IMG/VR virus record: IMGVR_UViG_2703718871_000021
Span: 1-39,908 of that record
DNA: 39,908 nucleotides
From: a virus
Taxonomy: Duplodnaviria > Heunggongvirae > Uroviricota > Caudoviricetes
Direction: 5' to 3' (one strand)
Part shown: one piece after another, positions 1-39,908 of the stretch
Layout: each line of letters begins with the position of its first letter
Position numbering within the stretch: the stretch's first letter is position 1
Program-made: the position numbers and the translations under genes
Notes under the pieces: generated by a model
Seen by the model: the letters and a program-made list of their open reading frames with translations, nothing else
Databases searched by the model: none
Told to the model about the DNA's origin: nothing

Positions 1-270
<270 letters not shown>

Positions 271-469
271 TTACCGTTAAATCATTTTAAAATCAGTAAG
301 TTGTATCGAGTTTGTATGCTTTACTGTCATTAACTTACTGTATGTTGATCCAGTGTATTTAACCTTGATAAACTCAGTCCAGCAACACAAAACCGCAACA
401 CATTGCATTTTGTCCCGTAGAAAAGACTTGTATGTGTGAGCTTGTTTTCTGCGCCTACGCAGATAAGGA

Positions 470-1873
470 TTGAGAATGCCGCGCACTGTAACACATAATC
501 CGGATAGCCCCAATAATGACGATGTTTTAGCCGCATCTGAAAAATGGGACGCCTGTAAACCCCCCTATACCAGCGCACACATGAAAATCTGTGTTGCTGC
601 CGCTAAAATCATCCTCGCTGCTTCCGGCGTGGCTCGCCGTTCCAAATACGAAAAAGAGAACTATCTCCGTATCGATTTCAGCAAAGCCGGTAAGGTTACA
701 TTTTATGCCGAGTTTCCAAAAAAGATGGGCCTCAAAGGTAAAAAGCTCGGCGAGTGGCCGGAGCTCGCTATCCAGCTGGCGCGCGAAAAAGCGCTAGGTA
801 TGGCTGACGGTGGCCTGCGGGCAGAGTCCGTACATGCAGCGCTGGAAATGTACCGGGATGACCTCAAAGCCAAAGTCGCCCGGCAGAAGCTGAGCCCGGA
901 CAGTTTCACAACCTACGGGGTGCGTATCGACCGGATTAAAGCCACGTTCGGCGAGCGCGAGGTGTTCAGCGACGTAACATACAATCGGCTGGTGGAAGTG
1001 CTGGACGAGTGGATCGCCACTCGCTCGAACAATAACGCCCTGGAGTTGTTTGCCGAGCTCCGTCGGTTCTGGAAGTTCTGCGCACCTACTCTTTGCAATG
1101 GCCGCAATGTTGCCGCCAGTCTGCCAGATGATTATGTTTCCTCCCGCGTACAGAAACCCACCCCCACACGGCTTTTTACCGATATTGAATCAATCGCCCG
1201 ACTCTGGCTCAATGTTGCTGCCTGCACCTCTGTACACCAGAAGAATGCTGTTCGCTTCATGATCATCACTGGTGTTCGTCCGATTAATGTCCATAACCTG
1301 CGCTGGGACTACGTTCACGAGGAGGCTGGTGAAATTGTTTATCCGGAAGGGGTTATCGGCATGCGAGGGGCTATGAAAACACAAAAGGCTTTCCGCCTGC
1401 CGATAACGCCTGAGATCCGGCGGATTATCGACGAGCAGAAAGCCTGGCGTGATTCAGTTCCTGAGTGCAACAGGGATTATGTATTTTTGCAGCCACGTGA
1501 TCCAATGCAGCCATTTTCAAAACGATCACTGGATAAGCTGGTGAAAACATACAGCCCGGACGGGGCTGTAAAAGGAATAAAACATGATGGGACTGTTAAA
1601 GGGAAAGACGGTGCATTTAATACGATGTGCCGTAAATTCCTTAAGAGCAATGTTATTGCCTTGATGAAGGAAAGAGGCTATTCCCGCTCAGACCGAAGGG
1701 AAATCAGCCTCCTTTGCCTTCACCACTCCAGCAAGTCAGATGACCCGATGGCAGAACATTACGACTTTTCTGATGAGATTTTACAGGAAGAGATTGCGTT
1801 GAAGCGCGAAGCTTTCGAGGCTCACGAGCGGAGCATACTTGCGCAGGTGGCATTGCTACGGCGGCGAGGTTAA
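470..1873 (+). CDS. phage tyrosine integrase (site-specific recombinase)
   Basis: 467-aa ORF with AGGA-type RBS before ATG 470; first gene inside the element, convergent with an AlpA-like excisionase gene; size and N-terminal arm-binding-like region fit P4-type integrases; catalytic R-H-R-Y residues not verified by eye, start codon uncertain. Confidence 0.65.
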   Translation: MRMPRTVTHNPDSPNNDDVLAASEKWDACKPPYTSAHMKICVAAAKIILAASGVARRSKYEKENYLRIDFSKAGKVTFYAEFPKKMGLKGKKLGEWPELAIQLAREKALGMADGGLRAESVHAALEMYRDDLKAKVARQKLSPDSFTTYGVRIDRIKATFGEREVFSDVTYNRLVEVLDEWIATRSNNNALELFAELRRFWKFCAPTLCNGRNVAASLPDDYVSSRVQKPTPTRLFTDIESIARLWLNVAACTSVHQKNAVRFMIITGVRPINVHNLRWDYVHEEAGEIVYPEGVIGMRGAMKTQKAFRLPITPEIRRIIDEQKAWRDSVPECNRDYVFLQPRDPMQPFSKRSLDKLVKTYSPDGAVKGIKHDGTVKGKDGAFNTMCRKFLKSNVIALMKERGYSRSDRREISLLCLHHSSKSDDPMAEHYDFSDEILQEEIALKREAFEAHERSILAQVALLRRRG

Positions 1874-2070
1874 TACTGGCTGCGACATTTTTGAATAAAA
1901 GCGTCGACATTTCGGCGCTCATAACGAACTACTTTTGCACTGAAACGAATTGGTGCCAAGATAGCCCGATGACGATGCTTAATATTCCACTCACATAGCG
2001 TTTTCTGTGTAATACCTAACTTTTGGCATACTTCATCCGGGGTGAGTAAATCGTCGGGTTTCTCGCTCAT
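1870..2070 (-). CDS. AlpA/Xis-family excisionase or transcriptional regulator (helix-turn-helix)
   Basis: 66-aa ORF; LLTPDEVCQKLGITQKTLCEWNIK resembles the AlpA-type HTH; sits beside the integrase as excisionases usually do. Confidence 0.65.
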   Translation of the reverse strand: MSEKPDDLLTPDEVCQKLGITQKTLCEWNIKHRHRAILAPIRFSAKVVRYERRNVDAFIQKCRSQY

Positions 2071-3461
2071 GCTATACCTCTCTTTTTCATGGCATCGAGC
2101 AGGATGTCCTGCACTGTTCGTTTTGAGTTGCGCCGCTCCATCACCATTTCGTCCATAGTGTCGGCAGCAATAATGTGGTGAATAAATACCGGACGATTGT
2201 GTCCGGCCTGTATCTGTCTGGTTGGGCCGATACGTTCAATAATTTGCTGATACTGCTCCAGGTCCCACCAATGTGAGAAAAATACCAGTATGTTTCCGCC
2301 GTCCTGCATGTTCAGACCGTGGCCCGCGCTGGCTGGGTGTGCAAAGAGAACAGGAATCTTTCCGGAATTCCAGTCACGTAGTGTCTGTGGATCCTGGTCG
2401 AGGTTACGACCGCGAGGAAATGCTTTAAGCAAGCGTTCAAGATCGTGTTTCCAGTGATAAGCAACCAGCACAGGTGCGCCAGCTGCTTCGGTCAGTATGC
2501 TGTCCAGCGCCTGTAGTTTGGTGTCATGCAGTTCTGACCAACTTCCGGTGTCATCTGTGTATACTGCGCCGCTGGCGATTTGCAGACACTTCAGTGTCTT
2601 TGCCGCGGCGTTCGGTGCTTCGATGCCTTCGCCATTCAGCTCGAGGAACATTTCCTTTTCCATTTCACGATACTGCTGACGGGCCTTCGGCGGCATATCC
2701 ACGCGGATTACGTTATGGATGGGGTCTTTGATATCGAACCAGTCGGTCGCATCCAGCGAGAGGGTCACATCGGCTAACGCTCGCTGTATTTCACCCTGTG
2801 AGTGAGCAAAAGGCTCCAGTTTGGTCCAGCTCTGTCCCGGAAACTGTATCGATTTGAACCAGCGTGAGGTAAACGCGCCGTAAGTGCGCCCGAGACGTTG
2901 CCCCAGGTCCACAAACCACGATTGTCCCCACAAATCTACCAGGCCGTTCGGTGCTGGCGTACCGGTGAGATTTATCCAGCGCCGGACATACTTGTGCGCC
3001 ACTTTGCCCAGCGCCGCCGCGCGCTTACCACCACCTCGCAGCCGGAAGGATTTTAGCCGGGTGCTTTCATCTGGAATGACAGTACCGAACGGCCATCGTT
3101 CTCCCAATTCCTCAACCAGCCAGACAAGGTTATCGTAGTTGATGGTGAACACGCTCGCGTTGTTGTTCGCCAACGCTGCAGAGCGCGCTTTGGCATTACC
3201 AACAATTGGTTGTACCTCGATATTGCGCAAATGCCCCCACTTCAGTGCTTCATCCGGCCATGTGCTGGCAGCCACGCGCAGCGGCGCGAGAACCAGCGCA
3301 GGTTGTGTTTCTGCACCCGCCATGAAGAGGTCTTCCAGCGTAGTGAGTGTCGCTACGGTTTTACCCATTCCCATACCCGCCCAGATGTTGCCGCGCAGAA
3401 TGTTAGTTTGGTGATTGATTATGAGGTTTTGATAAATTCTGGGGTGGAATATGCTATTCAT
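2067..3461 (-). CDS. SNF2/DEAD-like superfamily-2 helicase (phage replication/recombination)
   Basis: 464-aa ORF; Walker A GMGMGKT near N-terminus, DExx-type box VIPDEST, C-terminal helicase-like region; start overlaps the excisionase stop (operon). Confidence 0.8.
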   Translation of the reverse strand: MNSIFHPRIYQNLIINHQTNILRGNIWAGMGMGKTVATLTTLEDLFMAGAETQPALVLAPLRVAASTWPDEALKWGHLRNIEVQPIVGNAKARSAALANNNASVFTINYDNLVWLVEELGERWPFGTVIPDESTRLKSFRLRGGGKRAAALGKVAHKYVRRWINLTGTPAPNGLVDLWGQSWFVDLGQRLGRTYGAFTSRWFKSIQFPGQSWTKLEPFAHSQGEIQRALADVTLSLDATDWFDIKDPIHNVIRVDMPPKARQQYREMEKEMFLELNGEGIEAPNAAAKTLKCLQIASGAVYTDDTGSWSELHDTKLQALDSILTEAAGAPVLVAYHWKHDLERLLKAFPRGRNLDQDPQTLRDWNSGKIPVLFAHPASAGHGLNMQDGGNILVFFSHWWDLEQYQQIIERIGPTRQIQAGHNRPVFIHHIIAADTMDEMVMERRNSKRTVQDILLDAMKKRGIA

Positions 3462-3522
3462 TAATACACCTATGGTAGAATATGGTCACTTCTCTCTCTA
3501 TATATAACTAACGGAGGCGGGT

Positions 3523-4320
3523 ATGCCCCTGGCGAAAATATTTACAAAGCAAGTTTCTTTATTAACTATGTTTTCAGCGTTAGCTTATGCGATGGCATAT
3601 TATTTTCAGAAAGGTGTTGCATCGTATTATGGCTATCCAGACCTTTTTATTAAAATAGACTTAAATACGCTATTGTATTCGGCTGTGTGGCTTTTGTTTT
3701 TTAGTTTTTTATTTCTCGGCGCCTTATATGCGGCGTTGATGTTTGATTTGAAAGGAAAATATTATGTTCCATTTATTGTATTTATAGTTGTTATGCTAAT
3801 GGCTAATATTTGTATAATAGGATTTCATTGGCCTTTTGGTTATTTCTCCGAAACTTCTGTGATGAGTGTTCAGGATATTTTATTATTTGCTATGCTTTTG
3901 TTGAATTATCACAATGTGGTGTCCATGCCAATCCATAGTAAGAGACACGAACATCATATGGAGAGCATTAGAAAATTTGGGAGGCTTGCAGAGTATAAGA
4001 ACGTATTTTATTATATCGATTTAAAAATCCTAAAGTCAGCTTTTCCTTTAGGGGTGATAACGTTGTTGATATTGAGCTATACATTCGGGAAGGTTACTGC
4101 ATTTAAAAATAACGAATATTATATGGTAGATGGTAGTAATACTAAAGTGTTGCTCAATTCATTTGGTAGTGGTTTTGTTGTTGGTGATTGTGAGTCAAAT
4201 AGCGCAAAATTTGAATTTGTTAATGATTTAAAAGGGATGAGATTCACAATCATGTCCTCTAAAAAGGAAATAGCTAAATTAAAAGAGTGTTTCGAAATAC
4301 GTGTTAAAAATACGGATTAA
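3523..4320 (+). CDS. hypothetical multi-pass membrane protein (AT-rich cargo gene)
   Basis: 265-aa ORF on the strand opposite to the surrounding early operon; visibly AT-rich; several long hydrophobic segments (LLYSAVWLLFFSFLFLGALYAAL, FIVFIVVMLMANICIIGF); GAGG-type RBS before ATG. Confidence 0.55.
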   Translation: MPLAKIFTKQVSLLTMFSALAYAMAYYFQKGVASYYGYPDLFIKIDLNTLLYSAVWLLFFSFLFLGALYAALMFDLKGKYYVPFIVFIVVMLMANICIIGFHWPFGYFSETSVMSVQDILLFAMLLLNYHNVVSMPIHSKRHEHHMESIRKFGRLAEYKNVFYYIDLKILKSAFPLGVITLLILSYTFGKVTAFKNNEYYMVDGSNTKVLLNSFGSGFVVGDCESNSAKFEFVNDLKGMRFTIMSSKKEIAKLKECFEIRVKNTD

Positions 4321-4332
4321 AGCATAAGTCTT

Positions 4333-4620
4333 TTATCCTTTATTGCGGCTTAAAATAATGGCCTCCAGATTTTTGCTATCCAGCACCACTACGGTAAAGC
4401 CCAGCGCGCGCAACCGTCCGTGTTCGCGCAACTGGTCAGGCCGTGGTGGCTTGCCGGGGGATTTACATTCAACGAAAATGATACGACCGCCGGGTAGCAG
4501 AACAATGCGATCTGGTACCGAGCGGCGACCGGGGGATACGAACTTAAAGGCAACCCCGCCAGCCTTTTTTACTTCAGCGACGAGGTGCTTTTCGATTAGG
4601 TTTTCACGTTCATAGGCCAT
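4333..4620 (-). CDS. VRR-NUC domain nuclease
   Basis: 95-aa ORF; EVKKAGG...FVECKSPGKPP...QLREH...GF pattern typical of VRR-NUC (PD-(D/E)xK-type) phage proteins; commonly paired with SNF2 helicases. Confidence 0.75.
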   Translation of the reverse strand: MAYERENLIEKHLVAEVKKAGGVAFKFVSPGRRSVPDRIVLLPGGRIIFVECKSPGKPPRPDQLREHGRLRALGFTVVVLDSKNLEAIILSRNKG

Positions 4621-4814
4621 TAGCTTTCGCCTTCCTGCTTTTTGCGTTTCTTCATGCAGATAGCGCAGTTCTCAGGATGGTCATGCCATTCATCAATCCT
4701 GATACCTGTGAACATCCATTTTCCGCATAGTGATATGGCTTCCCCCGAATTAAAGAAATGTGCTTTTTTTGACAGAGCGGGGAACCCCCAACCCTTATTA
4801 TCGATATTAGACAT
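4620..4814 (-). CDS. hypothetical small protein
   Basis: 64-aa ORF with strong RBS AAGGAGGTG before the ATG; stop overlaps VRR-NUC start; Cys/His-containing C-terminal part (HDHPENCAICMKK). Confidence 0.5.
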   Translation of the reverse strand: MSNIDNKGWGFPALSKKAHFFNSGEAISLCGKWMFTGIRIDEWHDHPENCAICMKKRKKQEGES

Positions 4815-4850
4815 CGTCCACCTCCTTACGCTTTTCGCGCATGTTCTGCA

Positions 4851-4985
4851 TCAGACAAAAATCAAACCGACGTTCGCTTTGGCCCAGACCTGCATCGCCC
4901 GGTCGTACCCGCCGGACTGTTCAAGGTGCAAAGCCTCCCGCACAGTCCGGTAATAAAGCGGACTGTCTCGGTATTTAAATGACAT
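4851..4985 (-). CDS. hypothetical small protein (44 aa)
   Basis: Short ORF found by hand (MSFKYRDSPLYYRTVREALHLEQSGGYDRAMQVWAKANVGLIFV), immediately upstream of and co-oriented with the 64-aa gene; below the 60-aa ORF-track cutoff. Confidence 0.3.
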   Translation of the reverse strand: MSFKYRDSPLYYRTVREALHLEQSGGYDRAMQVWAKANVGLIFV

Positions 4986-5000
4986 AGGGTTTTTATTCCC

Positions 5001-5027
5001 AAATAAAAAACCCCGCGATGCAGGGTT
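5001..5027 (-). terminator. putative rho-independent terminator downstream of the TIR-like gene
   Basis: On the minus strand CCCTGC-atc-GCGGGG hairpin followed by TTTTTTATTT. Confidence 0.45.
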
Positions 5028-5048
5028 GTAATCAACAATAAGGGGTAA

Positions 5049-5810
5049 TTACGAGGAAGCGTTAGCTATTTGAGCTTGTGTAAATTCGAAACCAGAATTT
5101 TGTAACCGTTGCACTAGACGAGGAACTGTTTCACGTACATGGTCGTTGAAATTCAGATACAAAATCCCGTTAGCATCAGAAGGCTGTTCTAGGTGCTGTT
5201 TCTGAAGGATTGCTACATTGCTGCGCCCTAAGGACGAAAGAAGCATACCCATCTCGAGTACAACGTTCTGTCTTGCGCGGGGTTGGATTTCTGCTTCACC
5301 GGCGCGCTTTGAGTATCCCATATCATCAGGTGTCAAAAGAACAATCCCGAAACGGGTAGCAGTTTGTCCTTGCCCAATTTCACGTTCAAGCTCTTCAATA
5401 ATGGTGAGTCCAGTCCCTCCCGTATTCTGCAAAATGAAATGGTCTGGTAATCCAAGTTTATGAAGGATTAGCTCAAGTTGCTCCTTTGCAGTATGGTCAT
5501 GGCCGTGAACAATGAATATCTTTTTGGGGAGCTCAGATGGCTGTTCTACGGCTAGTGGTGTTGCCGTGGGCGGCGTTCCTAAATGGGTCATTATTGCAGT
5601 TTCAACATTGGGACGTTCTTGAGGGTTACCTTGAAACTGAATGGTCCGGGTGGTGTAAAGGTTAACAATTACGCCATTCGTTAAACGATAGCAGTCACAA
5701 GTCTCACGCTGTTCGTGGGAAAAATTGGTGAACCCACACTCCCTCAAAAAGTCAGGAAAAGATTCTCTCGGGTATGGATAGGTGATCGGCATTTCAGTTA
5801 GTTCCTGCAT
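5049..5810 (-). CDS. TIR-like-domain protein with unknown N-terminal domain (candidate defence or counter-defence effector)
   Basis: 253-aa ORF; residues ~97-230 (KKIFIVHGHDHTAKEQLELIL...GLTIIEELE...FGIVLLTPDDMGY...NVVLEMGML) fit my recollection of the bacterial TIR-like family (PF10137/COG4271 type); N-terminal ~95 aa unassignable; co-oriented with DNA polymerase gene. Confidence 0.6.
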   Translation of the reverse strand: MQELTEMPITYPYPRESFPDFLRECGFTNFSHEQRETCDCYRLTNGVIVNLYTTRTIQFQGNPQERPNVETAIMTHLGTPPTATPLAVEQPSELPKKIFIVHGHDHTAKEQLELILHKLGLPDHFILQNTGGTGLTIIEELEREIGQGQTATRFGIVLLTPDDMGYSKRAGEAEIQPRARQNVVLEMGMLLSSLGRSNVAILQKQHLEQPSDANGILYLNFNDHVRETVPRLVQRLQNSGFEFTQAQIANASS

Positions 5811-5874
5811 AAGTATTGTTCCTTTAATTTACTCGAATTCAGCATGTCGCCATAGCTCGATAAGGTGAGTTATA

Positions 5875-7938
5875 TCAATCTTTTTTGTAGTGGTACGCCT
5901 CAAAACCGCCAGCGTTCAGTGGGATATCGGGCGCCCATTCGGGGTCAGTGGAGAGAAGCGCGGAAAGCGCTTTATCGTTGAAATCTTCTGTGTCAGGTGC
6001 TTCGGTGATCACCTCGTCGTGTACCGTCAGCACAATGCTGTAACCGGCATCTTCGATAAGCGGCATGTTTCCGGCCAGAATGTCGCGGGCGGCCGCCTGG
6101 GTGATGTTCTCCACCAGCTTTCCGCCGTAGGTTTTGAGTCGTTGCCATTTACTCGAATAAGAGTTAACCCCCATGTAGGTGATATTCCCTTTTTCGATAA
6201 CCGGAGACGGGTGGCATACAGCGCGTCCGGATGGTAGCTGTATGCGCAGCCACGCGCCATCGCGGCGGATTTTAAGATAACCGCAATACAATGTTTTTTG
6301 CGGTGTGGCGATTGCAGTGCGGACGGTGCGCTCCAGTTCGTACCAGAAATCACAGGTCGCGGGATGCGCCCGGCGCCAGAGACGTTTAAGTGAGTCGCAG
6401 GCGATAAATACCCGTTCAGAAAGCCCGTAGGTTGACTTGCGTTTAACCGATTCGTCGTACCAGCTTTTCGCCTCGCGGATAACATCGCGGGGAATGTTTG
6501 GTAGTGCGGCGTTCGCCAGCTCGTCGAGATCGAGACCGTAAACCAGTGCAAAAGTGATGAAGGCCGACACACCACCACCATAACCCAGACCGAGTTCCAT
6601 GACTTTACCGATCTGACGCATGTGTTTATCAACATCATCTGGTGCAATATCGAAAGCTTTTGCATACGCCAGTTTATATAAGTCCGGACCCGTTCCGGCG
6701 TCGTACTCTCTGAATGCATTCAGTTTCCATTCTTCTCCCGCCAGCCATGCCAGCATACGGCCTTCAATGTTCGACAAGTCACTTACCACCAGCTTTTTGC
6801 CTGTTGGCGCGATAATGCAGCCACGTAACGCTGAACTGGTTAGTTCCATGATATTGTCAAACAGCAGGTCTGCACATCCGGCTTTCAGTGCTTCGATGCC
6901 TTCGTCTATTTGTTCCTGTTTTAGTGAAGGGCGGGGAAGGTTCTGGGGCTGGAATAGCCGTCCGGCCCAACGACCGGTACGTGACGCCCCGCAGAACTGT
7001 AGCGTACCGCGTAAGCGCCCGTCGTGGCTTACGCCTTTCATCAGTGCCTTGTATTTACTGGTGCTGGTAGTACTGGCCTGCAGGCGGATAGCCAGCAGTT
7101 CTTTCACGGCAGATGGTAAATCGGGGTCGGCAATACGACGTTCCAGAGTACTGCGTTGCATGTCTGGTAGCTCCACACCGTAGGATTCAACAATGTGCTT
7201 AATCAACGCGTCTCGTTGTGTGGCTGCCTGCACTTTGCCATCAGTCATTTCCTGTGTACGCTTTGCCAGGCGCTTTTGTTCCTGGTCTACCGCGTCGATC
7301 GCAGCGCGTGCGAGTTCCACGTCCATGCAGACGCCCCGGTCATTGATCTGCTGATCACGATGCCAGAGCGCCAGTTCTGTCCCCTGATAATTCCACTTCG
7401 GCAGACGTTTATAGACTTCGCGCATTGCCTCGATATCCAGTCCGGCGTAAGCAACAAAGCGCCGCCATTCTTCCGGGTGGGTTTTGCTGGTGGCCCGGCG
7501 CAGTTTGCTGTTTTTCGGGCGTGGCTTACAGAACAGCTGGATCAGCGCTTTACCTTCTTTGTCCTTCGCTTTGTCTTGCGGGACGCCTAGTACTTCGCAG
7601 AGTTCCCCCAGAGACCCCGGGAGACCGTGCGCCAGCGCCTGCACCATTGTGTCGCGCCAACGTTCGACTGGCGGTGCCAGGCGCGGCATTGCATAACGCA
7701 GAACGGTGCGGTCGAAGTGAGAGTTATGGAAATAAAGCAGGGTTTCAGGGTCTGCGATTGCTTCGTATAAGCCGTGTGGAATACCACCACCGGCAGTGAT
7801 ATCCCATACGTTTACTGGCCCGTCGTTGATAGCCCATGCGAAAAGCATCACTTCAACGCCTTCGGCATACGCATGGGTACCGTTCGTAATAGGGATTTCG
7901 CAATAGGTTTCCAGGTCGCCCCATAGTATATTGGACAT
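5875..7938 (-). CDS. family A DNA polymerase with N-terminal 3'-5' exonuclease-like region
   Basis: 687-aa ORF; PolA motifs visible: motif A-like [16 protein letters not shown], motif B-like [16 protein letters not shown], motif C-like [10 protein letters not shown]. Confidence 0.9.
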
Positions 7939-7984
7939 GTGTTTACCTTGGTTTTTATTCTATTAACTGATTAAAAGATTAATT

Positions 7985-8614
7985 ATGCATATGATCCAAT
8001 ACTTGATTGACCATACAGAGCATCTGGAGAAAATAGCTGGATATATTTTTTCATGTTTGATTGTTATGGGAGTCTGGATAAGAAAGATCATTTTTAATTA
8101 TAAGTATAAAGAGCCTAAATATGTCAAGAAGTTAATTTTATATTTAGTTAAGTATGAACGTTATCTGGATGAGGAGGATAAGAGTGCCATAGAAAAAAGA
8201 ATAAATGATAAAATTATTCGTGATGCGCTGAAATTGCAATCCTCTTATAACCGAAGAGATGTTATTTACATTTGCAATAGATTAGAAAAAAGACAGTATA
8301 TAAATCAGTTGATTAAGCTTCAGAATTATATAGAGAAAGATAACGGAGTGTTTTTTATTAATGTTGATTTTTCAGGTTTTTTATTTATTATTAGTCGTCT
8401 GTTTTCCTTTCTGTGTTTTGTGCTGTTTACCCTTTTTTCTATTATCTGCATTATTTCCATAGGGCAAAATGAAGGCCTTTTAAATTATCTTGTGTATATG
8501 GTTATGATAATAGTTTTAGAGACTGTTGGTTTTTGGATGTATGATACTTTCCCGTCTAAGAAAAAGATCTGTGAACTAAATAAAGAATTGAGAAAGATTA
8601 AGATTCCTGAGTGA
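7985..8614 (+). CDS. hypothetical membrane protein (AT-rich cargo gene)
   Basis: 209-aa ORF on opposite strand to flanking replication genes; strongly AT-rich; Lys/Tyr/Ile-rich with hydrophobic segments (FLFIISRLFSFLCFVLFTLFSIICIISIG, LVYMVMIIVLETVGFW). Confidence 0.55.
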   Translation: MHMIQYLIDHTEHLEKIAGYIFSCLIVMGVWIRKIIFNYKYKEPKYVKKLILYLVKYERYLDEEDKSAIEKRINDKIIRDALKLQSSYNRRDVIYICNRLEKRQYINQLIKLQNYIEKDNGVFFINVDFSGFLFIISRLFSFLCFVLFTLFSIICIISIGQNEGLLNYLVYMVMIIVLETVGFWMYDTFPSKKKICELNKELRKIKIPE

Positions 8615-8666
8615 TTATACGCCTAATCAGTAGCCCGGTGTTTAACCGGGCGTCTATGAAGTAGGG

Positions 8667-9215
8667 TTAAATTAGTGCTTCAGCATCAGCACCTTCGCTG
8701 ATATCGTCGAAATCGTCAGCGCTTGCCACTCCGCCGCCAGCGAATGCATCGCCGTCTCGCAGGAACTGGACTCCGCCGAGTGAGGCATTAATGCGTTTAC
8801 CGAAATTATTGTCTTGTGCCCAGATATCGATAACGGCGTTTACATAGCACCCTGCATAGGGACGTCCGTCAGCCTGAATAAGTGGCGAACGATCGCGATC
8901 AAGAACAGCTGGGCGCGCTTTGTTAGCAGCATTCAGGAAGAAATTACCGGGGAAGCCTTCATACTCTGCTTTTTCATCACCATCATGCAGGCACAGATTG
9001 AGTTTTTTCTCCAGCTGGTTATAAATGGGCTCCCACTTCTCTCCCCATTTTTCCTTCGCTACCTGCTTCATAGCTTTACGGATTTCTTCCAGTTGTGGGT
9101 GTTTGGGTGACATTAAAAATACTGCGGAGAAACGTGGATCGCCTTCGCCGTTTACAGTTTTAGCTTCAAACAGAGACGGGAAGGCCAGACGAACATTGTT
9201 CAGCTTCAGTTTCAT
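8667..9215 (-). CDS. DUF2815-like phage protein (putative ssDNA-binding protein)
   Basis: 182-aa ORF starting MKLKLNNVRLAFPSLFEAK, a pattern I associate with DUF2815; acidic C-terminal tail (DDFDDISEGADAEALI) as in SSB-type proteins; adjacent to DUF2800-like and PolA genes. Confidence 0.65.
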   Translation of the reverse strand: MKLKLNNVRLAFPSLFEAKTVNGEGDPRFSAVFLMSPKHPQLEEIRKAMKQVAKEKWGEKWEPIYNQLEKKLNLCLHDGDEKAEYEGFPGNFFLNAANKARPAVLDRDRSPLIQADGRPYAGCYVNAVIDIWAQDNNFGKRINASLGGVQFLRDGDAFAGGGVASADDFDDISEGADAEALI

Positions 9216-9230
9216 GGGGATTTCCTTAAA

Positions 9231-10532
9231 TCAGATGAGGTCTGCGGTTAGCGTATCGTCGGATACGTCGTCGAAATCATTTATAGGGTTGATATTGAGT
9301 GCGGGGCGTGGGTCTGACTCGGGAACGACGGTTGGTTTACCATCAGCTCGTGTTATCAGTGCCTCGACTTTTGACCAACGGCGCGGACTGGCCTTTTTGA
9401 TAAGTTTTTCGGCTTTTGTGGGACTAATAAGTTTAAAGTCGAATACTTCTTCAGTTTTGTACCTGAACTGGTCCTTCAGAAGTGCGCGAGCTGCCTCTTC
9501 ATCACTCCAGACCCGGTTACCTTGTTTTCCTGTTACCAGTTTAAACCCCGGTACCGGATGTCCGGCATTGAGTTCATTGTGAACCCGGTCCCGTACTGCC
9601 TTTAGCCAGGATTCAATAAAGTCGGCCTGGCTATAGATCTCCGCAAGCTGCTCAATGGTTAACAGAGGTACACGTGCGCTGGCATTGGTGATTATTTCGC
9701 TGACAGGCTTTGTCAGATCTTTAAAATCGCTGGCCGCTGTTTGTAAATGCTGCATTTTCTGGGCAGTGCAAATAGCTTTTGCTTTACAGAAGCGGCACTG
9801 TTTTTCTCCAGGTATGAAGTTTTCCAGCGGTAGTGTCTCAATGCCTTCGCATTCAGCAATATTGAGAACAAGGATCGCACTGGTTGCGGCCTCCTGTGCC
9901 CGTTCACCGAAAGACTGAAGTTCCTGTACGGTTAACGACCATTCTGAAACGTGGTTGAGCCTTGGCTGGTGAATAAATAATCTTACAGTCTCAAAGTCAT
10001 ACAGCATGCTGAATTGTTCGAGCGCACCCAGAGCATACAGTTGTAGTTGCTCATTTTGTTCTGCATCAATGCGGACGCCTTTGCCATATTTCAGGTCGTG
10101 GATTTGTAATTCGTTACCAGCGATGATTATGCCGTCGGCAGTTCCGAAAGATTCTTCCACCCCCGTTATATGTGAGAAATCAACACGTTGTTCAACCAAT
10201 AGTTCATTATTCTGTGCAAGAGTCCAGACCGTATCAACATACCGGCCAACGGCTTCGACCATTTCATCATCCACCTGTGGGCCAGATGTATCATCAGGAT
10301 TTTCGCGAAGGGGGTATGAGCCGAGAAACATAGAAACATTGCATCCGGCGTAGTGTTCCGGGTGGCTTTGCCTGTTTCGTAGAACTTTTTCAGCAAGCGC
10401 GTGCGCTGCAGTGCCCTCGATTGCAAAAGTTGTTTCTTTATCCGGTTGTGTGGCCTCCAGCGCCAGACTTCCTGGGCAGCGCATCCATCGATGCGCTGAT
10501 GATGGAGAAAGTTGTGCATGAACGTCTGGCAT
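9231..10532 (-). CDS. DUF2800-like PD-(D/E)xK nuclease (Cas4/RecB-like)
   Basis: 433-aa ORF; N-terminal [14 protein letters not shown] signature; D/E-x-K-like core (IHDLKYGKG); cysteine cluster [10 protein letters not shown]. Confidence 0.75.
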
Positions 10533-10534
10533 GA

Positions 10535-11437
10535 TTAACCCTCCAGTGCTTTTTCAGCCAGGGTGATTACTTCAGCGAGATTTTCATCCGTTACTTCACC
10601 AAGTTTCCTGGCTCCCTGTTTTTCCAGAATTGCAATAGCTTCTGCCCGGTAACCCCCTTTTGCTAACTGGAGGATCAACCCTTCAGCTTGTTTGCGTAGT
10701 GCCGCGAAATCAATTGTATGGTCATCTTTGGCGTCATTATTCTGGCTGGAATTTGCTGCGTCTCTGCGTGCAAATTCTTCCTGCAGCTGAAGGTACTCAA
10801 CACGATTGATCTCGATATGGCCTTTTTTCAGCATCTCGTTCAACTTGCGTAAGGTGTGGAGTTCACTGGCTGCTGTGCCGGATACATTTTTGACGTAAAA
10901 CGGCCCCGTGCGTTCTCCATCTTTGTTACTGGCCTTTTTCGGCTTAACTTCATCACGCCCATCCGCAGGTGCATCAAGTAGCTGCTCGGCAAAAGCACGT
11001 CGCTCGCCGATGGTTGGCAGGTCGTCCCAGAACTTAAGGATGTTACGGGACAGGTCCAGGAGAGCAGGTTTAAGCAGCGCCCTGGTTCGTTTGACGCCCT
11101 GCAATGCGCTGTCGAGAGCATCAATCTGAACAACTCGTTTATCGCCTTCAGCATCACGGTAGGCAACAGCACGTTGCAGCATGTCTTCTGTGATAGGGGT
11201 GGCTACCGGGTAGAAACCAGCCAGTGCGATAACGTCGCTGAACTCCAGATCATCCAGTGTCATTGCCGCTGACATATTTTCAGTTTCAGTTGCTGTATCC
11301 CGACATTCCTGCACTCGTGAAATCGTGTCAGGATGCATAACAATGCCTGATGCCATTGTGCGGATAAGACGTTCAAGCAGCGCATTATGTTGTGCCAGAA
11401 GTTGATTATTAAGTTCGAGACTGGTTTCTAAACTCAT
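10535..11437 (-). CDS. hypothetical phage early protein
   Basis: 300-aa ORF, stop adjacent to next gene start; acidic, helical-looking; no recognisable motif. Confidence 0.65.
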
Positions 11438-11583
11438 ACTGTGGTCCTCGCTACAAGGAGAATGAAAGTGATGATCAGACCGAGCGCAGTGGCAACGGCC
11501 AGACCGGTCATCAAATCAAAGTTTTTACGGCGATAACGGAGAACATCGCGCCCCGTCAGTCGATAGAGGTGTTCAGGTTTCAT
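11434..11583 (-). CDS. hypothetical small membrane protein (49 aa)
   Basis: Hand-found [52 protein letters not shown] with AGGA RBS; stop TGA overlaps the ATG of the 300-aa gene (ATGA); one predicted TM helix. Confidence 0.4.
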   Translation of the reverse strand: MKPEHLYRLTGRDVLRYRRKNFDLMTGLAVATALGLIITFILLVARTTV

Positions 11584-11641
11584 CGGTTGTATTCCTTTTT
11601 TCATATCGGGGAGCGCGCTGTTGCGAGTGCGCTTTCAGACA

Positions 11642-11668
11642 TAAAAAAGCCCGTCACTTGCGGCGGGC
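11642..11668 (-). terminator. putative rho-independent terminator in the early-left leader
   Basis: Minus strand reads GCCCGCC-gcaagt-GACGGGC followed by TTTTTTAT. Confidence 0.5.
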
Positions 11669-12059
11669 AAAGACTACACACAGCAATTACATGGATGATT
11701 CAGTTGGTATTGTGCGTACGTGGTACCACGAGGTTGAAGCGGACACGCCAGTGCGTTGCAATGGTATGCAGGAAAGCACCACATCCAGGGCAGTGCTCAT
11801 AACATTCGTTGATTTGGTATCGTTTTGGCTTTGGTGTCTGAAGCTGTGTTTGGCAAGCAGGGCATTCACCTTTTGAGCGGTTTATACGTTTTCACGCCGT
11901 TTCCTCATTCAGTTCACTTTGGTGGTTCGGCGGCTTCGACTTGTATCAGTAGACAGTGCTTCGCCGCACCCCAAAGGGAACTTACTGACCCGTATTGCCG
12001 ACATCCTGTCCCGCCACGGTCCCGACGCATGGTTTAGAGTCGCGCCGTTCGACTTGTGG

Positions 12060-12180
12060 CTAAGGATACAATTTAGGTTGTATTGTGTAAACCACAAATG
12101 TGGTATTTTGTGGGGTGTGAATACTACTTTATTGATATTCAAGTGAATTTAATTTGTAAGACTTTACAAATGGGGTAAGG
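12060..12180 (-). promoter_or_regulatory. putative leftward early promoter/operator region (PL/OL-like)
   Basis: Non-coding stretch directly below the repressor gene; contains GGTTGTATT also present in the cI-cro intergenic region, TTGTAT half-sites and inverted repeat ACCACAaaTGTGGT. Confidence 0.35.
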
Positions 12181-12217
12181 GAGACTGTTACGCCTCCCGA
12201 TATTTACGGTGGGAATA

Positions 12218-12841
12218 CTAACGTTTACGGCGGTAAATACGGTGTTCGATCATTACACCTATGATCTGTAAGTTCATATCTGCACTACGAAAAATAGGGT
12301 AATCAGGATTTAGGGGGATTAATTCAAAGTCGTCGATGCCGATTCCTAATGGACGGTATTTTTTAAATGTAGCTTCGTGACCGTCGTTTTTGGCGACAAC
12401 AAACTCCCCTGGTGCAGGACATAGCTCAGGATCGATGATAACAATGTCTCCTTCTTTAAACTCTGGTTGCATGCTGTCGCCATCAATACGTAATGCGAAG
12501 CATGTTTCTGGAATGTCAGAGTCTGCCAAAATATATTCAAATTCCCCTGTCAGATCTGTTATGTCTCTTGCTTCTGTAAGCTCTCCTGCCTGAACGTAAC
12601 TTAATATAGGTATGCGTCTGGTACTTATCTCCGCGAGAGGCATAATATTTTTACCGTTCAGTAGCCAGTCTGGGCTACATTTCAAGGCCTTAGCCAGATC
12701 CAGAAGATTGCGTGGCTTTCTAGTTCGTCCACTTTCGATGGATTCTATGGATTGTTGGCTAACCCCTGCAGAATTCGCTACTTCCACTTGAGTCATTCCT
12801 AATTCCAAACGACGTGCTTTAAAACGGGCTGCGAGAGACAT
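12218..12841 (-). CDS. cI-like repressor (XRE-type HTH plus S24 LexA-like peptidase domain)
   Basis: 207 aa from ATG 12841 (RBS AGAAGGA); N-terminal HTH (LGMTQVEVANSAGVSQQSIESIESG); C-terminal S24 signature with Ser in GDSMQPEF and downstream Lys (FKKY); ORF-track start 12892 is probably an upstream non-ATG artefact. Confidence 0.85.
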   Translation of the reverse strand: MSLAARFKARRLELGMTQVEVANSAGVSQQSIESIESGRTRKPRNLLDLAKALKCSPDWLLNGKNIMPLAEISTRRIPILSYVQAGELTEARDITDLTGEFEYILADSDIPETCFALRIDGDSMQPEFKEGDIVIIDPELCPAPGEFVVAKNDGHEATFKKYRPLGIGIDDFELIPLNPDYPIFRSADMNLQIIGVMIEHRIYRRKR

Positions 12842-12961
12842 GGGATTAGTCCTTCTGGGTTGTATTAATGTGTATACCCACATTAAAAACAATTTTTGTT
12901 GTATTTGACAAACCTTGTTTGTTGTTGCTAAATACCACTAAAATTGTATGAGGTGAAAGCA
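12842..12961. promoter_or_regulatory. divergent promoter/operator region between repressor and cro-like gene
   Basis: 120-bp intergenic; rightward promoter candidate TTGACA (12905-12910) with TG-n-TAAATA extended -10 (~12926-12934); repeated TTGTAT-containing motifs and inverted repeat ATGTG...CACAT. Confidence 0.45.
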
Positions 12962-13174
12962 ATGACCTTAGCGACCCGAGTAAAAGAACGACGTAAAGAA
13001 CTCAAAATGACGCAAGTTACGTTGGCTGAGCTCACAGGAGTGAGCCAGCAGGCAATAAACAGAATTGAAAGTGGTGTTATTGCTCGGCCACGTTATCTTC
13101 TTGAAATGTCTATAGCATTGGATTGCGACCCTAATTGGCTGTTGTATGGCTCACAAAACGATAAAAAGGCTTAA
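12962..13174 (+). CDS. Cro-like HTH regulator
   Basis: 70 aa from ATG 12962 (RBS GAGGTG); XRE-type HTH (VTLAELTGVSQQAINRIESG); divergent from repressor. Confidence 0.8.
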   Translation: MTLATRVKERRKELKMTQVTLAELTGVSQQAINRIESGVIARPRYLLEMSIALDCDPNWLLYGSQNDKKA

Positions 13175-13177
13175 CCC

Positions 13178-15364
13178 ATGTCCGATAGCAAACCATGGGG
13201 AGCTACGCCTGATGAGTGGTTTCATTTCGACCTGGTATTGGGGAGAACTGATCATCTTCTCCCAGTTGTATGTAACCCCGGTGCGACCATATCCCCTGAT
13301 AGTAAACTGAAAGCGCTGGGTAAGACGCCAAGTCGCTATAACCGGGACCATCAGGTCACCGGTATTGCTCAATGGACCGGGCATGTTGTTACTGAGCATG
13401 ATTTTGCCCGCTGGTCGAATGAACCGGATTATGGCATCTGCGTGCGTACAGGCCATGGCTGGCTGGCGCTGGACTGTGATAGCGAAGATGAAGACATTCA
13501 GGCAGATATTCGCAAAACGCTTGTGCAACTTCTGGGGGAGTTGCCGCCGCGACGCTGGCGAGCAAACAGTAATAAGTGTCTGTATCTGCTGGCCGTTGAT
13601 GGTGATTTCCGTAAGCGTATCCATCGCCTGGCGGGGGATATGGGCATTATCGAGTTGCTGGCGAACGGGCAGCAGTTCGTTGCCTGCGGTACGCACAGCA
13701 GCGGCGCGCGTATTGAATGGGACGGTGGTTTGCCGGATGAACCTCCGGCTATTACAGGTGAGCAGCTTGAAACGCTGTGGCAGCGCCTGGCTGAACAACT
13801 CCCTGTGTCGGTAACCACCGAAGCGGGCAACACGAAGATGCGCGACCGTTCAGCATTCACGCCCGGCGCGACGGATGATACAGCTGAATATCTTGATGCC
13901 AATGGCTGGACGCTGCTGGATGGCGCAAACGGTGAACGATATATCCGCTGTCCGTTTGAAGACGGCCACAGTAGCGGAGGCGATCCAACAAGCACTGTTT
14001 ATTTTCCTGCGGGAACCGCAGGCTTTGAGCAGGGGCATTTTAAATGCCTGCATGCCAGTTGCGCGCATCGTGATGACGGAGATTTCCTGAATGCCATCGG
14101 GATCCGCAACGACGATTTCGAAGATCTGACCAGCATCGAAGTGGCGGAACCTTTACCGCTGCCTGCTTTCGAGCGTGATAAATGGGGGCGTATCGAGGCA
14201 ACCATCAGCAACGCAGCCAAAGCAGTAGTACGCTCTGATTTTGTGGACATCGATATTCGCTTTGACCAGTTCCGCGACGAAATCATGTTTGCCCCGGCAG
14301 GATCCGGACAATGGCGGGCATTCACCGATGCGGATTATGCGCGCCTGCGCATCACGATGGAAAAGCGGGGATTTAAACCTGTTGGTCGTGAACTTATTCG
14401 CGATGTGGTGTTACTTGCAGCCGATGAACAACCATTCGATTCAGCGATCACCTGGCTGAACGGGCTGGAGTGGGATGGCGTGCCGCGCATCGAATGTTTC
14501 TACCATACGCACTTCGGTACAGCCGACACGCCTTATACCCGTGCGGTGTCTATGTACATGTGGACCGCGTTGGCGGGGCGAGTACTGGAGCCAGGCATCA
14601 AAGCGGATATGGTGCCGATCCTCGTTGGTCCGCAGGGCTGCGGTAAGTCTTCCGGAGTGGAGGCACTGAGCCCTGATCCTGCGTTTTTTACTGAAATCTC
14701 TTTTGCCGAAAAAGACGATGATCTCGCTCGAAAAATGCGTGGTCGGCTGGTGGCAGAGATTGGTGAACTGCGCGGACTTAATACCAAAGAGCTGGAGTCA
14801 ATCAAAGCGTTTGTGACGCGTACTCACGAAAACTGGATCCCGAAATACCGGGAGTTCGCCACCCAGTTTCCTCGTCGCCTGGTGTTCGTTGGTACCACTA
14901 ATGAGGACGAATTCCTTGCGGACAAGACTGGTAACCGTCGCTGGCTCCCCGTGGAAGTGTCGAAAGTCGACGTGAAAGCGATAAAAAGAGATCTCCTTTT
15001 ACTTTGGGCTGAGGCTCGTGAGGTGTTTCAGCGTCTGGGGGGTATCCAGTTCCGTGAGGCTGAACAACTGGCAGCGAGTGTCCATGAACAGTACACCATC
15101 AAGGATGCTTGGCTTGAAACGGTAGAGAAATGGCTCGACACGCCCGACCTGATGACTAATGAACTTCCGCGAAATTGCGAATTTTTACGCGCAAGTGATG
15201 TTTTGCGTGATGCGATTGGGCTAAATCCTGACCGCATCGGAAAACGCGAAGAAATGCGAATTAGTAATGTTTTGCAAAATTGCGGGTATAAGCGTGCCCA
15301 AAGGCGAATTGGGGGGAAAAAATGCAAGGTTTGGGAACCGCTGGAACCACGCGGAACCACCTAA
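13178..15364 (+). CDS. replication primase / P-loop NTPase (prim-pol-like N-terminus, VirE/D5-type C-terminus)
   Basis: 728-aa ORF; Walker A GPQGCGKSS and Walker B-like LVFVGTTNED in the C-terminal half; Cys/His-rich mid-region (CPFEDGHSSG...HFKCLHASCAH); directly after cro. Confidence 0.8.
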   Translation: MSDSKPWGATPDEWFHFDLVLGRTDHLLPVVCNPGATISPDSKLKALGKTPSRYNRDHQVTGIAQWTGHVVTEHDFARWSNEPDYGICVRTGHGWLALDCDSEDEDIQADIRKTLVQLLGELPPRRWRANSNKCLYLLAVDGDFRKRIHRLAGDMGIIELLANGQQFVACGTHSSGARIEWDGGLPDEPPAITGEQLETLWQRLAEQLPVSVTTEAGNTKMRDRSAFTPGATDDTAEYLDANGWTLLDGANGERYIRCPFEDGHSSGGDPTSTVYFPAGTAGFEQGHFKCLHASCAHRDDGDFLNAIGIRNDDFEDLTSIEVAEPLPLPAFERDKWGRIEATISNAAKAVVRSDFVDIDIRFDQFRDEIMFAPAGSGQWRAFTDADYARLRITMEKRGFKPVGRELIRDVVLLAADEQPFDSAITWLNGLEWDGVPRIECFYHTHFGTADTPYTRAVSMYMWTALAGRVLEPGIKADMVPILVGPQGCGKSSGVEALSPDPAFFTEISFAEKDDDLARKMRGRLVAEIGELRGLNTKELESIKAFVTRTHENWIPKYREFATQFPRRLVFVGTTNEDEFLADKTGNRRWLPVEVSKVDVKAIKRDLLLLWAEAREVFQRLGGIQFREAEQLAASVHEQYTIKDAWLETVEKWLDTPDLMTNELPRNCEFLRASDVLRDAIGLNPDRIGKREEMRISNVLQNCGYKRAQRRIGGKKCKVWEPLEPRGTT

Positions 15365-15520
15365 AAGAGAAGGTGGTTCCACCTTGCAGACCTTGTGGCA
15401 AGCGGGGCGGAACCACTGGAACCACTGGAACCGCCTTTCTACTAGAAACCCCATATATATATAAGTCGATTGAGGGAAAGGTTAGGAAAAGGTGGTTCCA
15501 GGTGGGGGCAGGTGGTTCCA
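15331..15520. repeat. iteron-like repeat array with AT-rich spacer (putative phage replication origin)
   Basis: GGAACC(A/G)C in direct orientation at 15334, 15343, 15353, 15409, 15418, 15427 and inverted (GGTGGTTCC) at ~15375, 15494, 15514; ATATATATATAA at 15453-15464; overlaps the 3' end of the primase gene. Confidence 0.5.
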
Positions 15521-15650
15521 CTCCGAATTAGCAACTTTTTACATGTTGATACATGCAATATGCGGATCGGAACTGCGTTATCCACACCCACGGATAAACA
15601 GACGTAGTTCTCAGAAAATTTTTTCGTAGCAAAACGTAGAGGTCAGAGCT

Positions 15651-16073
15651 ATGCGTAATATTCAACAGGTTTTAGAGCGCTGGGGTGGCTGGGCAGCGAG
15701 TGAAGGTGGTAGCGTCTACTTTCCTCCTGTTGCAGCTGGGTTTAAGAATCTGCTACCCGCGACGCAGTCTGGAAGGCTGAAATGCAGTGACAATGACGGT
15801 CTTATCATCAACTCCGCTATGAGCTGCCTGAAGAAAAAAGATCCGTATCTGTGCACGCTCCTTGAGTGGCATTACGTCCAGGCCATGCCCGTGCGGACGA
15901 TGGGTGAGAAGCTCGGCGTATCTCACACCCACGTTCTGAAGAGGCTTCAGGCGGCAGAGGGATTTATTGACGGTTGCTTAGCCATGCTGGATGTGGTGCT
16001 CGAAATGGATCAGTCGGTTCAGTCAAAGCCTCAGGCTATCAGGACTTTGCGTAGGAGCTGCTCGGCGGCATAA
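15651..16073 (+). CDS. Q-like late-gene antitermination protein
   Basis: 140-aa ORF starting MRNIQQVLERWGGWAA, resembling enterobacterial prophage Q antiterminators as I recall them; sits between replication genes and lysis cassette. Confidence 0.65.
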   Translation: MRNIQQVLERWGGWAASEGGSVYFPPVAAGFKNLLPATQSGRLKCSDNDGLIINSAMSCLKKKDPYLCTLLEWHYVQAMPVRTMGEKLGVSHTHVLKRLQAAEGFIDGCLAMLDVVLEMDQSVQSKPQAIRTLRRSCSAA

Positions 16074-16104
16074 TATCCAGCAATCAATCACGTAAGGGAA
16101 CCAG

Positions 16105-16446
16105 ATGGCTCTGATCAGCGTTCGCAACAGATTTGAAAGCTTCATGGAACAGAGGTACCCAGACCTGTCGTTGCAGGTCAAAGGTAATATTGGCGCATCA
16201 ATGAAGGCTCAACTTGGTATCAGGATTGAACGAGAATTGTACAGTGAAGATGTTACTTACTGTGATTCAGCAGTTCAGTTGATGTGGACACTCTTTCAGG
16301 CAGGTGTTCTGGCCGAACGAAGAGCTACCAGCGTTACGCTTCCTGCGCTGAAGGCAAAGCCGGATAGCTTCTACGATGCGGGTTATAACGAAGGTATTCA
16401 GGACTGTCGTAAACATCTGACGGCATCAGGCATCAAGGTAAGATAA
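16105..16446 (+). CDS. hypothetical protein in the Q-to-lysis cargo position
   Basis: 113-aa ORF with AGGGAA-type RBS; no recognisable motif; followed by a hairpin terminator. Confidence 0.6.
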   Translation: MALISVRNRFESFMEQRYPDLSLQVKGNIGASMKAQLGIRIERELYSEDVTYCDSAVQLMWTLFQAGVLAERRATSVTLPALKAKPDSFYDAGYNEGIQDCRKHLTASGIKVR

Positions 16447-16511
16447 AAAATAGTTGTGGAATTCCAAAAAGCCGATTAGCCTGATATCTGTTGAAAACAG
16501 TTCATCACGAA

Positions 16512-16537
16512 GAGGCTCCCGCAAGGGGGCTTTTTTA
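16512..16537 (+). terminator. putative rho-independent terminator
   Basis: GCTCCC-gcaa-GGGGGC followed by TTTTTT. Confidence 0.45.
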
Positions 16538-16692
16538 ATGCTCTATTCTCAGTAAAAGTTAATAAAACAGGGTTTTCGTCGCGAAAAAACGCTATGCAGT
16601 TTTTGCCCTTTTTTATGCACCTTTTATTCACTCGGATTTCGTCATTCTGGACCACTTAAGTTGATTAAATAGGCCTTTCATCGCAAATCTAT

Positions 16693-16722
16693 TGCGAGTG
16701 GTGATCGTGTGGTTCCTATAAC
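16693..16722 (+). promoter_or_regulatory. candidate late promoter (PR'-like)
   Basis: TTGCGA (16693-16698), 18-bp spacer, TATAAC (16717-16722), about 45 bp upstream of a strong terminator hairpin and about 170 bp upstream of the holin gene. Confidence 0.3.
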
Positions 16723-16765
16723 GCACATTATGTTAAATAACCTCCTTTTTTAACAAATTTAACAA

Positions 16766-16790
16766 GGTTCGCTATGGCGAACTTTTTTTG
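16766..16790 (+). terminator. putative rho-independent terminator (tR'-like) upstream of lysis genes
   Basis: GGTTCGC-tatg-GCGAAC followed by TTTTTTT. Confidence 0.5.
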
Positions 16791-16890
16791 TATTCAGGGC
16801 CCACCGAAGGACGGCTCATAACCCAATCCTACGGGCGTATACGCAGGGCCCGCCTTTCAACAACACCCCGTAATGGCGGAGGTGGGAAGT

Positions 16891-17232
16891 ATGAAAATGC
16901 ACAATGCTCCTCATTCCTGGCCTGACTTACTGGAACTCTTACAAAGTTGGTGGCGTGGAGATACGCCGTTGGGCGCAGTGGTTATGTCAATTGTTATGGC
17001 TGGCTTGCGCATTGCCTATTTTGGCGGTGGCGGCGGCTGGAAACGAAAAACGCTTGAGATTTTGCTCTGTGGTGCTCTGACGCTGACCTTTGCATCCGCT
17101 CTTGAGTATGTTGGATGGCCTAAATCGCTTTCTGTTGCCATTGGTGGTGGTGTTGGGCTGATCGGTGTCGATGCTATTCGTGGGGCTGCAATGCGAGTAA
17201 TCGGTAACAAGTTTGGTGGCTCTAAGGAGTAA
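16891..17232 (+). CDS. holin with dual-start motif
   Basis: Strong RBS GGAGGTG 7 nt before ATG 16891; Met-Lys-Met start as in lambda S holin/antiholin; two to three hydrophobic helices (AVVMSIVMAGLRIAYFGGGG, ILLCGALTLTFASAL, VAIGGGVGLIGV); immediately precedes endolysin. Confidence 0.75.
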   Translation: MKMHNAPHSWPDLLELLQSWWRGDTPLGAVVMSIVMAGLRIAYFGGGGGWKRKTLEILLCGALTLTFASALEYVGWPKSLSVAIGGGVGLIGVDAIRGAAMRVIGNKFGGSKE

Positions 17233-17235
17233 TTC

Positions 17236-17712
17236 ATGCAGACACTAAATTCCCAGCGTAAAGCTTTCCTGGATATGGTGGCATGGTCAGAAGGAACGGA
17301 TAACGGGCGACAACCGACACGTAACCACGGTTATGATGTTATTGTCGGTGGTGAACTGTTCACTGATTACTCCGATCACCCTCGCAGACTTGTCACGCTA
17401 AACCCGAAGCTTAAATCAACAGCCGCAGGCCGGTATCAGCTTCTTTCACGCTGGTGGGATGCCTACCGCAAGCAGCTTGGCCTGAAAGATTTTTCGCCAG
17501 AAAGTCAGGACGCTGTGGCGCTGCAGCAGATTAAAGAGCGTGGCGCTTTACCGATGATTGACCGTGGCGATATTCGTCAGGCAATCGACCGTTGCAGCAA
17601 TATCTGGGCGTCGTTACCTGGTGCAGGTTACGGTCAGTATGAACATAAAATCGGTGACCTGATTTCCAGGTTTAAAGATGCTGGTGGGGTGGTAAATGAA
17701 GCTGACTTATAA
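17236..17712 (+). CDS. R: endolysin, lambda R-like lytic transglycosylase
   Basis: 158-aa ORF very similar over most of its length to lambda R as I recall it (NSQRKAFLDMVAWSEGTDNGRQPTRNHGYDVIVGGELFTDYSDHPR...). Confidence 0.9.
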   Translation: MQTLNSQRKAFLDMVAWSEGTDNGRQPTRNHGYDVIVGGELFTDYSDHPRRLVTLNPKLKSTAAGRYQLLSRWWDAYRKQLGLKDFSPESQDAVALQQIKERGALPMIDRGDIRQAIDRCSNIWASLPGAGYGQYEHKIGDLISRFKDAGGVVNEADL

Positions 17713-18220
17713 GATTGTCATCGCGGCATTTTTCTTCTCTGCCTTTGGGGCGCTCGTCTGGTCTGCAAACCATTACCACAGCAAGTATCAGGCAGAAAAG
17801 TTGCGGGCTGATAAAGCGGAAGGTGAAGCTGAATATCAAGGGAAAGTGATAGCTAATCAGGCATTAAACTTCAATCGTTTTAACCAGATAGCAGAAAACG
17901 CAAGCCGATTAAATTCTCTGGTCGACATCGGTCACGAGAAGACAGTCATCAAATACCGTGAGGTTCTGCTCCGTGAAAAGAACTGTGATTTTCCTGTTCC
18001 TGTTGATATTGCTGTCGGGTTGCTCAACTACGCGAACCGTTTACGCGCCAGCGCATTGCACGCCGATTCCGGGGACATTGACTCAGCCGGTGATCGTGCC
18101 ACTACCACCAGAACGTTGACATATTGCCAGGCTGTTCTGTGGATTAACCCACTGTTGGCAGCCATCGAGAAGGCGAATAACCAGTTGGCTGGTGTCCGAC
18201 AAATAGAACAGTCCCGGTAA
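17696..18220 (+). CDS. Rz: Rz-like inner-membrane spanin
   Basis: 174-aa ORF overlapping endolysin stop; N-terminal TM segment (IVIAAFFFSAFGALVWSA) then charged coiled-coil-like region; lysis cassette position. Confidence 0.75.
   Translation: MKLTYKIVIAAFFFSAFGALVWSANHYHSKYQAEKLRADKAEGEAEYQGKVIANQALNFNRFNQIAENASRLNSLVDIGHEKTVIKYREVLLREKNCDFPVPVDIAVGLLNYANRLRASALHADSGDIDSAGDRATTTRTLTYCQAVLWINPLLAAIEKANNQLAGVRQIEQSR
17973..18119 (+). CDS. Rz1: Rz1-like outer-membrane lipoprotein spanin, embedded in Rz in another frame
   Basis: 48-codon ORF from GTG 17973: VKRTVIFLFLLILLSGCSTTRTVYAPAHCTPIPGTLTQPVIVPLPPER; lipobox L-S-G-C, proline-rich mature part; wholly inside Rz. Confidence 0.6.
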   Translation: MKRTVIFLFLLILLSGCSTTRTVYAPAHCTPIPGTLTQPVIVPLPPER

Positions 18221-18281
18221 TAGCATTACAGAAGCTCTTCCAGGAGGGGCTTCGATAATGACCTGATAACTGGAAAATAAA

Positions 18282-18854
18282 ATGACTAAGAAGCTGAAAG
18301 CAAAACACGAGGTGTTTTGTCGCGAGTTTCTTGTCGATCTGAATGCTACACAAGCAGCTATTCGCGCAGGCTACGTCTCCAGGCGAGCACATGTTACGGG
18401 GGCTGAACTATACGGTAAACCTGAGATACGCGCCCGTATTAACGAGCTAAAGCAGGAGCGTATTGATCAACTGGGCATTGATGCGAATTATGTGCTGATG
18501 CGACTGGTTGAGATCGACAGGCTCGATGTGGCTGACATCCTGGAGGACGATTTAAGTATTAAGCCTCTGTCTGCGTGGCCGGAATCGTGGCGTCGGTACC
18601 TGAGTGGATTTAACCTCGCTGAAATGTTTGAGGGGCGAGGAGATGACAGAGAAATGGTCGGGATCCTTAAAAAGATTAAGTGGCCTGATAAGGTTAAAAA
18701 CCTTGAGTTGCTTGGGCGTCATGTTTCTGTTCAGGCGTTTAAAGACAACGTCAAAAATGAAGTGACTGGCGCTGATGGAGGACCCGTCAGAACAGAAATT
18801 ACCAACTTAACGCCGGAGCAGGCTGCAGAGGCGTATAGAAGAATGATGGGCTAA
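18282..18854 (+). CDS. terminase small subunit
   Basis: 190-aa ORF; N-terminal [28 protein letters not shown] resembles Terminase_2-type small subunits; directly precedes large terminase. Confidence 0.7.
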
Positions 18855-18856
18855 GT

Positions 18857-20479
18857 ATGCCGTTACCATTCCCCTTCGATTTTAAACATCCTGATTACCA
18901 GATGGTTTTTGAATGGCGGATGGAACGCCTACAGCGCATTCGCCAGAATCCTGAAATATTGCCTGCACTAAAACAGTTTTACCGAACTAATCCGGCTCAG
19001 TTCATCATCGACTGGGGCATGACAACGGACCCGCGTAATATTGATTATGGCCTGCCGGTGACCATTCCGTTTTTACTCTTCCCTAAGCAGGAGGAGTGGA
19101 TCCACTGGATTATGGAACGCTGGGGCAATCGGGAGAATGGTATTACCGAAAAATCCCGTGAAATGGGGCTCAGTTGGACCGCGATCGGACTGGCATGTTC
19201 GCTTTGTCTCTTCAACAAAGAAATGGTTATCGGTTTCGGCTCCCGTAAAGAGGAATACGTCGACAGCACCGGTGACCCGAAAGCATTGTTCTGGAAGGCG
19301 CGCAAGTTCGTGGAAACACTGCCTGTAGAGTTTCGCGGTTCGTGGAGCGAGAAGAAGCACGCGCCATATATGCGTGTTGAGTTTCCTGAAACTGGTGCCG
19401 TTATCAAAGGCGAGGCTGGCGATAATATTGGTCGTGGTGACCGTACCACGCTTTATCTGGTTGATGAGGCTGCATTCCTTCAGCGTCCTCTGCTGATTGA
19501 TGCGGCGTTGTCACAAACGACGCGTTGCCGTATCGACCTGAGTTCAGTTAACGGCATGGCGAACCCGTTCGCTCAGAAGCGTCATGGCGGGAAGATACCG
19601 GTATTCACATTCCACTGGCGGGATGATCCTCGCAAGGATGAAGAGTGGTATCGCAGGGAATGCGAGAAAATCGATAATCCGGTGGTGGTGGCACAGGAAC
19701 TTGATCTGAACTACAGCGCATCAGCGGAAGGCGTCCTGATTCCATCCGAATGGGTACAGGCTGCCGTTGATGCGCATATCAAACTGGGTATCCAGCCAAC
19801 AGGCAAACGACTTGGCGCGATGGATGTCGCCGACGAAGGCAGGGACAAAAATGCCTTTTCCACCCGTCATGGCTTCCTCCTGGAAAATGTGCGGGAATGG
19901 TCCGGTGTGGGCAGCGACATTTATCAGTCCGTCGAGAAGGTTTTCGGCTTTTGCGAACAGGATAACCTCGAAGAGTTTCGCTTTGACGAGGACGGGCTGG
20001 GCGCTGGCGTTCGCGGCGATGCACGCGCTATCAACGAACTGCGTAACGCTGCGCGTCGACCGTCAATACTCGCCACACCGTTTCGAGGTAGTGGCGCGGT
20101 ATTTGATCCGGATGATGAAGCTGTTCGCGGGGACAACGGGCAAGCCGCACGTCTGAACAAGGACTTCTTCGCTAACGCCAAAGCCCAAAGCTGGTGGCGG
20201 TTACGTAAACTTTTTCAGAATACCTGGCGCGCCGTGGTTGAAGGTATGGCTTACAACCCGGACGAAATCATCTCAATCAGCAGTAGCATGGCACTCAAAG
20301 ATAAACTCATCATCGAGCTTTCGCAGCCGACCTATTCCATTAATGGTGTGGGAAAAATCGTTATTGATAAACAGCCTGATGGGACCCGGTCGCCAAATCT
20401 TGCCGACTCGGTGATGATCAACTATGCCCCAATGAATTCAGCCCTGAACATCTGGGAGTTGCTAGGGAGACAGGCCTGA
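18857..20479 (+). CDS. terminase large subunit
   Basis: 540-aa ORF between TerS and portal; Walker B-like [11 protein letters not shown]; nuclease-like acidic motif [11 protein letters not shown]; canonical Walker A not obvious by eye. Confidence 0.7.
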
Positions 20480-21945
20480 TGGCACGAAACAAACAAGCCC
20501 TGCGGCGAACTGCGCAGGCCACAGCTGATGGTTATGAGAATTTTATCGCCCGCGTAGGGATGCAGACACCTAACCAGCACTCAGCATCCACCTACCGGGC
20601 TAATTTCACCAGTCGTAACCGCATGCTGGTGGAATGGTCCTATCGTTCTTCCTGGATCATCGGCGAAGCAGTCGATGCTATCCCGGATGATATGACCCGC
20701 AAAGGCATTCGCATCACTTCGGAAATTGATGCAAAAGATCGTGGCATTCTCGAATCACAACTGGATGATTTGCAAATCTGGGATGCGCTGAATGACGTGC
20801 TGAAATGGTCGCGCCTCTACGGCGGCGCGGTGGGTTTCATCATGATTGAGGGGCAGGCACCAATGACCCCGCTGCGACCCGAAACCATCGGTAAGGGCAA
20901 GTTTAAGGGGATTCTCCCGCTCGACCGCTGGATGATTGACCCGGTACTGACCCGCCGCATTAAAGATATGGGGCCGGACCTGGGTAAACCTGAGTTTTAT
21001 GATGTGGTGACCACAGCAACGGGAATTCCTGCCTGGCGCATTCATCACAGTCGCCTGATTCGCTTTGATGGCGTCACGCTGCCATTTCAGCAGAAGATGA
21101 CCGAGAACGAATGGGGAATGTCGGTTGTAGAGCGTATCTGGGATCGTCTTACCGCGTTCGACAGCGCTACTGTCGGTGCGGCGCAGCTGGTCTACAAGGC
21201 GCATTTGCGTACCTACAGCGTGGAGAAGCTACGCGAGCTTATCGCACTTGGTGGTCCTGCGTATGAAGCGTTGCTGAAGAATATTGACCTGATTCGACAG
21301 TTCCAGAGCAATGAAGGCATGACTCTCATGGACTCGCGGGATAAGTTTGAAACCCATCAGTACAGCTTCAGTGGTCTGGATGACATCCTTTCACAGTTTG
21401 CAGAACAGATTAGTGGCGCTGTTGGTATCCCACTGGTGCGGTTGTTCGGACAGTCCCCGAAGGGATTTTCTACCGGCGATGCAGACCTTGCCAACTATTA
21501 CGACCGGGTAAGTTCGTTGCAGGAGAGGCGTTTACGTCTTCCGGTGCGGCGGATACTGGACATCATGCATCGTTCGGAACTTGGCAAGCCGCTCCCGGAT
21601 GATTTCACATTTGAGTTTAACCCGCTCTGGCAAATGTCTGATGTCGATCGTTCAACGGTGGCATTAAATACCACCAACGCAATCAGTACAGCGCTGGGTG
21701 ATGGTCTGATGACACTGAAAGCTGCTATGACTGATTTGCGCGAAAATTCTGACGTAACCGGCATCGGGGCATCCATTACCGACGAGGACATCGAGAATGC
21801 CGAAGACGAAGCGCCGCCCGGCATCGGCGAACCTGATGACGAACCGCAGGAACCGTCAGGCGGAAATCCGCTATCGAACCAGCCTACGCAGGATAGCGCG
21901 GGCGGTCGGGGACATCGTAAATGGTCGCTACGATGGTTCAAATGA
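20479..21945 (+). CDS. portal protein
   Basis: 488-aa ORF following terminase with overlapping start; size and acidic C-terminal tail typical of portals. Confidence 0.65.
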   Translation: MARNKQALRRTAQATADGYENFIARVGMQTPNQHSASTYRANFTSRNRMLVEWSYRSSWIIGEAVDAIPDDMTRKGIRITSEIDAKDRGILESQLDDLQIWDALNDVLKWSRLYGGAVGFIMIEGQAPMTPLRPETIGKGKFKGILPLDRWMIDPVLTRRIKDMGPDLGKPEFYDVVTTATGIPAWRIHHSRLIRFDGVTLPFQQKMTENEWGMSVVERIWDRLTAFDSATVGAAQLVYKAHLRTYSVEKLRELIALGGPAYEALLKNIDLIRQFQSNEGMTLMDSRDKFETHQYSFSGLDDILSQFAEQISGAVGIPLVRLFGQSPKGFSTGDADLANYYDRVSSLQERRLRLPVRRILDIMHRSELGKPLPDDFTFEFNPLWQMSDVDRSTVALNTTNAISTALGDGLMTLKAAMTDLRENSDVTGIGASITDEDIENAEDEAPPGIGEPDDEPQEPSGGNPLSNQPTQDSAGGRGHRKWSLRWFK

Positions 21946-22570
21946 CAGTATCACGGAAATTATTGAGGCGCTGGAACGCTACAGTGAAATCATAACCCCC
22001 TGGGCGACAAAGGTCGCGGAAAACTTTACCGCCGACATTGTGCGCAAGAATGATGAGCAGTGGCGTAAACACAGCAAAACCATCAGCCGTGAGCTACGCA
22101 ATCTGGTAAACAGTGCCCCTCCAGGGCAGGTGATGAAATCCATCGTTGCTGAACAGGTTAAGTACATCAAATCGCTACCCCTCGAGGCGGCTGACAGGGT
22201 GTACGACATCCAGAATCGGGCGATAGAAGCTGTTGTTACCGGTGGGAGAGCGGAACATTTTGCTAAAGAAATAGCCGCATCGGGTGCTATAGCAAAGTCC
22301 AGAGCTGACCTGATTGCCCGTACTGAACTTGGACGTGCAACCGGCGCGCTGGATCAGGCGCGTGCGCTGTCAATTGGTTCGAATGGTTATATCTGGCGTA
22401 CAGCCGAAGATGGTGATGTCAGGCATTCTCATCGGGAAATGGAAGGTAAATTTGTCGAATGGGGCAAACCTCCAACGCTTGACGGCATGACAGGTCACGC
22501 TGGCGAGCTCCCGAATTGTCGCTGTTATAAAGAAATTGTTTTTCCCACCTCCCATTCTTACCCCGCCTGA
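21797..22570 (+). CDS. MuF/SPP1 gp7-like head morphogenesis protein
   Basis: 257-aa ORF; C-terminal RTELGRATGALDQARALSIGSNGYIWRTAEDGDVRHSHREMEGKF...PNCRC resembles the Mu F-like domain; 5' end overlaps portal by ~150 nt out of frame, start uncertain. Confidence 0.65.
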   Translation: MPKTKRRPASANLMTNRRNRQAEIRYRTSLRRIARAVGDIVNGRYDGSNDSITEIIEALERYSEIITPWATKVAENFTADIVRKNDEQWRKHSKTISRELRNLVNSAPPGQVMKSIVAEQVKYIKSLPLEAADRVYDIQNRAIEAVVTGGRAEHFAKEIAASGAIAKSRADLIARTELGRATGALDQARALSIGSNGYIWRTAEDGDVRHSHREMEGKFVEWGKPPTLDGMTGHAGELPNCRCYKEIVFPTSHSYPA

Positions 22571-22584
22571 ATCGCAGGTAACAC

Positions 22585-23805
22585 ATGAAATATTTTTTCA
22601 ATACCCGGCTGGGGGAAACCCGCTATCAGCTGGCTGACGGCTCGTTGCTGTGCAAAGACGTGCCGATAGGACGAACAGGTAAGCAGCTCTATGGTGCTGA
22701 TGACCTGCCAAAACTGAAACCCGATAAGTTCGGTGAAATAGTCGTCACGCGTTCTCCTGAGCAGGTATTCCATCCCGCCACGCTTGCCTCATTCGAAGGA
22801 ATGAGTATCACGGTGTTGCATCCCGAGGATGAAAACGGGGATGTGCGGCTGGTGAATCCAGAGAACTGGAAAGAGCTCGCGGTCGGGCATCTTCAGAATG
22901 TCCGGCGCGGGGCGGGTGTGCAGTCTGATTTGATGCTGGCTGACCTTATCGTCAAAGACGAAAACGCCATTCAGCTGATCGAAGATGGCCTGCGCGAAGT
23001 GTCGTGTGGCTATGACGCGGAATATAAACAGGCTGAGCCGGGTAAGGCTCAGCAGGTCGATATTACCGGAAACCATGTGGCTCTTGTCCCTAAAGGCAGA
23101 GCCGGAAATCGTTGTGCAATTGGAGACAGAGACACAATGGCAAATCAAAAGAAAAGCTGGTGGACCCGCATGCGCACGGCCATCAAAACGGGTGACGCTG
23201 ACACCATGAACGAACTGGTGGAGTCGGCTCCCGCATCGGTTACAGGAGATGAGGGGGATTTGCCGCAGGGCGTTAATCTCAACATCAACCTGTCCCCGCA
23301 GCAACCGCTACCGGACAAAGCACCAGAGATGGGCGGAGGTCCAACCGGCGACAGTGATGATGACCTCAAAACATTACTGAAAGCCCTGCTGGCTAAGCTG
23401 GAAGGAAATGCGACGGGCGATAACGACAATAAGCCTGACGATAATCCGACCGGTGACGGCGAGGACGATGAAGAGGAAACCACGATTACTGGTGACTCAG
23501 CCTGGCGTGCCGAAGTTATCGTTCCGGGTATCGATCTGAGCCGTAAGATGAAACCGACCGCGTTCAAACGTGAGGTTCTGGCTTCTGCTGACAAAACGCT
23601 GGTTCGCCAGATAGTCGGTGATGCGGATATCCGCAAATTACCGAAACAATCGGTCGACATGGCGTTTAATGCCGTGTCTGAGATTGCCAAAGGGCGAAAC
23701 ACCCGCGCCACCACCGGCGATGCACAGCGCCCAAACATGGGCATGACCAGTATCGCTTCCCTGAACAAACAAAACGCTGAATTCTGGGCAAACCGTAAAG
23801 GGTAA
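22585..23805 (+). CDS. putative capsid scaffolding/maturation protein
   Basis: 406-aa ORF between MuF-like and capsid genes; long acidic Gly/Asp-rich low-complexity linker (GDSDDDLKTLL...DNDNKPDDNPTGDGEDDEEE) typical of scaffolds. Confidence 0.5.
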   Translation: MKYFFNTRLGETRYQLADGSLLCKDVPIGRTGKQLYGADDLPKLKPDKFGEIVVTRSPEQVFHPATLASFEGMSITVLHPEDENGDVRLVNPENWKELAVGHLQNVRRGAGVQSDLMLADLIVKDENAIQLIEDGLREVSCGYDAEYKQAEPGKAQQVDITGNHVALVPKGRAGNRCAIGDRDTMANQKKSWWTRMRTAIKTGDADTMNELVESAPASVTGDEGDLPQGVNLNINLSPQQPLPDKAPEMGGGPTGDSDDDLKTLLKALLAKLEGNATGDNDNKPDDNPTGDGEDDEEETTITGDSAWRAEVIVPGIDLSRKMKPTAFKREVLASADKTLVRQIVGDADIRKLPKQSVDMAFNAVSEIAKGRNTRATTGDAQRPNMGMTSIASLNKQNAEFWANRKG

Positions 23806-23808
23806 AAA

Positions 23809-24315
23809 ATGAATAATGTATTTCTGTACCGGATGCCTGTTGGCATTGCCGGGGCCGTCTCTCGCCCGCAGGACTTAACCGTCGAACCGGTGGTCCTTAA
23901 ATCCGATAACGCCTTCGCTGCCTATGGCCTGGCTGGTAAATACGATGATGACGGTTTTTTCGTGCCGCTGGCAGATGGTGATACCGCAGACAAGGTGAAG
24001 GGGATCTACGTGCGCCCTTATCCGACCACTTCGCAGCCGGACATGGTTCGCCAGGTGGGGACTGGCAAGAACTTCCCGGGCGACGCCATGAAGCGTGGCT
24101 ACGTGACCGTTAATCTCGGTTCTGATTTTGATGCCAGCACCATCAAAAAAGGCGACCCGGTATACATTGTCGTCTCCACTGATGAATCCATCAAAGTGCC
24201 GCTGGGTGGATTCATGGCCACGTCAGTCAGTGGCAAAAACGTGGTGCTGACCAACGCTGAATTCACAGGTGCCGGAGATGCTGACGGCAATGCAGAAATT
24301 TCCTGGAAGATTTAA
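23809..24315 (+). CDS. hypothetical head protein (possible decoration/structural protein)
   Basis: 168-aa ORF immediately upstream of the putative major capsid gene. Confidence 0.5.
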   Translation: MNNVFLYRMPVGIAGAVSRPQDLTVEPVVLKSDNAFAAYGLAGKYDDDGFFVPLADGDTADKVKGIYVRPYPTTSQPDMVRQVGTGKNFPGDAMKRGYVTVNLGSDFDASTIKKGDPVYIVVSTDESIKVPLGGFMATSVSGKNVVLTNAEFTGAGDADGNAEISWKI

Positions 24316-24326
24316 GGAACAGACGA

Positions 24327-25268
24327 ATGATTACTTTTGATCAGGCAACCGTTGACAGCTCTGGTGCCTTTCTCATCGGGGAGCTGGAGCGACTCGACCA
24401 GACGCTGAACCTGCCACTGGTGGGGTACACCTGGACCCGCGATATTCAGTTGCGTGAAGATGTCTCCATCGCAGATGACATTTCCAGCTGGACGAATACC
24501 AGCTTCGCCGCTGCGGGTACTGGTGCAAATCCGAATGGCAAAAACTGGGTAGGCAAAGACTCAACCGCTATTGCTGGCGTGAACGTGGATATCGGCAAAT
24601 CCGGTAACCCGCTGAACCTGTGGGGGATGGAACTTGGCTGGACGGTCATAGAATTGCAGGCTGCTCAGCAGATCGGACGCCCGATTGATACGCAGAAGTA
24701 TGACGGGATGCAACTGAAATGGCAGATGGATAACGATGAACAGGTATATGTTGGCGATTCCGCATTAAACCTGAAAGGTCTTGTTACCCTGGACGGCGTG
24801 CCTGTCAACAACGCTGCCAAAACGTGGGCAACCTCAACACCGGACGAAATCCGCGCAAGCATTAACCAGGTGCTGTCTGATGCGTGGGCCGCTTCCGGTT
24901 ACTCTGTGGTTCCGCGTGATTTGCTGATCCCGCCTGAGCAGTTTGCTCTGTTGTCCAGCATCATCGTTTCATCTGCGGGTAACCAGTCCCTGTTGACGTA
25001 CCTTCAGACCAACACCATCAGCTATCACCAGAACGGTGTTCCGCTGAATATCCGCGCGGTTAAATGGCTGAAAGGCCGTGGTGTGGGGAATAAGGATCGC
25101 ATGGTTGCGTACACCAACGATAAAAAATACGTCCGCTACCCGCTGGTTCCGCTTCAGAGCGTGCCGGTGCAGTATCGCGGTCTGTATCAGATCGTCACTT
25201 ACTACGGCAAGCTGGGTGCAGTCGAGCCAGTGTACAAAGAAACCATTTCGTACGTTGATGGCATTTAA
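24327..25268 (+). CDS. putative major capsid protein
   Basis: 313-aa ORF with good RBS (AAGGAA) in the capsid position after scaffold; assignment by synteny and size. Confidence 0.55.
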   Translation: MITFDQATVDSSGAFLIGELERLDQTLNLPLVGYTWTRDIQLREDVSIADDISSWTNTSFAAAGTGANPNGKNWVGKDSTAIAGVNVDIGKSGNPLNLWGMELGWTVIELQAAQQIGRPIDTQKYDGMQLKWQMDNDEQVYVGDSALNLKGLVTLDGVPVNNAAKTWATSTPDEIRASINQVLSDAWAASGYSVVPRDLLIPPEQFALLSSIIVSSAGNQSLLTYLQTNTISYHQNGVPLNIRAVKWLKGRGVGNKDRMVAYTNDKKYVRYPLVPLQSVPVQYRGLYQIVTYYGKLGAVEPVYKETISYVDGI

Positions 25269-25308
25269 CAGCCATATGGCCCCTGGCGGGGCCATTAAGG
25301 ATGACCCG

Positions 25309-25530
25309 ATGGCAAAAAATAATGCAGTAATACACGTACATACCCCGTTTGTGCTCACGCTTCCCGACGGTTCACGGCGCGAGTTTGTTAAAGGCCGTCA
25401 TGCTGTGGAGGAAGACGTTGCCACGCACTGGTTCACTCGTGCGCACGCGGAAGTATCCGTTGGCAAAGCCACAGACGCGCGTAACGAGGTAAAAAATGCC
25501 AAAGAATCAAAGTCTGCCAGCGGTAAGTGA
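25309..25530 (+). CDS. hypothetical small virion-module protein
   Basis: ~73-aa ORF from ATG 25309 (RBS AAGGA); the ORF-track entry 25078-25530 overlaps the capsid gene upstream, so the real start is taken after the capsid stop. Confidence 0.4.
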
Positions 25531-25903
25531 TTTTCGCCGCGACTTCCCGCAGTTTGCTGACCCTGCCAAATATCCCGAAGCGCAAATCCAGTTTCGTCTG
25601 AATCTGGCCGATGAACTGCTGAGCGAAAACGTCACCAGCAAAAAGTTGTTTCCGTACTTTGCCGGATTGTTCGTTGCACACTACATGACGCTCTGGGCGG
25701 CAGACAGCCGGGCGATGCTGGCTGGCGGGCTGGGCGGTTCAACCAATGGTGTTCAGTCCTCAAAGTCCGTGGATAAGGTAAGCGTCAGTTATGACACCAG
25801 CGCGACGCTGAATCCTGATGCAGGTTTCTGGAATAACACCCGATATGGCGCTGAATTTTATCAGTTGATCACGATGTTCGGTGCAGGTGGTCGCCAGCTA
25901 TGA
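25496..25903 (+). CDS. hypothetical head-tail joining region protein
   Basis: 135-aa ORF in compact co-oriented gene string; overlapping stops/starts with neighbours. Confidence 0.5.
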
Positions 25904-26454
25904 GTTTCAAAAGCGGTGTAACAACGAGGGTGGATAACGCTAAGGCCATTCTGGATGCGCTCAGGTCGTTAACCCAAAAAGATGTGCTGGTCGGCATCCC
26001 TTCGGAAGACAGCGGGCGGGATGATGTTCCGTTTGGTAATGCGGGCATCGGTTACCTCAACGAATACGGCTCACCAGAGCAGAATATCCCGCCACGACCT
26101 CACCTGGTCCCCGGCGTTAAATCGGCAGAAGAGCAGACGGTGCCGCAGCTCAAAGCCGCGGCGCAGGCTGCACTTGATGGTAATGCTGCGGGAGCAGAAA
26201 GTGCACTCAACCGTGCCGGAACGCTGGCCGTTAATGGCGTCAGGCGTTACATGACCATTACCGGCTTTACGCCGCTTGCTGACAGTACTGTTGAAGCCCG
26301 GGCTCGTCGGGGGCGCAAGGGGGCAACAATGGAACTTGCCCGGCGTGCTGCTGGCGAATCTCCGGGAACCGATCTGGCGAAACCATTAATTGATACCGGG
26401 CAATATCGCAGAGCGATTACCCATGTTGTGAGGGATAAAGATGCCGACTCTTGA
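25900..26454 (+). CDS. hypothetical head-tail joining region protein
   Basis: 184-aa ORF, start overlaps previous stop (ATGA). Confidence 0.5.
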
Positions 26455-26830
26455 TGTAACAGATGTGCTTTTTGACCCCGATTTTTGCGACTTCAATTTG
26501 TGGGTAACACGCCGTGTGCAAACGGTGGATGAGGACGGGATCGGCAGCGACAGCGAAGTTAAAAAGCAGTTTGCCGGAGTCGTTACTGTTGATCGCTCTC
26601 TGGAAAACCGTCGTATGCAGGCCGGGCAGGTAATCAGTGGTGCAATTCTGATTGTGACGACTGAGCGACTGACGCAGGGACAGACTGGCCGTGATGCCGA
26701 TATCGTGACGTATCAGGGCAGTGATTATCGTGTGACCTTCGTCGACCCGTATACAGCTTATGGTGCCGGATTCGTTCAGGCGCATTGTGAGTTGCTGCCG
26801 TTTGATGGGGGAATTCCGGTTGAGCAATAA
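26441..26830 (+). CDS. hypothetical head-tail joining region protein
   Basis: 129-aa ORF overlapping previous gene end. Confidence 0.5.
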   Translation: MPTLDVTDVLFDPDFCDFNLWVTRRVQTVDEDGIGSDSEVKKQFAGVVTVDRSLENRRMQAGQVISGAILIVTTERLTQGQTGRDADIVTYQGSDYRVTFVDPYTAYGAGFVQAHCELLPFDGGIPVEQ

Positions 26831-27368
26831 CACCAGCACAGAGCGCGGATGGCTGATACCAACCAGTGGCGATCCGGATTATGACGAAGCGCTCGACAGG
26901 CTGTTAAGCCAGTGGATGCGTAACGTTTCCGGTCTGTCTGCCGGGATGGTTCGTCCGCGCTGGCAGAAAGAGCAGCCGCCACTGCTACCGGCTGAAACGA
27001 ACTGGTGTGCGTTTGGGGTTATCGGATGGTCAGGTGATGACAGCCCGGCATTCACCAGACAGACCGATGATGGCTCTCAGCTCTGGCGGCATGAAACGAT
27101 TGAGTGTATGGCTTCGTTTTATGGACCGGCGGGGATGGTGTATGCGTCCCGGTTTCGTGACGGTATATCTGTGCCGCAGAACAATGCAGCACTGAATGCG
27201 CTGGGGCTGTCTCTTGGCGATTACACAGGTCTGACTCCCTTCCCTGAACTTATTAATCAGCAATGGGTCCGCCGCTACGATATGACGGTGCGCCTGCGCC
27301 GGAAGGTTGTGCGCGAGTACGGTATTAAATCGCTGGTGGAAGCACCAGTCATCTTTTTCGGAGATTAA
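26805..27368 (+). CDS. hypothetical tail-module protein
   Basis: ORF open from 26760; first ATG at 26805; precedes the sheath gene; start uncertain. Confidence 0.45.
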   Translation: MGEFRLSNNTSTERGWLIPTSGDPDYDEALDRLLSQWMRNVSGLSAGMVRPRWQKEQPPLLPAETNWCAFGVIGWSGDDSPAFTRQTDDGSQLWRHETIECMASFYGPAGMVYASRFRDGISVPQNNAALNALGLSLGDYTGLTPFPELINQQWVRRYDMTVRLRRKVVREYGIKSLVEAPVIFFGD

Positions 27369-27371
27369 GCT

Positions 27372-28517
27372 ATGGCACAGGGCTTGCCTGTATCAAACGT
27401 TGTTAATGTTGATGTGATCATGTCGCCGCGTGCAGCATCAGGGCGAAATTTTGGTGCATTACTCATTCTCGGCCCGTCCACAATCATTCCGGTAAGTGAG
27501 CGCATTCGTCGTTATTCTGCCGCGGAAGATATTGGAAAAGATTTTGGCGTGGAATCACCAGAATATAAGGCTGCGCAGGTGTTTTTCTCACAATCACCGA
27601 AACCTCAGGAGGTTTTTGTTGGTCGTTGGGTGAAAACGAAGGGAGACAGCGAACAGGCCACGCCTGAGACGCTGGAGCAGGCTGTGAATGCCATGCTCGA
27701 TTATACTTCATGGTATGGGCTGGGGATTGCAGACGATGAAGATATTCCGGATGCAGACTGGCTGAAAGTGGCTGCGGCGATTGAATCCTCTTCTGTAAGC
27801 CGTATTCTGGCGATTACGACAAGCGATGAGAAATGCCTGCAGACTGCATCCAGCGATGATTTGGCATCAAAACTGAAAACCGCCGGATATTCACGCAGTT
27901 TTATTCAATATTCATCGGGTAATAAATACGCTGCGTTATCTGCATTTGGCCTGGCATTCACGGTTAATTTTAATGGCAGTAATACCGCGATTACGCTCAA
28001 GTTTAAGCAGGAGCCGGGTGTCGGGTATGAAACACTGACAGTCAGCCAGGCATCGGCACTTGATGCAAAAAACTGCAATGTATTCGTGTACTACCAGAAT
28101 GATACGGCTATCCTCCAGCAGGGAGTGATGGCTAACGGCGATTTCTTTGATGAACGCCACGGCCTGGACTGGTTACAGAATTATGTGCAGACCAACCTCT
28201 ATAACCTGCTTTATACCAGCACCACGAAAGTTCCCCAGACTGAAGCCGGTATTACCCGACTGTTATCAAATGTAGAAAAATCACTGGATCAGGCCGTTCA
28301 GAATGGACTGATTGCTCCGGGCGTATGGAACGGTGGCGACCTTGGTCAGTTGTCATCAGGTGACACGCTGCCCAAAGGTTATTACGTATACGCCCAGCCG
28401 CTGGATGAACAGGCACAATCAGAACGTGAAGCCCGTAAGGCTCCGGTGAGTCAGGCTGCAATAAAACTTGCAGGCGCGGTTCATTACGCTGACGTACAGA
28501 TTAACGTTGTTCGCTAA
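27372..28517 (+). CDS. putative contractile tail sheath protein
   Basis: 381-aa ORF directly followed by a ~146-aa tube-sized gene, chaperone with frameshift and tape measure, the standard myovirus order. Confidence 0.6.
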
Positions 28518-28527
28518 GGGGAAGTGA

Positions 28528-28968
28528 ATGTCTACCTATTCTTTTATGGATGTCACTGCGACGCTGACCGGGCCGACCGGTTCGATTGACCTCGGGTACG
28601 GTTCGGCAAGTTCTGAAGAGGGGATTGTGGTTGCGATGGGCGGTCCTAAAAACACCATGACCATCGGTGCTGATGGCGAAGTGATGCACAGCCTCCATGC
28701 AGATAAAAGCGGGACGATTACCGTTAACCTTCTGAAGACATCACCGACAAATAAAAAATTGTCGCTGGCGTATAACGCACAGAGCCAGTCTTCTGCCTCA
28801 TGGGGGAATAACGTTATCGTGATCCGCAACAAGGTCAGCGGCGACATCATCACGGCACGCAGTGTTGCGTTCCAGAAACAACCGGATAACGCCAACGCTA
28901 AAACCGGTAATACGATGCCGTGGGTGTTTGACTGCGGCAAGATTGACCAGGTTCTCGGGGAGTTTTAA
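28528..28968 (+). CDS. putative tail tube protein
   Basis: 146-aa ORF between sheath and chaperone genes. Confidence 0.55.
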   Translation: MSTYSFMDVTATLTGPTGSIDLGYGSASSEEGIVVAMGGPKNTMTIGADGEVMHSLHADKSGTITVNLLKTSPTNKKLSLAYNAQSQSSASWGNNVIVIRNKVSGDIITARSVAFQKQPDNANAKTGNTMPWVFDCGKIDQVLGEF

Positions 28969-28971
28969 TAC

Positions 28972-29424
28972 ATGGAATTCGAAATTAAAGGCGTGAAATA
29001 TCGCGCGGCAAAACTCAGCGTTTTTGACCAGCTGAAAGTGACCCGTAAACTTCTGCCGGTACTGGCGGGAATGATGTCAGATTTCGGGAGCATTCGCTCC
29101 CGTTTGCCTGCTGACGGCAAAATCGACACCGTGAAATTCGAGCAGTTAAAACCGGTGTTTGAAACCATGCTCCCGCGTATCGCTGAGGAACTGTCTTCCC
29201 TGACCGAAGATGACACCGATGCGATTATTCATCCCTGTCTTGCGGTGGTATCGCGGCGTCATATGGACGGATGGGTGCCGGTATTTACCCATGGCGAACT
29301 GATGTTTGATGATATTGACTTGCTGGTCATGCTTCATCTGGTGGCGCGGGTGGTCGCCGATTCGCTGGGAAATTTTTTGCCTACACCCCTTACCAGCACG
29401 ACGCAGAGCCTGCAACAGGGCTGA
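28972..29424 (+). CDS. tail assembly chaperone (short form)
   Basis: 150-aa ORF immediately before the tape measure gene; slippery heptamer near its 3' end. Confidence 0.6.
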   Translation: MEFEIKGVKYRAAKLSVFDQLKVTRKLLPVLAGMMSDFGSIRSRLPADGKIDTVKFEQLKPVFETMLPRIAEELSSLTEDDTDAIIHPCLAVVSRRHMDGWVPVFTHGELMFDDIDLLVMLHLVARVVADSLGNFLPTPLTSTTQSLQQG

Positions 29425-29621
29425 CGTTTAACAGCCTGCCGGACGGGCTGTCCTACCTTCTCAATCCGGTTGACGCCGGGTTAATTCCTTATACAGCACT
29501 TAAAGATGGCTCTGTCGATTTGTACGACATTGCTCTCTTGAATGACCATCTGGCGGTAAAAGCGGATAACCAGCGGCGCATTGAGAAATGGAGAGAGGAT
29601 AATGAACGCCGAGACTATTAA
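28972..29621 (+). CDS. tail assembly chaperone, extended form via predicted -1 programmed frameshift at T_TTT_TTG (29373-29379)
   Basis: The -1 frame after the slippery site stays open for ~80 codons (…GLTFNSLPDGLSYLLNPVDAGLIPYTALKDGSVDLYDIALLNDHLAVKADNQRRIEKWREDNERRDY) and ends at 29621, overlapping the tape measure start. Confidence 0.45.
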
Positions 29622-31590
29622 AGATTTCCTCGTCTCGCTTGGCTTCAGTGTGGATGATGCAGGAGCGAAAAAATTCGGTTCTGTCCTCGCCGGTACAACT
29701 GCAAATGTCATCAAAATGGGGCTGGCCGTCGAAGGAGCTGCGCTGTCCGTGGTGGCCTTCACGGCTAAGATCGCCTCCGGTCTGGATAATCTTTACTGGG
29801 CGTCACAGCGCACCGGCGCGACAGTCCAGGGAATTCAGTCTATTGGCTATGCGGTTTCGCAGGTTGGCGGCAGCGTGGACGCTGCGCGATCTTCTCTGGA
29901 AAACCTCTCCCGGTTTATTCGTAATAATCCCGGGGCGGAGGGATTTCTGAATCGCCTGGGCGTACAGACCCGTGATGCCAGCGGTAACATGCGTGACATG
30001 GCCGCTATCTTTACGGGCGTTGGACAGAAACTCAGCAGCATGCCGTATTACCGGGCTAACCAGTATGCGCAGATGCTGGGCATTGACGAAAATACCCTTA
30101 TGGCGATGCGCCGGGGTGTGGGTGGCTTCTCCGGGCAGTACAGCGCAATGGCGAAAGCTATCGGCTTCAATGCTGACGAGGCGGCCAGAAGCTCCAACAA
30201 ATTTATGACCTCCCTGCGTGAGTTTAGCGCGATGGCAGGCATGGCCCGTGACAAAATCGGCTCTAATCTTGCGGGTGGGCTTGCAGGTTCGCTGGACACC
30301 CTGCGCCGCCATATCCTGGACAACTTCCCTCGTATCGAGCAGACCCTGACGAAAGCCATAAAAGGCATTCTGGCGCTCGGGGATATTATCGGGCGGCTGT
30401 TCTTCAGACTGATTGAGGGGACATCAGGCCTTATCACCTGGTGGCAATCGCTGGATAAGCAAACGCGGGAGTTGATCTCGCTGTTTGGCGCACTGACGAT
30501 TGCGCTGCGCATTCTGAACAGTACGTTCTGGATGTCGCCGGTTGGCCTCATTACCGCGCTGGCGGCGGGGATTGCCCTCCTGTGGGAGGACTATCAGACC
30601 TGGAAGGAAGGCGGCGACAGCCTGATTGACTGGGGCAAGTGGAAACCGGAGGTCGATGCCGCGCTGAAGATGGTTCGTGACCTTAAAACGACCGTTAACG
30701 ACCTGGCGAAAGCGCTGGCGAAACTACTCAATATTGACCCCAAATCATGGTCCCTGAAGTGGGATTTCAGCAACTTCATCGACCAGATGGGCGAATTCAG
30801 CAAAATGCTGAACATGATCGCCGACCTGCTCAACGCTATCAAAGATGGCCGCTGGGCTGATGCCGTCAGCATCGGCAAACAGATACTTAATCAGGGCAGC
30901 GAAAATCCGTCAGCGATGCCGATGGTTACAGACAGCGCTAATAGTACTGCCGACTGGATTAAAGAGCACTGGGGATTCGATCCCCGCAGTGTGGGCCGGA
31001 CGGTACGCGGCTGGTTTGGTGATGATGAGCCGGAACAACATGCACAGGCTACGAAACGAGGAGAACGGAATAACAATCCGGGAAACCTTAATTTTGCTGG
31101 TCAGGCGGGGGCTTCTCTTGAACGCCCGGGCGGGCGATTTGCCAGATTCGAAACTGCCTTTGATGGATTACGGGCTCTTGCTCGTCAGTTAATGTTGTAC
31201 GCCGGACGGGGAATAAACAGCGTGGAGAAAATTGTCTCTACCTGGGCGCCTGCGTCTGATAATAACAACACAACTGCGTATATCAGGGCTGTATCGCAAC
31301 GACTGGGAGTGGATCCCCGGGCTGCCCTGAATATGAGCGATCCGCAAACCATGTCAGCATTGATGAGCAGCATTATCCAGCATGAGAATGGAAGAAATAT
31401 CTATTCTCGAGAGCTGATTAATAAGGCTGCCGTGGCGGGAATTAGTGGCAAAGTGACAGAGGTTAACCAGCAAAATACCTACCACATTTACGGTGGCGGA
31501 GATCCGCACGCTGTCGGTAATGAGGTTGCACGTCGGCAACAGTCTGCAAATGCTCAGGTCATGCGAAGTAATCAGGTGAGGGTGGGTTAG
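29602..31590 (+). CDS. tail tape measure protein
   Basis: ~662 aa from ATG 29602 (RBS GGAGAGAGGA); long Ala/Gly/Leu-rich helical protein in the position after chaperone genes; hydrophobic central segment. Confidence 0.75.
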   Translation: MNAETIKDFLVSLGFSVDDAGAKKFGSVLAGTTANVIKMGLAVEGAALSVVAFTAKIASGLDNLYWASQRTGATVQGIQSIGYAVSQVGGSVDAARSSLENLSRFIRNNPGAEGFLNRLGVQTRDASGNMRDMAAIFTGVGQKLSSMPYYRANQYAQMLGIDENTLMAMRRGVGGFSGQYSAMAKAIGFNADEAARSSNKFMTSLREFSAMAGMARDKIGSNLAGGLAGSLDTLRRHILDNFPRIEQTLTKAIKGILALGDIIGRLFFRLIEGTSGLITWWQSLDKQTRELISLFGALTIALRILNSTFWMSPVGLITALAAGIALLWEDYQTWKEGGDSLIDWGKWKPEVDAALKMVRDLKTTVNDLAKALAKLLNIDPKSWSLKWDFSNFIDQMGEFSKMLNMIADLLNAIKDGRWADAVSIGKQILNQGSENPSAMPMVTDSANSTADWIKEHWGFDPRSVGRTVRGWFGDDEPEQHAQATKRGERNNNPGNLNFAGQAGASLERPGGRFARFETAFDGLRALARQLMLYAGRGINSVEKIVSTWAPASDNNNTTAYIRAVSQRLGVDPRAALNMSDPQTMSALMSSIIQHENGRNIYSRELINKAAVAGISGKVTEVNQQNTYHIYGGGDPHAVGNEVARRQQSANAQVMRSNQVRVG

Positions 31591-32177
31591 TGGATATTCT
31601 CTCTACACTTTTTCATCAGCAGAGCAGAAAAATAGGAATGATTGTTCCCAGTGTTGTTATTTCAGAGAAGCATACAGATATGCTTGAAATAACAGAGCAT
31701 CCGGTAGAGGTCGGGGCCGCTGTCGCTGATCATGCCTATAAAAAACCGTCAGAAGTGGTGATGGAGGTTGGTTTCGCCGGTGGCGGCGCATTGCTGGATT
31801 TTGCCAGTAACCTGACGGCTACCAGCCTGCTCGGCCTGAGTCCTCAGCAGACGTATCAGGAGCTACTGGGTCTGCAGGAAAGCCGTATCCCCTTCGATGT
31901 GGTAACCGGTAAACGGCTGTACAGCAACATGTTGATCCGGGCGCTGGAAGTGACGACGGACAAGACAACCGAAAACGTCCTGTCCGCCGTCCTCACCCTG
32001 AGGGAGGTCATTATCTCCCGGACACAGCAGATTACCGTCGCGGATAAAACCAACATGAAGGAAGGGGCCAGCACGTCGGCGGTACAGAACAGCGGCAACA
32101 AAACCACAAAGCCTCCAGATACTTCACTGCTGAAAAGCATCACGGGTAACGTGGCGTCATTACTGGGGGGCGGCTAA
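31590..32177 (+). CDS. hypothetical tail/baseplate protein
   Basis: 195-aa ORF, start overlaps tape measure stop. Confidence 0.5.
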   Translation: MDILSTLFHQQSRKIGMIVPSVVISEKHTDMLEITEHPVEVGAAVADHAYKKPSEVVMEVGFAGGGALLDFASNLTATSLLGLSPQQTYQELLGLQESRIPFDVVTGKRLYSNMLIRALEVTTDKTTENVLSAVLTLREVIISRTQQITVADKTNMKEGASTSAVQNSGNKTTKPPDTSLLKSITGNVASLLGGG

Positions 32178-32479
32178 TGACAATTCAGGAAATTCCGCTG
32201 ACAGCGGACAATCAGCAGTTCAGCATCGTCCTGGGGGGTGTCACCTGGCGGATTAGCATCATATGGCGCGATCTGTACTGGATTATGGACCTGCAGAACG
32301 ACAGAGGGGAGCCGGAAATCTCCGGTATTCCTCTCGTCACTGGTGCTGACCTGCTGGCGCAGTACGCCTGTATGGGGCTTGGTTTTAAGCTGGTGGTGGT
32401 CTGTGATGACAACACACAGGATTACCCCACAAAAACTGACCTGGGCGGTCGCAGCCATTTACTGGTATCAACGGAGTAA
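32177..32479 (+). CDS. hypothetical tail/baseplate protein
   Basis: 100-aa ORF overlapping neighbours. Confidence 0.5.
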   Translation: MTIQEIPLTADNQQFSIVLGGVTWRISIIWRDLYWIMDLQNDRGEPEISGIPLVTGADLLAQYACMGLGFKLVVVCDDNTQDYPTKTDLGGRSHLLVSTE

Positions 32480-32481
32480 GC

Positions 32482-33546
32482 ATGTCACAGAACTGGATGA
32501 GACATTTCGAGCTGCAGCTTGTGGACGGGAACGGTCAGGGAATTGAGCTAAGTGATTTCAAAGTCACCTTTACGATCGACTGGTTCAACATCAGCAGCGC
32601 GTCCCGGGTAGGGACTATCAAAATTTATAACCTCTCGGCAGATACTGTGAACCGAATTACCGGGCAGGAGTTTTCGAAAGTGCGTCTGATTGCGGGTTAC
32701 GACGGTATCGCGCCGGAGGTGTCGGCAAGCGACGTCGGGACAGTGCGGGAAGTTGACGCGGCGGACGTGGGCCAGAGTGATGGTCGCAACTACGGACTGA
32801 TTTTCAGCGGTGAAATTCGCTACTCGGTCACAGGAAAAGACAGTCCGGTTGATTCCTACGTCCTGATTCAGGCAGCCGATACAGATCTGGCTTTTGCCAC
32901 CAGTATAACCTCACAGACGCTGGCTGCCGGTTACACGGTCGCTGATGTAAACCGTGCGCTGATGAAAGACTTTGAAGCCAAAGGCGCGACCGAAGGCCTG
33001 ACGCCTGAAATGCCTGCGACTGTATTCCCCCGGGGGCGGGTGCTCTTTGGCATGACGCGGCATCTTATGGATAACGTAGCCGGGCAATGTGGCGCAACAT
33101 GGCAATTCGTGGATGGTCAACGCCAGATGGTGGCGAATAATGAATATGTTCACGAAGCGATTGTGCTCAACAGCGCTACCGGGCTTATTGGCATGCCGCA
33201 GCAGACCATCGGCAACGGCGTAAACGTCCGCGCGCTTATTAATCCGAACATCCGGGTTAACGGGCTCATTCAGCTGGATCAGGCTTCGGTGTATCGTACC
33301 GCGTTGTCGAACAACGATATCGCGATGGCCGGTGGGCAGATCACCGACCAGAACACAGACGGAAATATCACGCTCAGCGGCACCACATCGCAGCCTGCCA
33401 GCATCGCAACGGATGGCGTTTATATTGTGCGCGGGATTATGTACACTGGTGACACAAGGGGCCAGGCGTGGTACATGGACATGATGTGCGAAGCGCGCGG
33501 CGCGGCGGATCTTGTTTCCTCATCAGCGAGGGGAAGAGGACTTTAA
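32482..33546 (+). CDS. putative baseplate hub/tail protein
   Basis: 354-aa ORF in the position of Mu/P2-type hub proteins between tape measure and spike; assignment by synteny. Confidence 0.5.
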   Translation: MSQNWMRHFELQLVDGNGQGIELSDFKVTFTIDWFNISSASRVGTIKIYNLSADTVNRITGQEFSKVRLIAGYDGIAPEVSASDVGTVREVDAADVGQSDGRNYGLIFSGEIRYSVTGKDSPVDSYVLIQAADTDLAFATSITSQTLAAGYTVADVNRALMKDFEAKGATEGLTPEMPATVFPRGRVLFGMTRHLMDNVAGQCGATWQFVDGQRQMVANNEYVHEAIVLNSATGLIGMPQQTIGNGVNVRALINPNIRVNGLIQLDQASVYRTALSNNDIAMAGGQITDQNTDGNITLSGTTSQPASIATDGVYIVRGIMYTGDTRGQAWYMDMMCEARGAADLVSSSARGRGL

Positions 33547-33878
33547 TGAAACGGTTCTGTTTGGCGTTAGCAATGATGGTTACTGCTCCGGCGATGGCTG
33601 CAATTCAGTGCGGCAATTACACAATGACCGGTGACGGAATGACTGTTATTAACGGTGAAACCGTCACATCTCAGAAAATCAAATTTCTGGGAAAAGATGG
33701 TGACGACTCAAACATGAAAATGGACATGGGCCTGATGCCTTCTCGCGATGGTAACAATTACGGCTTTGAGTTTGTGAAGCGTAACGGAAAAGCTTTCCTG
33801 AACGTCCAGCTGCTGCAGAACAGCATGGACGCGCCGAGAATTATCGGATCTTTCCCGTGTAAGAAAGTCGCTGGGTGA
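33546..33878 (+). CDS. small secreted protein with signal peptide (unknown function)
   Basis: 110 aa from ATG 33546 overlapping previous stop (TAATG); MKRFCLALAMMVTAPAMA then AIQ looks like a Sec signal peptide with AxA cleavage site; two Cys in mature part. Confidence 0.5.
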   Translation: MKRFCLALAMMVTAPAMAAIQCGNYTMTGDGMTVINGETVTSQKIKFLGKDGDDSNMKMDMGLMPSRDGNNYGFEFVKRNGKAFLNVQLLQNSMDAPRIIGSFPCKKVAG

Positions 33879-34027
33879 ATAGAATCTGAACGCTGTCTCA
33901 TCTGAAAAACAACAAAACGTGCTCTAAAAACTGTCGTTTTTTGAGGCTAGCGATTACACTGCTCTAACTTTTTGATGGTGAATTGCCATCGATATGCACC
34001 CCCATAAAAGCCAGGAATAACTAAAAC

Positions 34028-34759
34028 ATGAGCTTAGCGCAGCCAAAATCAGGAGAACTGTTAGATCTTCTGACCCCTTCATTAACTAAGGGTGAAAATC
34101 TTCTGAGTGAATTTGAAGTACATCAAATCATTCGTGAAGCTAAGAAAATCCCGGAACGTTATCAGGGGTTATCGATTGAAGGCTTAGCTAAGCTTGTTCT
34201 TGGTGAAATCGAAGAGGGGTGCTCTCTCTGTGAACAAGGGTTGAGACTCGCTCCTAACGATTCAGTTTCTTTCTGTAACTATACGATAGCGCTGCGTAAC
34301 TTAGGTTTGCACGCTCGCCAGTACGCAATGATTCAGAATTCGGCCAACTCACTTAACCCAACAATACTGGCTGAAGTTGCAACAATTTCTGCATACTGGG
34401 CTGATATCGATTTGCTTGAAAAGGTGATGCCGATGCTGACAGCTATGGAAGTGCCGCGTCCTGAAGAAATGGCAAAGTGGTGTCACACACTTGATTATCT
34501 GCATACCCATCAAGAGCATGCTCAGGATCTCAAAACCATTGGGCAGTTAATGATGAATGTCGCAGACAAGTATCGTGTGCGTCTCGCGGGTGCTCATGCT
34601 TTTTACGTTTTGTCAGAACTTGATACGCTATTTGTGGAAGTCAAAACAGACGATCCAGCGCTCCTCTCGCAGATGAATAACGACCTAGCTGACGAGATTA
34701 TCAATGCTGGTCTTGCCGATTCTGAATGCGTCGGATGCTTTGAAGCGGGGGATTTTTAA
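34028..34759 (+). CDS. hypothetical protein, gene 1 of low-GC two-gene cassette
   Basis: 243-aa ORF after 149-bp intergenic gap; visibly lower GC than flanking tail genes; helical-looking with Cys pairs (CSLCEQG, CVGCFEAG); no recognised motif. Confidence 0.6.
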   Translation: MSLAQPKSGELLDLLTPSLTKGENLLSEFEVHQIIREAKKIPERYQGLSIEGLAKLVLGEIEEGCSLCEQGLRLAPNDSVSFCNYTIALRNLGLHARQYAMIQNSANSLNPTILAEVATISAYWADIDLLEKVMPMLTAMEVPRPEEMAKWCHTLDYLHTHQEHAQDLKTIGQLMMNVADKYRVRLAGAHAFYVLSELDTLFVEVKTDDPALLSQMNNDLADEIINAGLADSECVGCFEAGDF

Positions 34760-35187
34760 TGGCGGTTGAACATACCTGTTTCCTTGAGCTTGCAAAACAT
34801 TCCCTTACTTTAAACGGTGAAATGTGGACAAGAAACGCAATTAGCCGAGCATATTACGGCATGTATCATTCGGCGTTACGAATTACCAATAATTTGGTCC
34901 CAAGTTTTACTGAAGACGGTGAAAAATTAAAAGGTGGTGTTCACATGCGAGTCTATACCGTGTTTTGTAGCGGTGAAGCAGCTGCAGTGAACAATGTCGA
35001 TGTTAACGCAGTAAAAAAAATCGGCGTAAAGCTGAAAATGACGCATGCACAACGAATTAACTCAGATTACAAACTTGAGCGAAAGGTTAATCGAATTACA
35101 GCGATAAGCGCGATTCAGGATGCAGAAGAAGTCGATACAATCGTTAATCAACTTTTGAAGGTTGGCGACGATTCGTTAACCGCATAA
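34759..35187 (+). CDS. hypothetical protein with HEPN-like R-x6-H motif, gene 2 of cassette
   Basis: 142-aa ORF whose ATG overlaps gene-1 stop (TAATG); RAYYGMYH at residues 30-37 fits the R-x(4-6)-H pattern of HEPN RNase motifs (may be coincidental); low GC; terminator follows. Confidence 0.6.
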   Translation: MAVEHTCFLELAKHSLTLNGEMWTRNAISRAYYGMYHSALRITNNLVPSFTEDGEKLKGGVHMRVYTVFCSGEAAAVNNVDVNAVKKIGVKLKMTHAQRINSDYKLERKVNRITAISAIQDAEEVDTIVNQLLKVGDDSLTA

Positions 35188-35207
35188 GCTGCAATTCCTC
35201 ATAAATC

Positions 35208-35232
35208 AAACCCGCCACCCGGCGGGTTTTTT
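35208..35232 (+). terminator. rho-independent terminator closing the two-gene cassette
   Basis: CCCGCC-accc-GGCGGG followed by TTTTTT. Confidence 0.6.
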
Positions 35233-35251
35233 GCTTTCTGGAGCCTACCAA

Positions 35252-36004
35252 ATGGCAGTATCTGACCAGACTCGCAGCGGCGACCTTGCCGAAACATTCA
35301 AATCTGAGCGGGAAACCATTAAAAACCAGATCCGTGTCGCGTTACCTGGCATTATTCAGTCATTCGACCCTGACGCGGTTACGGCGGTTGTGCAGCCTGC
35401 TGTCCGTTCGGTTGAAACTGATAACGACGGGAACCGCATTACCAAAAATTACCCGCTGCTGGTGGATGTGCCGGTGGTATTTCCGCGCGGCGGAGGCTGC
35501 ACGCTAACGTTCCCGGTTAAAACTGGTGATGAATGTCTGGTAATTTTCGCCGATCGCTGCATCGATTTCTGGTGGCAGAGTGGCGGGATACAGGCGCCGG
35601 TCGATGATCGAATGCATGATTTATCGGATGCGTTTTGTATTGTCGGTCCCCAGTCGCAGGCAAGGAAGATTAGCGGTATTAATACCAGTGCCACACAGTT
35701 GCGTAGTGACGACGGCAGCACCTATTTTGAGCTTAATCCTGATACCAGGAAAATTAAAATTGTCGCTCCGGGGGGGCTTGATGTGGTTGCCCCCTTGGCT
35801 GATTTTTCTGAGAAAGTAACCATTCATGGCCTGTTAACCTGGATGGGTGGCATGGTGGGGTCTGTTGTTTCTGGTGTGGCTTCAAAAATCACTGGTGCTG
35901 TTGAGTTCTTGGGGAGCGTGAAGGCTAACGGCAAGCCAATCGATGATACGCACACTCATGGCGGTATTCAGCGCGGTGGAAGCAATACCTATGGGGTAAA
36001 CTGA
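35252..36004 (+). CDS. baseplate spike / baseplate assembly protein V-like
   Basis: ~250 aa from ATG 35252 (RBS GGAG); C-terminal THTHGGIQRGGSNTYG resembles spike-tip motifs of gpV/gp45-type proteins. Confidence 0.65.
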   Translation: MAVSDQTRSGDLAETFKSERETIKNQIRVALPGIIQSFDPDAVTAVVQPAVRSVETDNDGNRITKNYPLLVDVPVVFPRGGGCTLTFPVKTGDECLVIFADRCIDFWWQSGGIQAPVDDRMHDLSDAFCIVGPQSQARKISGINTSATQLRSDDGSTYFELNPDTRKIKIVAPGGLDVVAPLADFSEKVTIHGLLTWMGGMVGSVVSGVASKITGAVEFLGSVKANGKPIDDTHTHGGIQRGGSNTYGVN

Positions 36005-36357
36005 TGCGATACAGACGTGAAGACGCCGATGGCGATTACACCTTTGGCAGCGGTGATGACACCTGGCTGATTAACTCACCGGAGGCCGTGGCGCAGGCGG
36101 TAAAAACGCGATTCGAATTGTGGTATGGGCAATGGTTTCTTGATACCACAGAGGGAACTCCGTGGATCCAGTCCGTGCTGGGCAGGCAAAAACCGGAAAC
36201 TTACAACCTGGCGATCAGAAAACGCATTCTGGAAACGCAGGGCGTTAAATCAATCCTCTCTTTCAATACGACGGTGGATACCACGACCCGACGTGTCATG
36301 TTTTCCGCTGAAATCGACACTCTCTATGGAATAACGACTGTTACATCGGAGGCGTAA
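36004..36357 (+). CDS. putative small baseplate protein (gpW/gp25-like position)
   Basis: 117-aa ORF between spike and J-like gene; start overlaps previous stop. Confidence 0.5.
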   Translation: MRYRREDADGDYTFGSGDDTWLINSPEAVAQAVKTRFELWYGQWFLDTTEGTPWIQSVLGRQKPETYNLAIRKRILETQGVKSILSFNTTVDTTTRRVMFSAEIDTLYGITTVTSEA

Positions 36358-37556
36358 TGGCTCTGAACCTTGATTCTCTCGGTTTATCTGCAAAGGTAAC
36401 CGCGGAGGGGATCAGTGCGCCTGATTATCAGACGATACTCAGCACCCTGATTAGCTATTTTCAGCAGATTTATGGTAGTGATGCCTACCTCGAACCGGAC
36501 AGTAAAGACGGCCAGATGGTGGCTCTGATGGCGCTGGCGATTCATGATGCCAATAATATGGCGATAACTGTCTACAACTGTTTTTCACCAGCAACCGGCT
36601 ATGGGGCCGCACTGACCAGTAACGTGAAAATAAATGGTATTTCACGTAAAGGCGCGACGAATTCTACGGTTGATTTGCTTCTTACAGGAACTGCCGGAAC
36701 AACCATCATTAATGGCAGCGTGAAAGACAGTAATAATGTGATATGGCGTTTGCCTGCTTCAGTAGTGGTCGGCGTGGATGGTACAGTGATGGCGACCGCA
36801 ACATGTTCCGTCAGTGGTGCAGTGGCGGCGCTGGCTGGAACTATCACTGAAATAAATACGCCAACCCGTGGCTGGGTTTCGGTAACCAATCCTGCTGCGG
36901 CTACTGTGGGCACTCCGGCAGAAACTGACGCGGAGTTACGTATCCGTCAGTCGCAAAGTGTTGCGTTGCCATCAATAACCCCATTTGAAGCACTGGATGG
37001 TGCTGTTTCTAATGTTACCGGTGTAACCCGCCACAAACTCTATGAAAACGATACTGGTTCGGAGGACGGTAACGGGTTACCGCCACACTCTGTTGCTGTA
37101 ATTGTGGATGGCGGTGATGTGACGGATATTGCTCAGGCTATCAGAGGGAATAAAGGCCAGGGGACAGCCACTCACGGTACAACATCCGTTACGGTTCCGG
37201 ATAAATACGGCAATCCCCATGTAATCAAATTCTCGCGCTCTAGTGATGTGCCTGTTTATGCCCGGATTAAATTAAAAGTTTTTACGGGTTATACCTCACA
37301 GATAGGGCAGCAGATCCAGCAGGCTATTTCCGGCTATATCAATAGTCTGATGATTGGTGATTCGGTCCTTTTAAGTCGCATTTACTCACCGGCGAATCTT
37401 GGCGTGGTGAGTGGCGGGAATGCACGCTATTACGATATTCAGGAACTGACGATTGGGAAATCCCCGGGGGCTTTGTCGTCATCAAACATTGATATCAGAT
37501 ACAACGAATCTGCGTCCTGTACCCCGGAAAATATCGTTATAACGGTGGAGTCATGA
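36357..37556 (+). CDS. baseplate J-like protein
   Basis: 399-aa ORF in the conserved position after the small baseplate protein; size and order match Mu gp47/P2 gpJ-type. Confidence 0.65.
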   Translation: MALNLDSLGLSAKVTAEGISAPDYQTILSTLISYFQQIYGSDAYLEPDSKDGQMVALMALAIHDANNMAITVYNCFSPATGYGAALTSNVKINGISRKGATNSTVDLLLTGTAGTTIINGSVKDSNNVIWRLPASVVVGVDGTVMATATCSVSGAVAALAGTITEINTPTRGWVSVTNPAAATVGTPAETDAELRIRQSQSVALPSITPFEALDGAVSNVTGVTRHKLYENDTGSEDGNGLPPHSVAVIVDGGDVTDIAQAIRGNKGQGTATHGTTSVTVPDKYGNPHVIKFSRSSDVPVYARIKLKVFTGYTSQIGQQIQQAISGYINSLMIGDSVLLSRIYSPANLGVVSGGNARYYDIQELTIGKSPGALSSSNIDIRYNESASCTPENIVITVES

Positions 37557-38233
37557 GCAAATACACCGAACTAATCACGAACTACCACGCCACCAAACCT
37601 AAATTTCTTGCGCATGTTGATCTGATGACCCGGCCACTTATTGATGTTGCGGCTGCCACCAGAGGGCTGATTACTGCATTTGATATTGACTCTGCGGTTG
37701 GTGTGCAACTTGACATTCTTGGATTGTGGATCGGACGTAGCCGTGTTGTCAGCCAGCCTATCTCAGGTGTCTATTTCAGCTGGGATACCGACGGGCTTGG
37801 ATATGATCAGGGGGTATGGCGGGGACCATACGATCCTGATTCAGGATACATGTATCTCAGCGATGAAACTTATCGTGTCATTCTTAAAGCGAAGATTGCG
37901 ATTAATAACTGGGACGGACGGAATGATTCGCTTCCGGCAATTCTTGACGCGGCAACAGCAGGATCCGGGCTGCGAATGCAGATAGTCGATAACCAGGACA
38001 TGACGATATCGGTCTGGGTCTTTCCTGATACTGATATTTCAGATGTATCGCGTGAGTTAATTGCGGCAATTAAACAGGGGTATCTCACAGTAAAAGCCGC
38101 CGGGGTATGGGCGGGTGGCATTGAAACACCTTCGGTGGAAACCCCATCGGAAGGCTCAAAATTTTTTGGTTTTGATATGGATAACGAATTCATCAGTGGT
38201 TTTGATGTAGGAGCATGGGGAGTATTACTCTGA
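37553..38233 (+). CDS. tail protein (Mu gp48/P2 gpI-like position)
   Basis: 226-aa ORF overlapping J-like stop and preceding the tail fiber gene. Confidence 0.55.
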
Positions 38234-39309
38234 TGGCAAAAAATGACTTTAAAGCATTCGCAACGGGTAAAAATGCCAATGTTATGTCGCAGGAGGAATG
38301 GGAAGCGTTGCCTGCGCTTTTATCCGGATTTACAGCAGGGAAAGCATCCAGTGCGCAAGTCAACAAGGCTATTCGGCAGGCCAGCTTTATTGCATCTGCA
38401 ATAGCACAATATACAGCAAATGAAAGTGGACTGGATGTACAGGATGATGGCGAGCAGGCCGGCTTTATCGCAAAAATGTCGTCTGCATTAGATAAGAACT
38501 ACCAGAGAATTAATGCCATACTTACCGCACTTGCTAATCTTTCAGCATCCGAAAACAAATTACCGTATTTTACCAATCAAGATACCGCTAATTTGGCTGA
38601 CCTGACACAGGTTGGGCGAGATATTTTGGCAAAAAGCTCTGTTGCTGATGTCCTTAAATATCTTGGTCTGGAAGATAATTCGACTTTTCCTGTAGGTGCC
38701 CCGATCCCGTGGCCATCAGATACAGTTCCATCTGGTTATGCTCTGATGCAGGGACAGACTTTTGACAAGTCTGCATACCCGAAACTTGCAGCCGCTTATC
38801 CGTCAGGCGTGATCCCTGATATGCGTGGCTGGACGATTAAGGGCAAGCCCGCCAGTGGTCGTGCCGTATTGTCTCAGGAACAGGACGGCATTAAATCGCA
38901 CACCCACAGCGCCAGCGTATCCAGTACGGATTTGGGTACGAAAACCACATCGTCGTTTGATTACGGGACGAAAACAACCTCACTATTTGACTATGGGACC
39001 AAAACTACCAGTAACGCCGGGAGTCACACGCATTCAATACCAACATCAGATGGTGCAAACCAGGGGGGGAAAATTCCACTGACATCTGGGCGTCTGGCAA
39101 CTCAATATACATCAGCAACAACAGGTTCCTCTGGCTCACATTCTCATACTGTAGGTATTGGTTCTCATCAGCACACTGTCGGTATTGGTGCACACACGCA
39201 CTCCGTTGCGATTGGCTCACATGGACACACCATCACCGTTAACGCTGCTGGTAACGCGGAAAACACCGTTAAAAACATTGCATTTAACTATATTGTGAGG
39301 CTTGCATAA
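38233..39309 (+). CDS. tail fiber protein with internal tandem repeats
   Basis: ~358 aa from ATG 38233; three GTKTTSxFDY repeats and three SH-x-HTVGIG/H-x-H repeats near the C-terminus; followed by tail fiber assembly gene. Confidence 0.7.
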
Positions 39310-39908
39310 TGGCATTCAGAATGAGTGAACAATCACGAACCATCAAAATTTATAATCTGCTGGCCGGAACTAATGAATTTATTGGTGAAGGTGACGCATA
39401 TATTCCACCTCATACAGGTCTACCTGCAAACAGTACCGATATTGTACCGCCAGATATTCCGGCTGGCTTCGTGGCTATTTTCAACAGTGATGAGGCGTCC
39501 TGGCATCTCGTTGAAGATCATCGTGGTAAAACGGTTTATGACGTGGCTTCCGGCGACGCGTTATTTATTTCTGAACTCGGTCCGTTACCGGAAAATGTTA
39601 CCTGGTTGTCGCCGGAAGGGGAATATCAGAAGTGGAACGGCATAGCCTGGGTGAAGGATACGGAAGCAGAAAAACTGTTCCGGATACGGGAGGCGGAAGA
39701 AACAAAAAACAACCTGATGCAGGTAGCCAGTGAGCATATTGCGCCGCTTCAGGATGCTGCAGATCTGGAAATTGCAACGGAGGAAGAAATCTCGTTGCTG
39801 GAAGCATGGAAAAAGTATCGGGTATTGCTGAACCGTGTTGATACATCAAGTGCACCGGATATTGAGTGGCCTGCTTCCCCAGTGGAATCAAGGAGTAAAC
39901 AAGCATAA
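39309..39908 (+). CDS. tail fiber assembly protein (Tfa/gpU-like)
   Basis: 199-aa ORF starting [58 protein letters not shown], typical Tfa N-terminus; stop is the last triplet of the window. Confidence 0.7.

What the first reader, a model, noticed from the sequence alone, without database searches (positions are those of the whole stretch)
16450..16890. Candidate Q-dependent late promoter with short leader and tR'-like terminator upstream of the holin gene
A TTGCGA-N18-TATAAC promoter candidate (16693-16722) is followed about 45 bp later by a strong terminator (16766-16790), then the holin RBS. In lambdoid phages Q modifies RNA polymerase paused just downstream of PR' to read through tR'; this layout fits that mechanism. 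The octamer GTGGTTCC between the -35 and -10 also occurs in the iteron array, which may be coincidental.
Basis: partly seen in the sequence, partly recalled or inferred. Interest (0 to 1): 0.35.

Follow-up and report, generated by a model that had tools for sequence, protein, structure and literature searches.

The report
Xer recombination site, not late promoter
The supposed late promoter of this E. coli prophage lies inside a conserved site of the kind plasmids use to let the host XerC/XerD enzymes resolve DNA dimers; the terminator after it is real, but the true late promoter is probably elsewhere.

Summary
The hexamers and the hairpin exist. However, TTGCGA is at 16692-16697, so the spacer is 19 bp, not 18. 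The -10 (TATAAC) lacks the key final T. Matches of this quality are no more frequent than chance.

The "-10" is the inner end of an XerC arm. Window 16711-16738 reads GGTTCCTATAA-CGCACA-TTATGTTAAAT, a 28-bp dif/psi-type Xer core. Its XerD arm is identical to that of E. coli dif. About 150 bp of conserved DNA lies on the XerC side, as in pSC101 psi; a profile of the phage copies hits psi at E = 3e-12.

The same module occurs in about 50 phage, phage-plasmid and prophage loci, with or without a Q gene. It always points the same way as the flanking late genes. In two relatives the dif-targeting element ISKpn21 sits exactly 5 bp from the XerC arm.

The terminator at 16764-16790 is real and recurs in relatives with different stem sequences. 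Three Q alleles (31-44% identical) precede near-identical downstream DNA, which argues against a Q-binding site here. A better PR' candidate overlaps the Q stop codon (16047-16074).

Verdict: a psi-like Xer site bracketed by two terminators. The general logic of Q, terminator and holin holds, but the promoter assignment does not.

The parts
16047..16074 (+). Alternative PR' candidate, TTGCGT-N16-CATAAT, overlapping the Q stop codon. Inferred, not shown.
   Evidence: This is the only + strand site between Q and the holin with a proper -10 (A at position 2, T at position 6) and a 16-18 bp spacer. It is conserved in L001. Its position matches 933W, where PR' overlaps the Q 3' end and the start site was mapped 258 nt upstream of tR' (PMC7547250).
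16509..16536 (+). Intrinsic terminator after orf113. It ends the Q operon, or is tR' if PR' lies at the Q 3' end.
   Evidence: Folding gives -17.4 kcal/mol, z = -3.4, a GCAA tetraloop and a run of six T. Equivalent terminators follow every Q allele in relatives.
16557..16710 (+). Accessory-type sequences on the XerC side of the core. Conserved blocks are AAAACAGGG, AACGCTATGCA (16588-16598), TGCAC-N5-ATTCA (16616-16630), CCACTT, AAATAG..TTTCA and GCGAGTGGTG (16694-16703).
   Evidence: The blocks are conserved across 36 non-redundant copies. A profile of the copies hits pSC101 psi at E = 2.9e-12, including about 70 bp upstream of the psi core. The psi sequence reads GGCGAGTGGTGTTCGGGC before its XerC arm.
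16692..16722 (+). It overlaps the accessory block, the XerC arm and the first base of the central region.
16711..16721 (+). XerC-binding arm, GGTTCCTATAA.
   Evidence: It matches dif GGTGCGCATAA at 8 of 11 positions. The inner TATAA is palindromic with the XerD arm's TTATG. Relatives carry arms identical to dif (L086) or to psi (L145).
16722..16727 (+). 6-bp central (crossover) region, CGCACA.
   Evidence: It is always 6 bp long and its sequence varies among copies.
16728..16738 (+). XerD-binding arm, TTATGTTAAAT.
   Evidence: It matches E. coli dif at 11 of 11 positions (PMC2731167; PMC2410131). There is one match in the window against 0.01 expected. It is exact in 17 of 17 evaluable copies that were found through the accessory DNA alone.
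16746..16758 (+). Conserved flank on the XerD side, TTTTTTAACAAAT. Its function is unknown. It can pair with UGUUAAA of the XerD arm, and its reverse strand matches the XerD arm at 8 of 11 positions.
   Evidence: It also supplies the -35 of a minus-strand promoter-like match, TTGTTA-N18-CATAAT.
16764..16790 (+). Intrinsic terminator: 9-bp stem, UAUG loop, seven U.
   Evidence: Terminators at the same place in L171, L228, L246, L008 (phage YP3) and the second copy in L193 have different stem sequences.
16797..16851 (+). Y-shaped structured element between the terminator and the holin. Its role is unknown.
   Evidence: Folding gives -25 kcal/mol. Three sequences share 18 consensus pairs, 3 of them compensatory.
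16878..16899 (+). Holin ribosome-binding site GGAGG and dual start codons (ATG at 16891 and 16897, M-K-M).
   Evidence: Pfam PF05106. In RefSeq homologues the holin starts at the position equivalent to 16891.
15651..16073 (+). Q antiterminator gene (Q21/Q933W family).
   Evidence: PF06530, E = 6.6e-42. The family assignment follows bioRxiv 10.1101/651190.

Best explanation
Window 16557-16738 is a psi/cer-type Xer recombination site. It has about 150 bp of accessory DNA followed by a 28-bp core: XerC arm 16711-16721, 6-bp central region 16722-16727, and XerD arm 16728-16738.

Inferred mechanism, taken from what is established for psi and cer. The host recombinases XerC and XerD bind the core. 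PepA, plus a second factor (ArcA- or ArgR-like), wraps the accessory DNA of two directly repeated copies on one supercoiled circle. Dimers of the circular phage genome are thereby resolved to monomers. That genome would be the VapE/iteron replicon, either in a plasmid-like state or during early theta replication.

TATAA is the inner XerC arm, and GCGAG... belongs to the conserved accessory block.

The hairpin at 16764-16790 is a real terminator. Together with the terminator at 16509-16536, it shields the site and the lysis genes from transcription until Q-modified RNA polymerase reads through both. That polymerase most likely starts at a promoter overlapping the Q stop codon (16047-16074).

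Shown: the identity and conservation of the core, the homology to psi, the insertion-sequence targeting in relatives, and the terminator folds.

Inferred: actual recombination, the accessory proteins involved, the position of PR', and the biological role.
For: - The core matches dif and psi. The XerD arm is 11/11 to dif, the XerC arm 8/11, and the spacer is 6 bp. One match is found in the window against 0.01 expected.
- 36 non-redundant homologous copies show the known signature of Xer sites: an invariant XerD arm, a more variable XerC arm, and a variable 6-bp centre. These rules are stated in bioRxiv 10.1101/2024.04.05.588136.
- An ascertainment-free check agrees. Of 17 evaluable copies found through the accessory DNA only, all 17 have the exact XerD arm.
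- A profile of the phage copies hits pSC101 psi at E = 2.9e-12, covering the core plus about 70 bp of accessory DNA.
- The 2278-bp ISKpn21 is inserted 5 bp from the XerC arm, with a 5-bp target duplication (CGCGT), in L246; L185 shows the identical left junction. This is the behaviour reported for this dif-targeting family (PMC10132070).
- Related cores occur in true phage-plasmids: pE76_003, and more than 60 plasmids of the p48 type that carry ParA/ParB.
- All copies point from accessory DNA to core in the direction of the flanking genes. The same orientation rule is known for ColE1-type resolution sites (PMC2831885).
- The prophage has its own integrase at 470-1873, so the site is not needed for integration.
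Against: - No experiment shows XerCD binding or recombination at this site.
- The XerC arm differs from dif at 3 of 11 positions.
- No canonical ArgR or ArcA box was found. The TGCAC-N5-ATTCA box is 1 bp longer than an ARG box.
- ColE1 cer itself is not hit by the profile.
- A phage that packages from concatemers has no obvious need to resolve dimers, and this copy sits in an integrated prophage.
- The module often lies next to terminase or portal genes, which could hint at a packaging role.
- The proposed PR' at the Q 3' end has no clear sigma-dependent pause element. No equivalent promoter passed the scan for the L007-type Q allele.
Confidence: 0.75

Rival explanations
1. TTGCGA-N19-TATAAC is the Q-dependent late promoter PR'. 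Polymerase pauses just downstream, Q loads onto it, and 16764-16790 is tR'.
For: - A Q gene lies upstream and late genes lie downstream.
- A terminator follows 43 nt later.
- TATGTT (16729-16734) is a good -10-like pause element. It starts 12 bp after the start of the -10, the same geometry as at lambda PR' (own knowledge).
- CGnGTGGT occurs twice in the spacer, 11 bp apart, recalling the direct-repeat Q-binding element of phage 21 (PMC6606751).
Against: - The spacer is 19 bp, the -10 ends in C, and the match is at chance level.
- The hexamers are not conserved in homologues.
- Any dif-like palindrome produces the two hexamers 12 bp apart.
- The module occurs with no Q gene beside it.
- Three Q alleles, 31-44% identical and with different recognition helices, share the same downstream DNA.
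- In 933W, the closest studied relative, PR' overlaps the Q 3' end.
Confidence: 0.08
2. A Pcer/Rcd-like unit. A weak promoter overlaps the XerC arm and is repressed by bound XerCD. It makes a roughly 60-nt RNA (about 16729-16789) only when the site is in a multimer, as ColE1 cer makes the checkpoint RNA Rcd.
For: - In ColE1 the best -10 (TACAAT, L243 3915-3920) lies at the same junction of XerC arm and central region. It has a 15-bp spacer, as the literature reports.
- Rcd is transcribed from the accessory DNA towards the core and ends at a terminator.
- The window has a terminator about 60 nt downstream and a stem-loop that includes the XerD arm.
- The XerD-side flank is conserved.
- Some copies have a decent promoter spanning the core, for example L199 TTGACG-17-TATGTT.
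Against: - The -10 hexamer at this junction ends in C or G in the full-length copies; only the partial copy L125 has CATAAT.
- The terminator is absent from many copies, including those between terS and terL and those upstream of portal genes.
- There is no similarity to Rcd or cer and no Rfam match.
Confidence: 0.1
3. The site serves exchange or integration rather than dimer resolution. It would act like Acinetobacter pdif modules, or like the attachment site of elements that integrate through Xer, and so drive phage mosaicism.
For: - The module lies at mosaic joints. Different Q alleles join common DNA at about 16526.
- It takes different positions in different phages.
- L193 carries two copies.
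- It is shared between plasmids and phages.
Against: - The joints lie at the upstream edge of the accessory DNA, not in the 6-bp crossover region.
- Sites with accessory DNA are known to favour intramolecular resolution (bioRxiv 10.64898/2026.02.23.706985).
- The site is internal to the prophage, and the prophage has its own integrase.
Confidence: 0.05

Closest known systems
pSC101 psi (Xer site with PepA/ArcA accessory sequences)
   Same: Both have a 28-bp core with a 6-bp centre and a near-identical XerD arm (TTATGTTAAAC in psi, TTATGTTAAAT here). The XerC arm of relative L145 equals that of psi. The block GCGAGTGGTGwTCG just upstream of the XerC arm is shared. The profile hit is E = 2.9e-12.
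   Different: This site sits in a tailed temperate phage, between Q and the lysis genes, and is bracketed by terminators. The distal accessory DNA is not alignable with psi. No ArcA box has been verified. Recombination has not been tested.
ColE1 cer with Pcer and the Rcd RNA
   Same: Both have accessory DNA on the XerC side. A box TGCAy-N-ATTCA lies about 100 bp upstream. A -10-like hexamer lies at the junction of the XerC arm and the centre. A short terminated transcript is possible. The orientation relative to incoming transcription is fixed.
   Different: cer has an 8-bp centre. There is no detectable sequence homology. The promoter-like hexamer here is weak and not conserved.
E. coli chromosomal dif
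   Same: The XerD arm is identical, the XerC arm matches at 8 of 11 positions, and the centre is 6 bp.
   Different: dif works without accessory DNA and depends on FtsK. The centre sequence here differs from dif's TGTATA.
Lambdoid PR'-tR' units (lambda 6S RNA; 933W/Sp5 PR'-StxS-tR'; phage 21 PR')
   Same: A Q gene is followed by one or more terminators and then the late or lysis genes. The Q protein belongs to the Q21/Q933W family.
   Different: In 933W, PR' overlaps the Q 3' end. In phage 21 the Q-binding element is TGAGCA twice, between the -35 and the -10. Neither pattern is found at 16692-16722.
Acinetobacter pdif modules and elements that integrate through Xer (CTX phage and others)
   Same: These are dif-like sites carried on mobile DNA. 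The same family of insertion sequences targets their XerC side.
   Different: Those sites lack cer/psi-type accessory DNA. They flank cargo modules or serve as the attachment site. Here there is a single internal site, and the phage has its own integrase.

Membership tests
Q-dependent late promoter unit (PR'-QBE-pause-tR') | A Q antiterminator gene immediately upstream | tested here: met
   PF06530, E = 6.6e-42, at 15651-16073.
Q-dependent late promoter unit (PR'-QBE-pause-tR') | A strong sigma-70 promoter at the stated site | tested here: not met
   The spacer is 19 bp and the -10 is TATAAC. The scan did not call it. The match is at chance frequency and is not conserved in homologues.
Q-dependent late promoter unit (PR'-QBE-pause-tR') | A Q-binding element cognate to the adjacent Q | tested here: not met
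   DNA that is 98-99% identical follows three Q alleles that are 31-44% identical and differ in the helix-turn-helix. There are no TGAGCA-type repeats.
Q-dependent late promoter unit (PR'-QBE-pause-tR') | A -10-like pause element in the early transcribed region | tested here: inconclusive
   TATGTT at 16729-16734 fits the requirement, but it is the invariant XerD arm.
Q-dependent late promoter unit (PR'-QBE-pause-tR') | An intrinsic terminator before the late genes | tested here: met
   16764-16790 folds at -10.4 kcal/mol and is followed by seven U.
Q-dependent late promoter unit (PR'-QBE-pause-tR') | A mapped start site and Q-dependent read-through | not testable with these tools
   This needs 5' RACE or dRNA-seq, and in vitro transcription.
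Xer recombination site with accessory sequences (psi/cer type) | An 11-bp XerD arm matching the consensus | tested here: met
   TTATGTTAAAT matches dif at 11 of 11 positions. It is exact in 17 of 17 independently found copies.
Xer recombination site with accessory sequences (psi/cer type) | An 11-bp XerC arm whose inner 5 bp are palindromic with the XerD arm, and which is less conserved than the XerD arm | tested here: met
   GGTTCCTATAA matches dif at 8 of 11 positions. Variants in relatives include arms identical to dif and to psi. The rule is stated.
Xer recombination site with accessory sequences (psi/cer type) | A central region of 6-8 bp with a non-conserved sequence | tested here: met
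   It is always 6 bp, with at least 12 different sequences.
Xer recombination site with accessory sequences (psi/cer type) | About 150-200 bp of accessory DNA next to the XerC arm | tested here: met
   About 150 bp of conserved blocks are present. They are homologous to the proximal accessory DNA of psi.
Xer recombination site with accessory sequences (psi/cer type) | An ArgR or ArcA box at the proper distance | tested here: inconclusive
   TGCAC-N5-ATTCA lies 95 bp upstream; cer has TGCAT-N4-ATTCA 113 bp upstream. AGTTAATAAA at 16557-16566 resembles an ArcA box, but only by recall.
Xer recombination site with accessory sequences (psi/cer type) | XerC-, XerD- and PepA-dependent resolution of direct repeats | not testable with these tools
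   There is indirect in vivo support only: ISKpn21 sits 5 bp from the XerC arm in L246, and L185 shows the same left junction.
cer Pcer/Rcd checkpoint RNA | A functional promoter in the core and a conserved RNA of about 70 nt | tested here: not met
   The hexamer is not conserved. The terminator is absent from many copies. There is no similarity to cer or Rcd.
Attachment site of an element that integrates through Xer | The site forms the prophage-chromosome junction, and the element has no integrase of its own | tested here: not met
   The site is internal, lying between Q and the holin. An integrase gene is at 470-1873.

The most novel reading that the evidence does not exclude
The Xer core and its flanks may form a switch gated by transcription or by XerCD. 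While the phage DNA is a quiet circle, the site resolves dimers and bound XerCD keeps a core-embedded promoter silent. That promoter uses the XerC arm as its spacer and the XerD-arm TATGTT as its -10; it is good in some copies, such as L199. When Q-modified polymerase sweeps through, or when multimers accumulate, resolution stops and late, lysis or packaging genes are expressed, or an Rcd-like RNA is made. This would couple the multimer state of the genome to late gene expression in tailed phages.
Probability: 0.1. Interest if true: 0.8.

Novelty: new member of a known kind. Interest (0 to 1): 0.5.

Why it matters
Sites of the cer/psi type are textbook plasmid features. I found no description of them in tailed temperate phages in the searchable literature, although that library is incomplete.

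Here one conserved module turns up at the head of late operons, or inside them, in prophages of many Enterobacterales genera and in phage-plasmids. This suggests that these phages pass through a plasmid-like circular stage in which host XerCD keeps them monomeric. It also offers a handle on how phages and plasmids exchange maintenance functions.

For annotation there is a practical warning. Any dif-like palindrome yields two -10-like hexamers 12 bp apart and can be mistaken for a promoter followed by a pause element.

Tried and rejected
- Rfam (gathering and E-value thresholds) and tRNA scans found nothing relevant in the region.
- Phage 21 Q-binding repeats (TGAGCA twice) were looked for and are absent.
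- I first read the module as an activator-dependent late promoter (Mu C or P2 Ogr style). I then read the TTATGCAC repeats as DnaA boxes of an origin, and then the module as a pac or cos site because of its terminase neighbours. All three were dropped once TTATGTTAAAT proved to be the dif XerD arm. A full-text search for the sequence itself gave the lead. The psi homology and the ISKpn21 targeting then confirmed it.
- Nested inverted repeats in the accessory DNA (AAAACAGGGCG/CGCCCTGTTTT) looked like an RNA switch. They are only partly conserved, so I did not pursue them.
- No conserved + strand sigma-70 promoter was found anywhere in the module.
- The minus-strand match TTGTTA-N18-CATAAT is largely a consequence of the dif consensus and is lost in the terS-terL copies.
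- The profile search does not hit ColE1 cer.
- The sequences of the phage 21 PR' scaffolds are only in figures and could not be read.

Full report
**Context**

The window is an E. coli prophage. It starts with an integrase (470-1873). It carries a PolA/SNF2/SSB replication set, a cI-like repressor (12218-12892, minus strand), a VapE primase-helicase (13178-15364) and an iteron array (15343-15519). These are followed by Q (15651-16073, PF06530), orf113 (16105-16446) and a 426-bp gap. After the gap come the holin, endolysin, Rz, TerS, TerL and portal genes. Near-identical DNA is found in four vB_EcoM phages and in 145 complete E. coli chromosomes.

**Checking the observation**

TTGCGA is at 16692-16697 and TATAAC at 16717-16722, so the spacer is 19 bp. 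The -10 lacks the final T. The consensus scan did not report the site. Sites of equal quality occur 68 times in the window, against 79.5 +/- 7.9 in shuffles.

The hairpin at 16764-16785, followed by seven T, is a sound intrinsic terminator: -10.4 kcal/mol, z = -3.5. A second, stronger terminator lies at 16509-16536 (-17.4 kcal/mol).

GTGGTTCC occurs 9 times in the window, 7 of them in the iterons. About one copy is expected by chance.

**What the region is**

Weak matches to a Yersinia phage and to other E. coli elements showed that 16560-16760 is a diverged but conserved module. Two pattern scans of viral contigs recovered many copies. After removing duplicates and chance hits, 36 aligned. 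A scan of species-representative genomes added 13 more, from Citrobacter, Enterobacter, Pantoea, Rahnella, Trabulsiella, Kosakonia and others.

The invariant 11-mer TTATGTTAAAT is the XerD arm of E. coli dif (GGTGCGCATAA-TGTATA-TTATGTTAAAT). A full-text search for the sequence gave the lead. The dif, cer and psi sequences come from PMC2731167 and PMC2410131.

The window reads GGTTCCTATAA (16711-16721), CGCACA (16722-16727) and TTATGTTAAAT (16728-16738). The pattern has one match in the window against 0.01 expected.

Across copies the XerD arm is invariant. The XerC arm varies, and includes arms identical to dif (L086) and to psi (L145). The centre is always 6 bp and variable. This is the signature used to recognise Xer sites.

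Because one scan pattern contained the XerD arm, I repeated the test with an accessory-only profile on loci that had been found through the accessory pattern alone. All 17 evaluable copies carry the exact arm.

**Homology to psi**

A profile of the phage copies hits pSC101 psi at E = 2.9e-12. The aligned stretch includes about 70 bp upstream of the core. psi reads GGCGAGTGGTGTTCGGGC-GGTGCGCGCAA. The window reads TGCGAGTGGTGATCGTGT-GGTTCCTATAA.

About 150 bp of further conserved blocks lie on the XerC side. That is where cer and psi carry the accessory DNA bound by PepA plus ArgR or ArcA. A box TGCAC-N5-ATTCA (16616-16630) resembles the cer ARG box TGCAT-N4-ATTCA, but it is 1 bp longer. ColE1 cer itself is not hit by the profile.

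**Independent in vivo support**

In the Enterobacter phage-plasmid pE76_003 (L246), a 2278-bp ISKpn21 (ends TGT...ACA) sits exactly 5 bp from the XerC arm, with a 5-bp duplication, CGCGT. L185 shows the same left junction. ISKpn21 is reported to insert 5 bp from the XerC side of dif-like sites (PMC10132070).

More than 60 E. coli plasmids of 47-49 kb share a related core. One that I inspected is a phage-plasmid carrying ParA/ParB, a toxin-antitoxin pair, terminase, capsid and tail genes.

**Genomic settings**

The module is found in several settings:
- after Q, with three different Q alleles, and before a holin or other genes
- after VapE and a 91-aa helix-turn-helix protein, ahead of a T7-type portal
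- between terS and terL
- between terL and the portal gene
- after a head-morphogenesis gene

In every case it points from accessory DNA to core in the direction of the neighbouring genes. ColE1-type resolution sites obey the same rule relative to incoming transcription (PMC2831885).

**Where the late promoter is**

Three Q alleles precede DNA that is 98-99% identical from about 16526 onward. The window type is 44% identical to the L007 type and 31% identical to the L192 type, and the three have different putative recognition helices. A Q-binding element specific to each Q is therefore unlikely to lie inside the shared module.

In the related 933W-type phage, the -35 and -10 (TTTACG-N16-TATCAT) overlap the Q 3' end. 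This agrees with a start site mapped 258 nt upstream of tR' (PMC7547250).

In mEp390, a gene insertion has displaced DNA resembling the Q 3' end, and that displaced DNA still carries a promoter-like site.

In the window, the only + strand site between Q and the holin with a proper -10 is TTGCGT-N16-CATAAT at 16047-16074. It overlaps the Q stop codon and is conserved in L001.

I therefore infer the following order: PR' at the Q end, then orf113, the first terminator, the Xer site, the second terminator, a structured leader, and the holin. This inference has weak points. I see no clear pause element after this candidate promoter, and the L007-type allele has no site that passes the same scan.

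**The terminator**

Terminators occupy the same place, 25-35 nt after the XerD arm, in L171, L228, L246, L008 (phage YP3) and the second copy in L193. Their stem sequences differ, which suggests that termination there is under selection. Copies that abut a gene start lack the terminator.

**The Pcer/Rcd analogy**

In ColE1 the best -10 (TACAAT) lies at the junction of the XerC arm and the centre, with a 15-bp spacer. Rcd runs across the XerD arm to a terminator. However, the hexamer ends in C or G in the full-length phage copies; only the partial copy L125 has CATAAT. I give this reading low probability.

**Function**

Identification as a psi-type Xer site is well supported. The biological role is inferred: most likely it resolves dimers of the circular VapE/iteron replicon in a plasmid-like or early replicative state. 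The two terminators would shield the site, and late read-through would sweep it. The frequent position next to packaging genes, and the fact that concatemer-packaging phages do not obviously need dimer resolution, remain unexplained.

Noticed in passing
window 16797-16851: A Y-shaped hairpin lies between the terminator and the holin. It is conserved in L171 and L228 with 3 compensatory pairs out of 18, and has an invariant loop CGGCUCAUAACCCAA that looks like a tRNA-Met anticodon loop. It has no Rfam match.
   Followed up: partly
L246 2658-4935; L185: ISKpn21 (2278 bp) is inserted 5 bp from the XerC arm of the phage module, with the target duplication CGCGT. L185 shows the same left junction. 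This extends the known dif-targeting of this insertion-sequence family to phage-borne sites.
   Followed up: yes
window 16746-16758: The flank on the XerD side, TTTTTTAACAAAT, is conserved. Its reverse strand matches the XerD arm at 8 of 11 positions and supplies the -35 of a minus-strand match, TTGTTA-N18-CATAAT. Its function is unknown.
   Followed up: partly
L193 (module copies ending near 1218 and 5237): One contig carries two co-oriented copies of the module, flanking terL, portal and a head-morphogenesis gene. The second copy has a weak accessory region followed by a terminator and a secreted-protein gene.
   Followed up: no
L199, L048, L086, L089 (module cores): In some copies a decent sigma-70 promoter spans the Xer core, for example TTGACG-17-TATGTT. 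The XerC arm acts as the spacer and the XerD arm as the -10. The window's equivalent -35 is poor.
   Followed up: partly
window 5049-5810 (-): A TIR-domain gene resembling the CAP12/Pycsar effector (PF10137, E = 3e-31) sits in the prophage early region. It is probably a defence cargo gene.
   Followed up: no
window 39652-39850 (+): Rfam family IS009 matches at 219 bits, inside the tail-fibre region.
   Followed up: no
L002 (mEp390) 1866-2870: Q is truncated by an oppositely oriented inserted gene. The displaced DNA resembling the Q 3' end still carries a PR'-like site, TTAACG-N17-TTTACT, followed by AAGAGTGGTT as in 933W.
   Followed up: partly
window 16105-16446: orf113 has no Pfam match. It is present in L167 (86% identical) but deleted in phage 611R5 (L001). 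It would lie between the proposed PR' and the first terminator, and so might be expressed in lysogens.
   Followed up: no
L005 (E. coli EH2252) about 749-1500: An IS1 insertion cuts the accessory region at the position equivalent to window 16647. The core, the terminator and the holin remain intact.
   Followed up: no

Follow-up and report, generated by a model that had tools for sequence, protein, structure and literature searches.

In phiX174 (A/B/K and D/E) and in the Rz/Rz1 pair of lambda, same-strand genes are read in two frames from their own start signals and both are selected, and the tail assembly chaperones G/GT are a programmed-frameshift pair in phage morphogenesis. Palleja et al. 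2008 surveyed co-directional overlaps: the longest that could be verified, holD/rimI, measures 32-56 bp, and every one above 60 bp proved to be mispredicted (PMC2478687). Across the MuF superfamily, the MuF-domain gene is found directly downstream of the portal gene (PMC5576092). SPP1 gp7 binds the portal and is packaged in the capsid at low copy number, properties known for SPP1 gp7 only (PMC5576092). In the 39,908-nucleotide stretch of Caudoviricetes DNA analysed here (the window), as in the SPP1 gp6-gp7 and Mu gpH-gpF pairs, the MuF-domain gene adjoins the portal gene and the Pfam domains match. Unlike the SPP1 and Mu pairs, the window's portal and MuF genes share 149 nt out of frame. We found no description of a portal/MuF gene overlap in the literature.

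A first-pass annotation had called the two products a portal and a MuF-like protein, and the Pfam matches uphold both identities. The portal matches PF06381 over residues 55-402 (E = 8.5e-106; 354.1 bits, gathering cut-off 33.8), and its sequence relatives include the solved portals of Pam3 (8hds; E = 4.8e-37, residues 15-413) and E217 (gp19). The MuF protein matches PF04233, Phage_Mu_F, over residues 137-243 (E = 4.5e-17; 63.2 bits, gathering cut-off 29.6); PDB sequence searches with MuF, both as a single sequence and as a profile, returned nothing useful and no solved relative. Gene order in the window and its relatives is TerS, TerL, portal, MuF, DUF2213 and the DUF2184 capsid gene, the portal thus sitting between the TerL gene and the head morphogenesis/scaffold genes, with MuF directly downstream of it as elsewhere in the family (PMC5576092). 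The ORF coordinates agree with the overlap of the portal 3' end and the MuF-like 5' end that had been noticed at 21797-21945. The last 49 sense codons and the stop of the portal gene are common to the MuF gene, whose codons begin 1 nt after the portal codons (+1 frame), and ATG 21797 is the first ATG downstream of the MuF-frame stop at 21755-21757 (Table 1).

Table 1. Features of the portal/MuF locus, with positions in the window
Feature	Position	Strand	Remarks
Portal gene	20479..21945	+	488 aa; ORF and PF06381 (Phage_portal_3 / DUF1073 family)
MuF / SPP1-gp7-like head morphogenesis gene	21797..22570	+	257 aa; ORF and PF04233; proposed start ATG 21797
Two-frame region	21797..21945	+	149 nt; MuF aa 1-49 and two bases of codon 50; portal aa 440-488 and stop
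Putative MuF Shine-Dalgarno GAGGA	21784..21788	+	In portal codons Glu436-Asp437, 8 nt before ATG
Proposed MuF start ATG	21797..21799	+	Built from portal Asn440 (aAT) and Ala441 (Gcc)
Low-complexity zone	21800..21856	+	MuF basic arm (aa 2-20), same DNA as portal acidic, Pro-rich linker (aa ~441-459)
Internal ATG (Met14)	21836..21838	+	Used by PGAP in close relatives, giving a 244-aa product; unlikely to be the main start
MuF-dominated zone	21857..21945	+	MuF QAEIRYRTSLRRIARAVGDIVNGRYDGSND; portal frame reads ...NPLSNQPTQDSAGGRGHRKWSLRWFK*
Portal Asp472-Ser473 (GAT AGC)	21892..21897	+	Fixed via MuF Ile33 = ATA and G ending codon 32
Imperfect copy (13/16) of the SD-spacer-ATG 16-mer of 21784-21799	21908..21923	+	ATG 21921 in third frame; probably incidental
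Portal C-terminal motif Trp482-x-Leu-Arg-Trp486-Phe-Lys-stop	21922..21945	+	Co-encoded with MuF loop Asn-Gly-Arg-Tyr-Asp-Gly-Ser-Asn-Asp

Could such an overlap have arisen by chance? In the single sequence alone it is within chance: the probability of ~50 stop-free out-of-frame codons is estimated at ~0.09, from (61/64)^50, and other overlaps of 35-79 nt appear in the window under longest-ORF calling. One sequence cannot prove an overlap, because longest-ORF calls often over-extend; in the PGAP annotation of the near-identical prophage of E. coli O55:H7 CB9615, the other longest-ORF overlaps are not kept at such length, the largest other annotated one being 35 nt. The case for a real overlap rests entirely on the comparison of ~90 related loci, and from this comparison we consider it highly probable that the region is a genuine, ancient, same-strand dual-coding overlap in which MuF is translated independently from ATG 21797.

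Both frames are open across the overlap in diverged relatives, and the downstream gene has its own conserved start signal within the upstream gene. Wherever a locus has a portal match, the portal is read in MuF frame -1. Most Enterobacterales loci have an overlap of 128-179 nt. Among Burkholderiales loci with an assignable start (Cupriavidus, Ralstonia, Pandoraea), most overlap by 161-167 nt; loci missed by the anchor regular expression (L045-L049, beta-proteobacteria) were examined separately. Shorter overlaps without the portal Trp motif occur in Arsenophonus and Chitiniphilus (92 nt), Pseudomonas (59), Ochrobactrum (26) and E. coli E2348/69 (128), and because of the shorter tails in some lineages the motif is not indispensable everywhere. 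The N-terminal ~55 residues of MuF are conserved in homologues of 47-98% identity. Residues ~19-70 (S.QAE..YRTSL..IA..VGDIVNGRYDGSNDSVTEI..AL..YS..I..WA) show conservation in homologues of Xenorhabdus, Pantoea, Morganella, Arsenophonus, Yersinia and others, and few parts of the protein are as well conserved between genera as residues ~20-55. The first-pass annotation had left three explanations standing, and the one in which the overlap is real and constrains both sequences is borne out: both ORFs are conserved, as are the start signal and the relative frame, and both frames are under selection.

That MuF might instead begin past the portal stop, at an ATG equivalent to 21962 or at GTG 22040, the overlap then being an annotation artefact with no dual coding, is in our estimate next to negligible. 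Such starts are in use: GenBank/RefSeq records of SEN34, IAI1, E2348/69 and five other E. coli prophages have the 21962-equivalent start (202 aa), the phage 689R2 record has MuF from GTG 22040 (176 aa), and the co-directional overlaps of more than 60 bp in the Palleja survey were mispredicted (PMC2478687). However, the window has ATT at 21962, with no canonical start codon, and the 55 residues upstream hold YDGSND, the family's best-conserved N-terminal motif, in which Y45, D46, S48 and N49 are invariant among aligned MuF sequences and MuF-frame dN/dS is 0.13. The sign by which that survey recognised misprediction, a gene significantly longer than its orthologues at the overlapping end, is absent here because the orthologues share the extension: the MuF N-terminal extension is common to orthologous MuF ORFs, and the tail is common to orthologous portals (480-491 aa). 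A post-stop start is contradicted by the comparative data.

The putative Shine-Dalgarno sequence and ATG of MuF both lie inside the conserved portal peptide I-T-D-E-D-I-E-N-A. GAGGA, GGAG or AGGA with an 8-nt spacer precedes the start in most loci, GAGGA-N8-ATG occupies the same place in most Enterobacterales relatives, and 65 loci have an ATG or GTG 20-27 codons ahead of the YRTSL anchor with a Shine-Dalgarno 8 nt upstream. Among 51 distinct sequences, the MuF-frame codon at the start site is ATG in 42 and GTG in 2. The portal codon giving the 'AT' of the MuF ATG is AAT, GAT or CAT in all 42 cases and never one of the C-ending synonyms AAC, GAC and CAC, and in Yersinia the portal codon AGT gives a MuF GTG, preserving the start despite a changed portal residue. 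Portal Glu436, within the Shine-Dalgarno, is GAG in 41 of 45 sequences, compared with 36-62% GAG at other conserved Glu columns. Judged by these codon choices, the MuF Shine-Dalgarno and ATG are maintained through portal synonymous sites. Conservation of the portal peptide DEDIENA is a partial confounder of the conservation of both signals. MuF translation most likely begins at 21797, and the N-terminus as read from that ATG is MPKTKRRPASANL....

A start at the internal ATG 21836 would reduce the overlap to 110 nt and leave codons 1-13 untranslated. PGAP chose it in CB9615 and other close relatives, its 244-aa form is the commonest database version, and Met is called at a neighbouring alignment column in some distant homologues, but this ATG is confined to the window's clade, with GCG or TCG in relatives that are 84-86% identical, and no Shine-Dalgarno was found before it. 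In addition, the upstream GAGGA-N8-ATG is preserved at portal synonymous sites, and MuF residues 2-20 show a MuF-frame dN/dS of 0.31. We consider it unlikely to be the start, and even if it were, the overlap would remain long and real. The earlier suggestion that MuF starts at an internal codon downstream therefore fails beyond ~21851, the MuF residues ~20-55 being conserved across genera, and keeps a small share of probability at 21836. The choice matters for public RefSeq/GenBank records, which give four different MuF N-termini (257, 244/245, 202 and 176 aa): three of the four recorded starts shorten the protein by 13-81 residues, and in the two shortest versions conserved sequence is lost. 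Those two annotations lose the most conserved N-terminal motif, and hundreds of E. coli and Salmonella prophage entries are affected.

How is constraint divided along the overlap? Within it, the MuF frame is under purifying selection (dN/dS 0.13-0.31), and the balance between the frames appears to shift in three steps. Up to about portal residue 445, the portal frame sets the sequence, with its synonymous sites recruited for the MuF Shine-Dalgarno and ATG. Over the next ~20 codons, an acidic, Pro-containing portal linker and, in the +1 frame, a basic MuF arm are both loosely constrained; in this low-complexity zone (21800..21856) the three codon positions are about equally variable, and close pairs give a dN/dS of 0.31 (0.14-0.67) for MuF residues 2-20 and 0.40 for the portal. 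The net charge of MuF residues 1-25 is about +4 to +9, and the charge pattern is held in most lineages, the portal side being weakest in Xenorhabdus, Cupriavidus and Chitiniphilus. Over the last ~30 codons, the MuF frame dominates, with a helix and the invariant YDGSND loop: dN/dS for MuF residues 21-48 is 0.13 (CI 0.06-0.25), and MuF third positions are the most variable in this zone (21857..21945), except at specific frozen sites. These frozen MuF synonymous sites are the ones that specify portal Asp472-Ser473 and the terminal Trp-x-Leu-Arg-Trp-Phe. An AF2 model of MuF from a 24-sequence alignment has a pLDDT of 51, with the N-terminal 150 residues below 50, and hints faintly that helices may flank the YDGSND loop.

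The portal stop is observed 44-59 codons past the MuF start. When MuF synonymous codons were resampled, the median distance to a portal-frame stop was 7-39 codons, and mostly 8-24, with one locus as the exception. For openness of the portal frame, the median per-locus P is 0.05; combined by Fisher's method across 17 lineages of <72% nucleotide identity, P is 4e-7, the loci being related by descent, so that the shuffle and Fisher P-values overstate independence. MuF Ile33 is the rare codon ATA in 43 of 44 sequences, compared with 14% ATA elsewhere in these genes, and the third base of MuF codon 32 is G in 46 of 47. Portal D472, S473, R485 and W486 are invariant across 34 independently sampled portals, in which L484 and F487 are at least 90% conserved. 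In the MuF loop, Tyr45 is TAC (44/44), Asp46 is GAT (42/44) and Gly47 is GGT (44/47) (baseline 0.30), and no column outside the overlap is as strongly skewed. Normalised codon entropy in columns with a conserved amino acid is 0.46 in the overlap versus 0.84 outside (Mann-Whitney P = 1.9e-4). As a tail average, portal amino-acid selection is undetectable, an OLGenie-like dNN/dNS over the last 28 portal codons being 0.91 (0.48-2.4) and too noisy to stand by itself, and dSN/dSS, the rarer-site estimator, is 0.33 for the tail; selection on the tail is thus visible only in the rarer-site estimator and in the per-codon analysis. Read from the aligned codons, these patterns demonstrate that selection disfavours stops in the portal frame and preserves particular residues of the portal tail. 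The portal dN/dS of 0.40 in the low-complexity zone is further evidence of selection in that frame. The remaining explanation in the first-pass annotation, that the portal is shorter than its ORF, does not hold: no stop occurs earlier, selection keeps the frame open and it also acts on C-terminal residues.

If the overlap were real for MuF alone, the portal tail would be functionless read-through until an incidental stop. The tail-average dNN/dNS would agree with this, as would predicted disorder (residues 444-488 are low-confidence coil in an AF2 portal model of moderate confidence), the drift of the stop position, with short tails in some lineages, and the location of the stop in a MuF motif whose codons easily give portal-frame stops. 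However, constraint from MuF alone would predict a portal frame two- to five-fold shorter than the open stretch seen in nearly all lineages, and the frozen MuF synonymous sites, rare codons ATA and CTA among them, fall exactly where portal D-S and L-R-W-F are encoded, which makes a functionless tail improbable. The frozen third positions could alternatively mark a nucleotide element (RNA structure, protein-binding site or packaging signal) and not portal amino acids, since the runs GATAGC and TACGATGGTTC are almost invariant over 20 diverse sequences. We consider such an element very unlikely, as the frozen bases are those that settle which portal residue is encoded (W or R; F or L/I/V) and whether a stop is avoided. 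RNAalifold predicted no consensus pairs in 20 diverse copies of 21857-21982, and the RNA-structure version was dropped on that result. The beta-proteobacterial clade speaks against both a functionless tail and a nucleotide element: it retains W-x-x-x-W, with both Trp codons, through a different nucleotide string and different MuF residues (Pro/Ala/His), with T at MuF third positions.

Some actinobacteriophages have annotated portal-MuF fusion proteins, and a programmed +1 (or -2) ribosomal frameshift within the overlap could yield such a fusion here. The constant frame relation in all loci with a portal match is compatible with frameshifting, and the databases contain four portal-MuF fusion proteins, 655-697 aa long, but each is a singleton with a junction of its own. 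Two of the junctions are indels, near GCGGGCGG and near CGCCGCCC, a third is a 124-nt deletion between repeats, and the fourth is a further indel. One of the fusion proteins, P0125 (655 aa), resembles a deletion between the two SD-spacer-ATG copies, and all four look like sporadic mutations or sequencing errors. Programmed frameshifting was rejected on the ground that the junctions all differ. Neither a conserved slippery site nor a stimulatory RNA structure was found, and MuF has its own conserved Shine-Dalgarno and ATG and the portal its own selected C-terminus, so a frameshifted product is extremely improbable.

In the dual-coding model that we prefer, MuF would be translated on its own from ATG 21797 by means of GAGGA at 21784-21788, and ribosomes reading the portal would stay in the 0 frame for 49 more codons to TGA 21943-21945. 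The tip of the disordered portal tail would be a short functional peptide that plausibly serves for docking within the procapsid, and the overlap may keep MuF linked to its own portal and perhaps lower MuF translation. Our search of the literature found no proteomics, Ribo-seq or N-terminal sequence for either protein, and the paper on SEN34 contains no proteomic analysis of virions. A more speculative and rather doubtful proposal is that overprinting of a pre-existing muf 5' end gave rise to the last ~40 residues of the portal, which then gained the selected Trp-x-x-x-Trp tip as a procapsid docking site for MuF or another internal head protein, with the short-tail relatives (Pseudomonas, Ochrobactrum, Alkanindiges, Oxalobacter) representing the ancestral, nearly non-overlapping state. 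If so, the DNA for the binding peptide of one partner would also encode the most conserved N-terminal loop of the other, and cognate portal and MuF would be locked against recombination and a low MuF:portal ratio tuned. The data indicate an unstudied, selected C-terminal peptide on the DUF1073-family portal. Clean separation-of-function genetics is possible at this locus, as a single synonymous change in one gene is a start-loss, nonsense or missense change in the other.

The portal/MuF overlap runs counter, with good support, to the working rule that treats co-directional overlaps of more than 60 bp in bacterial genomes as annotation errors (PMC2478687). Like holD/rimI, it is co-directional, Enterobacteria-wide and validated by conservation of both protein ends, but at 149 bp (128-179 bp in relatives) it exceeds the 60-bp limit of that survey. 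Like the tail assembly chaperones G/GT, it has two frames over one stretch of late-operon mRNA, but the portal/MuF pair has separate starts and stops and lacks a slippery site or conserved fusion product. The resemblance to the phiX174 and lambda Rz/Rz1 overlaps lies in two selected frames on the same strand with separate start signals. Those cases are mostly fully nested genes, whereas here two large, ancient structural genes overlap tail to head, in a ~40-kb temperate phage, and constraint is handed over from one frame to the other along the overlap. The locus shows how two-frame selection is divided along one overlap, and the portal/MuF pair is a well-supported new example of a known phenomenon, overlapping phage genes.

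Is the 149-nt segment (21797..21945) common to the portal and MuF-like ORFs genuinely coding in two frames? Each MuF codon starts one base after a portal codon, so the out-of-frame overlap of about 150 nt described in the first-pass annotation stands, as do both gene identities: the portal matches PF06381 Phage_portal_3 (E 8.5e-106) and MuF matches PF04233 Phage_Mu_F (E 4.5e-17, the domain covering aa 137-243 only) in Pfam. We estimate the chance of a stop-free out-of-frame run of ~50 codons at roughly 9%, and from a single sequence the overlap is not significant. Relatives of the window are plentiful. The E. coli O55:H7 CB9615 prophage is ~99.9% identical, 339 of 5426 complete E. coli genomes contain relatives, and related phages are Escherichia vB_EcoM-689R2 and similar (98%), Citrobacter phage Omnitron (86%) and Salmonella phage SEN34 (84%). 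At the left end (window 1-3500 against NC_013941.1, locus L090) collinearity with CB9615 is inexact: the integrase-like ORF lies at 470-1873, versus ~676-2073 expected from CB9615 coordinates. The window is thus probably from another strain whose head module is nearly identical.

Portal and MuF-like ORFs, and the MuF starts annotated in database records
Feature	Window position	Strand	Product	Records
Portal ORF	20479..21945	+	488 aa	
MuF-like ORF	21797..22570	+	257 aa	
MuF start, ATG	21797		257 aa	metagenome gene callers
MuF start, ATG	21836		244 aa	PGAP, close relatives
MuF start	21962 equivalent		202 aa	SEN34, IAI1, E2348/69, five further E. coli prophages
MuF start, GTG	22040		176 aa	phage 689R2

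Longest-ORF calling yields further overlaps of 35-79 nt in the window, including same-strand overlaps of 71 nt (26441-26830 / 26760-27368) and 79 nt (32482-33546 / 33468-33878). These two are probably over-extended starts, since the largest overlap besides portal/MuF that PGAP annotates in the near-identical CB9615 prophage is 35 nt. Upstream of the portal, the 540-aa ORF 18857-20479 occupies the TerL position; the last base of its stop is the first base of the portal ATG (20479), it has no Pfam match at E<=0.01, and it is annotated elsewhere as terminase large subunit and in RefSeq as 'hypothetical protein' or 'TerL protein'. The window ORF 28972-29424 and a ~165-nt ORF directly downstream, ahead of the tape-measure-like ORF 29581-31590, correspond in CB9615 to a gene for a tail assembly chaperone and, next to it, a small gene annotated 'DUF6889 family protein'. 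The pair resembles a standard G/GT -1 frameshift arrangement with each half annotated as its own gene.

MuF residues ~19-70 are aligned by homologues of 60-70% overall identity from Xenorhabdus, Pantoea, Morganella, Providencia, Arsenophonus, Erwinia and Dickeya, and the invariant positions include G38, I40, Y45, D46, S48, N49 and I55. More widely, 80 genome loci were collected from Enterobacterales, Burkholderiales (Cupriavidus, Ralstonia, Pandoraea), Pseudomonas and some Alphaproteobacteria. In a set of 90 loci the N-terminal YRTSL..IA anchor was sought as a pattern; it was found in the MuF frame in 75 of them, and where the pattern missed (L045-L049 and some others) inspection revealed the same segment. 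For MuF, OLGenie-style counts over close pairs (80-98% nt identity) put dN/dS at 0.13 in aa 21-48 (bootstrap 0.06-0.25) and at 0.31 in aa 2-20 (0.14-0.67). Homologue conservation and MuF-frame dN/dS together exclude a start downstream of ~21851 and, beyond that point, the internal downstream codon that the first-pass annotation had offered as one option.

Aligning homologues for a conserved MuF start, as that annotation proposed, revealed an ATG 20-27 codons ahead of the anchor Tyr in 65 loci, nearly all Enterobacterales, with a Shine-Dalgarno (SD) motif GAGGA, GGAG or AGGA exactly 8 nt upstream; three Yersinia loci have GTG in place of ATG. The signal is embedded in a conserved portal peptide, ITDEDI-x-[NDHS]-A, and might be conserved only through selection on that peptide, but the portal's synonymous sites speak against this: the portal codon supplying the 'AT' is AAT (26), GAT (15) or CAT (1), never AAC, GAC or CAC. 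Moreover, the Yersinia AGT alters the portal residue and still keeps a start codon, and the Glu codon within the SD is GAG in 41/45 cases, whereas GAG makes up 36-62% of codons at five other portal columns with conserved Glu. The internal ATG at 21836 is replaced by GCG or TCG in relatives of 84-86% identity, and no SD was found for it. Judged from these alignments, MuF most probably starts at 21797, one of four start positions annotated across records; the window triplet at 21962 is ATT, a non-canonical start codon. In L007 (E. coli 2011C-4251), PGAP calls the MuF gene a frameshifted pseudogene at the equivalent of window ~22040-22060, and a one-base insertion lies close to the end of the aligned stretch in A1, an alignment of relatives.

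The portal frame is also kept open. When MuF synonymous codons were resampled at the frequencies that each locus uses outside the overlap, a portal-frame stop appeared at a median of 7-39 codons past the MuF ATG in all loci but one (mostly 8-24); the real portal stop lies 44-59 codons past it. Per-locus P was 0.008-0.18 for long-overlap loci, the exception being one Cupriavidus locus (0.80). The median was 0.05 over 47 non-redundant loci, and Fisher's combination over 17 lineages mutually <72% identical, which are not fully independent, gave 4e-7. Because between-lineage synonymous sites are near saturation (pi3 ~0.6), stops had ample opportunity to arise.

Particular portal tail residues are fixed through MuF synonymous sites. 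In the 47 loci, with baselines from outside the overlap, MuF Ile33 is ATA in 43/44 (baseline 14%), specifying portal Asp472-Ser473 jointly with the G ending codon 32 (46/47); Leu30 is CTA in 35/47 (6%; portal Thr); Tyr45 is TAC in 44/44 (62%), TAT giving a portal TGA; Asp46 is GAT in 42/44 (52%; portal Trp486), GAC giving Arg; and Gly47 is GGT in 44/47 (30%; portal Phe487). None of 65 conserved-aa columns outside the overlap is equally skewed (top-codon frequency maximum 0.91, median 0.49), and normalised codon entropy is 0.46 within versus 0.84 outside (Mann-Whitney P=1.9e-4). In an independent sample of 34 portal proteins, D472, S473, R485 and W486 never vary, L484 and F487 are conserved at 90% or more, and the tail consensus is [DN]P[VI]SN.PT.DS......W.LRWF followed by K, KR or TGQR. 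A beta-proteobacterial clade has the tail QWLS[AR]WRS over a different MuF loop, NGFP[PAH]GDP, and T at MuF third positions keeps both tail Trp codons in 6/6 loci. At the second the MuF residue varies (Pro, Ala or His) and the T is fixed, which is hard to explain except by portal-frame selection. RNAalifold found no consensus RNA structure in 20 diverse copies of 21857-21982. A portal shorter than its ORF, another option raised earlier, is contradicted by a frame open beyond the resampling expectation and by selected tail residues.

Averaged over the last 28 codons, portal dNN/dNS is an uninformative 0.91 (0.48-2.4), and dSN/dSS is 0.33, an estimate underlain by few sites. Selection on the portal tail thus appears concentrated on a handful of residues, the tail being otherwise free. 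AF2 models the tail as low-confidence coil, and no solved homologue covers it. Per-position diversity indicates that constraint passes from portal frame to MuF frame along the overlap. Portal aa 428-447 vary most at the third position, the portal-type pattern; over the next ~20 codons all three positions are about equally variable; and MuF aa 24-53 exhibit the MuF-type pattern, the portal's own 'synonymous' position being most conserved (synonymous observed/expected 0.23-0.46). Read in the portal frame, the intermediate codons give an acidic linker rich in Pro; read in the +1 frame, they give a basic arm of MuF, net charges over the first 25 codons being -1 to -8 for portal (+1 in one Xenorhabdus locus) and +4 to +9 for MuF. 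Reading GAR/GAY one base later gives AAG/AGG-type codons, so either composition may simply follow from the other.

Relative to MuF, the portal lies in frame -1 at all loci with a portal match. The portal stop lies 71-107 nt past the anchor in most Enterobacterales loci, where overlaps are mostly 128-179 nt, commonly 149 or 152; most start-assignable Burkholderiales loci overlap by 161-167 nt, and the shorter overlaps measure 92 nt in Arsenophonus and Chitiniphilus, 59 nt in Pseudomonas and 26 nt in Ochrobactrum. Five Xenorhabdus loci (L026, L027, L030, L031, L035) have portals of 556-560 aa with a different ~70-aa segment ahead of the tail (...AERIMGSVG|NGF...), named 'Anti-CBASS protein Acb1-like N-terminal domain-containing' by one source; they retain the ...DS...FLRWF tail, a 134-149 nt MuF overlap and GGAG as the MuF SD.

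Four database proteins, 655-697 aa long, join portal to MuF. Programmed frameshifting is unlikely as their source: all are singletons with four different junctions, and sporadic indels or errors of sequencing probably account for them. The window also has an imperfect direct repeat of 16 nt, 21784-21799 GAGGACATCGAGAATG versus 21908-21923 GGGGACATCGTAAATG, matching at 13/16 positions; its second copy is also a purine-rich box, N8 and ATG, this ATG (21921) opening a 24-codon ORF in the third frame. The 655-aa P0125 resembles the product of deleting 124 nt between the copies, which joins portal to MuF aa 41. P0121, P0123 and P0128 (696-697 aa; Logan and NCBI assemblies; region ~ window 21810-21905) switch frame at different points, always within the overlap, two of them adjoining G/C-rich runs (GCGGGCGG, CGCCGCCC). 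In E. coli E2348/69 (L009), one G-to-A at the equivalent of window 21922-21924 turns portal Trp482 TGG into a TAG stop, removing the last 7-8 portal residues, and in the MuF frame causes G43R, the Gly being conserved across 40/47 loci. This loss of the tail could reflect decay of the prophage; in five other E. coli prophages from its divergent group the tail is complete. This double-effect change illustrates the mutational cost of the overlap.

The remaining option, a real overlap constraining both sequences, is borne out: comparative analysis shows two independently delimited ORFs with a conserved internal start signal and frame, and selection in both frames. MuF would be initiated at 21797 on a late polycistronic mRNA, other ribosomes running on to the portal stop, and the portal would end in a flexible tail with a functional aromatic/basic peptide at its tip. 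Portal C-termini face the capsid interior. The SPP1 MuF protein gp7 is portal-bound, at 1-2 copies per capsid (PMC5576092). These two facts make it plausible that the tail tip has a docking role and that ribosomes translating portal dampen MuF initiation. We found no description of this portal/MuF overlap in the literature; its immediate value lies in annotation and in the design of separation-of-function mutants. Dual coding is already known in phages, in phiX174 and lambda Rz/Rz1. In 338 surveyed prokaryotic genomes, no co-directional overlap >60 bp proved genuine, and the longest verified was 56 bp (PMC2478687). The order of the two genes in the window is like that described for MuF genes, where portal followed by MuF is standard (PMC5576092).

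Follow-up and report, generated by a model that had tools for sequence, protein, structure and literature searches.

The programmed -1 ribosomal frameshift that gives rise to gpG and gpGT in phage lambda, and the conservation of such a frameshift in the chaperone genes of long-tailed phages, were reportedly described by Levin in 1993 and by Xu, Hendrix and Duda in 2004, 2013 and 2014. The E/E+E' tail genes of P2, a temperate enterobacterial phage with a contractile tail like the one studied here, are reported to shift on the heptamer T_TTT_TTG. Systems of the G/GT type yield a short and a fused protein in a fixed ratio, both of them required for tail assembly and neither present in virions. 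The -1 frameshift of the tail assembly chaperone is conserved in long-tailed dsDNA phages (summarised in PMC5009743). In lambda, the tape measure protein is bound by the N-terminal domain, whereas the tail tube protein is the partner of the domain made only by frameshifting, and frameshifting of the P2 type is 2-3 fold more efficient than that of lambda (PMC5009743). A purely comparative argument, as ours is, has been made for the TAC-N/TAC-NC proteins of the Vandenendeviridae/Andersonviridae (Pseudomonas phage Adele, PMC12846349), where, as in the present case, the locus is that of a myophage, the downstream ORF is routinely mis-annotated as hypothetical, the -1 frame is open in every genome and a T-rich slip motif lies near the 3' end of TAC-N. 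The motif of the Adele-type phages is an invariant GTTTTT, whereas the family described below has N_NNT_TTT, which the enteric clade lengthens to GGGAAATTTTTTG.

The stretch of DNA analysed here (the window, 39,908 nt) comes from a SEN34/Brunovirus-like E. coli prophage. Its tail assembly chaperone gene is very probably decoded in two ways by means of a -1 slip on the 13-mer GGGAAATTTTTTG, with predicted products of 150 aa and 216 aa. This frameshift is already known in kind and is annotated in homologues, and the present locus is a further case.

Results

All of the features discussed here lie on the + strand. The tail sheath gene (27372..28517; Pfam DUF3383, 1.4e-99; phrog_205 'tail sheath', 1.6e-133), the presence of which shows that this is a contractile-tail phage, is followed by the tail tube gene (28528..28968; Pfam KPP10_Orf10, also named Phage_Tube_PhiTE, 1.3e-60) and, directly 3' of it, by the tail assembly chaperone ORF (28972..29424), which runs from an ATG at 28972 to a TGA at 29422-24 and encodes the short zero-frame product of 150 aa. 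This ORF, the counterpart of lambda gpG / TAC-N, matches Phage_TAC_15 (PF21822) over residues 6-138 (106.4 bits against a cutoff of 22, 2e-30) and phrog_1688 'tail assembly chaperone' (1.8e-64), and the top matches of the chaperone in a BFVD fold search are tail assembly chaperones. Next comes the -1 frame extension (29379..29621), the 'T-like' C-terminal part of the predicted fusion, the 3' end of which overlaps by 20 nt the ATG (29602) of the gene encoding the tape measure protein (29602..31590, 662 aa; phrog_2276 'tail length tape measure protein', 4.6e-283). PGAP places the start of the homologous tape measure gene at this same ATG, and the encoded protein has a transglycosylase-like region at its C-terminal end. 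The chaperone ORF pair is thus flanked by the tube gene on one side and the tape measure gene on the other. Lambda has this order too, and there the two ORFs also overlap and the second is likewise in the -1 frame and startless.

The -1 frame is open from 29319 to a TAA at 29619-21, which gives 80 codons when counted from 29379. Residues 37-75 of the extension (29487..29603) match DUF6889 (Pfam PF21829; 73.5 bits against a cutoff of 23.9, 1.1e-20) and residues 25-77 match phrog_4364 (2e-23); on sequence grounds, the extension is a real coding sequence with a conserved domain. A scan of the -1 ORF for start codons found no ATG and no GTG, only TTG at 29520 and 29538. A Pfam search with the chaperone and the extension (E <= 0.1) returned nothing beyond Phage_TAC_15 and DUF6889, NCBIfam holds no family matching the fusion, and a profile built from the fusion alignment had no meaningful match among solved structures (best E 0.39). 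The dual-frame overlap extends over 29380..29424, where the zero-frame tail reads PTPLTSTTQSLQQG before its stop and the -1 extension begins with AYTPYQHDAEPATG. Residues 135-150 at the zero-frame end have a pLDDT below 50, and the PTPLTSTTQSLQQG tail is dispensable-looking.

Scans of viral contigs provided the loci of the family. In all of these loci (205/205 by HMM), the frame of the extension is -1 with respect to the chaperone, and the same relation is found in 16/16 annotated phage loci, although these raw counts overstate the number of independent observations, since the relatives lack phylogenetic independence. The phages covered are those of Escherichia, Salmonella, Yersinia, Klebsiella, Hafnia, Providencia, Acinetobacter, Ralstonia, Bordetella and Burkholderia. 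From about 29377, inside the overlap, the most variable codon position changes from position 3 of frame 0 to position 2, which is position 3 of the -1 frame. Within the overlap, frame 0 has an amino-acid diversity of 0.38 and frame -1 one of 0.23; in the latter, A, P, Y and Q are invariant and D and P nearly so while the zero-frame residues vary. Further 3', the diversity falls to 0.083 for the -1 frame, compared with 0.30 for the others. Of the 12 columns that are invariant in the family alignment, 7 belong to the extension. These patterns show that purifying selection, as read from the aligned sequences, passes from frame 0 to frame -1 right after the slip site.

The initial annotation had proposed a G/GT-type chaperone frameshift on T_TTT_TTG (29373-29379), followed by a -1 frame open for about 80 codons up to 29619-29621 and overlapping the tape measure start. 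TTTTTTG is indeed found at this place, in phase and close to the chaperone ORF's 3' end, and the open frame has the extent given above. The G/GT-type assignment is supported by the gene position, the -1 frame, the startless ORF, the conserved slip motif and coding selection, and the extension, for which a lack of conservation in relatives would have spoken against the proposal, keeps its -1 relation throughout the family. The zero-frame codons at the site are TTT (29374-76) and TTG (29377-79), putting the heptamer in X_XXY_YYZ phase at codons 135-136 of the 150-codon ORF, 15 codons ahead of the stop. It is the last of three overlapping in-phase heptamers (G_GGA_AAT, A_AAT_TTT and T_TTT_TTG) within the slippery 13-mer GGGAAATTTTTTG (29367..29379). 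TTTTTTG alone occurs at chance level (14 in the window against 11.5 expected), and 59 in-phase X_XXY_YYZ heptamers are found in the window's ORFs of at least 100 aa; the full 13-mer occurs once, against 0.13 expected. It is because of its context, namely the rarity of the 13-mer, the Pfam match of the -1 ORF and the conserved arrangement, that the observation exceeds chance. A tally of heptamers with an open -1 frame behind them, taken over all ORFs of 100 aa or more, was set aside as non-discriminating, as shadow ORFs and gene overlaps score alike. GGGGGGC at 32165, ahead of the next gene, is an example of such a non-specific heptamer.

The sole element kept family-wide is the in-phase T_TTT on a Phe codon (29373-76), present in 185/185 unique sequences. 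It is included in A_AAT_TTT (29370..29376), which occupies the most widely kept heptamer position of the family, with X_XXT_TTT in 158/185 unique sequences; a canonical heptamer is missing in 27/185 relatives (~15%), which have the T_TTT tetramer only. The full 13-mer is found in 80/185 unique sequences, and the codons GGA AAT TTT TTG (29368-79) are invariant in the 74/74 unique enteric ones. Judged by codon usage, the slip motif is retained against codon bias in the GC-rich relatives: TTT stands at the slip codon in 79/79 of them, whereas elsewhere TTC makes up 92% of their Phe codons and TTT 8%, and the codon preceding the slip TTT ends in T in 79/79, against 6.7% of codons generally. Some lineages have a -1 frame stop directly 5' of the motif and an overlap of just 40-61 nt, which confines the shift to the slip motif there. 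In E. coli, A_AA.G ranks above U_UU.Y, the second-best A-site slip tetramer, and heptamers of the form R_RR.U_UU.Y are shift-prone (PMC4066793). From the sequences compared, A_AAT_TTT at 29370-76 is most likely the shift site, perhaps shared with T_TTT_TTG, which may be a second site, or an alternative one, in the enteric clade. With regard to the exact shift codon, the three overlapping heptamers all lead into one frame, and any of them may serve.

The proposal of T_TTT_TTG as the shift site was only partly borne out, since the heptamer is in phase, but its position is slippery in only 90/185 unique sequences, while T_TTT and X_XXT_TTT one codon upstream are conserved. We consider it rather unlikely that the shift takes place exclusively on T_TTT_TTG, as in P2 E/E+E', with the upstream heptamers being mere by-products of conserved Gly-Asn-Phe codons. 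This would fit the invariance of the heptamer among the enteric sequences, its reported role as the P2 E/E' shift site, and the slippery heptamers found at this position in Providencia and Ralstonia relatives (T_TTT_TTT, T_TTT_TTC). However, 95/185 unique relatives are non-slippery there (TTT ATT or TTT ATC in Acinetobacter and Burkholderia relatives; also TTT ATG) and all of them retain T_TTT one codon upstream, so that, unlike in P2, T_TTT_TTG marks a position kept in only about half of the lineages. The P2 gpE-type Pfam family gave no match at E up to 0.1, and only the heptamer sequence is common to P2 and the present locus. Furthermore, heterogeneous codons in the A site, UUG among them, are less prone to shift in E. 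coli than UUU/UUC. Sharma et al. selected 18 motifs for being both efficient in the absence of a stimulator and under-represented in genes, and these include U_UU.U_UU.C and U_UU.U_UU.U but not U_UU.U_UU.G. The SD-like GGTGG described below is moreover 20 nt from the second base of T_TTT_TTG, beyond the 6-17 nt stimulatory range. A_AAT_TTT thus remains our preferred site.

A downstream RNA structure, which the initial annotation had suggested looking for, did not materialise. The single-sequence fold of 29380-29500 has a z of -1.16 and the fold spanning the slip site a z of -0.01, the eight-sequence consensus fold contains 2 pairs only (-0.38 kcal/mol) and no conserved stem-loop or pseudoknot, and an Rfam scan of 28900-29800 (E <= 1) yielded zero matches. 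With no conserved downstream structure, the efficiency of frameshifting may be low. The lambda gpG/gpGT site resembles the present one in that no strong downstream RNA structure is evident. E. coli dnaX and IS911/IS3 are similar in their tandem tRNA slippage on X_XXY_YYZ, and an upstream SD-like stimulator (tested range 6-17 nt) may be a further likeness. They differ from our family, which has no conserved downstream hairpin or pseudoknot of the kind that starts 4-10 nt after the motif and in which the SD-like element is missing in the Acinetobacter clade.

Just 5' of the slip site lies an invariant 18-nt sequence, GTGGCGCGGGTGGTCGCC (29341..29358), that contains the SD-like GGTGG (29349-53) and shows zero synonymous changes among 74 unique sequences. 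The minimum of synonymous diversity of the whole chaperone gene falls at 29341-29376 (p 0.004 for a pre-specified window, 0.18 for any window), and a possible hairpin at 29339-59 has one compensatory pair. An SD-like motif 6-17 nt upstream of the site is found in 135/185 relatives, against a background of 13.7%, and the distance of GGTGG from a heptamer's second base is 14 nt for the first heptamer, 17 nt for the second and 20 nt for the third. It is possible, from its sequence and position, that GGTGG acts as an upstream stimulator. A more elaborate idea, which we hold to be doubtful, is that the enteric clade has a 'slippery ramp', in which each of three consecutive in-phase heptamers (G_GGA_AAU, A_AAU_UUU, U_UUU_UUG) would offer an entry into the one -1 frame, and a 5' element (the 18 nt, with SD-like GGUGG or the small hairpin) would take the place of a 3' structure. 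If this were true, frameshifting would be cumulative, possibly unusually high or tunable, two isoforms (with FF and FL junctions) would be made, and DUF6889 would be the tube-recruiting 'T' domain of the chaperone family.

An explanation without any frameshift, in which DUF6889 is a separate small gene with its own initiation or with termination-reinitiation (at CTG 29448 or TTG 29520) and yields a free peptide of ~35-55 aa, is highly improbable. It is the view taken by current annotation, as PGAP calls a 54-aa 'DUF6889 family protein' in 26 of the 27 full-length E. coli matches listed and several phage records call short DUF6889 ORFs with ATG, TTG or GTG starts. Nevertheless, the PGAP start is a CTG without a Shine-Dalgarno sequence, the -1 ORF of the window offers neither ATG nor GTG, and the annotated starts (CTG, ATG, TTG, GTG) are at non-homologous positions, several of them removing the conserved LPxGEDWLxRP motif. 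Conservation of the -1 frame begins at 29379, 5' of the chaperone stop and of every proposed DUF6889 start, and what all 205 loci keep, namely the -1 relation, the overlap and the slip motif, would be superfluous for a free-standing gene. Independent initiation and termination-reinitiation were therefore rejected, there being no credible start and conservation beginning upstream. Least probable of all is transcriptional slippage, in which the T6 run would make RNA polymerase stutter, so that some mRNAs gain an extra U and, translated normally, give a fusion with the junction GNFFAYTPY. The run is homopolymeric, the window's sequence with one T added to the run (T7) encodes exactly such an in-frame TAC_15+DUF6889 protein with this junction, and one relative clade has T7. 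We rejected this explanation because efficient bacterial polymerase slippage is documented for runs of ~9 A or T (PMC5009743), T6 is short, the majority of the family has only T4 (AAATTTTAT, CCCTTTTAT) and yet keeps the same motif, and the phase-specific conservation (an in-phase T_TTT, mostly within a heptamer) is something that tRNA re-pairing would require and polymerase slippage would not.

Discussion

Our analysis argues for a ribosomal -1 frameshift as the source of the second chaperone product. In this model, the majority of ribosomes would stay in frame 0 up to the TGA at 29422-24, giving the 150-aa chaperone of 16.5 kDa, and a minority would move back by 1 nt on GGGAAATTTTTTG and read 80 more codons in the -1 frame to the TAA at 29619-21, producing a 216-aa fusion of about 24 kDa whose C-terminal part bears DUF6889. 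The sequences show the anatomy of the locus, the conserved frame relation and slip motif, and the selection on the -1 frame; the shifting, its codon and its frequency we infer. In the likeliest slip, the A-site tRNA-Phe would re-pair from UUU at 29374-76 to UUU at 29373-75 while the P-site tRNA-Asn moves from AAU to AAA (heptamer A_AAT_TTT), with a junction of ...GNF-FAYTPY, the one that is also encoded in frame once a T is added to the run. Slips on T_TTT_TTG one codon later (junction ...GNFL-AYTPY) or on G_GGA_AAT one codon earlier could contribute. An AspN junction peptide DSLGNFFAYTPYQH is predicted for a shift on A_AAT_TTT or G_GGA_AAT and a junction peptide DSLGNFLAYTPYQH for a shift on T_TTT_TTG, the zero-frame C-terminus being DSLGNFLPTPLTSTTQSLQQG. 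As for the binding partners of both domains, we infer them from what is known of lambda gpG/gpGT: the N-terminal domain common to both products would coat the tape measure protein, and the domain found only in the frameshift product would bring in the tail tube protein, with the frequency of slipping setting the ratio of the two proteins.

The locus differs from lambda G/T in several respects. There is no detectable sequence similarity between the two, the families here being Phage_TAC_15 and DUF6889, and the tail is contractile. The slip region consists of three overlapping heptamers, and its family-wide core is U_UUU, not A_AAG. The finding brings the SEN34/Brunovirus-like, E217/Pam3-type contractile tail module under the lambda G/GT rule and leaves the understanding of phage tail assembly unchanged. 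The family constitutes a natural series of slip sites, from U_UUU alone through X_XXU_UUU to the triple heptamer, with or without SD-like elements and in hosts of widely differing GC content, which could be used for testing how the strength of a slip site is tuned.

The result is mainly one of annotation and curation, since recognising the frameshift leads to the correct 216-aa product, and many phage records share the error. In RefSeq, the extension is entered as a 'DUF6889 family protein' in its own right, beginning with a CTG. Among the 5,426 complete E. coli genomes searched, there are 346 in which the chaperone's second half either is missing or stands by itself as such a 'DUF6889 family protein' with an implausible CTG start. 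DUF6889 is likely to be the frameshift-encoded C-terminal domain of Phage_TAC_15 chaperones. A literature search found no paper mentioning DUF6889 and no protein-level report of the fusion for any homologue. In GenBank, a 'tape measure chaperone frameshift product' is recorded for Klebsiella phage Mulock (MN098327, CPT_Mulock_014/015) and Burkholderia phage Magia (MT701587, CPT_Magia_015/016). These frameshifts are known as database annotation only, that of Mulock going unmentioned in its genome announcement, and the slip motif of Magia is C_CCT_TTT, not the enteric 13-mer. Both are true homologues of the present case, with extensions 64.5% (Mulock) and 42% (Magia) identical to that of the window and the same -1 layout and motif position, and the fusion lengths that we derived for them, 205 aa for Mulock and 250 aa for Magia, equal those of the deposited joined CDS.

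A predicted -1 frameshift in the tail assembly chaperone gene

Our analysis gives good support to the prediction that the tail assembly chaperone is decoded by a programmed -1 frameshift. The chaperone ORF starts at ATG 28972 and runs for 150 codons to the TGA at 29422-29424, and its product (28972-29424) matches Pfam Phage_TAC_15 (2e-30) and phrog_1688, 'tail assembly chaperone' (1.8e-64). The initial annotation had placed a TTTTTTG heptamer (29373-29379) near the 3' end of this ORF, followed by a -1 frame that stays open for about 80 codons and overlaps the start of the tape measure gene. All its coordinates proved correct on re-reading of the sequence: the heptamer lies in X_XXY_YYZ phase as T_TTT_TTG (codons 135-136), the extension covers 80 codons from 29379 to the TAA at 29619-29621, and it overlaps the tape measure ATG (29602) by 20 nt. 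The 80-aa extension (29379-29621) matches Pfam DUF6889 (1.1e-20) and phrog_4364, of unknown function (2e-23). The sequence at the site (...CGC TGG GAA ATT TTT TGC CTA...) is read as CTG GGA AAT TTT TTG CCT in the frame set by ATG 28972. The -1 frame begins after the TGA at 29316-29318 and is open as far as TAA 29619-29621; between 29319 and 29621 it contains no ATG or GTG, its only start-like codons being two TTGs (29520 and 29538).

The conserved frameshift of tail assembly chaperones, first known from lambda G/GT, was generalised by Xu, Hendrix and Duda (PMC5009743). The arrangement at 28972-29621 shows every sequence-level hallmark of this conserved frameshift, and at the level of Pfam families its sequence is unrelated to lambda G/T and P2 E/E'. 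Much the same comparative argument was recently made for Pseudomonas phage Adele and the Vandenendeviridae, from a T-rich motif followed by an ORF mis-annotated as hypothetical (PMC12846349).

The TTTTTTG heptamer is by itself unremarkable, with 14 occurrences in the window where 11.5 are expected; 59 in-phase heptamers lie in the window's ORFs of at least 100 aa, several of them ahead of long -1 frames that are open for trivial reasons. The Dit-like baseplate gene (31590-32177), for example, has an in-phase GGGGGGC (32165-32179) four codons from its stop, where the -1 frame is that of the next gene (32177-32479); since the two genes share a single base (TGATG), this site looks like ordinary translational coupling, not frameshifting.

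Conservation and frame of selection

We compared 18 annotated phage loci and 188 IMG/VR loci, testing the frame relation with two HMMs, one for the chaperone part and one for the extension. The extension is conserved in related phages and lies in the -1 frame relative to the chaperone in all 205 loci containing both, which, together with the conserved motif and selection in the -1 frame, supports the G/GT-type frameshift proposed in the initial annotation. The -1 ORF opens 5' of the chaperone stop in 16/16 loci inspected by hand. In the Klebsiella ST340 phage, EKP1, Acinetobacter A785.1 and the Providencia clade, a stop closes the -1 frame immediately before the slip motif, leaving an overlap of just 40-61 nt and confining any frame change to the motif. 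The chaperone gene of one IMG/VR locus (L095, IMGVR_UViG_2877274432_000001) is cut short by an indel, with a stop after 18 codons; either the prophage is degraded or the contig is misassembled.

We followed variability by codon position in 74 unique sequences sharing 74-99% identity with the window. It peaks at zero-frame position 3 until about 29376 and, from 29377, at zero-frame position 2, i.e. position 3 of the -1 frame, the switch being visible already within the 45-nt overlap. In the overlap, A, P, Y and Q of the -1 frame never change and D and P hardly do, while the zero-frame residues vary (P/Q/L, V/T/G/A, S/P/L, P/L). Amino acid diversity in frames 0 and -1, respectively, is 0.069 and 0.151 upstream (29320-29361), 0.38 and 0.23 in the overlap (29380-29421), and 0.30 and 0.083 downstream (29425-29600). 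Of the 12 columns that are invariant when the family's predicted fusions are aligned, 7 fall in the extension. These patterns of sequence variation indicate that the -1 frame is translated from the slip site onward, which would exclude initiation or reinitiation 3' of the chaperone stop.

The window extension ends in ...NERRDY* (29610-29621; TAA 29619-29621). In 72/80 close relatives and in E. coli 22KM0354, CGA 29610-29612 is replaced by TGA, making the extension three residues shorter.

The probable site of the shift

The slip region is a triple heptamer: the motif GGGAAATTTTTTG (29367-29379) contains G_GGA_AAT, A_AAT_TTT and T_TTT_TTG, overlapping, in phase and all leading into one -1 frame. 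The codons GGA AAT TTT TTG are invariant in 74/74 unique enteric sequences, and all three heptamers are kept in 78/80 close IMG/VR loci. Over 185 unique family sequences, the in-phase T_TTT tetramer on the Phe codon (29373-29376) is present in 185, an X_XXT_TTT heptamer (AAATTTT or CCCTTTT; 29370-29376) in 158, a heptamer at the G_GGA_AAT position (29367-29373) in 95, and T_TTT_TTG or T_TTT_TTT at 29373-29379 in 90. The remaining 27 at the X_XXT_TTT position (~15%) lack a canonical heptamer and have T_TTT only, with GCCTTTT, TCCTTTT, TTCTTTT, GTCTTTT or ACCTTTT, or Providencia-type CAGTTTT/TAGTTTT, in its place; Burkholderia-type examples are loci L017, L125, L130, L135, L142, L156, L161, L181, L191 and L198. 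In 79 GC-rich relatives, the Phe codon at the site is TTT in 79/79, against TTC in 92% elsewhere, and the codon before it has T as its last base in 79/79, against 6.7% of codons generally (CCT is <5% of Pro codons), a departure from codon bias pointing to selection on the nucleotide sequence, not the protein.

In a systematic E. coli study, Sharma et al. ranked A-site tetramers A_AA.G > U_UU.Y > C_CC.Y, with homogeneous A-site codons (UUU, UUC) outshifting UUA or UUG, and found R_RR.U_UU.Y heptamers shift-prone (PMC4066793). Given this ranking, the family counts and the codon bias, A_AAT_TTT (29370-29376) would be the most parsimonious shift site. The heptamer originally proposed, T_TTT_TTG, is thus in phase, but the likely shift codon lies one position upstream (T_TTT on that codon in 185/185, a slippery heptamer at 29373-29379 in 90/185). 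A shift on A_AAT_TTT would give the junction GNF-FAYTPY and one on T_TTT_TTG, which may contribute in the enteric clade, GNFL-AYTPY; G_GGA_AAT may add to shifting in the same clade. The predicted fusion is 216 aa by either junction.

Alternative explanations of the extension product, and its annotation

Transcriptional slippage at the T run could in principle also yield a long product, but it would call for a longer run, efficient slippage having been documented at ~9 A or T (PMC5009743); most of the family has T4 only, yet conserves the phase. One Logan assembly (SRR23924998; L019:1896-1915, equivalent to window 29367-29379) has T7 in place of T6 and encodes an in-frame 213-aa TAC_15+DUF6889 protein (P0001; junction GNFFAYTPY; 16 member sequences in its 90% cluster). 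This T7 probably reflects a homopolymer error, a defective allele or a natural 'fusion-only' allele, and its protein illustrates the fusion product. Translation of DUF6889 independently of the chaperone is contradicted by the lack of a conserved start and by -1 selection beginning at the slip site.

In 26 of the 27 full-length rows listed, RefSeq/PGAP nevertheless gives DUF6889 a gene of its own, for a 54-aa 'DUF6889 family protein' starting from a CTG without a Shine-Dalgarno sequence at window-equivalent 29448 (L005:1977-2141, equivalent to 29448-29612), and repeats it across hundreds of E. coli genomes. The frameshift extension appears to be systematically mis-annotated in this way. In other records the region is unannotated, or short ORFs are called from ATG, TTG or GTG codons whose positions are not homologous. 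Two homologous records by one annotation group, those of Klebsiella phage Mulock and Burkholderia phage Magia, already include the feature as a joined 'tape measure chaperone frameshift product'; our derived fusions of 205 aa (Mulock) and 250 aa (Magia) equal the deposited CDS spans. We found a frameshift of the Phage_TAC_15/DUF6889 chaperone described in no paper. The main value of the present analysis is the correction of a widespread annotation, and it gives DUF6889 a probable role as the frameshift-encoded part of the predicted chaperone fusion.

Candidate stimulatory elements

Folding supports no RNA structure downstream of the slip site, and an Rfam search of the locus gave no match. Upstream, the 18 nt 5' of the slip site (GTGGCGCGGGTGGTCGCC, 29341-29358) have no substitution in the 74 unique sequences, even at four-fold degenerate sites, and are kept in more distant Klebsiella, Citrobacter and Hafnia phages. 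The 12-codon stretch 29341-29376 has the lowest synonymous diversity of the whole gene (0.04 vs a gene mean of 0.17; permutation p = 0.004 as a pre-specified window, 0.18 for any window). A GGTGG (29349-29353) within it is spaced 14, 17 and 20 nt from the three heptamers. Shine-Dalgarno-like motifs in range (6-17 nt upstream of the second base of the heptamer) occur in 135/185 relatives, against a background of 13.7% when in-frame positions in these genes are drawn at random; they differ by clade (GGTGG, GGAG, AGGA), and the Acinetobacter clade has none in range. Among the 18 sequences without a slippery heptamer anywhere, ten have such a motif 9-11 nt upstream and eight have none. A small hairpin (29339-29359) with one compensatory pair may be an alternative reading of 29341-29358. 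A 5' stimulator is possible.

The host element and neighbouring genes

The element carrying the chaperone is a temperate myophage, 98% identical over the region to Escherichia phages vB_EcoM-606R2, -689R2, -611R5 and -683R1 and related to Yersinia phage YP3 and Salmonella phage SEN34 (genus Brunovirus). It was found in 346/5,426 complete E. coli genomes, and in strain 22KM0354 is integrated adjoining shoB and yfhL. The AF2 model of the chaperone is of moderate confidence, and the zero-frame tail is disordered in it. Among predicted viral structures it resembles proteins annotated as tail assembly chaperones; no match to a solved structure was found with the model or a sequence profile. The chaperone gene is preceded by those for a tail sheath of DUF3383/E217_gp31_N type (27372-28517) and a tail tube of KPP10_Orf10/PhiTE type (28528-28968). 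The tape measure protein (29602-31590) has 662 aa and a transglycosylase-like C-terminus; a domain that degrades the cell wall is probable, since residues ~474-650 match transglycosylase/endolysin PHROGs and PGAP names the whole protein 'lytic transglycosylase'. Baseplate proteins (Dit-like, Pam3_gp18-like, E217_gp41-like) are encoded from 31590. A 110-aa ORF (33546-33878) that separates the baseplate hub gene from the rest of the baseplate genes has a signal-peptide-like N-terminus (MKRFCLALAMMVTAPAMA...) and may be a moron or a lipoprotein.

Follow-up and report, generated by a model that had tools for sequence, protein, structure and literature searches.

T4 Spackle, P1 Sim and the Glo protein of Vibrio phage K139 are phage-encoded periplasmic exclusion proteins that are expressed early or from the prophage. 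The lipoproteins Cor (phi80, N15 and T1) and Llp (T5) are envelope-targeted accessory proteins encoded beside tail or receptor-binding genes, and they mask receptors. A further group, which includes HK97 gp15, TP-J34 Ltp and P22 SieA, consists of prophage moron or membrane proteins that block DNA entry (PMC10883804). Here, we analyzed a 39,908-nt stretch of DNA from a virus of the Caudoviricetes (IMG/VR record IMGVR_UViG_2703718871_000021; hereafter "the window"), which carries a small ORF between the baseplate hub and baseplate spike genes.

The small-ORF product resembles Spackle, Sim and Glo in being small, signal-peptide-bearing, phage-encoded and, by prediction, periplasmic and absent from the virion, and its site of action would likewise be the point at which tail tip and DNA pass through the envelope. 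It differs from them in that its gene is translationally coupled to that of a late tail protein, and it has no sequence or fold similarity to them. Its site beside tail genes and its predicted envelope destination recall Cor and Llp, and two of its relatives (P0137 and P0158) resemble them further in being lipoproteins. The window protein, in contrast, lacks a lipobox, is predicted to be soluble and has no homology to Cor or Llp, and a periplasmic protein cannot mask a receptor on the outer surface. With gp15, Ltp and SieA the small ORF shares the position of a temperate-phage accessory gene within or beside the structural operon that is dispensable for the virion, and SieA likewise exists as several highly diverged sequence types. 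Those proteins act on the DNA-delivery conduit, but they belong to the membrane proteins or lipoproteins and are independently expressed in the lysogen, whereas the small-ORF product is unrelated to them in sequence and predicted to be soluble, and our scans detected neither a promoter nor a terminator for its gene.

A first-pass annotation of the window had described a 110-aa ORF that is translationally coupled to a hub-like gene and lies directly before a two-gene cassette. We found the ORF as described, with its start codon overlapping the hub stop codon (TAATG) and the cassette opening 149 nt downstream. Our ORF lister opened this frame at an upstream GTG (33468..33878, 136 aa). However, the ATG at 33546-33548 is the better supported start because it shares one base with the hub TAA, as read directly from the sequence, because a Shine-Dalgarno-like motif precedes it, and because all homologs in an alignment of 32 close relatives (A1) begin at the same position. 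The ORF matches PHROG 3443 with an E value of 2.2e-52 (residues 3-109 on profile positions 6-114 of 115), has homologs in 406 clusters and shows purifying selection within allele types (dN/dS 0.02-0.12). These results indicate that it is a real, functional gene and not a chance reading frame.

Table 1. Features of the hub-to-spike interval of the window. A1, alignment of 32 close relatives; A2, alignment that includes remote homologs.
Feature	Position	Strand	Description
Baseplate hub gene	32482..33546	+	354 aa; PHROG 196 "baseplate hub", E 1e-88; stop TAA 33544-33546
Allelic-replacement tract relative to E. coli 09A19CPO009 (L006)	33509..33816	+	Blockwise DNA alignment; flanks 90-100% identical
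Shine-Dalgarno-like AAGAGGA	33534-33540	+	5 nt 5' of the ATG, within the hub 3' end; direct reading
Small ORF	33546-33878	+	110 aa; stop codon 33876-33878
Signal peptide coding part	33546..33599	+	Residues 1-18, MKRFCLALAMMVTAPAMA; predicted signal peptidase I cut after A18
Mature domain	33600..33875	+	Predicted 92 aa; all-beta, eight strands; AlphaFold2, PHROG 3443
Cys22 codon	33609..33611	+	First mature cysteine, in first strand; invariant in A1 and A2
Hypervariable N-terminal mature part	33609..33730	+	First beta-hairpin with indels, and loop at about residues 50-60; column entropy profile
Cys105 codon	33858..33860	+	In last strand; invariant in A1, at least 90% conserved in A2
Spacer between small ORF and cassette	33879..34027	+	149 nt; RNA fold z-score -1.44, not significant; no Rfam match
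Variable two-gene cargo cassette	34028..35187	+	243 aa, PHROG 22649; 142 aa, PHROG 5176
Intrinsic-terminator-like hairpin	35208..35229	+	Strong; 9 bp, 6 GC, then T-run; closes the cassette, just 5' of spike
Baseplate spike gene	35231..36004	+	Pfam spike N-terminal domain, E 8e-44; downstream border of accessory hotspot

PHROG 3443, a family of unknown function, was the only PHROG match of the small ORF. RefSeq names such proteins phage-derived proteins of the "STY1065/STY2022 family", and this name is carried by an E. coli homolog at the same site that is 56% identical to the window protein. The RefSeq-named family and the window protein are alike in length, signal peptide, paired cysteines and post-hub position, and the window protein has the full family signature: a signal peptide, C-G-x-[FY] just after the cleavage site, ING...Q-K, a C-terminal [FY]-[PD]-C and the site immediately behind the hub gene. 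Scans of Pfam (E<=0.1), NCBIfam and PADLOC gave no match, and a profile search of the PDB found nothing even at E<=10. Because the NCBIfam HMM library also failed to match the RefSeq-named homolog (L006), as well as a Salmonella representative (P0072), the family name probably comes from a rule outside that library.

A profile search of 1.84 billion representative proteins recovered only 64 clusters and no functional link. Nearly all were similar small signal-peptide proteins or fragments, along with two lipoprotein fusions and four weak partial matches to very long proteins. The lipoprotein relatives P0137 and P0158 have lipoboxes (LSGC and LVSC, respectively) together with an extra domain of ~190 aa without a Pfam match, and remote relatives at the same genomic site have the small-ORF domain behind a lipoprotein extension with the lipobox LSGC. 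A search of IMG/VR for another remote homolog, P0148, was negative. In our literature search, the genes STY1065 and STY2022, WP_001214055 and PHROG 3443 were not mentioned in any paper, no functional or proteomic data emerged for them or for related phages, and the SEN34 paper contains no virion proteomics.

We next compared the position of the gene across genomes. The small ORF follows the hub gene in nearly all of ~50 loci from more than 30 Enterobacterales species. Of 33 genome loci and 8 viral contigs, nearly all have it directly downstream of the hub, at hub identities from 48% to 97%. The exceptions are L040 and L033, which have intervening DNA, and L024 and L039, in which no hub was found; one further locus lies at a contig end and cannot be judged. 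Judged by gene order, the small ORF has been passed on as a constant companion of the hub throughout a lineage of enterobacterial myovirus tail modules. The hub gene itself also matched the Pfam family E217_GP41 ("Baseplate hub gp41") below threshold (E 6e-5). The spike gene carries a GpV Apex motif slightly under its curated cut-off, and its RefSeq homologs are named "membrane-puncturing spike protein".

The first-pass annotation had also proposed a Sec-type signal peptide and two cysteines in the mature part. By inspection, the N-terminus has a charged n-region (MKR, +2), an h-region of the usual 10-15 residues (FCLALAMMVTAP) and a c-region with small residues at -3 and -1 (A-M-A/A), as expected for Sec export and signal peptidase I cleavage. 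The same features are present in 115 of 120 homologs, where the n/h/c pattern is kept although the signal sequence varies. Small residues occupy -3/-1 (AMA, SFA, ALA), 112 of the 115 have a net N-terminal charge of at least +1, and the median peak hydrophobicity is 2.8. The product is therefore predicted to be exported to the periplasm, and throughout the family the N-terminus has the features of a cleavable signal peptide. The mature part contains exactly two cysteines, C22 and C105, which are conserved in homologs and probably form a disulfide that staples the protein. No lipobox ([LVI][ASTVI][GAS]C) is present in the window protein, in which A-I-Q precedes Cys22, and the mature protein is predicted to be soluble in the periplasm.

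In the AlphaFold2 model of the mature part (pLDDT 88.6, pTM 0.79), eight strands make up a small all-beta protein. In this respect it resembles avidin/streptavidin and FABP-type beta-barrel binders, a fold class often used for tight binding. Foldseek searches of the PDB and BFVD with the small-ORF models gave no significant match, however; the best geometric match was streptavidin (TM 0.56), and the best E value of 0.2 was not significant. Together, the homology and structure searches suggested by the first-pass annotation placed the protein in the PHROG 3443 family, but yielded no significant structural or Pfam match. We also considered a lysozyme inhibitor of the Spackle or PliC type, directed against a muralytic domain of the tape measure. 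Neither fold nor family supported this candidate: MliC/PliC, Ivy and PliG were absent from the Pfam matches (E<=0.1) and from the top 50 Foldseek PDB matches of both models, and relatives with an SLT-annotated tape measure lack the gene.

The purifying selection seen within allele types is accompanied by strong divergence between them. Alleles fall into types represented by AIQCGNYTMTGDG, AFQCGGYKMTLSD, DLQCGGYRLHAAD and GFTVKCGGYTMVAN, and between types dN reaches 0.4-0.8 in the hypervariable part compared with 0.15-0.2 in the rest of the protein. The N-terminal half has been swapped between otherwise near-identical tail modules, such that locus pairs with hubs more than 90% identical have N-terminal parts that are anywhere from 36% to 100% identical. 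The closest view of such an exchange came from E. coli 09A19CPO009, whose hub and spike proteins are 98% and 96% identical to those of the window, while the small-ORF products are 56% identical. The replaced tract, with breakpoints at about 33509 and 33816, takes in the hub 3' end (~12 codons), the signal peptide and the greater part of the mature domain, and the replacement occurred independently of the cassette. Amplification is also seen: a Serratia aquatilis prophage (L033) carries five to six tandem paralogs of the small ORF. Their C-terminal halves are nearly the same, and the differences lie in the N-terminal hairpin. Variable sequence, exchange of alleles and tandem copies together form what looks like an arms-race pattern. 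We tested small-ORF alleles for co-evolution with Dit, plug, hub, the N- and C-terminal halves of spike, and gp25, and detected only linkage to the adjacent hub end; the spike C-terminal domain did not co-vary with allele type. The best correlation, that with the hub end, is by this analysis simple linkage, and hence gives no co-evolution signal with an identifiable tail-tip target.

We propose that the small ORF encodes an accessory protein of the periplasm that is part of neither the virion nor the cassette and that most plausibly serves as a gatekeeper or in exclusion, and we place the probability of this reading at about 40%. In this proposal, the small protein would be exported and then oxidized by a DsbA-type pathway, and the beta-protein would stay in the periplasm, or be lipid-anchored in some relatives. 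Its variable N-terminal face would bind a resident of the periplasm or something in transit through it, most plausibly a tail-tip or DNA-conduit component of incoming phages. The result would be superinfection exclusion or gatekeeping, with a spectrum that different alleles and tandem copies would broaden or move. Searches for homology to known exclusion proteins (Spackle, Sim, Imm, SieA, gp15 and Ltp) were negative by PHROG, Pfam, PADLOC, PDB sequence and Foldseek.

Purifying selection, conserved export features, dispensability, the arms-race-like pattern, the hotspot context and the precedent of morons are all in keeping with exclusion. Coupling to a late tail gene, the lack of a detectable promoter or terminator, and allele types that vary independently of the spike C-terminal domain are not. 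A more specific version, in which we place rather little confidence, holds that the protein represents a new class of periplasmic gatekeeper tied to the hub gene of one myovirus tail lineage. The hypervariable hairpin of a disulfide-stapled mini beta-protein would recognize tail-tip or DNA-conduit proteins of particular phages or tailocins, and swapping and arrays would provide the specificity repertoire. In a more unusual variant, the exported protein, co-translated with the hub, might meet the phage's own particles after lysis and act outside the cell.

Classical prophage exclusion requires expression in the lysogen, and the regulatory evidence raises another explanation. We scanned the region from 33150 to 33546 for promoters and detected no sigma-70-like site for the small ORF, though a consensus scan is weak evidence; the spacer downstream of the gene contained no convincing terminator or promoter. 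The overlap with the hub stop codon in the window is typical of the family, since ~40 related loci have either a start/stop overlap or a short gap (about -1 to +30 nt in nearly all), and in four loci the small ORF simply sits between hub and spike in the tail operon. Coupling to a late gene without a detectable promoter or terminator argues for late expression over expression in the lysogen. The protein could then be a late periplasmic helper of the phage's own lytic cycle, made with the hub and exported before lysis, with possible roles in envelope modulation, neutralization of a periplasmic host defense or enzyme, lysis tuning or protection of progeny. We regard this as unlikely. Candidate ORFs of lysis-gene size are present in the window at 16873-18220, upstream of an ORF of 540 aa (18857-20479), related phages propagate without the small ORF, and the hypervariable sequence, swapped alleles and tandem copies are more in line with an arms race over recognition than with a housekeeping helper.

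Bor, Lom and SodC are examples of other prophage cargo found in tail regions, and the small-ORF product could similarly be a lysogenic-conversion factor, a periplasmic protein that alters host envelope physiology such as resistance to stress, serum, antimicrobial peptides or bacteriocins. It is small, prophage-borne, dispensable for the tail and predicted to be exported, and the adjacent site collects cargo. Moreover, intact copies persist at L017, beside a BREX system, where the hub is truncated, and in a prophage (L032) that lacks the spike-to-wedge genes. However, in the loci examined the family occurs only within this tail module and never by itself on the chromosome, each allele type is spread over several host genera in no host-specific pattern, and an independent promoter was not detected. 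A conversion function therefore also seems improbable.

Since the gene lies in the baseplate string, is coupled to the hub and has been inherited together with the tail module, it could instead encode a genuine baseplate or tail-tip protein with an uncleaved hydrophobic N-terminus. The first-pass annotation had doubted a structural role and suggested a cargo gene, and the comparison with related phages bears out both points, the latter in the sense of an accessory gene. The small ORF is missing or replaced in four relatives. Providencia phage PSTCR3 lacks it and has a hub gene that overlaps the spike gene; Burkholderia phage Magia also lacks it; Hafnia phage yong1 retains a 23-codon remnant, with another signal-peptide ORF in its place; and in yong1, EKP1 and Magia the hub-spike site holds other genes. 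A structural baseplate component should be present in all phages with the module, in single copy and in the cytoplasm, whereas this gene varies from zero to six copies and encodes a conserved n/h/c signal peptide with an AXA site and a cysteine pair. Lipoprotein-anchored relatives, and alleles that are swapped independently of hub and spike, also speak against a structural part, and we saw no homolog annotated as structural. Like a moron in the sense of Hendrix and Juhala, the small ORF separates two genes that a related phage (PSTCR3) has side by side, but the scans revealed no promoter and terminator of its own. Together, these comparisons suggest that the product is accessory and dispensable for the tail, and that a structural role is very unlikely.

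The DNA between the small ORF and spike is the variable stretch of the module, ranging from 25 nt to 4.1 kb. Four loci have only hub, small ORF and spike, with 25-75 nt before spike, and elsewhere the neighboring cargo changes completely or is missing. This junction is a hotspot for toxin-antitoxin genes, defense-like genes and other exported proteins, and its contents include Phd/Doc, YafO, a membrane Mrr-type nuclease and a secreted OB-fold protein. The two-gene cassette of the window was found in only three of the fetched loci (L006, L011 and L012); a fourth (L042) has a gene distantly related (30%) to that for the 243-aa protein. Neither cassette gene matched PADLOC, nor Pfam or NCBIfam above curated cut-offs, and sub-threshold Rfam leader and sRNA matches at the hairpin that closes the cassette are consistent with a terminator. 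In these loci the small ORF is the conserved anchor and the cassette of 243- and 142-aa genes the variable insertion. The idea, raised in the first-pass annotation, that the small ORF belongs to the adjacent insertion as one mobile unit draws on their physical proximity, but it can be set aside as extremely improbable, because more than 40 loci carry the small ORF without the cassette and E. coli 09A19CPO009 retains the cassette (87-89% identity) beside a replaced small-ORF allele.

Whichever function applies, the small ORF should be annotated neither as a structural gene nor as part of the cassette. Should it encode no more than a late helper or a factor in host fitness, it would be an accessory gene like any other. 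If it encodes a periplasmic entry blocker, its family would form a soluble, non-membrane class alongside the few exclusion proteins known from Gram-negative phages, and its conserved body and variable hairpin would constitute a natural scaffold for swapping specificity. The tail module occurs in E. coli, Klebsiella, Salmonella (including sopE-carrying SEN34-like prophages), Yersinia and Photorhabdus. The hub-spike junction of this widespread module would then be a place to seek envelope-acting and defense cargo, and the gene could help to predict the failure of phage therapy on lysogens.

The small ORF that follows the baseplate hub gene is as the first-pass annotation had described it, a 110-codon gene for a secreted protein translationally coupled to the hub. 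Its ATG and the hub stop codon have one base in common (TAATG), and the start is preceded, at a distance of 5 nt, by an AAGAGGA motif. The product begins with MKRFCLALAMMVTAPAMA, followed by the 92-residue mature part (AIQC...), which carries two cysteines. In 115 homologs the actual residues of the N-terminal segment vary freely, but its positive charge, its hydrophobic core and the small side chains at -3 and -1 are all retained. This pattern is the evolutionary hallmark of a genuine signal peptide. Cys22 and Cys105 are invariant among 32 close relatives; in remote homologs (24-40% identity), Cys22 remains invariant and Cys105 is retained in at least 90%. Because these conserved cysteines fall in the first and last predicted strands, we reasonably infer a disulfide that would staple the fold in the oxidising periplasm. 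The predicted eight-strand, all-beta fold is of a class typical of compact binding proteins and offers no catalytic hint.

The protein matches PHROG 3443, a family of unknown function, from end to end (E 2e-52), and has no match in Pfam, the NCBIfam HMMs or PADLOC. An E. coli homolog at the same site, 56% identical, is named "STY1065/STY2022 family phage-derived protein" in RefSeq and also has no match to the local NCBIfam models. The family is narrow: at 90% identity it forms 406 clusters, with Enterobacterales the source of essentially all of them, and a search of 1.84 billion representative proteins gave only 64 clusters at 50% identity. Recognisable copies occur in approximately 285 of 5,426 complete E. 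coli genomes, and every one is chromosomal. A literature search found no mention of the gene names STY1065/STY2022, accession WP_001214055 or PHROG 3443. The window gene adds a member to this catalogued, functionally uncharacterised family. Two other members, SEN34_20 (approximately 3930-4270 of locus L002) and a "putative exported protein" of ST340-VIM1phi10.1 (approximately 3975-4321 of L004), are annotated from an internal Met and so lose the signal peptide; the full-length ORFs open just 3' of the hub stop codon, with a non-ATG start in SEN34.

The window is a contractile-tailed prophage. Its nearest relatives are the induced E. coli phage vB_EcoM-611R5 and its kin (97% across the structural genes), and the Salmonella Brunovirus SEN34 is also close (82%). 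Almost every Salmonella Paratyphi B PG1 isolate has the type III effector gene sopE on a SEN34-like prophage (PMC11632088), and therefore this phage group is an established vehicle for cargo genes. The vB_EcoM-611R5 hub (L005, 2437-3501) is split into two annotated CDS of 639 and 420 nt, although it is 99% identical to the single 354-residue hub of the window; the split is likely a frameshift or sequencing error. The C-terminal region of the tape measure (window 31100-31500) contains an "ERNNNPGNLNF…" region, and the yong1, EKP1 and ST340-VIM1phi10.1 homologs of the tape measure carry annotations as SLT or lytic transglycosylase domain proteins; Pfam gives the weak minor-tail match alone for the window protein.

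Tail-region features of the window, in gene order
Feature	Position	Remarks
First block		DUF3383 protein, KPP10_Orf10-type structural protein, tail assembly chaperone
Tape measure	29581-31590	sub-threshold Pfam minor-tail match
Dit-like protein	31590	
Pam3-gp18-type plug	32177	
Hub	32482-33546	next gene is the small ORF
Small ORF	33546-33878 (+)	110 aa
Cassette with terminator	34028-35229	between small ORF and spike; 243 aa, PHROG 22649, weak TPR match; 142 aa, PHROG 5176
Strong terminator	35208-35229	closes the cassette, immediately 5' of spike
Spike	35231-36004	
117-aa ORF	36004	homologs named "sheath initiator" in RefSeq
Genes 3' of 117-aa ORF		Baseplate J, DUF2612, fibre, 199-aa ORF

We compared synteny in five phage genomes, 33 loci from species-representative genomes and 8 IMG/VR contigs. 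In nearly all of them the small ORF comes immediately after the hub, separated from it by about -1 to 30 nt, and this adjacency persists as hub identity falls from 97% to 48%. The exceptions are two loci in which the distance is 1.9 kb (L040) or 0.6 kb (L033) and two without a detected upstream hub (L024 and L039); L026 begins at a contig end, where adjacency is not judgeable. Phage genomes show that the small ORF is dispensable for related phages. The hub and spike genes of Providencia phage PSTCR3 overlap with no gene between them, in Burkholderia phage Magia the site is taken by an unrelated gene on the reverse strand whose product has a signal peptide, and two different signal-peptide ORFs occupy it in "Elizabethkingia" phage EKP1. 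An unannotated 80-residue Thr-rich signal-peptide ORF also follows the hub in EKP1. In Hafnia phage yong1 (hub 78% identical), the family gene is replaced in place: its last 23 codons alone survive (L007, 4023-4091), preceded by gp67 (L007, 3560-4091 region), which has a signal peptide (…VNKRTVFLILSLFVPIAVMA, then APGK) if translation is taken from a start 5' of the annotated one. A structural role for the small-ORF protein is effectively excluded.

Copy number and form also vary. Serratia aquatilis CP173186 (L033, 6001-10304) has five to six tandem paralogs, one truncated, in an array interrupted by a 402-codon transposase-like ORF. Among the remote relatives, two are lipoproteins that combine a lipobox with an additional domain of approximately 190 residues, and two viral contigs (L044 and L045) have this fusion form at the usual position next to the hub.

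Several loci carry further peculiarities. An Enterobacteriaceae MAG contig (L017, 2448-8995) is a prophage remnant that retains an intact small ORF behind a hub truncated to 105 residues, with type 1 BREX genes brxL and pglZ approximately 1.6 kb away on the opposite strand. A defective prophage of Pseudescherichia vulneris (L032, 1-2537) has the hub and small ORF followed by a tail-fibre-like ORF, a 189-codon ORF and apparent host genes, the spike-to-wedge genes being deleted. EKP1 (L008) and a Chryseobacterium sp. 18061 contig (L013) are labelled with Flavobacteriia hosts. The tail genes of L013 are 78-93% identical to those of the window prophage (small ORF, 86%), and those of EKP1 are enterobacterial in type (47-81%); host misassignment or contamination seems likely from these sequences.

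The DNA from small ORF to spike is the variable part, from 25-75 nt in four loci (L036, L039, L040 and L041) to as much as 4.1 kb elsewhere, and the hub-spike junction (window 33879-35230) is an accessory-gene hotspot across the tail-module family (L001-L051). Occupants include a Fic/Doc toxin with an upstream gene resembling Phd antitoxin, a YafO toxin, a membrane-anchored Mrr-type (Mrr_cat) nuclease, DUF2335, a secreted OB-fold (tRNA_anti-like) protein, a recurrent secreted family of approximately 120 residues (L014, L015 and L031) and an RNNLFHG-motif protein (611R5 and L013) that looks HEPN-like by eye. Many have signal peptides or transmembrane anchors. The window's cassette, with its terminator before the spike, is moron-like in architecture. 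The N-terminus of its 142-residue protein, RNAISRAYYGMYHSA, also looks HEPN-like by eye; neither cassette protein has a PADLOC match or a Pfam or NCBIfam match above curated cut-offs. Among fetched loci the cassette occurs in L006 (E. coli 09A19CPO009), L011 and L012 only, with a distant (30%) relative of the 243-codon gene in L042. The first-pass annotation had proposed that the small ORF was either cargo or part of this insertion. The accessory reading holds; the insertion alternative is wrong because the cassette is one of many variable cargos, which differ between loci while the small ORF stays by the hub. Membership in the cassette is thus effectively excluded.

Allele swapping is evident between close relatives. 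Compared with E. coli 09A19CPO009, the window is 98% identical in the hub, 96% in the spike and 87-89% in the cassette, and 56% in the small ORF; the replacement spans approximately 33509-33816. In 66 locus pairs with hubs more than 90% identical, identity in the mature N-terminal part varies between 36% and 100%. The dN/dS ratio is 0.02-0.12 within allele types, and between types dN is 0.4-0.8 in the first hairpin versus about 0.15-0.2 in the rest. The Serratia aquatilis paralogs show the same pattern: they differ in the N-terminal hairpin and are nearly identical over the C-terminal half. The spike is likewise modular in its C-terminal half (40% to 99% identity where hubs exceed 90%), and this variation is independent of the small-ORF allele. 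Together, the small ORF is a predicted-exported, non-structural accessory gene under selective maintenance and tied to tail-tip genes, and its product has a fast-evolving, recombining putative recognition surface.

We favor, at a probability of roughly 40%, a role as a periplasmic gatekeeper against incoming phages, in which the protein would bind a partner in the periplasm. This possibility ranks first because the combination of features resembles exclusion or immunity proteins: the protein is predicted to be periplasmic, its gene is permanently linked to genes for products that pass through the periplasm when the phage infects, alleles are hypervariable and swapped, tandem arrays occur, and the neighbourhood is rich in defence-like and envelope cargo. 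Precedents include T4 Spackle, P1 Sim and K139 Glo. Others are HK97 gp15, TP-J34 Ltp and P22 SieA (PMC10883804). Three observations weaken the gatekeeper reading: the ORF is translationally coupled to a late gene and neither a promoter nor a terminator belonging to it could be detected, its alleles do not co-vary with the spike, and no homology to any known exclusion protein was found. Two rivals, each in itself unlikely, therefore remain serious: a periplasmic helper acting late in the cycle and a conversion factor that benefits the host.

A soluble periplasmic accessory co-translated with the hub and bearing a swappable variable face is a variant on the accessory proteins with which phages are known to act on the envelope, and not categorically new. 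Its function is one that we infer, and the striking evolutionary pattern of the gene opens a clear, cheap experimental test.

Follow-up and report, generated by a model that had tools for sequence, protein, structure and literature searches.

What do two translationally coupled genes of low GC content do in the middle of the baseplate operon of a temperate phage? The question is raised by a locus in a window of 39,908 nucleotides, the whole stretch of DNA analysed here (IMG/VR record IMGVR_UViG_2703718871_000021), and the phage that carries it is a SEN34/E217-like temperate myovirus. HEPN nucleases turn up time and again as effectors in bacterial immunity and in toxin-antitoxin (TA) systems, and a preliminary description of the locus had ascribed a HEPN-like protein to one of the two genes.

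Architecture of the Cassette

The cassette comprises two coupled ORFs, ORF1 (34028-34759, 243 aa) and ORF2 (34759-35187, 142 aa), hereafter gene 1 and gene 2. Both are real genes, having full-length homologues down to about 20-25% identity and AF2 models with a pLDDT above 91 each. As the preliminary description had it, they break a tight tail/baseplate gene string, here the baseplate operon of a SEN34/E217-like myovirus. The flanks are tightly overlapping tail genes, with the tape measure (29581-31590) and baseplate genes (31590-33546) upstream and the spike gene (35253-36004) downstream, followed by the sheath-initiator, J and wedge genes. The features of the locus are as follows.

33879..34027, + strand: intergenic leader, 149 bp (sequence reading)
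33941-33946 and 33965-33970, + strand: weak sigma-70-like candidate promoter in the leader, TTGAGG, 18-nt spacer, TAACTT (relaxed pattern scan)
34013-34016, + strand: AGGA ribosome-binding site in the leader
34028..34759, + strand: gene 1, 243 aa, TPR-like protein, proposed sensor/antitoxin partner
34759..35187, + strand: gene 2, 142 aa, HEPN-fold protein, proposed effector
34846..34869, + strand: helix-2 motif R30-A-Y-Y-G-M-Y-H37 (residues 30-37) of gene 2
34933..34944, + strand: H62 site of gene 2 in the helix 2-3 insert, invariant in 13/13 and aligned to 'SSH' of 9xbd
35053..35070, + strand: R99-I-N-S-D103-Y104 of gene 2, C-terminal end of helix 3
35208..35232, + strand: intrinsic terminator AAACCCGCC-ACCC-GGCGGGTTT plus T-run

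The 149-bp gap (33879-34027) before the cassette, the TAATG overlap and the hairpin with its T-run at 35208-35232, all noted previously, are present. At the junction the stop codon of ORF1 (TAA, 34757-34759) shares one base with the ATG of ORF2 (34759-34761), and a Shine-Dalgarno-like GGGGGA run lies shortly 5' of the ORF2 start. The terminator stem-loop (35208-35229) has nine pairs, six of them G-C, and the ATG of the spike gene (35253) lies 20 nt beyond the terminator. A GC-rich hairpin plus T-run follows gene 2 at 11 of 13 loci, across different phage backbones, and most of these share the CCCGCC-N4-GGCGGG type. The lower GC content reported for the cassette was likewise confirmed: it amounts to 0.436 overall against 0.513 in the flanks (0.40-0.46 along the cassette against 0.53-0.57 in the baseplate genes upstream), and the difference runs in the same direction at all ten loci compared.

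A strict promoter scan of the upstream gap in the window found no promoter. A better, conserved element (TTGAA[G/A]-N17-TAnnCT) lies 5' of gene 1 at 5 of the 13 loci, in relatives in other backbones. Because the sigma-70-like promoter in the window itself is a weak candidate, expression of the cassette from the lysogen is putative.

The HEPN Protein and Its Candidate Active Site

The gene 2 protein is confidently modelled by AF2 as a four-helix up-down bundle with the HEPN fold, and it is a HEPN of the AF0298/UPF0332 (HEPN-T, 'Class II') type. Its profile matches are weak (2hsb, E 0.0026; 9xbd, E 0.078), and the Pfam HEPN model PF05168 gave no match at E ≤ 1. Some gene 2 homologues carry the JGI label 'UPF0332 family'. 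The bundle and the 2hsb and 9xbd matches bear out the HEPN-like assignment of the preliminary description; the R-x6-H signature cited for it does not stand, as it lies on helix 2 and not at the end of helix 3.

The segment in question, RAYYGMYH, sits on helix 2 (residues 21-43 in the model), corresponds to the family signature S-R-A-Y-Y-x-M-Y-H and aligns with 'STAYYAMFH' of AF0298 and 'SRAYYAMFY' of 9xbd. It is the sole R-x(4-6)-H of gene 2, and such a pattern arises in 53% of composition-preserving shuffles of the protein. R30 is replaced by Thr in AF0298 and in the most distant paired homologue, a metagenomic pair; all 13 paired homologues keep H37, but 9xbd, a related solved HEPN protein, has Tyr there. 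Given the shuffles and these two substitutions, RAYYGMYH cannot be read as the HEPN signature.

In HEPN proteins helix 3 ends with the canonical Rx4-6H motif (PMC3710099). At this position gene 2 keeps the arginine (R99) and has the histidine replaced (D/Y). All 13 paired homologues have R99, D103 and Y104, which align with 'REESDY' of AF0298 and, in a full-length alignment, with 'RNRSDY' of 9xbd. The AF0298 and AbiV families deviate likewise from the canonical motif, and an alternative histidine has been proposed as part of the site in the AF0298-like family (PMC3710099). The combination of R99/D103 with the invariant H62 in gene 2 fits this published pattern of the AF0298 clade, and the residues invariant across all 13 pairs are E21, R25, H37, H62, R99, D103 and Y104. 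For HEPNs of the AF0298-like ('Class II', PF05168-type) kind, our literature searches found no demonstrated RNase activity; Yao 2020 notes of them only the absence of RX4HXY. Lacking the canonical catalytic histidine, the gene 2 HEPN could be non-catalytic.

The TPR-like Partner

In its AF2 model (pLDDT 91) gene 1 forms a TPR-like helical solenoid (about residues 7-160) followed by a small alpha-beta-beta-alpha-beta domain at the C-terminus (about 162-240). It had been described as helical, which is right for the solenoid, and the predicted alpha/beta domain makes it not simply so. By fold and profile the protein is of the TPR-type helical repeat kind. For both proteins and the small ORF upstream taken together, the matches in Pfam, NCBIfam and PADLOC amount to a sub-threshold TPR_17 and a spurious S1-domain at E 0.033. 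The C-terminal domain alone, used as a profile against the PDB, retrieved just coiled-coil and designed-repeat noise. The family is small, unannotated and never fused: a fold search of BFVD returned two members, both without annotation, and an indexed profile search for distant homologues added only two further context-eligible ones. No HTH or RHH domain was detected in gene 1, and the literature searched held no report of a TPR-type antitoxin for a HEPN toxin. We also weighed whether gene 1 might be a cryptic MNT nucleotidyltransferase and rejected this, as it has neither the GSX10DXD motif nor a nucleotidyltransferase fold.

Pairing and Co-divergence

A gene 2-type HEPN directly follows every gene 1 homologue examined (13 loci, spacing -11 to +16 nt). 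Gene order is conserved, and the two genes co-diverge down to about 20-25% identity, with a Spearman correlation of 0.86 between their divergences over 78 locus pairs, which are non-independent. Gene 1 evolves faster than gene 2 in 76 of the 78 pairs; sensors and antitoxins often evolve fast. No intact single-gene copy occurred among those examined. A partial gene 2 fragment is carried by a Salmonella plasmid. The layout is TA-like: the upstream protein is acidic (gene 1, pI 4.65), the downstream HEPN more basic (gene 2, pI 7.8), and their translation is coupled.

Mobility and Distribution

The pair was found in at least nine genomic contexts. Three of them are different tail-module positions; in the Klebsiella phage Chronis the pair sits in a nin-like accessory region, and one copy lies in a phage-free chromosomal islet adjoining small HTH genes. 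In a Vibrio P2-like phage it is placed between gpA and the portal gene, which is the gpA-gpQ (old/tin) locus of P2, a defence hotspot whose cargo is predominantly defensive (Rousset 2022, PMC9122126). The backbones that carry the pair include unrelated tails (myo- and siphoviruses) and isolated phages.

The slot in the window is variable as well. Complete E. coli genomes contain the flanks in 350 cases and the cassette in just 33, and 606R2, SEN34 and YP3 have different cargo in the same tail slot, so that the accessory nature suggested earlier is upheld by the comparison of related prophages. No known defence gene was matched among the alternative cargo of these three, and the hub-spike tail slot is not an established defence hotspot. 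Its own terminator, its atypical composition and its presence/absence polymorphism among related phages mark the cassette as a 'moron' of two genes, self-contained and horizontally mobile, whose variable slot lies where the hub genes of the baseplate meet the spike gene. Over 1,100 index blocks contain the Salmonella orthologue, and certain E. coli/Enterobacteriaceae variants occur on at least 1,000 contigs.

Relationship to Known Systems

The preliminary description recognised no named system, and database and literature searches agree. Neither protein, nor the small ORF upstream, matched any family among the HMMs of PADLOC-DB v2.0.0 (2023) at E ≤ 1, Pfam and NCBIfam returned nothing significant for the same three, and PHROGs matches were solely to families of unknown function. 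Eight RefSeq orthologue accessions had no match among the DefensePredictor supplement entries listed, NetFlax has no comparable node, and literature searches on HEPN/UPF0332 and TPR pairings and on the orthologue accessions yielded nothing on the gene 1/gene 2 pair.

The closest known relatives of gene 2 are the AF0298-like/UPF0332 (COG1895, PF05168-type) HEPNs such as 2hsb, 1ufb, 1wol and 9xbd, from which it has diverged too far for the Pfam HEPN model. These occur in archaea or thermophiles and belong to a group usually partnered by an MNT nucleotidyltransferase, whereas gene 2 occurs in enterobacterial and Vibrio phages beside a TPR-like protein. In the type VII HepT/MntA system (SO_3166/SO_3165; PMC7641770) the HEPN carries an RX4HXY motif, which a regex search did not find in gene 2. 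Since the pair lacks the HepT/MntA motifs and the MNT fold, neutralisation by AMPylation is not expected.

Precedents among prophages are HepS (Gifsy-1, PMC13043305) and Tha (found in S. aureus prophages, PMC11087260), HEPN proteins that bring about abortive infection when structural proteins of a phage trigger them. They resemble the cassette in that a temperate phage carries the HEPN effector in an accessory slot, and in the proposed logic of being off by default and switched on when a competing phage infects. HepS has no partner, being a single protein with a canonical R100-H105 motif, in contrast to the obligate two-gene unit with a non-canonical site found here. RnlAB and LsoAB combine a HEPN toxin with a protein antitoxin in anti-T4 defence; RnlA and LsoA are, unlike gene 2, larger multidomain toxins with canonical motifs, and antitoxins of the RnlB type are unrelated to the TPR protein. 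Likeness to the old/tin cargo of P2 is one of position, the Vibrio pair occupying exactly that locus: Old, Tin, PARIS and other validated P2-hotspot cargo have no sequence relation to the pair (PADLOC negative). In anatomy the window copy resembles the 'morons' of lambdoid phages, with lower GC, its own terminator and a position between late genes. The validated E. coli system DS-28 of DefensePredictor (WP_000528930, HEPN; WP_000494510, hypothetical) likewise joins a small HEPN to an unannotated protein of about 250 aa, but in the reverse gene order and with a canonical RNSVAH motif. A relationship between DS-28 and the cassette was rejected, there being no detectable homology (hhalign probability 0.2-0.3%).

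Proposed Function and Alternative Explanations

We propose, with a probability of about 0.5, that the cassette may be a TA-like module for abortive infection or phage exclusion, expressed from the prophage, with the HEPN protein as effector and the TPR protein as partner. In such a module the HEPN protein, probably dimeric, would act as a metal-independent RNase whose site might consist of the non-canonical R99 of its clade together with H62, possibly aided by H37, D103 and Y104. The gene 1 protein, made together with it, would keep it inactive and so neutralise its toxicity, and its TPR surface would act as a sensor that binds proteins. The nuclease would then be freed by a protein from an invading phage, or by loss of the gene 1 protein upon infection, and could cleave tRNA or mRNA and halt growth of the infected cell as the defence phenotype. 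The most specific version of this model is more tentative, somewhat short of even odds: a fast-evolving TPR sensor would silence an AF0298-type HEPN RNase with its histidine in the insert and release it on a protein of a competing phage, which would make the pair an unrecognised two-component anti-phage system. Such a system would be widespread in prophages of Salmonella, E. coli, Citrobacter, Enterobacter, Klebsiella, Serratia and Vibrio.

Among other explanations, a non-toxic pair that benefits the phage, with a dead HEPN or an RNA or nucleotide binder and the TPR protein as regulator or counter-defence factor, is unlikely but has several points in its favour. The canonical histidine of Rx4-6H is missing, HEPN domains without catalytic residues can be non-catalytic binders (PMC3710099), TPR proteins are generic protein binders, PADLOC gave no match, and the pair is carried in phage genomes including those of isolated phages. 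(Sequestration of a host immune protein or signal would be an example of counter-defence.) Yet the polar set H37, H62, R99, D103, Y104, E21 and R25 is unchanged even at 25% identity, as would be expected of an active site more than of a passive scaffold. The cassette is laid out like a moron, bringing its own terminator and, in relatives, a promoter that is sigma-70-like, an arrangement better matched to lysogenic expression than to early lytic counter-defence. The pair also occupies the mostly defensive old/tin slot of P2 and a phage-free chromosomal islet. A plain addiction-type TA, which would stabilise the carrier prophage or island by post-segregational killing and sense no phage, is rather improbable. 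The coupling of an acidic upstream partner to a downstream HEPN and the stand-alone islet beside small HTH genes would suit it, and HEPN toxins are classical TA toxins (PMC7641770). Gene 1, a folded TPR solenoid of 243 aa, is nevertheless unlike the small, labile, DNA-binding antitoxins of type II, and its outpacing of the effector in nearly all locus pairs suits a sensor in an arms race. One module can have both a TA and a defence role.

That the pair lies inside tail gene modules in the window and several relatives could point to an accessory role in tail structure or assembly, such as that of a TPR chaperone with a helper needed to build the baseplate or spike, which we regard as very improbable. 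Close relatives lack the pair or hold unrelated cargo in its slot, as the 33 against 350 E. coli genomes illustrate, it recurs at non-tail sites (nin-like region, gpA-gpQ, chromosomal islet) and in backbones with unrelated tails, and it has a lower GC and its own terminator; a tail-structural role was rejected on the non-tail positions and the polymorphism among close relatives. The least probable explanation, for which we see hardly any room, is a cryptic Class II HEPN/MNT (type VII-like) TA, with gene 1 encoding a nucleotidyltransferase, diverged almost beyond recognition, that would AMPylate Y104 of the HEPN. The nearest structural relatives of gene 2 (AF0298, TT1696 and ST0689) do belong to a HEPN group usually paired with MNT (PMC3710099, PMC7641770), and Y104 beside the arginine motif is invariant (13/13), but the fold of gene 1 largely refutes it.

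Significance

Judged from its sequence and predicted structures, the cassette is a good candidate for a new TA-like anti-phage module. It offers a tractable enterobacterial example of an AF0298/UPF0332-type HEPN without the canonical histidine, with H62, R99, D103, Y104 and H37 as invariant candidate catalytic residues, and its partner is of a new kind, TPR-like and from a family without annotation. The cassette also singles out the hub-spike junction of SEN34/E217-like prophages as a cargo slot worth mining. If the two-component anti-phage model is true, the large 'Class II' UPF0332 HEPN group would for the first time have a function and a test case for catalysis, and the pair would represent a new, non-MNT control of a HEPN toxin. 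The pair is common in prophages of clinically important species, and it could therefore affect their phage susceptibility and the host range of phages used in therapy.

Organization of the cassette

The cassette lies within the tail operon of the window, where the flanking tail and baseplate genes form a tightly overlapping string.

29581-31590, tape measure gene
ending at 33546, Dit-like, plug and hub genes
33879-34027, intergenic gap of 149 bp before gene 1
34028-34759 (+), gene 1 (ORF1), 243 aa
34759-35187 (+), gene 2 (ORF2), 142 aa
35208-35232, hairpin after gene 2, with a 9-bp stem (6 G-C pairs) and a 4-nt loop, then a T-run
from 35253, spike gene, then sheath initiator, baseplate J and wedge genes

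The gene 1 stop and gene 2 start have one base in common (TAATG), with a GGGGGA run close upstream, and the acidic upstream product (pI 4.65) is followed by a translationally coupled HEPN protein of pI 7.8. The GC content is 0.40-0.46 in the cassette versus 0.53-0.57 in the upstream baseplate genes (mean 0.436 versus 0.513 in the flanks). The ORFs, overlap, gap, terminator and low GC of the preliminary description were thus all found as described. The cassette is a classic moron, i.e., an autonomous accessory unit between phage genes, with a two-gene module.

Gene 2: a HEPN fold with a non-canonical site

Gene 2 was not recognised by Pfam, NCBIfam or PADLOC and falls into PHROG 5176 (function not known); its homologues are mainly confined to Enterobacterales, a few being labelled 'UPF0332 family' by JGI. 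[quoted passage not shown] Gene 2 fits this published pattern, with R99-I-N-S-D103-Y104 where helix 82-104 ends and G59-G60-x-H62 within the helix 2-3 insert. Aligned with the solved HEPN structure 9xbd, H62 falls on 'SSH' and R99/D103/Y104 on 'RNRSDY', and E21, R25, H37, H62, R99, D103 and Y104 are invariant in 13 paired homologues with identity down to 25%.

The fold and the AF0298-like residue pattern bear out the earlier term 'HEPN-like', but the motif argument behind it was wrong, since R30-x6-H37 (RAYYGMYH) lies on helix 2 as part of the family signature S-R-A-Y-Y-x-M-Y-H, and its residues are replaced in relatives: Thr stands for R30 in AF0298 and in the most distant pair, and Tyr for H37 in 9xbd. 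A bare R-x(4-6)-H is also uninformative, as it occurs in 53% of shuffles of the gene 2 composition. In HEPN domains the motif has residues of helix 2 near it (PMC3710099), so H37 may contribute to the active site.

Two shortened versions, an 80-aa one in S. Typhi genomes (protein P0254) and a C-terminal fragment on a 310-kb conjugative Salmonella plasmid (CP049309.1 304514-304648, 32% coverage, 80% identity), appear to be decayed copies.

Gene 1: a TPR-like protein

The gene 1 model (pLDDT 91.2) comprises ten helices (7-160) and a small domain ordered alpha(162-182), beta(186-193), beta(199-205), alpha(210-226), beta(234-240). The family profile matches consensus-TPR designs across residues 58-143, and the C-terminal domain alone as a profile gave no meaningful match. 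When 1.84 billion cluster representatives were searched exhaustively with a profile, ~58 full-length relatives were recovered, all standalone and 220-276 aa long, the longer matches being generic multi-repeat TPR proteins. Only N84 and F238 are near-invariant across the family, of which BFVD holds two gut siphovirus members without annotation (TM 0.66-0.68). Gene 1 is a TPR-like protein of a family without annotation.

A variable slot between hub and spike

The host phage is a SEN34/E217-like temperate myovirus. By megablast with 33400-35700, the slot flanks are present in 350 of 5,426 complete E. coli genomes and the cassette in only 33. Related phages carry different cargo at the same junction:

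L002:3479-3991, vB_EcoM-606R2, 170-aa gene
L003:2939-3610, SEN34, 77-aa and 138-aa genes
L004:3659-4459, Yersinia phage YP3, 266-aa gene

These counts and cargoes make the slot polymorphic and uphold the earlier view of the cassette as an accessory insert. The alternative cargo, preceded in 606R2 and YP3 by a conserved small ORF of ~111-113 aa, is unrelated and represents further uncharacterised morons; as it has no match in Pfam or PADLOC, the slot is not yet established as a defence hotspot.

A 111-aa ORF (33543-33878, +) overlaps the hub gene stop (ATGA), begins with a signal-peptide-like sequence (MKRFCLALAMMVTAPAMAA...), has a somewhat low GC (~0.47) and matches PHROG 3443 (function not known), with no match in Pfam or PADLOC. 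An ORF of ~109-117 aa directly follows the hub gene in E. coli, 606R2, YP3, Ewingella and Salmonella relatives (by position, not homology), so the 111-aa ORF is apparently a backbone gene of the phage and not part of the cassette, and its product may be secreted or periplasmic. The junction between the spike and sheath-initiator genes is polymorphic as well, with a second small insertion, an ORF of 45 aa, in SEN34 and some Salmonella prophages:

L003:4495-4632, SEN34_23
L024:10065-10202
L025:10064-10201

This ORF is absent from E. coli T28R and from the window, where the two genes abut at 36004. The tail-fibre protein of the window (38215-39309, +) carries C-terminal His-rich repeats (GSHTHS...) and, in tandem, repeats of 'DYGTKTTS'; its HxH repeats are presumably similar to repeats that bind metal in the fibre tips of other phages.

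An obligate, mobile pair

A gene 2-type HEPN directly follows every gene 1 homologue with a readable neighbourhood, at -11 to +16 nt, and the pair, an obligate and mobile unit, was found in the following contexts:

hub-spike slot: E. coli, Salmonella (very common; prophage adjoins lepA), Ewingella
behind the tape measure gene: lambda-like Lelliottia prophage
between tail chaperone and tape measure: Klebsiella variicola siphovirus
other tail-module positions: Serratia and Enterobacter myoviruses
adjoining an Arc/antirepressor/KilA-N island: Brenneria prophage
nin-like region between replication and lysis genes: Klebsiella phage Chronis
between gpA and ogr/portal genes: Vibrio P2-like phage
phage-free chromosomal islet: alaE/nrdHIEF on one side, small HTH genes on the other
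metagenomic element with a resolvase

In P2 the gpA-gpQ interval houses old/tin, and Rousset et al. showed that this locus is a reservoir of anti-phage systems (PMC9122126). Identities of the two proteins covary (Spearman 0.86 over 78 locus pairs, which are not independent), with gene 1 diverging faster in 76 of the 78 comparisons. In the only phage-free context found (L021:8498-9122) the pair adjoins divergent HTH_35 (98 aa) and HTH_3 (73 aa) genes, which resemble a small module of toxin-antitoxin or regulator type.

Regulatory signals move along with the cassette. In each of the ten loci compared it is poorer in GC than its flanks, and a GC-rich hairpin with T-run, mostly of the same type (CCCGCC-N4-GGCGGG), lies 3' of gene 2 in 11 of 13 loci. 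Five different backbones share a conserved promoter-like TTGAA[G/A]-N17-TAnnCT 5' of gene 1, with TA[T/C/A][G/A]CT as the -10:

L007:7880-7925
L010:7870-7915
L013:4175-4220
L005:7170-7215
L019, ~94 nt upstream of gene 1

The -35 box TTGAA[G/A] is overlapped in two copies, those of K. variicola and Chronis, by an inverted repeat of 7 bp (TTCAACC...GGTTGAA), which might serve as an operator in autoregulation. In the window the leader of the cassette is different; it lacks the conserved promoter-like element, and only a weak TTGAGG-N18-TAACTT candidate is present.

Proposed function and relation to known systems

Folds, conservation, pairing and mobility are the features shown directly. Given the acidic-partner/HEPN layout, the effector fold and the way the pair moves between accessory and defence slots, we infer, at a probability of about 0.5, that the cassette is a toxin-antitoxin-like abortive-infection or phage-exclusion system, with activity, toxicity, neutralisation, sensing and defence all part of that inference. 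The gene 2 HEPN would act as an RNase via the R99/H62 site, the TPR protein would bind and silence it, and release would come from a phage-derived protein or from the TPR protein being lost upon infection. This putative mechanism parallels HepS, a prophage HEPN defence triggered by siphovirus tail-tip proteins (PMC13043305), and the prophage HEPN defence Tha.

Considerably less probable is a non-catalytic pair with a regulatory or counter-defence role; the departure from the canonical motif speaks for it, the invariance of polar residues such as R99 and H62 against it. A plain addiction module, which would share the two-gene layout, is slightly less probable still. That the pair is an accessory for tail assembly is very improbable; it recurs in tail modules and also outside them. 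Least credible is a cryptic HEPN/MNT pair, in which the HEPN toxin has a nucleotidyltransferase partner: gene 2 does belong structurally with the AF0298/UPF0332 ('Class II', PF05168-type) HEPNs, which are without RX4HXY and usually stand beside MNT genes (Yao et al., PMC7641770), but gene 1 was ruled out as an MNT antitoxin because it has neither the GSX10DXD motif nor a nucleotidyltransferase fold.

Compared with those HEPNs, gene 2 is too divergent for the Pfam model and its MNT partner is swapped for a TPR protein; compared with type VII HepT/MntA, both defining motifs are missing. DefensePredictor DS-28 was also compared and is unrelated. The cassette has no PADLOC match, no paper on the pair was found in the literature searched, and public annotations read only 'hypothetical', 'bacteriophage protein', 'UPF0332 family' or 'TPR protein', in agreement with the earlier statement that neither protein was recognised as a member of a named system. 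Of the preliminary interpretation, the fold and accessory nature thus stand and the motif logic falls. HEPN-based two-gene modules are already known, and another candidate defence module of this kind would alone be no surprise to specialists; what is new is the partner type and the non-canonical site, and the cassette, common and well defined, is a candidate that lends itself to experiment.
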